Shown: positions 1 through 38,532 of the stretch, piece after piece
Numbering within the stretch: the stretch's first letter is position 1
Layout: every line of letters begins with the position of its first letter
Origin: Solirubrobacteraceae bacterium
Lineage (GTDB): Bacteria > Actinomycetota > Thermoleophilia > Solirubrobacterales > Solirubrobacteraceae
Direction of reading: 5' to 3'
Length of the DNA stretch: 38,532 nt
Assembly: GCA_036000295.1 (NCBI GenBank)
Contig: DASYFZ010000362.1
Coordinates: forward strand, 1 to 38,532
Translations under genes and position numbers: made by a program
The notes under the pieces: generated by a model
Database searches by the model: none
Told to the model about the DNA's origin: nothing
Seen by the model: the letters and a program-made list of their open reading frames with translations, nothing else

Positions 1-29
1 GGAGTAGTCTCAGCGATGGGTCCTCGGTC

Positions 30-1292
30 ATGGACGCCAAGGAACACCAGGGATCGACAGGGCGAGCTCGCGATGATCGTGCTCTCGATGAACTGCTGCT
101 CGCCCCGGCCGCGATCCTGGAGGGTTTGCCCGATGCTGTCGTAGCGTCGGCCCGCGACGGCCGCGTCGTGTACGTCAACGCGCTCGCCGAGGAGCTGTTC
201 GGATACGCGGCCAGCGAGCTTGCCGGGCAGCAGGTGCAGATGCTGTGGCCCGAGCGGGTGCGCGACCGGTACACGCGCAACATGCAGTTGTACTTCGCGA
301 CTGAGCACCCGATGCGGTTCTCCACGGCCGTCATGGGCCTGCGACGCGACGGCTCGGAGTTCGTCGGCGAGATGAGCTGGGGGATTGTCGAGACCAGTGG
401 CGGGCCGCTGCTGCTGGCGGTCGGTCGCGACGTCTCGGACCGGCACGCCGCCGAGGTGAGGCTGCGTGCTGTGGCGGCGATGGGCGAGCGCGCGCTGGCG
501 GGAGCAGACCCCGCGGATCTCGGCGCGGAGGCGGTTGAGCTGATGCGCACGACGCTGCCGGTGGCAGGTGCCGAGGTGCGCGCGGCCGGCTCCGTGATCG
601 CGTCATCGGGAGATCTATCGCGCGCGGGCGCTCGGGTGCCGATTGGCCCGCAGGGTGAGCTGTTCGTCACGACCGAGCGGCGCCTCTCCGACGATGAGAT
701 CAGCTTCATGCGGGCCGTCGCGAACACGCTCGCCGGTGCGATGGCGCGGCTGCGCGAGACCGAGCGGATGCGTGAAGAAGCGCTTCACGATCCGCTTACC
801 GGCCTCGCGAACCGGACGCTGCTTGCCGACCACCTCGAGCTTGCGCTGGCGCGGTCACGACGAGACGGTGGCGCGACGGCCGTGCTGTTCGTCGATCTCG
901 ACAACTTCAAGCGAGTCAACGACACCTATGGCCATGCGGCGGGCGACGACGCGCTGGTCGAGATCGGCCGCCGGCTGCGGATGGCGGTACGACCGGGCGA
1001 CACGGTGTCTCGCTTCGGCGGCGACGAATTTGTCGTGGTGTGTGAGCACGTCGACCGGATCTCGGCGCTGGCGATCGCCCATCGTGTCGAAGCGGCGATC
1101 CGGCAGCCGTTGGGAGCGGGGGACGCCCAGCACGAGCTGTCGGCGAGCGTCGGGGTCGGACTCGGCCGCGGCCATGCTGACGCGCTGATCGCGAGCGCGG
1201 ACGCCGCCGGCTATCGGGCCAAGGCGGCGGGCGGAGGGCGCGTCGAGCTGTCCACTGAGCCCGTGACCTCCGACGTCATCACCGATGGGTGA
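30..1292 (+). CDS. PAS-domain diguanylate cyclase (PAS + linker/degenerate GAF + GGDEF)
   Basis: N-terminal PAS (LPDAVV...YVNALAEELFGY...RRDGSEF), HDPLTGLANR entry motif, DLDNFKRVNDTYGH, intact RFGGDEF and an RPGD (RxxD) I-site upstream. Confidence 0.93.
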   Translation: MDAKEHQGSTGRARDDRALDELLLAPAAILEGLPDAVVASARDGRVVYVNALAEELFGYAASELAGQQVQMLWPERVRDRYTRNMQLYFATEHPMRFSTAVMGLRRDGSEFVGEMSWGIVETSGGPLLLAVGRDVSDRHAAEVRLRAVAAMGERALAGADPADLGAEAVELMRTTLPVAGAEVRAAGSVIASSGDLSRAGARVPIGPQGELFVTTERRLSDDEISFMRAVANTLAGAMARLRETERMREEALHDPLTGLANRTLLADHLELALARSRRDGGATAVLFVDLDNFKRVNDTYGHAAGDDALVEIGRRLRMAVRPGDTVSRFGGDEFVVVCEHVDRISALAIAHRVEAAIRQPLGAGDAQHELSASVGVGLGRGHADALIASADAAGYRAKAAGGGRVELSTEPVTSDVITDG

Positions 1293-1309
1293 TGACGTGC
1301 CGCCTCAGC

Positions 1310-4027
1310 TCAGCAGGCGATTCTCGCCAGCGGCGCGGCTCGCGCTTGCGAAGCGCAGGCGGTCGGCGCCCGCGGCACCAGTATCACGGCGCTTGCGCGA
1401 GTGGCAGCAAAGTTCGCGCCCGTCACGCGCGCCGGGACTGCGACCGACGCGCCCGCGGGGGTAGCCGAGCCGACTCGTGCCGAGAATCTGAACGTGCGCG
1501 CGTGCCCGCTGATCAGGTCGCTGAGCTCCCAGCACAGCCGTGACCCGGTCGCCGTGGCACCCGGCGCCGCGCGCAGCTTCAGGTGCTTGGGAAGCGATAC
1601 GCACACCTTGGGCATGACACCAGGTGTGCGCGTGGTGACCCCGACAGTGATGACGAAGTCGACCGAACGTCCAGCTGCGACAAGAGGCTGTACAGGCACG
1701 ATGCGGACTTTCGCCGCGGTCGTGCGACGCCTGACCGTTGCGGTGGCCTTGGCGAAGTCGTTGGCGTAGTTGGGTTCGGCGTCGTCGGCGCTGACACTGG
1801 CGGCGTCGATCACCCGCCCCGGCCGCAGCTCACGGAACACGAGATCGACGGAGAAGCTCTCGCCGGGAGCCAGGCTGGGAAACGTGCAGTGCAGCGGCGT
1901 CTCGGAGCCGCAGCTCGCCCCTCCCGGCTTGATGGAGATCAGCTCCGCGGCAGCCGACATCCCGTCGGTCAGGTCCACCGCGGTCGCGGTGCCAGGCCCG
2001 TGGTTGACGACGGTAAGCGTTTCGGTGATGTCGCCCCCGAGCGGCACGCTCCGCGCGCTCTCGCGGTCGGCGATCGAGAGGTCAGCCATCGGTGCGGTCG
2101 GCGCAGGCATGGTGGCGGTCGCGTCGTTGCTGGCGTTGGCCGGGGTTGGATCGAATTGCGATGCGATCACGCTGGCCGCGTCCACCGAGCCGGTCGTCGC
2201 ATCACCCGGCGGTTCGACGATCACGATGTTCGCCTCGACCGTACCGCCGCCGTCGAGATGGGGGACCGTGCACACCACCTCGGTGGCGGTGATCGAGCAG
2301 GATCCCTGATCGATCGTGGCGGACTCGATGGTTGCGCCCGCCGGCACCGTGTCGCGAAACACCACGTCGGTTGCGTCCGCGGGCCCGTGGTTCTCGATCG
2401 CGACGTGATCGTCGACGACGTCGTTGCCGAATGCGGACGGGGCCACCGTCTCGGTCTGAGCGAGCGCCAAGTCGGCGGGCTCGGCGCTACGTGGCTCCGC
2501 GCTGACTGTGGTGATCGTCTCCGACGAGCTGGCGCTCAGCTCCTTGTTGAGCGTCGGCGCGATGAACGTGGCCAGGGCTACGTTCTTGATCTCACTTTCG
2601 GCGGAGTCGCTGGGGTCGACGCGCACGTCGAAGGTGACCTGCGCTCGGTCGCCGGGTGTCCCTTTGATCGCGATCTTGCCGCCGCTGCCCGGTCCTGCGC
2701 CGCCGCCGAGGAAGAAACGAACGGCGTGCTGCGACGCGTCGTACTCACCAAGGTCGTCCCCTGCGGGATCGCTGGGCGCGGCCTGGCTGGCGGGAGCGCC
2801 GGAGATCCGCAGCGTTCCCGCCAGATAGGTCGTGTTCGACGGCAGGTGGTCGACGGCGACGAAGTTTGTCGCCGCCTCGAGGCCTTCGTTGGTGTACGTG
2901 ATCGTGTAGCGAAGCGTGTCGCCCCCTCGCGTTGGGCCGTCGGGATGCGTGAGGTTGGCGACGGTCTTGGTCGCGCGGATGTCAGGTGCGTACAGGTCGG
3001 TCGCAAAGGTGATCACGTGTGGGAGGTATTGGTCGCTGCTGGTGCGCAGCGCGATCTTGGCGCTGCTTGCGCCGTTGGCGAGGATCCCATCGATGCGGAG
3101 CAGCTTGGCGTCGAAACCGAGCTGGTTGACGTAGTCGGGCGTCTTGTCGGTGAGGTTGCGGCCGTCGACCGAGATCGTGCTGTTGAAGAGGTTGTTGGCG
3201 GGATTGACGGCATCGCTGAGCGCCTTGCCGTCGAGCGTGGCGCTGTCACCGCTCAGGCCTCGGTCGCCCTCGTAGGCGACGAACCCCAGCTTGGTGCGGA
3301 CCGGTCCGCTCAGCGGGGTCTGAAATCCGCTTACCGGGATCGTCAACGCAGGCTTGCTCTGCGTGACGGACTGCAAGCCGTCGAACACGGTCAGGTTGCG
3401 GGGCGGATCGCCGAACGCCTCGTAGGCGACCGCGAGGGCCCAGCCGGCATAGCGATCCTCGCCGGTGGCGGCCTGGACGTTCGCCACCGTGTAGACGCCC
3501 GAGCCCGAGCGGCTGACCTGGCCGGTGACGTCCACGAACGCTCCGTACGCGCCGGTGACCTCGCTGCTCTGATCGACCGCTGCGGTCAACCGCTCAAACC
3601 CGGCAGCTCCTGGTGGCTTGAGGTCGACCGTTCGAAGGCCTGCCGGCGAGGAGTCAGGCGCCGCCTTGCCCTTGGTGCCGGCGGTCGTGCGTGCGCCGTA
3701 GTACAGCCCGGCGAACAGCACCCGCGCACCCGCCGGGAGGCTCAGCCGCGCCGAGGATGAGTCGAGCATCGTGCGGTCGACGTCGACCCGCTCCATCACA
3801 AAGCCGTTGTTGTTCAGCGAGCTGCCCTCGCCCTTGCGGGCGTTCGCGCACTCGGCTGCGGCGGCCTGGCACGTCTCGAGCGTGTTGCCGACGATTGCGA
3901 TATCGCCGCTGGCGTTCGTGCTGAACCTCGGCGTGAACTCCCGGTCGGCGATTGCGGACGACGCGAGCCCGAGCATCGCGAGGCACACGAACATCAGGGA
4001 GGTTCCGATCGCAGCTCCCCGTTTCAT
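1310..4027 (-). CDS. Secreted surface protein with DUF11/'conserved repeat' Ig-like domains (adhesin-like)
   Basis: Signal peptide MKRGAAIG...ASSAIA; RBS GAAGGAG upstream; repeated DUF11 signatures GDTLRYTITYTNEG, ENHGPADATDV and VNHGPGTATAV...EPNYAND. Confidence 0.85.
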   Translation of the reverse strand: MKRGAAIGTSLMFVCLAMLGLASSAIADREFTPRFSTNASGDIAIVGNTLETCQAAAAECANARKGEGSSLNNNGFVMERVDVDRTMLDSSSARLSLPAGARVLFAGLYYGARTTAGTKGKAAPDSSPAGLRTVDLKPPGAAGFERLTAAVDQSSEVTGAYGAFVDVTGQVSRSGSGVYTVANVQAATGEDRYAGWALAVAYEAFGDPPRNLTVFDGLQSVTQSKPALTIPVSGFQTPLSGPVRTKLGFVAYEGDRGLSGDSATLDGKALSDAVNPANNLFNSTISVDGRNLTDKTPDYVNQLGFDAKLLRIDGILANGASSAKIALRTSSDQYLPHVITFATDLYAPDIRATKTVANLTHPDGPTRGGDTLRYTITYTNEGLEAATNFVAVDHLPSNTTYLAGTLRISGAPASQAAPSDPAGDDLGEYDASQHAVRFFLGGGAGPGSGGKIAIKGTPGDRAQVTFDVRVDPSDSAESEIKNVALATFIAPTLNKELSASSSETITTVSAEPRSAEPADLALAQTETVAPSAFGNDVVDDHVAIENHGPADATDVVFRDTVPAGATIESATIDQGSCSITATEVVCTVPHLDGGGTVEANIVIVEPPGDATTGSVDAASVIASQFDPTPANASNDATATMPAPTAPMADLSIADRESARSVPLGGDITETLTVVNHGPGTATAVDLTDGMSAAAELISIKPGGASCGSETPLHCTFPSLAPGESFSVDLVFRELRPGRVIDAASVSADDAEPNYANDFAKATATVRRRTTAAKVRIVPVQPLVAAGRSVDFVITVGVTTRTPGVMPKVCVSLPKHLKLRAAPGATATGSRLCWELSDLISGHARTFRFSARVGSATPAGASVAVPARVTGANFAATRASAVILVPRAPTACASQARAAPLARIAC

Positions 4028-4153
4028 GGACCGTCTCCTTCGCGCGACGTCGCTTAAGCAAGCCAGCGTCCGGCGTCGAGCGCATCACCCTGATGGGATG
4101 ACAACCGATCGCGCTCCGGATAGGCGGTTTGTGGCTGCGGCACAATGGAGGGG

Positions 4154-4552
4154 ATGACCCAGAGAAAGCCTGCGGGCGTCAGGTTCGAGAGCTGGATCGA
4201 TCGCCAGATTCGCGAGGCCGCCGAGCGGGGCGAGTTCGAAGACCTGCCCGGAGCCGGGGCTCCGCTCGAGGACCTCGACAAGCCCTACGACGAGATGTGG
4301 TGGGTCAAGCGCAAGTTCCGCGACGAGCAGCTGTCCTACCTGCCGCCGTCACTGGCGCTTCGCAAGGAGGCCCACGCCGTCCTCGCAGGGGTGAGCCAGG
4401 CGCGCACCGAAGCGGAGGTGCGCGACCGGATCGAGGCGATCAACGAGAAGATCCGCGATGCGATCCGCCTGGGCATCCGTGGCCCGGACTTCAACCTCAC
4501 GCCGTTCAACGTCGAGCGGATCGTCGCCGAGTGGCGACGGGCCCGAGACTGA
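4154..4552 (+). CDS. DUF1992 (DnaJ-C28-like) domain protein
   Basis: Family signature FESWIDRQIREAAERGEFEDLPGAGAPL...WW...LPPSLALRKE; ATG 4154 follows GGAGGGG. Confidence 0.88.
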   Translation: MTQRKPAGVRFESWIDRQIREAAERGEFEDLPGAGAPLEDLDKPYDEMWWVKRKFRDEQLSYLPPSLALRKEAHAVLAGVSQARTEAEVRDRIEAINEKIRDAIRLGIRGPDFNLTPFNVERIVAEWRRARD

Positions 4553-4566
4553 GCGAAGATCGGGCG

Positions 4567-5985
4567 ATGGGCACACCGGTCAAGCTGAGGGCCCGGGGCG
4601 CCGCAGCGTCGGTGGTCGAGCGCATCCCGACTCCTGGTGTGCGGCCGCTTGCGATTCCCCCGCCCGGTAGCGGGCTCAAGCCGGTGATGGGCGATCCCGG
4701 GATGCCCGTGGTGGGCCACACGCTCGAGTTCCTGCACGACGGGTTGCGTCACGCACGCGATTACCACCGGCGGCTGGGGACTGTCTTCTGGCTAAACGCC
4801 GTCGGCGGCAGTTGGGTGCAGGTGCTCGGCCCCAGCGGCCTCGAGACGGTGCTCACCAACCGCGATCGCGCGTTCTCCAACAAGCTTGGATGGGATCCGC
4901 TGATCGGAGCGTTCTTCGACCGGGGCGTGATGCTCATGGACTTCGAGGAGCACCGCCATCACCGGCGGATCATGCAGCAGGCGTTCAAGCACGAGCGGCT
5001 GGTCGGATACCTCGACAGGATGAACCCGGCGATCGCCCGCGGCATCGCCGGCTGGCAGCCCGGCAGCGGCTTTCAGCTCTACCGCGCCGCCAAGCAGTTG
5101 ACGCTCGACGTCGCCACCGAGGTGTTCGTCGGCGGGCAGCCGAGCCCCGAGGCCGATCGCCTCAATGCCGCGTTCATCAACACCGTCCTCGGCGGCCAGG
5201 CGATAATCCGCGCCGACGTGCCCGGCGGCAAGTGGCATCGCGGGCTCGAGAGTCGCCACCTGCTCGAGGATTACTTCCGCAGTCAGTTGCCGATCAAGCG
5301 CGCGAGCGAGACCGACGATCTGTTCAGCGTGCTGTGCCGCGCGCAGACCGAAGATGGCGAGCGCTTCAGCGACGAGGACGTGGTCAACCACATGATCTTC
5401 ACGATGATGGCGGCCCACGACACGAGCACGATCACCGTCGCGATGATGGGCTACTACCTGGCCAGGCATCCCGAGTGGCAGGACCGCCTGCGGGAGGAGT
5501 CGCGGGCGCTCGGAAAGGACGCGATCAGCTACGACGACCTCGACGCGCTGCCGTCGATGGAGCTCGTGTTCAAGGAGACCACGCGACTGAACGCGCCCGT
5601 GGGCACGCTTGCGCGCCAGGCGATCAAGGACACCGAGATCGACGGCTACTACATCCCGGGCGGCAGCAAACTGATGATCGGCATCTACTCGACGCAGCGG
5701 ATGGAGCCGTGGTGGCGCAATCCGGACACGTTCGATCCCGAGCGCTTCAACGAGTCGCGCCGCGAAGACGCTCTGCACAAGTACGCCTGGACACCCTTCG
5801 GCGGCGGGGTGCACAAGTGCATCGGCATGCATTTCGGCTCGATGGAGGTCAAGGCGATCCTGCACCAGTTGCTGTTGCGCAACTACTGGCGGATCCCCGC
5901 CGGCTACCAGCCGGTTCTCGACTACGGCACAGGCCCGTTCCCGAGCGACGGCCTCCCGGTCGAGCTCTGCCCGTTGTCACGCTAG
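4567..5985 (+). CDS. Cytochrome P450 (CYP136-like)
   Basis: I-helix AAHDTST, ExxR (ETTR), FDPERF and heme motif FGGGVHKCIG. The start is ATG 4567; the ORF-track extension to 4129 overlaps the DUF1992 gene. Confidence 0.93.
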   Translation: MGTPVKLRARGAAASVVERIPTPGVRPLAIPPPGSGLKPVMGDPGMPVVGHTLEFLHDGLRHARDYHRRLGTVFWLNAVGGSWVQVLGPSGLETVLTNRDRAFSNKLGWDPLIGAFFDRGVMLMDFEEHRHHRRIMQQAFKHERLVGYLDRMNPAIARGIAGWQPGSGFQLYRAAKQLTLDVATEVFVGGQPSPEADRLNAAFINTVLGGQAIIRADVPGGKWHRGLESRHLLEDYFRSQLPIKRASETDDLFSVLCRAQTEDGERFSDEDVVNHMIFTMMAAHDTSTITVAMMGYYLARHPEWQDRLREESRALGKDAISYDDLDALPSMELVFKETTRLNAPVGTLARQAIKDTEIDGYYIPGGSKLMIGIYSTQRMEPWWRNPDTFDPERFNESRREDALHKYAWTPFGGGVHKCIGMHFGSMEVKAILHQLLLRNYWRIPAGYQPVLDYGTGPFPSDGLPVELCPLSR

Positions 5986-6028
5986 ATCGCCTGCTCGCCG
6001 CCCGTGGTACTTTGCCGCGCGGGCGGAG

Positions 6029-7543
6029 ATGAAATCCCGTGGACTGCGACTTGTAGGGGCACTGGTGGCTGCGGGTATCGCGCTGGGCTCGGCCGGCCCC
6101 GGACGGGCCGCTGCTGACTCGCTGTCTTTAGCGATCACGCCCGCGCAGCCCAGCGACGCGGTGGCTCCGCAGATCGCGGCAAGCGGCGACAGCTCAAACG
6201 CCGGCGGCGCCGTGCTGCACGTCGACTACAGGCAGGCGGACACGGGTGGTTGCGCGTCGGATCCGACGCTCGACACCGGCACGCCGTTGTCCCCGGACGG
6301 CACGAGCCTGGGTGTGGGCCAGTTCGGTCCGGTCGTCGGCGATCCGCAGATGCTTGCGATCGGGGGCTACATGTTGTGCGGATGGGTCACCGATCCCAGT
6401 GACGAGACGGTCGTGTTCGCGTCCGCTTCGGCGACGTTCACGGTGACCGCGAGCGATTCCGTGGCGCTCGTGCCGGTGGCCGGCGCGGTCGAGGGCCGCC
6501 CGTTCGACGTCGACGCGACCGGGCTTGCGTACGACCCCAACGCGGTCATCGACGCCACCTACAAGCCCGCGGGAGGCGCGTGCGCGCCCTCCCCGGATCT
6601 CGACACCGGCATCATCGCCAACGACAGCGGCAGCCCACCCGACCCCGGCCCGTACTCCGATCCAGTGCTGTCGCAGCAGGTTCTCGATGCCGGCCGATAT
6701 CTGATTTGCGCGTGGCTGGTCGATCCACAGGATCCGGCAGATCTGCTCGAAGCGACGTCGGAGACGATCACGGTCGCGCCGGTCCAGGCGTCGATTCAGC
6801 TTCGGGCGCCAGGTCGAATCGACGGCGGGCAGGCGTTCGAACTGGCGCTGAGCGCGAACGTCGATTGGGGCGTGCCGTTGATCGCGGTCGCGGACGTCAA
6901 GCGCGATACGAAGGGCGTTGGATGCGCCGGCAACCCGGTCGGCGAGCCGATGGCGGCCCCGCAGGAGATCAACGACGAAATCACCGGCACGCAAGAGCCG
7001 GCGGGCGTCGTCAGCTCAACGAACAGCCACGTCTCGGTATCGGGTTACGGCTCCTATCTGCTGTGCGCTTGGTTGCTCAACGGCTGGACTTCGGCGGCGA
7101 ATCCGCCGACGGTGGCCGGCCCGATCTCGGCGGTCGTGACGGCTGTCCGGCCCGAGACGTTCCGCGGGCGCACGTCGCAACGGCTCCCGATCAAGATCAC
7201 GCTGGCGCCAGTCGCACAGCTCGTGCTTGCCATCGCTTACAAAGACCGGCTGCAGTGCGCCGGACCGGCGACGCTGGCGAATGGAACACGCTGGAACGGC
7301 CTCTGGGGCAACGACTTCGGCAAAGGCGCGCTGGGCACGTTGCGGATCCGGGGGTCCCGGACTTTCCGCGTGAACCTGAAAGCCAACCGCGATCACACGT
7401 TCAGGCTCCAGGGTCGCCTTCGGCGCAAGCGGATTACCGGCACCTTCTCGGAGCAGGGTGAGTCGTCCGCGTTCACGTCCAACCCCGCCCAGAGTCTGGC
7501 TTGCGCTACCGGTGATGTGCGCTATACGGTCAGCGTGGGATGA
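6029..7543 (+). CDS. Secreted hypothetical protein with three ~110-125 aa two-Cys repeats and a basic C-terminal domain
   Basis: Signal peptide ending GRAAA; repeats carry GYMLCGW, GRYLICAW and GSYLLCAW; ATGA overlap with the next gene. Confidence 0.8.
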   Translation: MKSRGLRLVGALVAAGIALGSAGPGRAAADSLSLAITPAQPSDAVAPQIAASGDSSNAGGAVLHVDYRQADTGGCASDPTLDTGTPLSPDGTSLGVGQFGPVVGDPQMLAIGGYMLCGWVTDPSDETVVFASASATFTVTASDSVALVPVAGAVEGRPFDVDATGLAYDPNAVIDATYKPAGGACAPSPDLDTGIIANDSGSPPDPGPYSDPVLSQQVLDAGRYLICAWLVDPQDPADLLEATSETITVAPVQASIQLRAPGRIDGGQAFELALSANVDWGVPLIAVADVKRDTKGVGCAGNPVGEPMAAPQEINDEITGTQEPAGVVSSTNSHVSVSGYGSYLLCAWLLNGWTSAANPPTVAGPISAVVTAVRPETFRGRTSQRLPIKITLAPVAQLVLAIAYKDRLQCAGPATLANGTRWNGLWGNDFGKGALGTLRIRGSRTFRVNLKANRDHTFRLQGRLRRKRITGTFSEQGESSAFTSNPAQSLACATGDVRYTVSVG

Positions 7544-9543
7544 CGGCGATCGCGCTCAAGTCTGTGCTCGCGGCGGCGGCGATGCTGTTCACGCCGGCCG
7601 GTGGATACCACGGCCACTACGCCCATGGAACAGCCGCGCCATTTCGTGTCGGCGCGGCCGTCGCGGACTTCACGCCGCCGGCGTCTGGTCGCGTGCGTGG
7701 CGGCGATCCCGCCAACTGCGCACACCCGCCGCAGTACAACGGGGCCCGCCCGTTCGCATTCGAGGAGCCGTACGTCGATGCGCAGCACGATGGTCACTAC
7801 GACCTCGGCGATCCGTTCATCGACTGCAACCACGACGGCCGCTGGGACGGCAATCTGCTGGGCGGCGGAGCGAACACCCCGCGCTTCTACGACCACGTCG
7901 CCGATCCGGTGGGGGCGCGCGCGATGGTTGTGTCGAACGGCCGCCAAACCGTGGCCGTCGAGGTCGTCGACCAGGAAGGGCTGTTCAACGTCTACCAGCA
8001 GCGGATCCGGGCAAAGGTCCGTGCCGACGGCTACCGCTTGAGCAACATCTTCATCTCTGCCACTCACGACGAGTCTGCCCCGGACAGCCTCGGTCTCGGT
8101 GGTGTCTCCCAAACCGCTTCTGGCGTCAACAACTACTGGGTCAGCTACCTGGTCGACCAGAGCGCGCGCGCAATCGAGCGGGCCTACCGCGCACGGCGCC
8201 CGGCGACGATCCGCTACACGGAGGTCCTCGAGCCAGCCAACGTCCGCCAGTGCTGGTCCTCGTATCCGTTCGTCGACGACCAGCACATCCCCGTGCTGCA
8301 GGCGGTCGACCCACGCGGTCGCACGATCGTCACGCTCGCCAGCGTCAGTCAGCACGACGAGACGCTCGGCTTCAACGGCGGCACGCCGACGCTTGACGCG
8401 CAGAACCGCTGGGTGTCGTCGGACTGGATCAACTTCTTCCGCGGCTCGCTGGAGCGCCGACTGGGAGGGGTCGCGATCGAAATGGCTGGAGCGGTGGGCT
8501 CGGTCGAGAGCCCGGAGGTGTACCGATCCGCGATTTCCCGCACCCCGCGGCAGTTCGTCGACGCCAGCCACTCCGCGGGTTGCCGCACCCTGTTCAGAGC
8601 TCCGCACGGCGTAGACGCGACCGGTGCGCTTCACGTGCCCGTCGGGTACACCGGCGAGACCAAGGCGTTCGGGACCGACATGGCCGGGCCGATCATCCAG
8701 GCGCTGAAGGCCGGCAGGTACCACAACTCGCACACCAACCTGATCTGGGGGGCACGATCGAGCATCTGCATCAGGCTCCAGAACGAGCTGTTCATCCTCG
8801 GCGCGAGCCTGGGCGTGTTCGCTCAGCGGCCCGCGTACAACGCGGCTTGCACGGTCGCCTCGCCGGTGGGGGTCAACGGCGGCTCGACCGGCGAGTCGCT
8901 TCGGTCCAACGTAGCGGCGTTCCAGATCGGTGACGGCGAGTTCATCTCGATCCCGGGCGAGGCGTTTCCATACACGTATCTGCGCGGCTTCCTCGGACCG
9001 CAGGACATGCCCGATCCGAGCGCCTCGCTGCCTCCGTGGCTGGTGCCGCACATGCATGCTCCGTTTCGCTTCGTCGACGGGCTCGGCGAAGACATGCTCG
9101 GATACATCTTCCCCGCGGGCAACGCGGTCGGCATCCCATCGGCCACCGACCTCGACCCGTCGTCGCGCGATCGCTTCGGTTGCGGCCACTCCGACGACTC
9201 CGAGTCGACGTCGGCCCAGGCCGGCAACATCGTCGGCGACGCGCTCGTACGGTTACTCGACCGCCGCGGCGGCGCTTCGGAGGAGATCGCGCGCGGTCGC
9301 TACATCCTGCCGTCGGGCCAGCGCTCGCGCGACCCCCTCGGCGGGCCTGAGATCAAGTGCACGACCGATCAGACGTTCCGCCACGGCGGCCACGCGGTCG
9401 CCGTGCAACTGGCTGGTGGGCGCGTTGTGCACCCCGCGTTGTGGATGTCCCTTAGCGGCCTGCCGCAGCGTGTTCCCGACCGCGACACGCGTGGCTACTT
9501 CGATGCGCGTGGGCGCCGTGTGTGGCTGGACGTGTTCCGGTGA
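7540..9543 (+). CDS. Secreted neutral/alkaline ceramidase-like metallo-amidohydrolase
   Basis: FRVGAAVADFTP start, DPVGARAMVV, ISATHDESAPD (cf. SATHTHSGP), SSDW and IPGEAFP motifs; hydrophobic N-terminus. Confidence 0.7.
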   Translation: MTAIALKSVLAAAAMLFTPAGGYHGHYAHGTAAPFRVGAAVADFTPPASGRVRGGDPANCAHPPQYNGARPFAFEEPYVDAQHDGHYDLGDPFIDCNHDGRWDGNLLGGGANTPRFYDHVADPVGARAMVVSNGRQTVAVEVVDQEGLFNVYQQRIRAKVRADGYRLSNIFISATHDESAPDSLGLGGVSQTASGVNNYWVSYLVDQSARAIERAYRARRPATIRYTEVLEPANVRQCWSSYPFVDDQHIPVLQAVDPRGRTIVTLASVSQHDETLGFNGGTPTLDAQNRWVSSDWINFFRGSLERRLGGVAIEMAGAVGSVESPEVYRSAISRTPRQFVDASHSAGCRTLFRAPHGVDATGALHVPVGYTGETKAFGTDMAGPIIQALKAGRYHNSHTNLIWGARSSICIRLQNELFILGASLGVFAQRPAYNAACTVASPVGVNGGSTGESLRSNVAAFQIGDGEFISIPGEAFPYTYLRGFLGPQDMPDPSASLPPWLVPHMHAPFRFVDGLGEDMLGYIFPAGNAVGIPSATDLDPSSRDRFGCGHSDDSESTSAQAGNIVGDALVRLLDRRGGASEEIARGRYILPSGQRSRDPLGGPEIKCTTDQTFRHGGHAVAVQLAGGRVVHPALWMSLSGLPQRVPDRDTRGYFDARGRRVWLDVFR

Positions 9544-9548
9544 TCAGG

Positions 9549-9986
9549 TCACCTGCGCGCCCATTCCCCGAGCCCGGTGTGCTCCTTAGGAATGAGCGGC
9601 GTGCGCTCGCGAGCCTTGATCTCCTGTACGGCCCATGAGTTGCCGTCCGGGTCGCTGAAGCCGAAGAACGTGCCCCCGTCGGTCGGCGCCATCACCATCA
9701 GATCGCTGACCTCGACGCCGCGGTCGGCGAGCTCCTGACGCGCTGCGCCGGCGTCGGGGACCACCAGCTGAAGGCCCTTCATCGACCCGGGCGTCATCTC
9801 GTTCTGCGACGGCAGGTCCCCGAACACGATTGAGCAGCCTGAGCCGGGCGGAGTGAGCTGCACGACGTGCATGTGCTCGTTGCGGGTGTCGTGATCGAGC
9901 CGGAAGCCAACCTGGTCGCGGTAGAACGCGATCGATCGATCGATGTCGCTCACCGGCAGCACAACGACCTCGAGCGTCCACTCCAT
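9549..9986 (-). CDS. VOC/glyoxalase family protein
   Basis: MEWTLEVVVLPVSDIDRSIAFY...VQLTPPGSGCSI...FSDPDGNSWAVQE; GGAGG RBS; TGATG coupling to the upstream gene. Confidence 0.92.
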   Translation of the reverse strand: MEWTLEVVVLPVSDIDRSIAFYRDQVGFRLDHDTRNEHMHVVQLTPPGSGCSIVFGDLPSQNEMTPGSMKGLQLVVPDAGAARQELADRGVEVSDLMVMAPTDGGTFFGFSDPDGNSWAVQEIKARERTPLIPKEHTGLGEWARR

Positions 9987-10378
9987 CAAGCACCTCCGTT
10001 TCGGAATTGGAGTCGCGTGCCCAGCGTAACCATGGAAATGCCGACTCCGCCCATCAGCGGCTGAAGGAAGCTGCGCGGGCCGATGATCCGCACCTGCACG
10101 ATGATCCAGCCGGTGAGCACCGATCCGGCGATCATCGCCGCAGATCCGGCGTTCTCGCAACCGCGCCAAGCGATCACAGCCGAGGCGGCGCTGGTGCCTC
10201 CAACCCCGAATCCGAGAACCAGACTCGGGACTCGGTAGTCACGGAATGGCGAGCCGTCGAGCCACTCGCGAGGAAGATCGGGAGCGCCGCTTAGGCCATA
10301 GATCGCGCCCCCGGCTGCGCCGATCGCCGTGACCGCACCGAGGCACGCGATGGCCTTCTCGTATTGCCTGCGGGTCAA
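9986..10378 (-). CDS. Small integral membrane hypothetical protein (about 4 TM)
   Basis: Hydrophobic segments around WLDGSPFRDYRVPSLVL and GWIIVQV; overlaps both neighbours in an operon-like way. Confidence 0.75.
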   Translation of the reverse strand: MTRRQYEKAIACLGAVTAIGAAGGAIYGLSGAPDLPREWLDGSPFRDYRVPSLVLGFGVGGTSAASAVIAWRGCENAGSAAMIAGSVLTGWIIVQVRIIGPRSFLQPLMGGVGISMVTLGTRLQFRNGGA

Positions 10379-10782
10379 GTGCGCCGCTTCCGCACGTCGC
10401 GCGCCGCAACTATCGCGGCTCCGGTGGCCGTGAACGCTCCGAGAGCGGGAACCGCACGACGCGCAGCCCTTGGCGACAACAGCAGTTCAAAGAATGGGAT
10501 GGGATCGCCGACGCGCTCGCCGATGGGGCCTAGCGGGCAGTCGCCATGGTTGAGCGCCACGACCACGCCCTCACACGCCACCGCGGCGATCGCAGCGCTC
10601 AGCCACCTGCCTTTCCGACCGGTGATCGCTGCCGTCCAGATTGCTGCGATCGCGGCCAAGAAACCGGCCGTGATCAAGCCATGCGTCACACGCCAAAGCA
10701 CGATCGCCGGCGTTAGAGGTGTCTGTGGTCGATTCGAGCGATCTGCTCTCAAGCGCCCTTGATGGCGGGACTCAATGCGCAA
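10375..10782 (-). CDS. Membrane hypothetical protein (N.GDCPL motif); start uncertain
   Basis: Hydrophobic helices and EGVVVALNHGDCPLGP...FFELLL motif; stop overlaps the next gene's TTG. Confidence 0.65.
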   Translation of the reverse strand: MRIESRHQGRLRADRSNRPQTPLTPAIVLWRVTHGLITAGFLAAIAAIWTAAITGRKGRWLSAAIAAVACEGVVVALNHGDCPLGPIGERVGDPIPFFELLLSPRAARRAVPALGAFTATGAAIVAARDVRKRRT

Positions 10783-10797
10783 GCAAGACGGTCCGCT

Positions 10798-11619
10798 CTA
10801 GGCGCTCTCGCGTTCCAGCTCGACCGGGTCGTGCGCGCAGAACAGACGAACCTCGCCGACCTTCGTGCGAGCCAGCTCGCGCAGCCGTTGCTGGTTGGCG
10901 GCGCGCACCTTGTCGTCCTGCGCCATCAGCTTCTGGAAGATGGCCAGGCCCGGCGGGCAATGGGGAGGGGTCTCGACCTCGCCGCGATGGAAGTAGGCGT
11001 CGCCGCAATGCAACAGCCAGCCGTCTCCGTCACGCACGGCGATCGCGGTGTGGCCGCGCGTGTGACCGACCAGCGGAATCATCAGGATCATCGGGTCGAC
11101 GCCGGGCAGGACCCGGATGCTCTGAAAGCCGAACCACTCATCGCCGTCGACGTCGTGGACCTGCCACTTCGGAGCATGGGCGAAGTGGCCGCTTGGATAG
11201 CGCATCCGGTCGCGCAGGGTCGGATCGATCGCCGCCTGGTACTCGGGCTTGAAGGCGTGGACTTCGGCGTGCGGGAAGTCCGGGAGCCCGCCGGCGTGGT
11301 CGAGGTCGAGGTGGGTACACGCGATGTGGCGAACGTCTCCTGGGGCAAAGCCCAGCCGACGGACCTCTTCCAGCGCAGTCTGGGACGTGTCACGCTTCGG
11401 CCTGAACGCGGCTGTGAACGGGACGCCGAGGTTGCGGTACGGGCTGCGAAGATCGTCGACACCCATTCCGGTGTCGATCAGCACAAGGGCGTCAGTGGTC
11501 TCGACCAACAGGCAATGGCACACGATTCGTGCGCCGGTCCAGCCGCCCTCGCCGCTGACGATCTTGCCGCCGTATGGGCACAACGTCCCGCAGTTGAGGT
11601 GGTGGATCCTTGCCGCCAT
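10798..11619 (-). CDS. MBL-fold metallo-hydrolase
   Basis: IHHLNCGT start, LIDTG, THLDLDHAGG, GHTRGH, LHCGDAY and CAHD motifs. Confidence 0.93.
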   Translation of the reverse strand: MAARIHHLNCGTLCPYGGKIVSGEGGWTGARIVCHCLLVETTDALVLIDTGMGVDDLRSPYRNLGVPFTAAFRPKRDTSQTALEEVRRLGFAPGDVRHIACTHLDLDHAGGLPDFPHAEVHAFKPEYQAAIDPTLRDRMRYPSGHFAHAPKWQVHDVDGDEWFGFQSIRVLPGVDPMILMIPLVGHTRGHTAIAVRDGDGWLLHCGDAYFHRGEVETPPHCPPGLAIFQKLMAQDDKVRAANQQRLRELARTKVGEVRLFCAHDPVELERESA

Positions 11620-11643
11620 CGGCGCGATCCTTGCACAGATCCG

Positions 11644-11916
11644 TCACGCCGTTTGCACCAGCAGTACGCAAGGAAGCCGCGACCGCGATGGCAGGTCATC
11701 GGCCGTCGCCGCCGGGCGCATGGTGGCTTGCGCCCGGTCGGGCTTGAGGGCCATGCCGGGCATCAGCTGTGGGCTGTTGGAGGAGATCACACGTCCGTTC
11801 CCGCTCGTGATCGCCGCAACCGTGGGAAGCCGGGCCAGGCTAGGCACCGCGAGACGCTCGACTTCTGAAGCCAGGATGTCTGCTCCGGCGCCCGCCCTTG
11901 ACGTCGTCGTCGACGG
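11644..11916 (-). pseudogene. Possible 3' remnant of an actinobacterial Cache-domain gene
   Basis: The minus frame reads AGAGADILASEVERLAVPSLARLPTVAAITSGNGRVISSNS, which resembles C-terminal parts of Cache-domain proteins (from memory). The frame is closed upstream by TGA at 11917-11919, with no start before the similar part. Confidence 0.35.
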
Positions 11917-12014
11917 TCAGGTGCCGCCTCTCGTGACGATCGTTGGCGCATCCCGGCGGCAGAGTCAACCTGCGACTACCGCGTCTTGGTAGCTTGAAGC
12001 GCGTGGCGCGGCAC

Positions 12015-12395
12015 GTGGACGACGCGGCGGAGCTGACGGTGGCCGATGTGGTGCACAAGCACTTCAACGTGCTCGCTGCCGGCGCGACCGTGGCGGATGT
12101 CAGGGCGTGGTTCGCCGCCAGCCCGCACCGGCGGATGGCGCTGCTCGCTGAGGAGGGACGTTACGCGGGCTCGCTCACGCTCAATGATCTCGATGGCGTG
12201 GCGGATCCGCAGGCGCCGGCCGCGGGGTATGCGCACGATGGCCCCACGGTGTCGCCCGACGCGCCCGCGCAACTCGGGTACTCGACCGCAACGAGCACCG
12301 ACGCGCGACGCGTTCCGGTCGTCGACGCCGACGGCACGCTGCTCGGGATCGTCGCCATCACGGCTGACATGGCCGGATTCTGCGGCGCGGCCTAG
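12015..12395 (+). CDS. CBS domain protein
   Basis: LTVADVVH...ATVADV and TVSPDAP...RRVPVVDADGTLLGIV form a CBS pair; GTG 12015 preferred over TTG 11943. Confidence 0.8.
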   Translation: MDDAAELTVADVVHKHFNVLAAGATVADVRAWFAASPHRRMALLAEEGRYAGSLTLNDLDGVADPQAPAAGYAHDGPTVSPDAPAQLGYSTATSTDARRVPVVDADGTLLGIVAITADMAGFCGAA

Positions 12396-12405
12396 CAGCG
12401 CGACG

Positions 12406-13656
12406 TCAAGGCAGGAGACCGGCGAGGTCGTCGTGGCCGTTGGAGCGTGCCCATCCGAGCGCGTTGCCGCCGTGAAGTTTGTCTTGGATGAGCGGATCCG
12501 CTCCGAGCTCGAGCAGCGCCGCGACCGCCTCCCGCTGTCCTGATTGCGCCGCGAGGTGGATCGCGGTGACGCCTTCGCCGTGGCCGGGACCCCCGAACGT
12601 GCCGCGCTGATCCACATCTGCGCCGAGCCCTACGAGCGTCCGGATCGAGTCAACGCGGCCGTTTGCCGCCGCCCAGGTGAGCGCAGTCCCGCGGTACGGA
12701 TCGGCGTCGATGCGAGCGCCGAGCTCGACCAGCACCGGTAATGCCTGCACACGATCGGACTTGGCGGCCCAGACGAGCGCCTCGTCGAGCACTTCCTGGG
12801 GATCGTCTGAGGGCTGCCAGGCTGGGAAGCCGCCGTGAGGTCGATAGAAGCCGCGGTATGCGCCGGCCTGCGGCGTGCCGACGAGATCCCGGATCAGCTC
12901 GAGGTCGCCAAGCCCGGCGGCAACCCGCAGATTCGCCGGTTCGCGGCCGAGAAGCGGTGCGACTTCGCGATGGCCCCAGAACAGCGCCGCGATCAGCGGC
13001 GTGCCGCCTTCGCCGCGGGCAAACAGGTCGGTGCGCGCGCCGGCGTCGAGCATCAGCTCGGCAAGCTCGCGGTCGTTGCCGTAGCCGGCCTGGTGCAGCT
13101 TCGTCCACCCGTAGTCGTTGCCGCGGTTGGGGTCCGCGCCTCGCTCGAGCAGCAGCGACACGATCGCCGGATCTCCGGCCATCCCAAGGAGATCGTTGCC
13201 ATTTGTCCCGCGCTGCGCGACGAGATCGGGGAACCGGTCGAGGAGCCCGACCAGGGTGTCGCGGTCGTTGTCCTCGCTCGCCCGATAGGCGAGCACGAAC
13301 GGCGTCGGCGGTTCATCGCCGCTGCTCATCGCCTCGACGTGGCGGCGCAGCTCGCGCCAGCTCGAGAACCCGTGACGCGCCGCGAGGTCGCGTCGCGCGT
13401 CCGCGGCGCTCACTCCGTTCACCGTGGCGATTCCGTGGGCGCGCCCCTCGTAGTAGTCGAGGTCCGTGCGAAACGGCTGCTCGAGCCCGAGGCGCTCGAC
13501 GTACGCCTTCAGCTTCGGCCAGCTTTGGAAGCCGAGCTCGCGAGCGAGCTCGAACTGCACCTCGGCCAGCTTGACGTCCTGGCCCTCGGCACGCCGATCG
13601 CGCACGCGCTCCTTGGCCTGCTTGCGCAGCTGCTCAAGGCTGAGCTGAAAAGTCAC
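12406..13656 (-). CDS. Ankyrin-repeat protein with a duplicated N-terminal LAxxxGFxSW module
   Basis: Ankyrin repeats (LLERGADPN, GWTKLHQAG, GTPLIAA, GTALTWAA, GVTAIHLAA); N-terminal SLEQLRKQAK; SD GGAAGGGAG before the GTG. Confidence 0.92.
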   Translation of the reverse strand: MTFQLSLEQLRKQAKERVRDRRAEGQDVKLAEVQFELARELGFQSWPKLKAYVERLGLEQPFRTDLDYYEGRAHGIATVNGVSAADARRDLAARHGFSSWRELRRHVEAMSSGDEPPTPFVLAYRASEDNDRDTLVGLLDRFPDLVAQRGTNGNDLLGMAGDPAIVSLLLERGADPNRGNDYGWTKLHQAGYGNDRELAELMLDAGARTDLFARGEGGTPLIAALFWGHREVAPLLGREPANLRVAAGLGDLELIRDLVGTPQAGAYRGFYRPHGGFPAWQPSDDPQEVLDEALVWAAKSDRVQALPVLVELGARIDADPYRGTALTWAAANGRVDSIRTLVGLGADVDQRGTFGGPGHGEGVTAIHLAAQSGQREAVAALLELGADPLIQDKLHGGNALGWARSNGHDDLAGLLP

Positions 13657-13788
13657 TGTTGCTCCCTTCCGTCGCGCCGGGCGCCCGCCTGGTCCGGCTG
13701 GAGAGGAAGCTTGGTCAACGTGCTCGAGACGAGAGGGTGGGCTCGGCCCTTTCCGGCGGACTGGGTGCGGCCCTCGCCGCGCGCGGAA
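13657..13788 (-). ncRNA. Putative structured cis-regulatory leader RNA of the ankyrin gene (unnamed)
   Basis: Nested complementary segments GGCG/CGCC, CCGC/GCGG, GTCCG/CGGAC and GGAAAGG/CCTCTCC, plus a GGGC-CGA-GCCC hairpin. An alternative pairing of GCTTCCTCTCC with the SD GGAAGGGAGC is also possible. Confidence 0.6.
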
Positions 13789-13793
13789 GTCTA
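13788..13793 (-). promoter_or_regulatory. Putative housekeeping-sigma -10 element (TAGACT) for the leader-ankyrin transcript
   Basis: TANNNT hexamer at the 5' edge of the structured leader. Confidence 0.45.
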
Positions 13794-13818
13794 ATCGGCG
13801 ACAGGATCGTCTTAGGCC

Positions 13819-14022
13819 TCAGGCGCTTCGGACCGGCGGCCGGCCACGACGCGGGATCGCCTTGGCCTGCTTGGGCATCCGGCCCGCGTCGTCCAGGGCT
13901 CTCCGAAGGAGGATCTCAATCTGGGCATTGAGGCTGCGCAGCTCGTCGGCGGCCCACCGAGACAGCGCGTCGTGGACGGCGGGGTCGAGGCGCAGCGGGA
14001 CCTGCTTGCGCTCGCTGCTCAC
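13819..14022 (-). CDS. Ribbon-helix-helix (Arc-like) DNA-binding protein
   Basis: ERKQVPLRLDPAVHDALSRWAADELRSLNAQIEILLRRAL; GTGA overlap with the SPFH stop; a typical SPFH partner gene. Confidence 0.9.
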   Translation of the reverse strand: MSSERKQVPLRLDPAVHDALSRWAADELRSLNAQIEILLRRALDDAGRMPKQAKAIPRRGRPPVRSA

Positions 14023-14927
14023 GTATAGAGCGATCCGGTGTTGACGACGGGGGTTGGCGGCTGGTCGCCGCACAGCACCACCATCAGGTTGCTGACCATC
14101 GCCGCTTTGCGCTCCTCGTCGAGCTCGACGATTCCACGCTCATCGAGCCGGGACAGCGCCATGTCGACCATCCCCACGGCGCCGTCGACGATCCGGGAGC
14201 GGGCCGCCACCACGGCGTTGGCCTGCTGGCGGCGGAGCATCGCCTGTGCGATCTCCGACGCGTATGCGAGATGGCTGATCCGCACCTCGATGATCTGCAC
14301 CCCGGCGATCACGATCCGCTCAGCCATCTGCTGCGCGAGCTCCCCGGCGACGACGTCGGTCGATCCGCGCAACGACGTGCCCTCCCCGTCGGCCTCGTCG
14401 TACGGATGTGTGGTCGCGACGTGGCGCAGCGCCGACTCGGCCTGCACGTGGACAAAGTCCACGAAGTCGTCCACGGCGTAGACCGCCTGCGCGGTGTCCG
14501 CCACCTGCCAGACGACGATCGCGGCGATCTCCACCGGATTGCCCTCTGCATCGTTGACCTTCAGCCGATTGGTCTCGAAGTTGCGGACGCGGATGCTCAG
14601 GCTGCGACGATCGGCCAGCGGCACGGTCCACCACAGTCCCGCTCGGCGGATGGTCCCAACGTAGGTGCCGAAGAACCGCACGACCTTTGTCTGGCCGGGC
14701 TGCACGATCATCAGCGAGCTCGCCACGAGCACGCCGACGACGATCGGCGCAGCGAGCCAGCCCGTCCCCGCGAGCGCGAAGCAGGCGGCGATGCAGCCGG
14801 CGACGACGAGTACGCCGGCCCAGCCGGTGATCGCCCAGGCAGGCCGCTCGTGGATCTCGACACCGGTTCCGGCGTGACTGACTGGTGCCGCCGTTGGCTG
14901 CCGGTGGGGCCCGACGTGTGTACTCAT
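14019..14927 (-). CDS. SPFH/band 7 domain membrane protein
   Basis: Two N-terminal TM helices; [56 protein letters not shown]; GGAGG RBS before ATG 14927. Confidence 0.93.
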
Positions 14928-14954
14928 GATGCCTCCAATTGAAAACGTGCCCCG

Positions 14955-14987
14955 CGAAAAGTGATTTCTATTAGATATCACTTTTCG
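14955..14987. promoter_or_regulatory. 33-bp near-perfect AT-rich palindrome; probable operator of the SPFH-RHH operon
   Basis: CGAAAAGTGATTTCTA-T-TAGATATCACTTTTCG has one arm mismatch and lies about 28 bp upstream of the SPFH start. Confidence 0.7.
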
Positions 14988-15940
14988 TGCAGGTGCGCAA
15001 GCCGTCCGGCGGTGAGCAGCGCTCGTAGGTCGGCGAGGACGGCCTCGGGCTCGTTCTGGAGGCGATGCTGGGTGACGCGGAGGACTATGTAGCCGGCGAC
15101 TTGTAGCTTGGCGTCTCGTCGGCGGTCTTTCTCGAACTGCGCGCGGGACTTGTGAAACGCGAACCCGTCGAGCTCGACGATCACGCGCTCGCCGCGCCAC
15201 AGCGCGTCGACGCGCTCCCCCTCGACGAGTACGTTGGCCTCGTAGGCGGGCAGGTCCGACGCGCGGACCAGCTCGTGGAAGGTCTCCTCGAGTTTTGATT
15301 GCAGCCACGGAGCCGGGCCGGTGATCTCGGCGATGGCTCGTCGGAGAGTCTTTGCGCCCTTGCGGTTCGGCGTTCGCCCGAGCAGTTCGTCGAGCTCCCG
15401 GCCGATGTAGATCCGGCGCCGCTCGAGGGCCTCGAGGACAGAGCGGACCTGGCGCTGGGTGGCGGTGGAGGCGAAGTCGACGACTGTCCACGCGAGCGAG
15501 GTCACAGGAATCCCGTCGACCTCGGTGGCATCGTGATCGGCGAGCACGCGAGTGCAACGGACCAGTACGCCATCGGGTCCCGGCTTGCCCGGTCCGCGAA
15601 CGGTCACCTCGATCGCGCCGCTTTCTTTCTGTTGCACGTCCCATAGCGCGAGCGCGGCGCGGTGGCTCAGGAACGCCTCTGGCCCACAAGCCAGCACGGC
15701 GGCCATCCATCGGCCTTTGAGAGTGAGCTTGCCGTGGCCGACGGCGTACACGCCCCGGTGGATGCGGTGCAGCCGGCCGGCAGCGACACGCGTCTTGACC
15801 ATCATCGGACTGAACCCAAGCGCCAGCAGCTGACGGCGAGCCACCACGCCGTGCTGCCGTGCGGCCAACACCGCCACCCGTCGATCGGGCTCCCGATCGA
15901 CGGTGTCTATATGACCCCTTAGATCGGGAGGCTGATCCAT
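14978..15940 (-). CDS. AbiEi-antitoxin-like N-terminal domain + DUF559 (Vsr-like endonuclease) protein
   Basis: LAARQHGVVARRQL...LHRIHRGVYAVGH, LSHRAALALW, DGIPVTS, VDALW...VIVELDGFAFH...DRRRDAKLQ. Confidence 0.9.
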   Translation of the reverse strand: MDQPPDLRGHIDTVDREPDRRVAVLAARQHGVVARRQLLALGFSPMMVKTRVAAGRLHRIHRGVYAVGHGKLTLKGRWMAAVLACGPEAFLSHRAALALWDVQQKESGAIEVTVRGPGKPGPDGVLVRCTRVLADHDATEVDGIPVTSLAWTVVDFASTATQRQVRSVLEALERRRIYIGRELDELLGRTPNRKGAKTLRRAIAEITGPAPWLQSKLEETFHELVRASDLPAYEANVLVEGERVDALWRGERVIVELDGFAFHKSRAQFEKDRRRDAKLQVAGYIVLRVTQHRLQNEPEAVLADLRALLTAGRLAHLHEK

Positions 15941-15961
15941 GGGACCCAGCGTTCCAGGACT

Positions 15962-16061
15962 CGCGTGACACGTGGGTCACGCGCTGCTTCAACTCAGCGC
16001 AAAACCTGTGACGAGAGCGCTACGTGTTGAGAGGTAGCGCCGGCGTTTCGTCGAGGCGCCG
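15962..16061. repeat. Cluster of three short inverted repeats
   Basis: CGCGTGAC/GTCACGCG (15962-15983), GCGCTAC/GTAGCGC (16017-16040) and CGGCG...CGCCG (16041-16061). Confidence 0.5.
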
Positions 16062-16077
16062 ATCACGGACCGCTCTG

Positions 16078-16083
16078 TAAGAT
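16078..16083 (+). promoter_or_regulatory. Putative -10 element (TAAGAT) for the fluoride riboswitch transcript
   Basis: TANNNT hexamer 6-7 nt upstream of the aptamer's first stem. Confidence 0.5.
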
Positions 16084-16088
16084 CGAAG

Positions 16089-16137
16089 CAGGCGATGAAG
16101 CCCGCCTGAAACCGCCGCCACGGCTGATGGCTTCTAC
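16089..16137 (+). ncRNA. Fluoride riboswitch (crcB motif)
   Basis: GGCGATGAAGCCCGCC...AAACCGCC...GCTGATGGCTTCTAC matches the consensus: P1 CAGGCG/CGCCTG, pseudoknot GAAGCC/GGCTTC, stem GCCG/CGGC. It lies directly upstream of crcB genes. Confidence 0.95.
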
Positions 16138-16263
16138 CGAACAGAACGGTGGAAGCAGATGCTCTTTGGAGCGCGTAGGACGGCGGTGATGGCCTATACC
16201 CTGCGGGCATCATCTCGCCGCAACACACTTTCGCGCCAAGTACGGGATCGGCCGGCCGCTAGC

Positions 16264-16662
16264 GTGCCGGGCCGAGACGTGCGCGAACTGGCCGCGATCT
16301 TCGCGGGCGGCACGATCGGAGCGCTGGCACGGGTCGGACTGCTCCAGGTCGGTCTCGCGAGCGCGCCCTCGTGGCCGTGGGCGACATTCGCGGTCAACAT
16401 CCTGGGGGCATTTCTGCTGGGTTATTTCACGACCCGTCTGCAGGAGCGCCTGCCGCTTTCCGCCTACCGACGACCCTTGCTCGGGACCGGCTTCTGCGGG
16501 GCGCTGACTACTTTCTCAACGGTTCAGGTGGAGATCCTCAAGATGCTCGACGTGCACCGCTATGCGCTCGCCGTCGGCTACGCGACAGCAAGCGCCGTCC
16601 TCGGATACGCCAGCGTCCAGCTCGCAACCGCGTTCGCGCGACGAGTCAGGACAGTTGCGTGA
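16264..16662 (+). CDS. crcB: Fluoride efflux channel FluC/CrcB, subunit 1 (alternative in-frame start ATG 16159)
   Basis: GGTIGALAR, WPWATFAVNILGAFLLG and GTGFCGALTTFST motifs. Confidence 0.93.
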   Translation: MPGRDVRELAAIFAGGTIGALARVGLLQVGLASAPSWPWATFAVNILGAFLLGYFTTRLQERLPLSAYRRPLLGTGFCGALTTFSTVQVEILKMLDVHRYALAVGYATASAVLGYASVQLATAFARRVRTVA

Positions 16663-17024
16663 GCCCGCTCGAATGGGTGGCCGTGGGCGCAATCGGGGGC
16701 GCCAGCGCGCTGGCGCGGTTCTTCGTGGACGGGATCGTCGCCAGTCGCGTGCCATCCGACTTCCCTGCCGGCACGCTGGCCGTCAATGCCTCGGGGGCGT
16801 TCCTGCTCGGCCTCTTGACCGGTCTGGCCCTGAACGGCGAAAGCCTGCTGCTGGCGGGTACCGCCTCGATCGGCTCTTACACGACGTTTTCGACGTGGAT
16901 GCTCGAGAGCCAGCGGCTGACCGAATCCGGTGACCAGGTCAACGCCGGCGCCAACCTGATCGTGAGCCTCGGCGCAGGTCTGGCTGCGGCGGCGCTGGGT
17001 CGTCTGATCGGATCGCATCTGTGA
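16659..17024 (+). CDS. crcB: Fluoride efflux channel FluC/CrcB, subunit 2
   Basis: GGASALARF, FPAGTLAVNASGAFLLG and GSYTTFSTW; GTGA overlaps at both ends. Confidence 0.92.
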   Translation: MSPLEWVAVGAIGGASALARFFVDGIVASRVPSDFPAGTLAVNASGAFLLGLLTGLALNGESLLLAGTASIGSYTTFSTWMLESQRLTESGDQVNAGANLIVSLGAGLAAAALGRLIGSHL

Positions 17025-18100
17025 ACGACGACTGCCTCAAGCTGACGACCTACTTCGGCGAGCGCCACCGCACCGAAGACCAATTCGTCGCCGACGCGTT
17101 GCTCGATCTATACGGCCGCGAGGCGGTCCAGACCAGCGTGATGCTTCGCGGTGCGGAGGGGTTCGGGCTCAAGCACCACCTGCGCACCGACCGCCTGCTG
17201 ACGCTGTCGGAGGACCTGCCGCTCGTGTCGGTCGCGGTGGACACGCGCACCCGGATCGAGACGCTGCTCGACGAGGTGATGGCGATCAAGCGTCATGGGC
17301 TGATCACGCTCGAGCGCGCACGGATGCTCACCGGTGAGATCCAACCGGTGTCAATGCCCGAGGAGCTCAACGAGGCCACCAAGCTGACGATCTACTTGGG
17401 GCGTCAGGAGCGGATCAACGGGACGCCCGCGTTCGTTGCGATCTCCGACCTTCTCCACCGGCGTCGCCTGGCGGGCGCAACCGTGCTGCTCGGAGTCGAC
17501 GGCACCGCCCACGGCGTCCGCGAGCGGGCAAGATTCTTCGGGCGCAACGCCGACGTGCCGATGATGATCATCACGGTTGGCGCGGGCGAGCAGATCGCGG
17601 AGGTGCTGCCCGAGCTGGGCACGCTGCTCAGCCGCCCGCTCGTCACCCTCGAACGCGCCACGGTGTGCAAGATCGACGGTCGACTTCTGGCAGAGCCGAC
17701 GCCACTGCCGTCGAAGGACGAGCACGGTATGGCGGTATGGCAGAAGCTGATGGTCTACACCTCGGAACAGGCGCGACACGGCAATCGGCCGCTGCACGTC
17801 GCACTGATCCGTGCGCTGCGCGAGAGCGGGGCGGCCGGCGCGACCTGCCTGCGCGGAATCTGGGGCTTTCACGGCGAACACGCACCACACGGCGACCGGC
17901 TCCTGCAGCTCCGACGTCACGTCCCGATGGTCACGATCATCGTCGACAGCCCGGAGGGCATCGCAAGGTCATTCCGGATCGTTGACGAGGTCACCGACCG
18001 GGCAGGGCTGGTAACGAGCGAAATGGTGCCCGCTCTGGCCGCCGTTACCAACGACGGTGCCGCGCGCGGCGGGCTGCGGCTGGCTCGCCACCGCTTCTGA
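17021..18100 (+). CDS. DUF190 (PII-like) protein with three tandem domains
   Basis: Three repeats starting LKLTTYFGE, TKLTIYLGR and QKLMVYTSE, each with an RG..GF-like loop; LSEDLP motif; a usual crcB neighbour. Confidence 0.9.
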   Translation: MNDDCLKLTTYFGERHRTEDQFVADALLDLYGREAVQTSVMLRGAEGFGLKHHLRTDRLLTLSEDLPLVSVAVDTRTRIETLLDEVMAIKRHGLITLERARMLTGEIQPVSMPEELNEATKLTIYLGRQERINGTPAFVAISDLLHRRRLAGATVLLGVDGTAHGVRERARFFGRNADVPMMIITVGAGEQIAEVLPELGTLLSRPLVTLERATVCKIDGRLLAEPTPLPSKDEHGMAVWQKLMVYTSEQARHGNRPLHVALIRALRESGAAGATCLRGIWGFHGEHAPHGDRLLQLRRHVPMVTIIVDSPEGIARSFRIVDEVTDRAGLVTSEMVPALAAVTNDGAARGGLRLARHRF

Positions 18101-18122
18101 GCGGCCGGCGGTGAGCGTCACG

Positions 18123-19097
18123 CTAGCGGCCGAGCGGGGTCCGGCGGTCGCGGGCGGCGGTGATCGCCGCCACCACTGCCTCGGCCGAGTCGGCGAGCGT
18201 GATCAGATCCTCGAATGGCGGAAAAGCCTCGCGCGCACGGGCACGGGCGAGGTAAAAAGGCGAGCCCGGTTGCCCGTAAGTCTCGCTGTCCACGAAGACC
18301 ATCGCCATCTGATGCGCCGGCTGGGCGGAGGCGTTTTGGGAGAGGTCCTGGAAGATCTCCCGAAGCGTTCCGAAGTCGCCCTGGAAGTACGTCACGCCGG
18401 CGTCGGCGATGCTGAGCAGGCCGTCCTCCCGGACCGAGTTCTGAAAGAGCTTGGCGATGTCGGTGGCGAACTGGCTGATCGGTTCGTCGGCGAAGCGCCA
18501 GGTCGCGACGGCGAGGCTTGGCGCGCCGGCGGGCCGAGCCGCCGCGACGGCGCGTGCGCTGTCGATGTACTCGGCTTCGTGTCCGGCGTAGCTCGGCGAG
18601 CGTTTGAGCTCGTCGATGGCGGCGTGCAGATCCGCCTGCGGATACCCCGCGAAATAAGCGCCGAGGTTGCCCGCCTCCATGATCCCGAGCCCCCCACCGG
18701 TGGCGACGAGGAACCCGGCCTCGCTGAGCGCCTTCGCGGTCTCAGCGGCGAGTCGGTAGGCGGGAGCATCTCTGGGCGTCGAGGACCCACCCATGACGCC
18801 CGCGACGTGTCGCCCGGCGGCGACAGACGCCGCGACGTAGGCGCGCATGGCCTGGTCGACGCCCTGGTCGTGGACCACCTGAGCGATGGCTTCCACGACA
18901 TCCGCAGGCGGGACACCCGACGCCGCGACGTGAGCCGCAATGCGCGCATCGAGGCTCTGCATCGGCGCGTCTGACCGGTAGCCGGCCATGAGCTCGTCGA
19001 CCGTATAGAGGCTGTCGCGGCCGGCGGAGTAGAGCATGTCGTTGCCCAGCACGGCGGCAACTTCTTCGCGAGTCATCGATGGTGTGAGCTGGTCCAT
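18123..19097 (-). CDS. LOG-family (Rossmann-fold nucleotide-binding) protein
   Basis: GVMGGSS, ATGGGLGIMEAGNLGAY, AKLFQNSVREDGLL and GTLREIFQD. Confidence 0.82.
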   Translation of the reverse strand: MDQLTPSMTREEVAAVLGNDMLYSAGRDSLYTVDELMAGYRSDAPMQSLDARIAAHVAASGVPPADVVEAIAQVVHDQGVDQAMRAYVAASVAAGRHVAGVMGGSSTPRDAPAYRLAAETAKALSEAGFLVATGGGLGIMEAGNLGAYFAGYPQADLHAAIDELKRSPSYAGHEAEYIDSARAVAAARPAGAPSLAVATWRFADEPISQFATDIAKLFQNSVREDGLLSIADAGVTYFQGDFGTLREIFQDLSQNASAQPAHQMAMVFVDSETYGQPGSPFYLARARAREAFPPFEDLITLADSAEAVVAAITAARDRRTPLGR

Positions 19098-19136
19098 GGC
19101 ATCGTTCCCCGGCGCGGTGGCGCGGCGGCCGCGGCG

Positions 19137-19607
19137 TCAACCGGCCGATTCGCCGTCCCAGTAGTCGACTGCGTCGGCGAGCCGGAAGACGCCGCCGAGG
19201 GTGGAGAGCTTGCCGCTGTCCGGATATGCATATCCGCATGGCTCTCGCATCGTCGACAGGATCAGCACCCGCGCCACCGCGGCCGATTCGTTGATCAGCT
19301 GGTGGGCGCCGTCCGGACCCTCGGGAAACACGACCAAGTCGCCGACCTCGAGCTCATCGCGTCCCTCCGGGTGGCGCAGGGTCGGGGTGCCCGCGAGTAC
19401 GAGCAGGCACTCCTCGTTGCCGAGTTCGTAGTGATACGGGCTGCTGCGCTCGCCGGGATCGAGCTCGTAGACGGTGGCACCGAGCATCTCGCCCCCGAGC
19501 ATCGGCCGCAGCTGTCGGTAGCGGCTACGGAACCCAGGCGGCACGTCGGTTTCGGGCACGACGTCGACCGTCGCTGCGTTGACTATGGGCCGCGGTGCCG
19601 CGGTCAT
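19137..19607 (-). CDS. Cupin domain protein
   Basis: LGATVYELDPGERSSPYHYE..NEE..VLAGTPTLR...FPEGPDGAHQ...YPDSGK; ATGA coupling with the upstream cupin. Confidence 0.9.
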   Translation of the reverse strand: MTAAPRPIVNAATVDVVPETDVPPGFRSRYRQLRPMLGGEMLGATVYELDPGERSSPYHYELGNEECLLVLAGTPTLRHPEGRDELEVGDLVVFPEGPDGAHQLINESAAVARVLILSTMREPCGYAYPDSGKLSTLGGVFRLADAVDYWDGESAG

Positions 19608-20068
19608 TCGCCATCCCAGTAGCCGACGGCGTCGCCACGCCGGAAGTCGAGACGATCCGGGCCGCCGTCGGGCGGCCGCACGCCGAGCTTGTCGGAGTCC
19701 GGATACACGGACACCGAGGCCGTCCCGGTTGCAGCCACGCCGGAGAACATCACTACCCGCCCGGGCCCGCGGACCGCGTGGGCCCCGTCCGGGCCGCTCG
19801 GAAAGCAGACGAGATCCCCGGCGGCCAACACCCGCTCGCCGGCCGGGTCCCGCAGCGTCGGCGCGCCCGTGACGACGTACACCCACTCCTCAACCCCGTG
19901 GTGGTAGTGGAACGGGAACGTCCACTCGCCCTCGGGCAGCTCGTAGACGCTGGCACCAAACCACCGCAGATCGTGCTCGCGCCCCAACCAACGACGGCCG
20001 TGCCACGCGTAGCCGGGCCGGTCTTGGTGCACCGGAAGCTCGCCGGTCAGGATGTTGAAACGACGCAT
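19604..20068 (-). CDS. Cupin domain protein
   Basis: GASVYELPEGEWTFPFHYHHGVEEWVYVVTGAPTLR...FPSGPDGAH...YPDSDK; GGGAGG RBS. Confidence 0.9.
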   Translation of the reverse strand: MRRFNILTGELPVHQDRPGYAWHGRRWLGREHDLRWFGASVYELPEGEWTFPFHYHHGVEEWVYVVTGAPTLRDPAGERVLAAGDLVCFPSGPDGAHAVRGPGRVVMFSGVAATGTASVSVYPDSDKLGVRPPDGGPDRLDFRRGDAVGYWDGE

Positions 20069-20322
20069 CGAGCTTCATCCTCCCAGCATCGGTCGTCGGT
20101 CGGTGCGGAGAAGACGAACTCGCTGCAGCCCGTGGCTTTGAGAATCGTTCTGAATGGGGGTCGGAAGGCGCTGCGACCCACGGTCGGCCCCGACCGGCTC
20201 GATCCCACTGACGTGAAATCCCTCCGGAGCTCTGGCAAGGATCGCGCGGGCGCCTGACAACCCTCGGATAGGATCCGGCCAGCGGGGCCGTGACACTTGA
20301 ACCGCAGATCGGGGGCGAACGG

Positions 20323-20730
20323 GTGAGCAGCACACAGGATCGAGACGCCGAGATCCGGGCTCGGATCCAGCAGCACTGGGATGCCTCCGAGAGTGGCGAC
20401 GTCGAACTCGAGCACGAGATCTACGCCGCGGACGGGATCCTGGACTACCCGCAGTCCGGCGAGCGCTTCAGGGGCCGGGCGAAGATCCAGGCGCAACGCG
20501 GCGGGCACCCTGCCGAACGACATTTCACCGTCCGCCGGATCCTCGGCGGCGGGGACCTGTGGGTCAGCGAGTGCGTGATCACCTACGATGGCGCACCCAC
20601 TTACTCGGTCAGCATCATGGAGTTCGGTGACGGGCTCGTCACGCACGAGAGCCAGTACTTTGCGGACCCATTCAGCGCGCCGGCGTCGCGCGCTGCGCTG
20701 GCTGAGCCGATGCCCGCCGGCGATCAATAA
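20323..20730 (+). CDS. SnoaL-like/NTF2 family protein
   Basis: EHEIYAADGILDYPQSGERFRGR...SIMEF..G.VTHESQYFADPF. Confidence 0.88.
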   Translation: MSSTQDRDAEIRARIQQHWDASESGDVELEHEIYAADGILDYPQSGERFRGRAKIQAQRGGHPAERHFTVRRILGGGDLWVSECVITYDGAPTYSVSIMEFGDGLVTHESQYFADPFSAPASRAALAEPMPAGDQ

Positions 20731-20745
20731 GCCGCTTCGTGTCAG

Positions 20746-20928
20746 CTAGCTCGCGCGGCGGTAGGCGAGATGCACGACTCCGTTGTCGTACGTCTCGCTT
20801 TCGGACAGTGCGAACTTCGCGTGCAAGCCATCGCCGAACAGTCGCGAGCCCTCTCCGAGCGCGATCGGGTAGACGAAGAGGTGCAGTTCGTCGACAAGGC
20901 CGTCGGCCATCAGCGCGCGCGATGAACC
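20746..20928 (-). pseudogene. C-terminal remnant of a dihydrofolate reductase/RibD-C family gene
   Basis: RALMADGLVDELHLFVYPIALGEGSRLF...ETYDNGVVHLAY is the family C-terminus; about two-thirds of the protein is missing upstream. Confidence 0.8.
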
Positions 20929-21079
20929 GCATGCCGGCTGGCCACACCTGCTACGTGCTACTGCCCGAGCAGACAGAACGCGCCTAGGCCGCGAGTTACT
21001 GGTCTTCACACGCCGGTGACACGCGGCAGATCGCGGCCGCTAGGTTCTCCGGACCCGACTCAGAGAGGACCGGACAGAT

Positions 21080-21781
21080 ATGCCTGACTTGCCGAACATC
21101 GTGCTCGTACATGGGGCGTGGGCCGACGGCTCAAGCTGGAGTGCCGTGACCGAGCGACTCCAGGCCGAGGGCTACAACGTGACCGCGCCGCAGTTTCCGA
21201 TGAACGCGCTTGCGAACAACGTCGATCGGCTGCGGCTGGTGCTCGGCCGCCAGAACGGACCGACGGTCGTGGCCGGCCATTCGTACGGCGGTCAGATCAT
21301 GACCGCGCTCGGCACCGATGCGCCGAACGTGGTCGGTCTCGTCTACATCGCGGCGTTCGGGCTCGACGAGGGCGAGTCAATCGGGGCCCTGCTCCAACAG
21401 GGTCCGCCAACGCCGGCGCTGGCGCACCTGGACATCGACTCAGAGGGATTCGCCTGGCTGCCGGAGGACGACTTCGTCAACCACTTCGCCGCCGACGTCG
21501 ATCCGGTGCAGGCGAAGGTCATGTACGCGGTCCAGCAGCCCCTGCACGTGTCCGCCCTCAGCGACGTGATGGGAGTTCCGGCGTGGAAGTCGCTGCCGTC
21601 GTGGTATCTGGTGGCCGAGGGCGACCAGGCGATTCCGCCCGACGCGGAAAGGCAATTTGCCGCGCGCATGGGCGCAGACACCGTCGAGGTGGCGAGCAAT
21701 CACGTGGCGATGGTCTCGCACCCGGACGAGGCGGTGGAACGGATCACCGCCGCGGTCAACTCCGTAGCAGCCGCCGGCTGA
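21080..21781 (+). CDS. Alpha/beta hydrolase
   Basis: VLVHGAWADGSSW, nucleophile GHSYGG, DQAIPP and SNHVAM; AGAGAGGA RBS. Confidence 0.93.
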   Translation: MPDLPNIVLVHGAWADGSSWSAVTERLQAEGYNVTAPQFPMNALANNVDRLRLVLGRQNGPTVVAGHSYGGQIMTALGTDAPNVVGLVYIAAFGLDEGESIGALLQQGPPTPALAHLDIDSEGFAWLPEDDFVNHFAADVDPVQAKVMYAVQQPLHVSALSDVMGVPAWKSLPSWYLVAEGDQAIPPDAERQFAARMGADTVEVASNHVAMVSHPDEAVERITAAVNSVAAAG

Positions 21782-21796
21782 ACGGCGTCCCGCGGA

Positions 21797-22375
21797 TCAG
21801 CGCTTGGCCTCGAGCTCGGCGTAGCGCCTGGCGAATTCGTCGGCGGCCTTGTCAGGCGGCCATGCGGTGAGCTCGAGGTCGAGCGGCTCAACGTCGTCGA
21901 GCTCGGGCCAATGCCACGACTCGGCGCTGAACGTGCGCCGTTCCGTTGCAAGCAGAGCGCGGTCAACGCGCTTGATCTCCGGGACATCCGCCTTGATCTT
22001 GAACCGGTCGCGGATCACTGCCTCGAGTCCGGCCTCCGCCTCGCGGAATGATGCGCCGAGCTCGCTGCGGTGCTTGATCGGATGCGGCATGTCGCCCAGG
22101 TAGGCCTCGCTTGCGTCGTGCATGAGTGCGGCGAACACGTCCTCGACGTCGCCGCCGCGCTCCTCGACGACGCGCGACACGATCACGCAATGCTGAGCGA
22201 CGGAATAGAAAACCCGGCTGTGGCCGCCGAACCGGCACAGGTTGGCCAGCGCTCGCGCGATGTCGCGTTCGTCGAGTTGTGCGGGGTCAGGCTCGAACGG
22301 ATTGACCCAGCGCCCGGACACCGTCTGGATGTAGGGACCGGCAACGGGCGGCGCGTCGTCTGGGCGGGTAGTCAC
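21797..22375 (-). CDS. HD-domain phosphohydrolase (YfbR/YfdR-like 5'-deoxynucleotidase)
   Basis: IQTVSG, DIARALANLCRFGGH..FYSVAQH, LMHDASEAYLGD and D.ALLATE. Confidence 0.88.
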   Translation of the reverse strand: MTTRPDDAPPVAGPYIQTVSGRWVNPFEPDPAQLDERDIARALANLCRFGGHSRVFYSVAQHCVIVSRVVEERGGDVEDVFAALMHDASEAYLGDMPHPIKHRSELGASFREAEAGLEAVIRDRFKIKADVPEIKRVDRALLATERRTFSAESWHWPELDDVEPLDLELTAWPPDKAADEFARRYAELEAKR

Positions 22376-22433
22376 GTTCGCCAGGCTATCGCGGCCCCCG
22401 ATGCAGCCGACGGGCTACAGTCGTCTGAGTCCA

Positions 22434-23279
22434 GTGGCTGTCGCCTCTTCATCCGTTCGGCGCGATGAGCTGCGGGCGTTCCTGCGCTCGCGACGGGCGC
22501 GCCTGTCGCCGGCGGACGTCGGGCTTCCGGACAGCGGAGGGCGCCGCCGCACGCCCGGCCTCAGGCGCGAGGAGGTCGCCGCGCTCGCGGGGGTCGGAGT
22601 GTCCTGGTACACGTGGCTCGAGCAGGGCCGCGACATCAATCCGTCGCCGGAGGTTCTCGATGCGCTTGCTCGCGCGCTGCGGCTTGACCCCGCCGAGCGC
22701 AAGACACTGTTCGCCCTGGCGCGAACTGAGCTTCCGCTGGCCGACGACGTGGCCGGCGCCGACGGGGAAGAGCTCGGAGAAATCAGTCAGCTGACCGCGC
22801 TGGTCGAGTCGCTGAATCCGAATCCGGCGTATCTGCTTGGGCCGATGACGCGAATCCTCGCCTGGAACCGGGCGGCATCCGTCGTTCTCGGTTCGCCTGA
22901 TCACCTGCCTGCCGACCGGCGTTACCTGCTGTGGTTGCTGATGGTCGACCCTGGCCCTGAAGGAATGACCCCGCAGCGCGAGGCGACGGCTCGCAACACC
23001 CTGGCGCGATTTCGCGCCGAGTACGCGCGCCACGCCGGCGAGCCCGAGTACGAGCAGTTCCTGGCGCAGATCCGCGAGCACAGCGAGCTGTTCTCGGAGT
23101 GGTGGAACGAGCACGAGGTGATCGAGGCCCAGCGTGGGACCAAGGTCATCGAGCACCCGCGGCTCGGCATCCTGCGCCTGCATCACGCTCAGACCGTGCC
23201 GACGGGCCAGCCAGAGCTGAGGATGGCCGTCTACGCGCCGGCGGATGAGGCCACTCGCGCGGCGCTCGCGAGCCTGTAA
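22434..23279 (+). CDS. XRE-family HTH regulator with MmyB-like ligand-binding domain
   Basis: ELRAFLRSRRARLSPADVGL...RRTPGLRREEVAALAGVGVSWYTWLEQGR; PAY...ILAWN; start approximate. Confidence 0.93.
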   Translation: MAVASSSVRRDELRAFLRSRRARLSPADVGLPDSGGRRRTPGLRREEVAALAGVGVSWYTWLEQGRDINPSPEVLDALARALRLDPAERKTLFALARTELPLADDVAGADGEELGEISQLTALVESLNPNPAYLLGPMTRILAWNRAASVVLGSPDHLPADRRYLLWLLMVDPGPEGMTPQREATARNTLARFRAEYARHAGEPEYEQFLAQIREHSELFSEWWNEHEVIEAQRGTKVIEHPRLGILRLHHAQTVPTGQPELRMAVYAPADEATRAALASL

Positions 23280-23288
23280 CCCGTTAGC

Positions 23289-24182
23289 TCATTCGTGGGC
23301 GGCGGCGACCGGATCGCCCAGCTGCGTGGCGTTCTCGAGCTCGGCCAGGTCCTGCTCGTTGAGCTCAACGTCCGCCACCGCCATGTTCTGCTCGAGGTGC
23401 TCGACGGAGCTGGTGCCGGGAATCAACAGCATCCGCTCATAGCGGTAGAGCAGCCATGCGAGTGCGACCTGCGTGGGGCTGATTCCGCGCCGCTGCGCGA
23501 CCGCGGCGATGACCGGATCCTGGGCGAGCTGACGAGGGCCACCAGTGAATGCCGATCCGAGCGGGAAGTAGGGCACGAACGCGATCTCTCGCTCAATGCA
23601 CAACTCGAGCACATCCTCCCCGGAGCGGTTGACGACGCTGTAGGCGTTCTGGACCTCGGCGATGTCGACGAGCTCGAGCGCGCGGCGGACGGTCCCGGCT
23701 CCGGCCTCGCTGATGCCGATCAGGTCGAGTTTGCCTTCGCGCCGCAGATCCTCGAGCGTCCCGAGCTGCTCGGCCATGAGATCGCCGTCGGGCTCGGCGC
23801 TCATCAGGCGGAGGTTGACGAGGTCGATCCGCTCGACCTGCAGCGAGCGCAGGTTGTCTTCCACTCCGGAGCGCAGCTCGGCGGGGCTCTGCGCCGGCAG
23901 CCAGGCGCCGCTGTCGTCGCGGCGGCCGCCGACCTTGGTCACGAGCTTCAGGTCCTCCGGATACGGATGCAGGCTTTCGCGGATCAGGTCATTGACGACG
24001 TCCGGGCCGTAGTACTGAGCGGTGTCGATGTGGTCGACGCCGAGTTCGATCGCGCGGCGCAGCACGGCGCGGGCGCCGTCGGGATCGCGCGGTGGTCCAA
24101 ATACGCCGGGACCGGCGAGTTGCATTGCGCCGAAGCCGATGCGGTTGATGGGCTTGCTGCCGAGAAATGAGGTCTTGTTCAT
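23289..24182 (-). CDS. Aldo/keto reductase
   Basis: RIGFGAMQL, IDTAQYYG, LVTKVG, VQNAYS, PYFPLG and LIPGTSSVEHLEQN; alternative GTG start at 24188. Confidence 0.93.
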   Translation of the reverse strand: MNKTSFLGSKPINRIGFGAMQLAGPGVFGPPRDPDGARAVLRRAIELGVDHIDTAQYYGPDVVNDLIRESLHPYPEDLKLVTKVGGRRDDSGAWLPAQSPAELRSGVEDNLRSLQVERIDLVNLRLMSAEPDGDLMAEQLGTLEDLRREGKLDLIGISEAGAGTVRRALELVDIAEVQNAYSVVNRSGEDVLELCIEREIAFVPYFPLGSAFTGGPRQLAQDPVIAAVAQRRGISPTQVALAWLLYRYERMLLIPGTSSVEHLEQNMAVADVELNEQDLAELENATQLGDPVAAAHE

Positions 24183-24257
24183 TCCCACAGGTTGCCCCTC
24201 GCTTCGCGGCCTGACAAGAAGTCTGGTGATCCTGGGTGCGACACCACCAGCCTTGGC

Positions 24258-24492
24258 CTAGCGCCCGTCGTCACCTGCGATCAGCCGCGCCCCGCGCCGA
24301 TGCGTTGCGAAGCTGAACGACCACCGGATCAGCACCAGCAGCCGGTTCTCGAAGCCGATCAGATAGAAGAGGTGGACCGTCAGCCAGATTGCCAGCGGCT
24401 GGAACAGGTGGAAGTTGCGCCGGTCGATGAGCGTGACCTCGACCGGCATCCGGCGAAAGCTTCAGCGTGGCTTGCAGGCCCCCGAAGCCCCG
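24258..24492 (-). pseudogene. ndh: Type II NADH dehydrogenase remnant (frameshifted, most of the interior deleted)
   Basis: GFGGLQATLKL, then a +1 frameshift at AAA 24456-24458, then RRMPVEVTLIDRRNFHLFQPL joined directly to the C-terminal AIWLTVHLFYLIGFENRLLVLIRW...RGARLI. Confidence 0.85.
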
Positions 24493-25421
24493 AACGTCAC
24501 GGTCGTTCCCACCGCGCACTGCACGAAGGCGTCGGGCATCGTGCGGGCGACCTCATGGACCGCCCTCCAGCCCGAGCAATGCGCGGGCAGGACACGACCG
24601 ACGCCGGCGTCGCGCAACGCCTCAACCGTTGGCCCGATGCGTGCCTCGAACAACCCCCCGGTGAGATGCAGGCCACCAAGAAGACCCGCGATGCGTGCCT
24701 CCCCGGTGAGACGCTGGGCGTGACGCAGAACGTTGATCACGCCGGCGTGCGAGCAGCCGGAGACGATCACCAGGCCCTCGCCACGCACGTTGACGACGAG
24801 CGCCTGGTCGTCCCAGATCATCGGGTCGGGTTGCCAAGCGGCACCGTCGCGCGCCTCGTGGATCGGAAAGCCGGTTTCGAACTCGGTCACTCGCTCGACC
24901 TGCCCGGAGACGAGGACGGCGCCGTCGAGCAGGAGGCTTTGCGCGCGCTCCTCGACGACCTCGAGCCCCTCGGCTTCGAGGTCGTGCCGACTTGGCGGCG
25001 GCAGGCGGACTTCGCCGCCTGTCGGAAAGACGACTCTGCGTTCGCGCCACGCATCGGGGTGAATCACCAGCGGCAACCGCGAGCGGCCGCGACGGCGGAC
25101 CAGCCCCTCGAGGCCGCCGTGATGATCGGCGTGACCGTGCGAGACGACGATGGCACGCAAGTCACCCACGGGCACCTCGAGTACGTCGAGGTTGCCGGCC
25201 ACCGCGTGCGGAGTGAGGCCGGCGTCGTAGAGCACATCGTGCCGGACTCCGTCTCGCTCGACGCTGACCAGCGCGGAGAATCCGTGCTCGGCCACCAGAT
25301 GCGCAGCCGCACCGAAGTCTCGCGCCTGATAGCGGACGACGCCCTTCTGGCCTGCCATCAGCAGGTCGAGGTAGTTGTCGATCACGACCGTCACCTCGAC
25401 GCGATCAACCGGCGCGAGCAC
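24462..25421 (-). CDS. MBL-fold metallo-hydrolase (7,8-dihydropterin-6-yl-methyl-RFA-P synthase-like family)
   Basis: AEHGFSALV, LYDAG, SHGHADHHGG, DDQAL, SGCSHAGVIN, GGLHL and PAHCSG; the 3' end runs into the ndh remnant. Confidence 0.88.
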   Translation of the reverse strand: MLAPVDRVEVTVVIDNYLDLLMAGQKGVVRYQARDFGAAAHLVAEHGFSALVSVERDGVRHDVLYDAGLTPHAVAGNLDVLEVPVGDLRAIVVSHGHADHHGGLEGLVRRRGRSRLPLVIHPDAWRERRVVFPTGGEVRLPPPSRHDLEAEGLEVVEERAQSLLLDGAVLVSGQVERVTEFETGFPIHEARDGAAWQPDPMIWDDQALVVNVRGEGLVIVSGCSHAGVINVLRHAQRLTGEARIAGLLGGLHLTGGLFEARIGPTVEALRDAGVGRVLPAHCSGWRAVHEVARTMPDAFVQCAVGTTVTFGASGACKPR

Positions 25422-25541
25422 GCTCTGATCCTACGTCAGCGCCCTCGCCTGGGCCTGACCGATCTGCTGTCACACGACGGCGTCGTCTTGCGTCATGCTC
25501 GGTAGACCGGAGTGACCGTTCGATGCGACAGGAGGTGTCCG

Positions 25542-25997
25542 ATGGGTGTGATCGTCGCCAGCACGGAGGTCAAGCGACCCGCGGCGGAGGCGTTCGCCTA
25601 CGTCACGGATCCGGCCAAGATGTCCGAGTGGCAGCAGGGTTGCGTGACTGGTCACCTGGACGGCGCGCCGACCCGCGTCGGGTCCAAGTGCATAACCGTC
25701 CGTCGGATTGGCGGCCGTGAGCGCGAGGTGGTCACCGAGATCACCGAGTACGACCCGCCGAACCGCTGGGCCGACCGGGGCATCAGCGGGCCGATCCGGG
25801 CCAAGGTCGCGGTCACGGTCGAGCCTCTCGGCGACGGCTCGCGGTCGCGAGTCACGATCGAGTTGGACTTCACCGGGCACGGGATTGGAAGGCTGCTCGT
25901 TCCGCTTGTCGTGCGCCGGCAGGCCGCCGGCGAGATGCCGGACAACATGAAGCGGCTCACGCAACGACTCCAGGACGGTCGCTCGCGCGACGTCTAG
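25542..25997 (+). CDS. SRPBCC (START-like) family protein
   Basis: EVKRPAAEAFAYVTDP...EWQ...EITEYDPP; AGGAGG RBS before ATG 25542. Confidence 0.88.
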   Translation: MGVIVASTEVKRPAAEAFAYVTDPAKMSEWQQGCVTGHLDGAPTRVGSKCITVRRIGGREREVVTEITEYDPPNRWADRGISGPIRAKVAVTVEPLGDGSRSRVTIELDFTGHGIGRLLVPLVVRRQAAGEMPDNMKRLTQRLQDGRSRDV

Positions 25998-26380
25998 GGG
26001 GTCGGAAGGACCGCGATCGCTTCGATCGAGACAAGCAGGCCGCGGGGCAGCCGCACGTGGGCAGGTGCAGACCGCGCCGGTGGTGGATCGGGCATGTGTC
26101 GGGCGTAGACCTCATTCAGGCGACCGAAGTCCTCGACGTTGGCGTAGAAGATCGTCGTCTTGACCACGTCCTCCATGGACGCCCCGGCGGCGCCGAGCAC
26201 GGCCGCGAGGTTGCGGAGCGCCTGGTCTGTCTGCGCCTCGATCCCATCCGCAACGGCGCCGGTCGCGGGGTCGATCCCCGCCATCCCCGAGCAGAAGACC
26301 ATGCCGCCCGCGACGATCGCCTGGCTGTAGGGCCCGAGCGCGTCGGGGGCCTGATCGCTCGATACCGCCCTTCGGGCCAC
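25994..26380 (-). CDS. RidA/YjgF family enamine/imine deaminase
   Basis: AP..LGPYSQAI...VFCSG, VVKTTIF, NEVYA, PARS and LP.GLLVSIEAIA. Confidence 0.92.
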   Translation of the reverse strand: MARRAVSSDQAPDALGPYSQAIVAGGMVFCSGMAGIDPATGAVADGIEAQTDQALRNLAAVLGAAGASMEDVVKTTIFYANVEDFGRLNEVYARHMPDPPPARSAPAHVRLPRGLLVSIEAIAVLPTP

Positions 26381-26403
26381 CGCGCGCTCGTCGCCTCTGG
26401 GGA

Positions 26404-26922
26404 TCAGCGTGCGGCTTGCTCGGCTCGGCGCGGGAGCTTCCAGCCCGGACGCACGAAGTGGCAGGTGTAGCCGTTGGGGTAGCGCTCCAGGTAGTCCTGG
26501 TGCTCGGGCTCGGCCTCCCAGAACGGTCCAGCGGGCTCCACCTCGGTGACGACCTTGCCGGGCCACAGTCCGGACGCGTCGACGTCGGCGATCGTGTCCT
26601 CGGCGACGTGGCGCTGTTCGTCGTCGACGTAGTAGATCGCCGACCGATAGCTCTTGCCGATGTCGTTGCCCTGACGGTCCTTCGTCGTCGGGTCGTGAAT
26701 CTGGAAGAAGAACTCCAGCAGGTCGCGGTAGGAGATGCGGTCGGGGTCAAACGTGATCTCGATCGCCTCGGCATGCGTGCCGTGGTTGCGATAAGTCGCG
26801 TTCGGCACGTCGCCGCCCGTGTAGCCGACGCGCGTGCTGACGACGCCGTCGAGCTTGCGGATCAGGTCCTGCACACCCCAGAAGCAACCGCCGGCAAGGA
26901 TCGCCTTCTCGGTTTCGGCCAT
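26404..26922 (-). CDS. msrA: Peptide methionine sulfoxide reductase A
   Basis: AGGCFWG active site, [26 protein letters not shown] and GYTCH; GAGGAGG RBS. Confidence 0.97.
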
Positions 26923-27036
26923 TCTCAATTCCTCCTCGTGACGGTCTTCGCTCGCTCTACACGCCGTGCCCAACGGCACGAGTCATGTACACCTAGCGTA
27001 CCGGGGCGCGGGCCCCCGGCGGCCGCGATTTGGTCC

Positions 27037-29325
27037 TCAGAGCAACTTGTCCAGGGTGATCGGAAGATCGCGAACGCGCCGGCCGGTCGCGTTGTAGACC
27101 GCGTTGGCGACGGCCGCGCCAACACCGGTGATCCCGATCTCGCCGATTCCACGCGCGCCAGCGGGTGCGTACGGGTCCGGGATGTCGGTCCACATCAGCT
27201 CGATCGCCGGCACGTCCAGGTGGACGGGCACGTGATATTCCGCGAGGCTCGGGTTCATGATCCGGCCTGTGCGCTCGTCGAAGTTGGTGTCTTCCATCAA
27301 CGCGAGCCCGAGGCCCATGATGATCCCACCGCGGAACTGGCTCGCGGCCGTCTTGGCATTGATGATGCGCCCACAGTCGTAGGAGCCGAGCACGCGGTCG
27401 ACGCGCGTCTCGCCCGTGGTCGCGTTGACCCGGACCTGACAGAAGATCGCGCCGCACGAATGCATCGAGTACGCCTGCATCTCGGCTGGGTCCGACGCCA
27501 TAGCCTCGACCGTCACCTCATCGCGGCCGGCCTGTCGCAGGATCTCGGCGTAACTCTGCCAGCGGCTGGGGTCGGCCAGTTCGCACAAGCCCTCGTCGCG
27601 TCCGCCGACCTCATCGGCGGTCAGTCCGGCCAGCGTCGATTCGTCGCTTGCAAGTGCGAGCAGTTGCTCGACGAGCGCACGCTGGGCCGAGATCACTGCG
27701 CCGGCGATCGAAGCCGTCTGTGACGAGCCTCCGGCAAGCAGGTTGCCGGGGAACGACGAGTCGCCGTAGGCAATGGCTACACGCTCCAACGGCAGACCAA
27801 GCCGCTCGGCGGTGACTATCGCCTGGGTCGTCGAGGTCCCCATCCCCATGTCGGCGGCCGGCACTGCGACCGTCGCATGCCCCGTCTTGTCGAGCGTGAT
27901 CCGTGCGGCGCCGCCGGGGAAGCGGTGGTAGGGGTACGTGCCAAGGGCGCAGCCTGTGCCGATCAGCCATTCCCCCTCGCGCCGGGTGCCCGGCTCTGCG
28001 CGGTGCTCCCATCCAAAGCGATCCGCACCCCCGCGCCACGCATCGACGATATGCCGCGAGGAGTAGGGGAGGCCGGTGCTTGGATCCTTGTCGGGCTCGT
28101 TTCGGAGCCGCAACTCGATGGGGTCCATGCCGAGCTCGATCGCGAGCTCGTCGATCGCCGACTCCAACGCGAACGTGCCGACCGACTCCCCAGGCGCACG
28201 CATGAACGAGTTGGCGAGCATGTCCATGTCGACGACCTGCTGGTCGGTCTTCAGGGTCTCGGTCGCGTACATGTGCCGTGCGGGGAAAGTGAATTGCTCG
28301 GCGAGCCCGTTGTACGGGGTCATCGCCGAGATCCCGGTGTGGATGAGCGACTTGAAGCGACCGTCGTCATCCGCGCCGATGGCGACCCGCTGCTCGGTGT
28401 TCGTGCGACCGCCGACGAGTCGATAGACGCCCTCGCGCGACAGCGTGACGCGGACGGGACGGCCTGCGAGCTTCGACGCGGCGGCCCCGATGAGATGGTG
28501 AGACCACAGCGTCTTGCCGCCGAATCCGCCACCGACATACGGCGAGGTGATGTGAACCTGCTCCTCGTCGATGCCGAAGACCTGCGCGAACGTCCAGGCG
28601 TGGCCCTTCACGCCCTGGCTGGCGTCGTGGACGATCAGCTCCTCGCCATCCCAGGCAAGCGTCACCGCGTGCGGCTCGATCGCGTTGTGGTTATGGCGCG
28701 GCGTCCGGTAGGTCAAATCGACGGAGTGGGGAGCGTCGATCAACGCGGCCTCGGCATCGCCGACCAGGACCTCGACCGCCTGTCCCACGAGGCTGTCGGG
28801 CGTCCGCGGGTGCGCCCGGGCCTCCTCGAACGTGCGCGGCGGCGACGACTCGTATGCCACCTCGATCAAGGACGCGGCGTAGTCGGCCTGCTCCGGTGTC
28901 TCGGCCAGGACGATCGCGACCGGTTCGCCGTTCCAGTGGATGCTGTCGTCCTGCATCACGGGCAAGTTGGCGCCCCCGGCCGCTTTGGGCCCGGTCAGGA
29001 ACAGGGGCGGAGGCTGCATCGACGGCGCGTTGGGGTAGGTCATGACGAGCACGACTCCGGCCGCTGCTTCGGCGGCGCTTGTGTCGAGGGTCGTGATGCG
29101 GCCCCGGGCGATCGTGCTGTAACGGAGCGCGGCGTAGACCATGCCGTCCATCACATACTCGGCGGCGAAGCGAGCCTCGCCGCGGACCTTGAGCGGCCCG
29201 TCGAGGCGCGACACCTGCGCTCCGATGAGCCCGTGCTTGGCGCGCACCAAGGGGTCTGGGCTGTTCGTCGGCGTCCAGTCCTCGGGGACAGTCGCGACCG
29301 CGCGCTGGGTCTCTCCGTTGCTCAC
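27037..29325 (-). CDS. yagR: Xanthine dehydrogenase family molybdopterin-binding subunit (YagR/PaoC-like)
   Basis: RLDGPLKVRGEARF, HNAIEPH, VGGGFGGK, MRAPGE, DMGMGT, AGGS and ARGIGEIG (catalytic Glu); GTGA overlap with the FAD subunit gene. Confidence 0.93.
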   Translation of the reverse strand: MSNGETQRAVATVPEDWTPTNSPDPLVRAKHGLIGAQVSRLDGPLKVRGEARFAAEYVMDGMVYAALRYSTIARGRITTLDTSAAEAAAGVVLVMTYPNAPSMQPPPLFLTGPKAAGGANLPVMQDDSIHWNGEPVAIVLAETPEQADYAASLIEVAYESSPPRTFEEARAHPRTPDSLVGQAVEVLVGDAEAALIDAPHSVDLTYRTPRHNHNAIEPHAVTLAWDGEELIVHDASQGVKGHAWTFAQVFGIDEEQVHITSPYVGGGFGGKTLWSHHLIGAAASKLAGRPVRVTLSREGVYRLVGGRTNTEQRVAIGADDDGRFKSLIHTGISAMTPYNGLAEQFTFPARHMYATETLKTDQQVVDMDMLANSFMRAPGESVGTFALESAIDELAIELGMDPIELRLRNEPDKDPSTGLPYSSRHIVDAWRGGADRFGWEHRAEPGTRREGEWLIGTGCALGTYPYHRFPGGAARITLDKTGHATVAVPAADMGMGTSTTQAIVTAERLGLPLERVAIAYGDSSFPGNLLAGGSSQTASIAGAVISAQRALVEQLLALASDESTLAGLTADEVGGRDEGLCELADPSRWQSYAEILRQAGRDEVTVEAMASDPAEMQAYSMHSCGAIFCQVRVNATTGETRVDRVLGSYDCGRIINAKTAASQFRGGIIMGLGLALMEDTNFDERTGRIMNPSLAEYHVPVHLDVPAIELMWTDIPDPYAPAGARGIGEIGITGVGAAVANAVYNATGRRVRDLPITLDKLL

Positions 29326-30311
29326 GAGCGTGCTCCCTCGGTCAGCTGTTGCAGGACGGCGGTGAGCGTTCGGCGGGCAAGCTCGACCTTGAACGCGTTG
29401 CCGGCAAGCGGGCGGGCATCGGCGAGCTCCGCGTCGGCCGCCTTCGCGAACGTGGCGTCCGTCGCGGGCTCGCCGCGCAGCGCCTGCTCGGCACGCCTGG
29501 CTCGCCATGGCTTCGGAGCTACTCCGCCCAAGGCGAGTCGCGAGCCCACGATCCTGTCGCCGTCGAGTTCGAGCGCGGCCGCGACCGAAACGAGCGCAAA
29601 CGCGTAGCTGGACCGATCGCGCACCTTGCGATAGGTCGACTGTTCGGCGGGATTGGACGCAGGCAGCTCCACGGCCGTAATCAGCTCGCCGGGCTCGAGC
29701 ACCGTTTCGATATCGGGACGATCCTCGGGCAGGCGATGCAGATCGCAGAGGTCGACCGTGCGCTCGCCGGTCAAGCTTCGAAGGTGGACGACGGCGTCCA
29801 GTGCGGCAAGCGCCACGCACATGTCCGACGGGTGCGTGGCAACGCACGCGGGCGACGCTCCCAGGATCGCGTGTACGCGGTTGAAGCCCTCGATCGCGTC
29901 ACATCCGTCGCCCGGCGTCCGCTTGTTACAACGCGAGCCGTCGGTGTCGTAGAAGTAGGTGCAGCGCGTGCGCTGCAGCAGGTTGCCGCCGACCGTCGCC
30001 ATGTTGCGGATCTGCGCCGAGGCGCCCGCCACGATCGCGCGAGCGAGCATCGGGTAGCCGGATCGAACGGCCTCGTGCTCAGCGACCGCGGTATTGCGCG
30101 CCGCCGCTCCGATCATCAGTCCGCCATCGGCGGTTGGCGCGATCTCCCGCGACAGGCCTGTGACGTCGACGAGCGCTGACGGCGTCTCGACGGTCTCGCG
30201 CATCAGGTCGACAAGGTTCGTGCCCCCACCGAGGTACCGTCCCGGCCCGTCGGCCGCACGGCGGACCGCGTCATCGGCATCAGTGGCGCGAGCGTACGTG
30301 AGCTCGATCAC
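29322..30311 (-). CDS. yagS: FAD-binding subunit (YagS/PaoB-like) with a 4-Cys insert
   Basis: GGGTNLVDLM, GASAQIRNMATVGGNLLQRTRC.YF...CNKR.PG.GC...CVATHPSD and YRKVRDRSSYAFA. Confidence 0.93.
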   Translation of the reverse strand: MIELTYARATDADDAVRRAADGPGRYLGGGTNLVDLMRETVETPSALVDVTGLSREIAPTADGGLMIGAAARNTAVAEHEAVRSGYPMLARAIVAGASAQIRNMATVGGNLLQRTRCTYFYDTDGSRCNKRTPGDGCDAIEGFNRVHAILGASPACVATHPSDMCVALAALDAVVHLRSLTGERTVDLCDLHRLPEDRPDIETVLEPGELITAVELPASNPAEQSTYRKVRDRSSYAFALVSVAAALELDGDRIVGSRLALGGVAPKPWRARRAEQALRGEPATDATFAKAADAELADARPLAGNAFKVELARRTLTAVLQQLTEGARS

Positions 30312-30814
30312 GACGCCTGCTCCGCGTACACCTCGGTGATCGCGTCGACGATCCCGTTATAGGCGCCACAGCGGCAGAGGTTCCCGCTCATTCGCTCGCG
30401 CAACTCATCGTGGCCGAAAGCGACGTCGGTGGCGGTGAGGTCGTCGGTGACGTAGCTGGGCACGCCACGGCGAAGCTCCTCGACCATGCCGACCGCGGAG
30501 CAGATCTGGCCAGGCGTGCAATAGCCGCACTGGAACCCGTCGTGATCGATGAATGCCTGCTGCAGCGGGTGCAGCCCGCCGCCGGAGGACAGCCCCTCGA
30601 TCGTGGTCACCTCGCGGTCCTCGTACTGGACGGCGAGCGCCAGGCACGAGAGCACCCGCTCGCCGTCGACGAGCACCGTGCAGGCCCCGCAAGCTCCCTG
30701 ATTGCAGCCCTTTTTGGAACCGTAGAGCTCCAGGTGCTCGCGCAGGAAGTCGAGCAGCGAGACGCGAGCGTCGGCGGGAGCCGGCGCCTCGCGGCCGTTG
30801 ATGATCATCGGCAC
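30308..30814 (-). CDS. yagT: [2Fe-2S]-binding subunit (YagT/PaoA-like), no Tat leader
   Basis: GSKKGCNQGACGACTV..SC, QCGYCTPGQ and GNLCRCGAY; GAAAGGA RBS. Confidence 0.93.
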   Translation of the reverse strand: MPMIINGREAPAPADARVSLLDFLREHLELYGSKKGCNQGACGACTVLVDGERVLSCLALAVQYEDREVTTIEGLSSGGGLHPLQQAFIDHDGFQCGYCTPGQICSAVGMVEELRRGVPSYVTDDLTATDVAFGHDELRERMSGNLCRCGAYNGIVDAITEVYAEQAS

Positions 30815-31094
30815 GGCGATCGTCCTTTCAGCGAACTCATGATGGAAGCGCTACCCCACGTCCGTCCATGCTCACATTTTCGCAGGGCGGCGCGGGCGAC
30901 CGGGGTCCAACGGGTCGTCCCGCGGGTTGGCTCGGCTCGGACGGCCTGACGCAGGACGATCGCCGCCGTCCGTGCGGCCGGCAGCTAGAGGGATGAATCC
31001 GAGTGTGGACGATGAACTAAGCTGCGACCGGCCCAGCGCACATCGCGATGGACCGAGTATCTGACCTCGACGCGACATCAGGAGGCCACTCGTC

Positions 31095-32120
31095 ATGCAG
31101 CTGGGAATGGTTGGACTTGGGAGGATGGGCGCCAACATGGTCCGCCGCCTGATGCGCGACGGACATGAGTGTGTGGTGTACGACGTACGACAAGATTCCG
31201 TGGCCGCGCTCGAGCAGGAGGGCGCCGTCGGCTCGGATTCGCTGGAGAGCTTTGTTGCCAAGCTGAAGCCGCCCCGGGCGGTCTGGGTAATGGTCCCGGC
31301 CGCGTTCACTGACCAGACGCTTGACCAGCTCGCCGATGTGCTCGATAAGGGCGACGTTCTGATCGACGGCGGCAACAGCTACTACCGCGATGACCTCGAC
31401 CGCGCTGACCGGTTCGAGCCCCGCGGCATCCACTATGTCGACGTCGGCACCAGCGGCGGCGTCTTCGGCCTCGAGCGTGGCTATTGCCTGATGATCGGCG
31501 GCAAGGACGAGGCCGTCCAGATGCTCGATCCCGTCTTTCGCACGCTGGCGCCCGGTCTCGGCGAAGCAGAGCGAACCCCTGGTCGCAGCGGCGAGCCGAC
31601 CACGGAAGAACTTGGATACCTGCACTGCGGGCCGGCGGGTGCGGGCCACTTCGTGAAGATGGTCCACAACGGCATCGAATACGGGCTCATGGCCGCCTAC
31701 GCCGAGGGCCTGAACGTCCTGCACCACGCGAACATCGGCAAAGCCACTCAGGAACACGACGCCGAGACCGCACCGATCAGCGACGCCGAGCGCTACTACT
31801 CCTACGACTTCGACATGCCAGCGATCGCGGAGGTGTGGCGTCGCGGCAGCGTGATCGCCTCGTGGCTATTGGATCTCACCGCCATCGCGCTGGTGGAATC
31901 CCCGCAGCTCGAGGAATTCAGCGGACGGGTCTCTGACTCGGGTGAGGGTCGCTGGACCGTCGCCGCCGCGGTCGACGAGAGCGTTCCGGCCAACGTGCTG
32001 GCCGCGTCCCTGTTTAGCCGCTTCAGCTCGCGCGGCGAGGCCGACTACGGCGACAAGCTGCTGTCGGCGATGCGCAAGCAGTTCGGCGGCCACGCGGAGA
32101 AGCCATCGGCCGGCGTGTGA
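31095..32120 (+). CDS. gnd: 6-phosphogluconate dehydrogenase, decarboxylating (short YqeC-type)
   Basis: [40 protein letters not shown] and MRKQFGGH; AGGAGG RBS. Confidence 0.96.
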
Positions 32121-32126
32121 AAGCTG

Positions 32127-32396
32127 TTGCCTGACGCCTGGGTGTATCTGCTGCGCTGTCGCGACGCATCGCTGTACACCGGTTGGACCGTCGATTTGCA
32201 GCGCCGGCTTGCTCGCCACCAAGCCGGCGTTGCCAGTCGCTATACGGCCAGCCGGCTGCCGGTGGAGCTCGTGGTGGCGATCCCGATGCCTGACAAGAGT
32301 GCCGCGCGGCGCGAGGAGGCAAGGATCAAGCGCCTCCCGCGGTTGGCGAAGCTCGCGCTGATCGCGGACGCGGCGGACCAGCGCCAAGCCAGCTGA
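32127..32396 (+). CDS. Small GIY-YIG nuclease (UPF0213-like)
   Basis: VYLLRC.D.SLYTGWT.DL.RRL..H..G..SRYT..RLPV...A.REE.RIK.L.R..K. Confidence 0.88.
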   Translation: MPDAWVYLLRCRDASLYTGWTVDLQRRLARHQAGVASRYTASRLPVELVVAIPMPDKSAARREEARIKRLPRLAKLALIADAADQRQAS

Positions 32397-32406
32397 CGGC
32401 GGCTGA

Positions 32407-34020
32407 TCAGGCGCCGGCGATCGCCCGGGCGGCGATGCGTCCGGAGAACACACAGCCGCCGAGGAAGGTGCCTTCGAGCGAGCGTTTGCCGTGCATGCCG
32501 CCGCCTCCGAAGCCCGCGGACTCTCCCACCGCATAGAGCCCCTCGACCAGGCTTCCGTCGGGGCGCAGCACGCGTGACTGCAGGTCGGTCTGGATACCTC
32601 CGAGGCTCTTGCGCGCCATCACCGTCATCCGGATTGCGATCAGCGGCATGGCGCGGCTGTCGACGATCTGCTGGAAGTTGCACGTCCGCAGGCGGTCTCC
32701 ACGCCAGTTGCGCAGCTGGGCGACGCGACGCAGCTGGTCGTCGTTGAACAGCGGTTTGCCGCGAGCGATCGTCGCGTCGTAGGCGCTGACCTCTCGCTGC
32801 AGCAGCTCGACATCGAGCGCCCCGTCGTTGGTTACGTCCTGCATCCGTTGCCCGAGCTCGGAAAGGGAGCGGCCGGTGACGAAGTCCGGGCAATGCTCGA
32901 CGAAGTGCCTGACGAGCGTCGGCTTACCGAGGGCGATCGAGAGCAGGAATCGCACGAGTCGTTTCTCGCGAATGTTCGGGTTGTGCTGAGAACCCGACAC
33001 GTCGAGCTCGCGGCGCGCGATCTTCCAATTGCAGATCATCCAGTAGTACGCACGCTCGTCCTCGCACATCCGCTGCAGCGCGTAGTACGCATCGAAGGTT
33101 GGGATCAGCGCAGCCGGACCGTATCGGCGGCCGGTGGGGTCGAGCACCAACCCGGACCGTGGCGGGATCAGCTTCAACCCGTGCAGCGGACGCCTCGGCT
33201 GCGGATGGCGAACAGCGTCGGCGTAGTTCCACATCCGCGAGAGGTGCGTGACGTTGCCGCCGATCCGATTGACCTCTTCGTGCATCGCGCCGTCGGCGTA
33301 GTAGTGCGAGCCCATCAAGATCTCCGCGGGGGCAGATCCCAGCTCGGCGGGCCATTCGCGGCGCACGATGTCCAGGTTCCCGCCGACACCGCCAGCGGCG
33401 ATCACCACCCGGCCTGCGCGGACCTCGATCTGCTCCGCTCCCTCGTCGGGAAGGATCCGGCAACCGCACACGACGCCGTTCTCCTGTAATAGCTCGGTCA
33501 CGCGAGTACCAAAACGCACCTCGAGCGCAGACCGGCGGGGGTGTCGCTGGATCGAGTCCCAGACCGCATCGACCAGCGCCAGCCCGCAGCCCCAGGCCAG
33601 GTGAAATCTCGGTACGGAGTTGCCGTCACCGTACATGCCGCGCTCGGCCCAGTTGACGACCGGAAAGAACCGAACGCCGTGAGACTTGAGCCAGCCGCCC
33701 ACCTCATCGCGCGCACGTGAGACGTATTCCTGTGCCCAGCGCCGCGGCCACTCGTCCTCCTGGTCGAACTCGGCTACGCGCTGCCAGTCCTCGAAGGCGA
33801 GCTCGACGCTGTCGCGGATCCCGGAAAACCGCTGCTCGCGCGTGTCGACCATGAACATCCCGCCGAAGGCCTCGCGCGCGAGTCCGCCGACCTCATGCGG
33901 CGCGCATCGATCCACTAGAAGAACGCGCGCGTGTGCGCGTTCGAGCAGCTCCAACGTAGTGACGAGACCGGCCAAGCCGGCTCCGACCACCACGACATCA
34001 ACCGTCGGCGCATTGAGCAT
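32407..34020 (-). CDS. FAD-binding dehydrogenase (uncharacterised KsdD-like/PRK12834-type)
   Basis: VVVGAGLAGL, FFPVVNWAERG..G.GNSVPRFH, RKSLGGIQTDL and GESAGFGGGGMHGKRSLEGTFLGGC. Confidence 0.9.
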   Translation of the reverse strand: MLNAPTVDVVVVGAGLAGLVTTLELLERAHARVLLVDRCAPHEVGGLAREAFGGMFMVDTREQRFSGIRDSVELAFEDWQRVAEFDQEDEWPRRWAQEYVSRARDEVGGWLKSHGVRFFPVVNWAERGMYGDGNSVPRFHLAWGCGLALVDAVWDSIQRHPRRSALEVRFGTRVTELLQENGVVCGCRILPDEGAEQIEVRAGRVVIAAGGVGGNLDIVRREWPAELGSAPAEILMGSHYYADGAMHEEVNRIGGNVTHLSRMWNYADAVRHPQPRRPLHGLKLIPPRSGLVLDPTGRRYGPAALIPTFDAYYALQRMCEDERAYYWMICNWKIARRELDVSGSQHNPNIREKRLVRFLLSIALGKPTLVRHFVEHCPDFVTGRSLSELGQRMQDVTNDGALDVELLQREVSAYDATIARGKPLFNDDQLRRVAQLRNWRGDRLRTCNFQQIVDSRAMPLIAIRMTVMARKSLGGIQTDLQSRVLRPDGSLVEGLYAVGESAGFGGGGMHGKRSLEGTFLGGCVFSGRIAARAIAGA

Positions 34021-34071
34021 GACGGGGCACCGTACCGTCAAGCTGCAGCCAAGGCTCCGCTAGGCGTGAGG

Positions 34072-34093
34072 GTTTCGGGCCGATCCCGGGTAT
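34072..34093 (+). promoter_or_regulatory. Possible SigB/SigF-type stress promoter (GTTT-N12-GGGTAT)
   Basis: Matches both boxes just upstream of the SRPBCC RBS, but the spacer is shorter than canonical. Confidence 0.35.
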
Positions 34094-34103
34094 GAGGGGC
34101 CTC

Positions 34104-34562
34104 GTGGCCGACTTAGAGGGTTCCCGGTCGATCGAGATCGCCGCACCACCGGAGCGCTGCTTCGCGATCGCCGCCGACGTCGATCGTGTCCCGGAGTGGC
34201 ATGGCGCGATGACGCACGTGGAGGTGCTCGAGCGCGATGGCGACGGGCGCGCGACGGTGGTCGACAGCCAGATCGACGCGACGGTCGCGCGGGTGCGGGT
34301 CCGCCTGCGTTTCAGCTACAACGAGCCGCTGACCTTGCAGTGGACGCGGGAGGGCGGGGATCTGAGCTCGCTGGTCGGGTCTTGGCACTTTCAGGAGCGC
34401 AGCGACGGCGTGACCCTCGCGACCTATGCGCTCGAGATCGGGGTCGGCCCGCGTCTGGGCATGCTCGTGCGGACCGTGCGCGGTCCGGTGCGCAGCCGGA
34501 TCGAATCGCTGCTCACCGATCGGCCGGTCGAAGGACTCAAGGCTCGCGCCGAGGCATCCTGA
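34104..34562 (+). CDS. SRPBCC/polyketide-cyclase (START) family protein
   Basis: SIEIAAPPERCFAIAADVDRVPEW...GDLSSLVGSW...ATYALE...LKARAE; GAGGGG RBS before the GTG (alternative ATG 34092). Confidence 0.87.
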   Translation: MADLEGSRSIEIAAPPERCFAIAADVDRVPEWHGAMTHVEVLERDGDGRATVVDSQIDATVARVRVRLRFSYNEPLTLQWTREGGDLSSLVGSWHFQERSDGVTLATYALEIGVGPRLGMLVRTVRGPVRSRIESLLTDRPVEGLKARAEAS

Positions 34563-34631
34563 TCGGTCTACGCAAGCACCTCGGCAGTGGACCGCGTCCG
34601 AGCCTGACCTGTTCGCCGGGTAGGACACAAC

Positions 34632-35351
34632 TCAGCGGGCGGTCGTGGCGACTAACAGTTTGTAGAAGACCGGTTCGCCGGTGGTCGTGATCCGATGCTT
34701 GAATCGCGTTCGCTCCGCGACCTGGAGATCACCCCGGTCCGTCAGCTGCCGGACCGCGACACCGAAGCCATCAGGGTCCGACGTGTCCATCCACCGTTCG
34801 TCGATCGTAAGCACGATCGGGGCGCCCGGGGGGAGGATCGCCAGCGCGTTGACGAGCGCTGCCGGCGGCGCGTGCGTGCCCCCGAACGCTCCGGCCGACA
34901 CGAGCCCTCCGAGCTCGTGCGCGCGCAAATCGGTCCATAGCTCGGAGTCGCCCGAACCGAGGTCGCCGACCAGATAGCTGCCGTAAACACCGGGCCGATC
35001 GCGCAGGCACGCGGCACGCGCCGCCGGCAGAGCATCGACGCCAACGATCCGTGTGACCCCACCGTTCGCCAGGAGCTCGCCAACCAAGCCCGTGCCGGCA
35101 CCTACGTCGAGCACCGTCATCGAGCTCGCCGGCAACCCGGCCCGCGCAGCCGCGCGCAGGAATCCCGCGGCTGCAACTTGCGGCGAACAGCACTGCAGCC
35201 GCTCCTGCACGACGTGCTCGTACAGTCCCGGCACCGCGTAGATCCGCGTGTAATCGTGGAGGTGAACGATCTCGCGATCGCCGAGCGCGACATATTCGCC
35301 GTCGACGCTTGGCGGGCCGACCAGCCGGACATCTTCAAACGAGGTCGCCAT
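34632..35351 (-). CDS. Class I SAM-dependent methyltransferase
   Basis: Motif I VLDVGAGTGLVG, IVGVD, and N-terminal HDYTRIYAVPGLYE. Confidence 0.85.
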   Translation of the reverse strand: MATSFEDVRLVGPPSVDGEYVALGDREIVHLHDYTRIYAVPGLYEHVVQERLQCCSPQVAAAGFLRAAARAGLPASSMTVLDVGAGTGLVGELLANGGVTRIVGVDALPAARAACLRDRPGVYGSYLVGDLGSGDSELWTDLRAHELGGLVSAGAFGGTHAPPAALVNALAILPPGAPIVLTIDERWMDTSDPDGFGVAVRQLTDRGDLQVAERTRFKHRITTTGEPVFYKLLVATTAR

Positions 35352-35458
35352 GCCTTGAGACTAGGCGACGACGCCGTGCTTGTCGGACCGTAACGGTCGC
35401 CTAACGCGAGGCCGCTAGCGTCATCGATCTTTAGGAAGCCGTACATCAAAGGAGTTGT

Positions 35459-36388
35459 ATGCATCACCGTTTTCGTTCCCTGGCCCTGGGTCTGCTCGGT
35501 TTGTTGGTGCTCGCACCGGCGGCAGCGGCAGCGACTCAGCAGAAGGCCGCTTCCAAGCCCACGTCGGTCAAGGGGATCATGTTGTCGCTTGGCGACTCGT
35601 ATTCAGTCGGCTGGCAGGAGCTGTCCGGCGGCACTCAGGGCTCGACGCACAACGGCCCCGCCGATCAGCTGGTGCCGCTTGCCGCTGCTCGCGGCTGGCA
35701 CCTGAAGCTCGTCAACCTCGGCTGCGGCGGAGCGACGACTACCTCGATGCTGACGGCGTCGGCGGTGGGCTGCAACCCGCAGGCGCTCGCCCCGGGTGCG
35801 ACCAACTACCCCAACAAGAGCCAGACGCAGGCGGCGGTCGCGTTCATCAAGAGTCACCCCGGCCAGGTGAAGGTCGTCACGATCTCGATCGGCGGCAACG
35901 ACGTCGACGGTTGCCCGACCCAGCCCGATCCCACAGGCTGCGTGAAGGCGAACATGCCCAAGGCGACCAAGAACCTGACCAAGATCGTCAAGCAGCTGCG
36001 TGCCGCAGGCGGTAAGCAGATGCGGATCATCGGCTCGACCTACCCCGACGTTGAGCTCGGACTCTGGGTGCACCCGACGGTCCTCGGCGCCAACACGCTG
36101 GCCCTTGTCCCCGGGTCGATCAGCGCCTTCAAGGACAACATCAACCCGGGCCTCAAGAAGGCCTACGACAGCGTCGGCGCAGCGTTCGTCGACGTGACGA
36201 AGGCGACGGGAGCCTACGGCCCGTTCCTGGCCACCAACGATCCGACGTTCGGTCAGATCCCTGTGCCGGTCGCCAAGGTCTGCACATTGACCTACTTCTG
36301 CGACGGGACCTTCAATATTCACATGAAGACGCCCGGATACCACATCATCGCCGCGCTCGAAGCGGCGACGCTGCCCAAGCTGAAGTAG
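35459..36388 (+). CDS. Secreted SGNH/GDSL hydrolase
   Basis: Signal peptide; block I SLGDSYS, block II NLGCGGATT, block III ISIGGND, block V NIH...GY; AAAGGAG RBS. Confidence 0.9.
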   Translation: MHHRFRSLALGLLGLLVLAPAAAAATQQKAASKPTSVKGIMLSLGDSYSVGWQELSGGTQGSTHNGPADQLVPLAAARGWHLKLVNLGCGGATTTSMLTASAVGCNPQALAPGATNYPNKSQTQAAVAFIKSHPGQVKVVTISIGGNDVDGCPTQPDPTGCVKANMPKATKNLTKIVKQLRAAGGKQMRIIGSTYPDVELGLWVHPTVLGANTLALVPGSISAFKDNINPGLKKAYDSVGAAFVDVTKATGAYGPFLATNDPTFGQIPVPVAKVCTLTYFCDGTFNIHMKTPGYHIIAALEAATLPKLK

Positions 36389-36402
36389 TCGAAGTTCGCT
36401 GC

Positions 36403-36436
36403 TCCCGGGCCTGACGCTTCGGCCGAGGGCCCGGGA
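36403..36436. terminator. GC-rich hairpin between convergent genes (possible bidirectional terminator)
   Basis: TCCCGGGCC/GGCCCGGGA 9-bp inverted repeat; no U-tract. Confidence 0.45.
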
Positions 36437-36457
36437 AGGCGCCTGGTGTGGGACGTG

Positions 36458-37303
36458 TCAGGTCAGCGAGCGGGGGTACGAATGCTCCTTGAGCACGACG
36501 TTGAGCTGGGCTCCAAGCAGGGTGATCATCGACTGCAGGTAGAACCACCACAAGATCGTGATCACTGTCGCGAATTGACCGTAGGTCGACTGCGCGTTCT
36601 TCAGGTACCTGGAGATGATCAGCGTGGATAGCGTCTCCAGCAAGAAGAAGGAGATCCCGGACAGGAGTGCTCCGGGCAGCACGTCACGAGTGGTGACGTC
36701 TCGGTCGGTGAGGATCCGGAACGCGGCCACGAAGATCCCGACGTCGAGCGCGAGCGACAACACGTAGCCGCCCACGCGACCGGCGGCGCCGAGGTTCACC
36801 CCGCTGGCGGAGCTGGCAACGAGTCCGGACAGCAGCGTGGTGATCACGAGGCCCAAGCCGACGGTCGCGAGCACGGAGATGCTTCGGGTCATCTGCTTGA
36901 CCAGGCCTGGCTGCTTGTCGGGCTCGGTGCCCCAGACCGAGTTGAAGGCGAACTGTGCCGTGCGTACGACGCCTGAGCCGCTCCACAGAGCCGTCGCGAG
37001 CCCGAGGACGATCGTCCACCATGCGCCACTCAACCCCTTGATCGTGTTTGGATTGAGCAGCGGGAACAGCTGAGCGACATGTCCGAGTACGGCGTCCTTG
37101 TCGCTCGCCGGCAGGAAGAGCGCCAGCAACGTCACCAGCACCAGCAGCAGCGGGAACACCGAGAAGAACGCCCAGAACGCGATCATCGCCGCGAAGTTCG
37201 CGGACTGATCTTCCGAGAATTTCTTGAACGTCGCCACAGCGACGCTCAATGTGGTGCTCCGCTTTTGCGCCCGGTCGAGCTTCTGTAAGACGCCCGTGCT
37301 CAT
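36458..37303 (-). CDS. YihY/virulence factor BrkB family membrane protein
   Basis: AAMIAFWAFFSVFPLLL, ALWSG, AFNSVW, LPGA, STYGQFATVI.IL.WFY and LLGAQLN. Confidence 0.92.
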   Translation of the reverse strand: MSTGVLQKLDRAQKRSTTLSVAVATFKKFSEDQSANFAAMIAFWAFFSVFPLLLVLVTLLALFLPASDKDAVLGHVAQLFPLLNPNTIKGLSGAWWTIVLGLATALWSGSGVVRTAQFAFNSVWGTEPDKQPGLVKQMTRSISVLATVGLGLVITTLLSGLVASSASGVNLGAAGRVGGYVLSLALDVGIFVAAFRILTDRDVTTRDVLPGALLSGISFFLLETLSTLIISRYLKNAQSTYGQFATVITILWWFYLQSMITLLGAQLNVVLKEHSYPRSLT

Positions 37304-37373
37304 GCGCTACCGCCGCAGTATCGCAGTACGACCCAGGCATATACGATGCGCATCGAGGTGGATTGACGGACGG

Positions 37374-37679
37374 ATGCCGAGTAACGCGACGACATTGCGG
37401 ATAGGTGCCAAAGGGGCGGTGGCGATAGCTCGTCGTCCGATCCTTCGGCGAGTCACTGGGGTCATCGTCCGACGGAAGGCACGCGGTCAAATCGAGAGAT
37501 TCGTCGCCGCCGGAAGGACCGCCGGAGAGATCGCGGTCATCTACGGTCCGATGATGGCCGAGGTATTGGGGATCATCGAGCCGCCCAAACCCAAGCGCCG
37601 AGCACCGGCTTTTGTGGCAGGAGTCGTGATCGGAGCTGGCGCCGTGTACGTTCTCATTCGCAGTCAGCGCGACCGCTGA
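37374..37679 (+). CDS. Small basic hypothetical protein with a C-terminal TM anchor
   Basis: Fills the gap between YihY and the SDR; ends PKPKRRAPAFVAGVVIGAGAVYVL. Confidence 0.6.
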   Translation: MPSNATTLRIGAKGAVAIARRPILRRVTGVIVRRKARGQIERFVAAGRTAGEIAVIYGPMMAEVLGIIEPPKPKRRAPAFVAGVVIGAGAVYVLIRSQRDR

Positions 37680-37751
37680 CGTAGGCGGTGTCGCGCTTGC
37701 GCGCGCGAGAATCATCGGCGCCGAGGGGCCGGTTTCGGGTAGGAGCGCTGC

Positions 37752-38532
37752 ATGTCTAATCGCACCTGGTTCATTACGGGCGCGTCGCGCGGCTTTGGCC
37801 GTTCGTTCGCGCAGGCCGCACTCGCGGCGGGGGATCGCGTTGCAGCGACGGCGCGCGACACCTCCTCACTGGAAGATCTCGTCGCTGACCACGGCGACGC
37901 GGTGCTACCGGTCGAGCTGGATGTCACCGACCGCGACGCCGTGTTCGCCTCTGTCAGAAACGTTCATGAGCGCTTCGGGCGCCTGGACGTCGTCGTCAAC
38001 AACGCGGGGTATGGCGTCGCGGGCGCGGTCGAGGAGCTTTCCGAAGAGCAGGCGCGCCGCCAGCTCGAAGTCAACCTCTTCGGAGCGCTGTGGGTTACGC
38101 AGGCGGCGCTGCCGATCATGCGCGAGCAGCGCTCTGGGTGGATCGTCCAGGTCTCCTCGATCGGTGGGCTGGCCGCGTTCCCGCTGACCGGCATCTACCA
38201 CGCGAGCAAATGGGCGCTCGAGGGCCTCTCAGAGACGCTGCGCCAAGAGGTCGAGCCGTTCGGGATCCGGGTCCTGATGGTCGAGCCGAGCGGGTTTCGC
38301 ACCGACTGGGCGGGCTCGTCGATGGACCGTGCCGAGCCAATCGACGCCTACCAGCAGATCGACCAGATCGCGCAGCGCCGCGCGTCCCAGCAGGAGGAGA
38401 ACAACGGATCGCAGCCAGGCAATCCCGACCTCGCTGCACAGGCACTGCTCGACACGCTCAACAAGGACGATCCGCCCTTCCGCCTCCTCCTCGGCAACGT
38501 CGCCTACGACGTCGCGGTCGACCGCTACGAAG
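37752..38532 (+). CDS. Short-chain dehydrogenase/reductase (3' truncated by the window end)
   Basis: Read directly (absent from the ORF track): MSNRTWFITGASRGFG...LDVT...NNAGYG...SSIGG...YHASKW...VEPSGFRT; AGGAG RBS. Confidence 0.93.
   Translation, partial: MSNRTWFITGASRGFGRSFAQAALAAGDRVAATARDTSSLEDLVADHGDAVLPVELDVTDRDAVFASVRNVHERFGRLDVVVNNAGYGVAGAVEELSEEQARRQLEVNLFGALWVTQAALPIMREQRSGWIVQVSSIGGLAAFPLTGIYHASKWALEGLSETLRQEVEPFGIRVLMVEPSGFRTDWAGSSMDRAEPIDAYQQIDQIAQRRASQQEENNGSQPGNPDLAAQALLDTLNKDDPPFRLLLGNVAYDVAVDRYE

Follow-up and report, generated by a model that had tools for sequence, protein, structure and literature searches.

The window, by which is meant the whole stretch of 38,532 nucleotides that was analysed, contains on its minus strand a gene for a 416-residue-long protein and, directly upstream of it, a leader whose parts are listed in Table 1. 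Close homologues of the protein, which come from Solirubrobacteraceae, are named 'ankyrin repeat protein'. On the far side of the leader, an SPFH/band 7 gene overlaps a gene for a 67-residue-long ribbon-helix-helix protein (13819-14927, minus strand), and the pair ends 25 nucleotides before the -10 box. Co-transcription with this pair was considered as a trait of the family and rejected, because neither gene was detected at 12 orthologue loci (1.5-kb flanks). A fluoride riboswitch (RF01734, 52.6 bits) is located at 16082-16143 on the plus strand and represents an ordinary known system; the open reading frames behind it, at 16159-18100, are presumably two crcB-type genes and a DUF190-type gene.

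Table 1 Features of the leader and of the gene behind it in the window; pairings are predicted.
Feature	Positions	Strand	Description
Leader	13657..13793	-	Between the SPFH/ribbon-helix-helix gene pair and the 416-aa gene, which has its GTG start at 13656
-10 box TAGACT	13788..13793 (13793-88)	-	From the sequence; 7 nt upstream of P1
Transcription start	13781-13780	-	Predicted from the conserved -10 spacing
P1, 5′ hairpin	13767..13780	-	GCGG 13780-77 with CCGC 13770-67; loop CGAGGG
PK1, pseudoknot	13733..13775	-	P1 loop GAGGG 13775-71 with CCCUC 13737-33
PK2, pseudoknot	13683..13761	-	GUCCGC 13761-56 with GCGGGC 13688-83, the latter being a loop strand of the 3′ hairpin
Linker GGAAA	13750..13755	-	Conserved; extra C at 13755
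P3, hairpin GGGC-CGA-GCCC	13739..13749 (13749-39)	-	Covarying; followed by the conserved purine A13738
Variable spacer	13711..13732	-	No conserved sequence seen in the alignments
3′ hairpin	13661..13710	-	Anti-SD GCUUCCUCUCC 13710-00 with SD region GGAAGGGAGC 13670-61
Inner stem of the 3′ hairpin	13698-94 with 13680-76	-	GCCGG with CCGGC; the 13-nt loop bears the PK2 strand
416-aa gene	12406..13656	-	N-terminal domain and ankyrin repeats (residues about 160-393)
Basic three-helix N-terminal domain	13498..13647	-	Residues 4-53; profile match E 2e-20, the window domain being a row of this profile
Second, partial domain copy	13336..13419	-	Helices 2-3, residues 80-107; profile match E 0.002

The leader is predicted to adopt one fold that occludes the SD and is composed of a 5′ hairpin, two pseudoknots, a small hairpin, and a helix between an anti-SD tract and the SD. 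A sequence-only reading of this DNA had instead drawn a switch between two mutually exclusive folds. The motifs from which it was drawn are all present at the positions given, and every pair listed for either fold is legal: GGCG 13778-75, CCGC 13770-67, GUCCG 13761-57, CGGAC 13696-92, GCGG 13688-85, and CGCC 13683-80, as well as the GGGC-CGA-GCCC hairpin and TAGACT. PK2 of the window contains one U-G wobble, the family consensus being GUCCGC/GCGGAC, and the additional C at 13755 is limited to a local sub-clade (L001, L032, L033, and L035 among 19 aligned rows). A strict sigma-70 scan of the window lists no site at TAGACT, and no terminator-like site, of the kind that a transcription attenuator would contain, was found in this copy between 13600 and 14100. 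Within the leader, a short frame with its TTG start at 13718 and a stop overlapping the GTG was considered and rejected: it begins in the variable spacer, is devoid of an SD, and is not kept in relatives.

The window RNA has an MFE of -55.2, compared with a mean of -61.3 for shuffled sequences (z +1.37); its stability is equalled or surpassed by 184 of 200 shuffles. The pseudoknot-blind ensemble gives P1 a probability of 0.67 and the SD helix one of 0.05. Across the family, the median z in nested-fold models is -0.62, which is not unusual, and thermodynamic stability was discarded as evidence on account of these two values. When the window was scanned against Rfam 15 at the gathering threshold, only the fluoride riboswitch was detected, and the best local match at the leader has an E of 9.2. 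Searches with 20 short leader loci gave nothing near the gathering score, and 20 more loci, including those of the sister family described below, gave no matches; the leader is uncatalogued in Rfam, as the sequence-only reading had supposed. Because the single sequence is unremarkable and is not matched by Rfam, the case for a structured RNA rests on the homologues.

Among 245 distinct genes encoding the N-terminal domain, 223 have a leader with sufficient flanking sequence and a core that could be parsed, and these leaders were reduced to 169 representatives at less than 85% identity; eight of these were anchored by eye, and the parser requires complementarity of PK2. In a sequence-only alignment of 49 leaders, with PK2 fixed by the search pattern in 24 rows and the other rows picked for diversity, PK2 is 100% paired, and four of its six pairs have changed on both sides. 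The joint changes in PK2, counted on a protein-based tree with 168 tips, number 8, 7, 6, 2, 1, and 2, compared with 0-3 in control columns, and its variants include GUUCGC/GCGAAC, AUCCGC/GCGGAU, ACUCGC/GCGAGU, GUCGGC/GCCGAC, and ACCCAC/GUGGGU. P3 is 94.4% paired in the 49 aligned leaders, with all four pairs changed on both sides, and has 4, 6, 8, and 19 joint changes on the tree. A P1 stem of 3-9 base pairs, of many sequence types, was parsed by a pairing search in 169/169 representatives. PK1 was evaluated in 53 leaders out of 68 with uniform geometry, where 80% of its cells are paired compared with 59.9% in shuffles, and 64 cells compared with 24 have changed on both sides, a value reached by 0 of 500 shuffles. 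The alignment-free score of PK1 is 10.7 for cognate and 8.2 for non-cognate strands, the best of 2,000 permutations being 8.85 and the control flat, whereas the fixed-offset tree test of PK1 is saturated.

The duplex between the anti-SD and the SD of the same leader has an energy of -13.9 kcal/mol, compared with -9.6 kcal/mol for swapped pairs, and its median rank is 14 of 169. By contrast, the variable spacer, which served as a control region, gives -6.1 and -6.1 kcal/mol with a median rank of 89. An inner stem of at least five base pairs was parsed in 158 of the 169 representatives. The linker GGAAA is conserved among them at 98% (G), 96% (G), 72% (A), 76% (A), and 98% (A). A TANNNT motif is located 3-13 nucleotides 5′ of P1 in 142 of the 169, compared with 4 of 162 control windows; because of this conserved spacing of the -10 box, it is likely that the RNA constitutes the entire 5′ UTR. 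The distance from the end of PK2 to the start codon is 18-32 nucleotides in 105 of 113 loci among the pattern matches listed. Conservation with covariation upstream of homologues is present for PK1, PK2, P3, and the anti-SD:SD helix. This includes the elements of the former OFF fold (the anti-SD:SD helix and the inner GCCGG/CCGGC stem) and the small hairpin noticed in the sequence-only reading, and its mention of similar leaders before LEQL.KQAK genes is borne out among the homologues. Since the covarying helix occludes the SD, translational control is the likely role of the leader.

It is hardly credible that the leader is a conserved DNA element or an inherited sequence without a function as RNA. 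The poor folding of the single sequence relative to shuffles and the 79-96% identity of close orthologues would suit such an explanation; however, it does not account for repeated independent compensatory changes, the tolerance of G-U pairs, long-range pseudoknot pairs, and cognate pairing of anti-SD with SD. Two further pairings were tried and rejected. The consensus pair GG:CC flanking P3, which has no double-sided change and is equalled by 500 of 500 shuffles, is replaced by PK1; it is still contained in the covariance model R1. An extension of PK2 by the upstream CC, considered as a conserved ON state, has its first added pair in 110 of 169 leaders compared with 71.8 expected, and the next four pairs are not above expectation.

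The ON fold proposed from the single sequence was a long nested stem that joins GGCG to CGCC, CCGC to GCGG, GUCCG to CGGAC, and GGAAAGG to the pyrimidine tract. All of its pairs are legal, its listed helices amount to -23.2 kcal/mol (those of the OFF fold to -26.8 kcal/mol), and 78% of cells allow pairing between GGAAAGG and the pyrimidine tract. However, these last pairs change almost only one-sidedly, as composition alone would give, and pairing in the two outer helices reaches 48% and 57%. The ON fold as a whole is 64.7% paired compared with 63.5% in shuffles (a value attained by 18 of 500), with 8 doubly changed pairs compared with 8.1 (330 of 500), in a test in which the P1 columns are imperfectly aligned. 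The ensemble probability in the window is 0.00 and 0.01 for the outer helices and 0.24 for the inner two, and the nested part of the conserved fold reaches -37.6 kcal/mol compared with the -23.2 kcal/mol of the listed ON helices. Moreover, the strands of the ON fold covary with other partners, GGCG and CCGC in P1, GUCCGC with GCGGGC 13688-83 instead of CGGAC, and the loop of P1 with CCCUC 13737-33. No conserved ON structure was found among the homologues, and the data describe one SD-occluding fold. The switch exactly as drawn is already contradicted at the level of the family and is very improbable.

Within the loop of the 3′ hairpin, the PK2 strand is mostly preceded by 1-7 nucleotides and followed by 0-3 nucleotides. 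Such spacing is the geometry of a 3′-stacked kissing loop, and PK2 and the SD hairpin can therefore probably coexist. In nested-fold models, the SD is less than 50% paired to its own arm in 72 of 169 leaders, and in 39 of 169 PK2 is preferred while most of the SD arm stays open. These results suggest that the SD-closed state would need tertiary contacts or a binder.

The comparative evidence argues that the leader is a real, uncatalogued cis-regulatory RNA family present across many bacterial phyla. The family is about 125 nucleotides long. A strict pattern scan of GTDB genomes detected at least 120 loci, and about 2,600 GTDB stretches are estimated for this one strict pattern. The lineages among the matches listed, taken from record titles, include Acidobacteriota, Actinomycetota, Pseudomonadota, Gemmatimonadota, Verrucomicrobiota, planctomycete and myxococcal lineages, and others. 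Within the host genus, a near-complete leader with 79-96% identity occurs in 9 of 200 other genomes, where the similarity begins near the -10 box, and the 3′ part alone occurs in 2 of 200. The same core precedes distant paralogues and genes of Gemmatirosa, Vibrio, Azospirillum, and Pseudomonas from the plasmid collection. The covariance model R1 was built from 49 leaders; the window is a seed row and hence scores 68 bits by construction. Matches to the model occur in 56 of 101 host-genus genomes and, in the phylum of G228, in 13 of 61. Some genome tallies include the unpublished G030, G025, G066, G083, G155, and G184, and no other claim depends on them. The expression resource lists no holder of the leader RNA.

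The distribution of the RNA follows that of the N-terminal domain. The domain starts at most 93 nucleotides downstream of the RNA in 113 of the 120 pattern loci listed, whereas the control on the upstream side gave 0 of 120; the seven misses are three contig ends (two of them with the start of a domain), two broken remnants, one chance match, and one unresolved case. Among fetched matches of the covariance model, at least 6 of which were known beforehand, the domain is directly downstream in 50 of 51 and 0.5 kb away in the remaining one. In the reverse direction, 106 of 118 protein-retrieved loci with at least 150 nucleotides upstream have the leader, with 10 of the 106 credited by eye. The loci with a leader comprise 67 of 70 from metagenomes (a set in which one actinobacterial type is over-represented), 14 of 16 from Pseudomonadota, 7 of 9 from Acidobacteriota, 14 of 19 from the host genus, and 4 of 4 from plasmid records. 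The genome of the window itself, which is 81% complete, contains two RNA matches at E <0.001, each of which belongs to one of its two clear domain genes; in the second leader, PK2 shows the double compensatory change GCUCGC/GCGAGC. The element is restricted to genes of its putative binder, as is characteristic of an autogenous leader.

The sequence-only reading described the element as the leader of an ankyrin gene, which is correct for the window; however, the RNA tracks the N-terminal domain, not the ankyrin repeats. Among 67 scanned proteins (65 of the 113 listed domain loci and two plasmid proteins), the C-terminal part is ankyrin in 56, DUF1835 in four, and of no family in seven. An LRR part occurs in L327, and fusions of the domain to Clp-N occur among the proteins. 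The N-terminal domain is the only part common to all controlled genes, and the variation of the C-terminal parts, while RNA and domain stay, counts in favour of a pairing between domain and RNA. The downstream genes (ankyrin, DUF1835, LRR, VOC, Lon-N, and unannotated) point to no ligand or pathway, such as would be expected behind a riboswitch.

The domain is proposed to be an RNA-binding module. Its structure model contains three helices, with a pLDDT of 87.5 for the window domain, or four where a variable insert is present. Lysine or arginine occupies positions 10, 14, and 18, on one face of helix 1, in 92, 98, and 87% of sequences, and position 49 in 89%. The median net charge of the domain is +4, although the first 60 residues of the window protein carry only +2. 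The putative RNA binding is based on this basic helix face, its conservation, and the charge, since neither sequence nor fold searches gave a solved relative. Foldseek gave no match at E 0.001, the best VIA Z values were 3.9 and 5.0 (DUF1244), a PDB sequence search gave no match, and atlas matches were below 0.9 and unnamed. Assignment of the domain to a fold, including the helix-turn-helix, was abandoned because it has no support from Foldseek, VIA, or the PDB. Database searches found no functional annotation of the domain.

Conserved A, A, G, W, and L and a common three-helix pattern indicate homology between the domain and the N-terminal ~55 positions of Pfam PF20066 (Glyoxalase_8), a segment for which no assigned function was found. 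The relatives P0219, P0237, and P0240 pass the PF20066 cut-off of 23.7 bits, whereas the window protein, which is without the C-terminal part of that family, scores 15 bits over residues 6-54. Judged by these matches, the window protein has a segment homologous to PF20066 and is not a member of the family. Residues 7-54 and 72-113 also weakly match the N-terminus of NCBIfam PRK05973 (E 0.016), which is a possible further fusion family.

Genes of PF20066 are preceded by a sister leader. A search of 151 Pseudomonadota genomes located 15 PF20066 places, of which one C-terminal-only match and one near-duplicate were dropped. Eleven of the 13 loci parse with the same scaffold of P1/PK1 and PK2; of the other two, one fits by eye with five of six PK2 pairs, and one is a sub-threshold gene without the leader. 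The middle of the sister leader is rebuilt, with a hairpin followed by GGUGAA instead of GGAAA followed by a hairpin. The PK1 score is 14.5 compared with 10.6 for non-cognate strands (0 of 20,000 permutations as high), and the long hairpin over the SD region gives -28.9 compared with -19.2, the own pair being the best in 9 of 12. Of the sister leaders, model R1 detects only that of L364, with an E of 0.005. The C-terminal parts of the sister proteins include Glyoxalase_7 and the Lon substrate-binding domain. By comparison of the two families, a diverged domain accompanies a diverged RNA of the same scaffold.

The reading preferred here, to which a probability of roughly 55% is assigned, is that the N-terminal domain binds the leader of its own mRNA and represses its translation. 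The structured element lies in the 5′ UTR and covers the initiation region, as in autogenous leaders. Transcription would start ~7 nucleotides after the -10 box, at P1, according to the conserved spacing. P1, P3, PK1, PK2, the inner stem, and the anti-SD:SD helix would then form together; covariation supports the pairings, and the loop geometry suggests their simultaneity. Nested-fold models indicate that the SD helix of the protein-free RNA may open often enough for initiation. The N-terminal domain would bind the tertiary fold and keep the SD closed, which is suggested by the one-to-one co-occurrence, the conserved basic residues, and the sister pair. RNA and domain occur together before different C-terminal domains and may move as one cassette. 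It is conceivable, though speculative, that the cassette is a portable one-component regulator, in which the tag represses its own mRNA until the C-terminal part binds its target, freeing the RNA and causing self-induction upon titration. The C-terminal parts (ankyrin, LRR, VOC, Lon-N, and DUF1835) would in that event act as sensors of, for example, damaged proteins, drugs, or phage products, and diverged tag-RNA pairs would be orthogonal circuits in one cell.

The leader also has a structured conserved domain, invariant unpaired bases, and an expression platform, as riboswitches do. In an orphan riboswitch for a small molecule or an ion, the double pseudoknot would be the aptamer, and the ligand would lock PK2 and the SD helix and turn translation off. 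The compact size, the start at P1, the sequestration of the SD, and the presence in many phyla agree with this, and the preference of the nested model for PK2 with an open SD in 39 of 169 leaders implies that two states are energetically close. The invariant unpaired bases (GGAAA, CC, and A) would suit a ligand pocket equally well, and the co-occurrence would also arise where a gene family that acts through the shared domain is under the control of a ligand-sensing RNA. A riboswitch is nevertheless unlikely, because the controlled genes are united by a single domain, which is not enzymatic, and by no pathway, transporter, or class of enzyme. Furthermore, the middle of the sister RNA, which is the site of the invariant bases, was rebuilt along with the diverged domain, and no fetched copy precedes an unrelated intact gene, except for one chance match and one unresolved case. 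Of the 'ligand- or protein-responsive' translational switch of the sequence-only reading, the translational control stands as likely and its protein half is the better supported, whereas the alternation of two folds is not supported.

A repressive leader that is opened or closed by another factor or condition, such as a helicase, an RNase, ribosome stress, or temperature, with the domain binding another nucleic acid or a protein, would agree with the supported occlusion of the SD, with a domain that carries no functional annotation, and with the orthologues L002, L291, and L295, which have lost the leader and kept the domain. This is rather improbable, since it leaves unexplained why nearly all copies of the RNA precede one domain and why RNA and domain have diverged together while the RNA scaffold was kept.

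SAM-II, the preQ1 classes, and kissing-loop cobalamin riboswitches are compact pseudoknotted leaders that sequester the SD. The leader described here is likewise a compact pseudoknotted 5′ leader occluding the SD; however, it has no Rfam match, its SD is in a long helix of its own and not in a pseudoknot, and its gene context is not metabolic. According to the accessible part of PMC10931766, uS4 and uS15 repress their own mRNAs by binding to pseudoknots. The uS15/rpsO, uS4/alpha operon, and bL20 leaders (PMC10931766, in part) resemble the present one in having pseudoknots at the initiation region of a gene for a small basic protein. The likeness extends to the logic, because repression of its own translation is proposed here. 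By contrast, there is no sequence or Rfam relation, the gene is not one for a ribosomal protein, and the leader has two pseudoknots and a long anti-SD helix, with the putative binder fused to varied C-terminal domains. In the portion of PMC11109978 that is accessible, the 5′ UTR class 'Protein binding candidate' is defined by annotation as a nucleic-acid binder, which the domain studied here does not have.

No description of the leader motif was found in the titles and abstract openings of the literature. Ankyrin and DUF1835 are absent from the accessible main texts of PMC11109978, PMC8632094, PMC5737381, and PMC6429828, that of PMC11109978 also being without glyoxalase, and neither ankyrin nor DUF1835 occurs in the accessible main text of bioRxiv 10.64898/2026.10.21.760802. 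The latter reports, in that text, 20,149 supported clusters, of which cluster 630,527 precedes glyoxalase and other enzymes, and its clusters may include the leader motif unnamed. The supplements of PMC11109978, PMC5737381, and bioRxiv 10.64898/2026.10.21.760802 may bear on novelty. The RNA family to which the leader belongs is large and uncatalogued, and its predicted fold, with two pseudoknots, is unusual. The proposed pairing supplies a candidate function, RNA binding and self-repression, for an unannotated domain that starts many proteins of soil bacteria and the PF20066 family. If the control is autogenous, self-repression through pseudoknots extends beyond ribosomal proteins to a cassette that can be shuffled, and the family is a source of natural, possibly orthogonal, RNA-protein repressor pairs. 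If the leader is a riboswitch, it belongs to a common orphan class.

Individual loci depart from the one-to-one pattern in several ways. Twelve of the 118 genes are without a full leader, including L002, an 85%-identical orthologue with an intact domain. Upstream of 1443 on the minus strand, L002 (G029) has lost all of the leader but the SD, and its start position reads CTG; it is a natural control for regulation. An intact-looking leader with an SD is present at L073:1780-1930, where no domain gene was detected behind it. In L214, upstream of 1488, the leader is truncated, and GTCCGCGG jumps straight to the SD region. L054:1501-1570 contains a leader fragment with the first codons of the domain fused to another gene, and L007, L042, L226, and L261 have only the 3′ part of the leader. 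The truncated leaders suggest frequent rearrangement of the RNA-domain cassette. At L277:1430-1500, a shortened leader that retains GAAAGGGC..GCCCGCC and a small SD hairpin precedes a fusion of the domain to VOC, and is possibly a third variant of the RNA. Viral contigs gave five pattern matches, four by chance and one a true copy, in which a leader and domain gene (L062, an IMG/VR contig, 1477-1972) are at the end of a 9.5-kb contig of the viral collection, which may be host DNA flanking a provirus. The second leader in the genome of the window (G000:C472 5165-5301, plus strand; L307:1501-1979) is followed by a short open reading frame of about 115 residues, which encodes little more than the domain.
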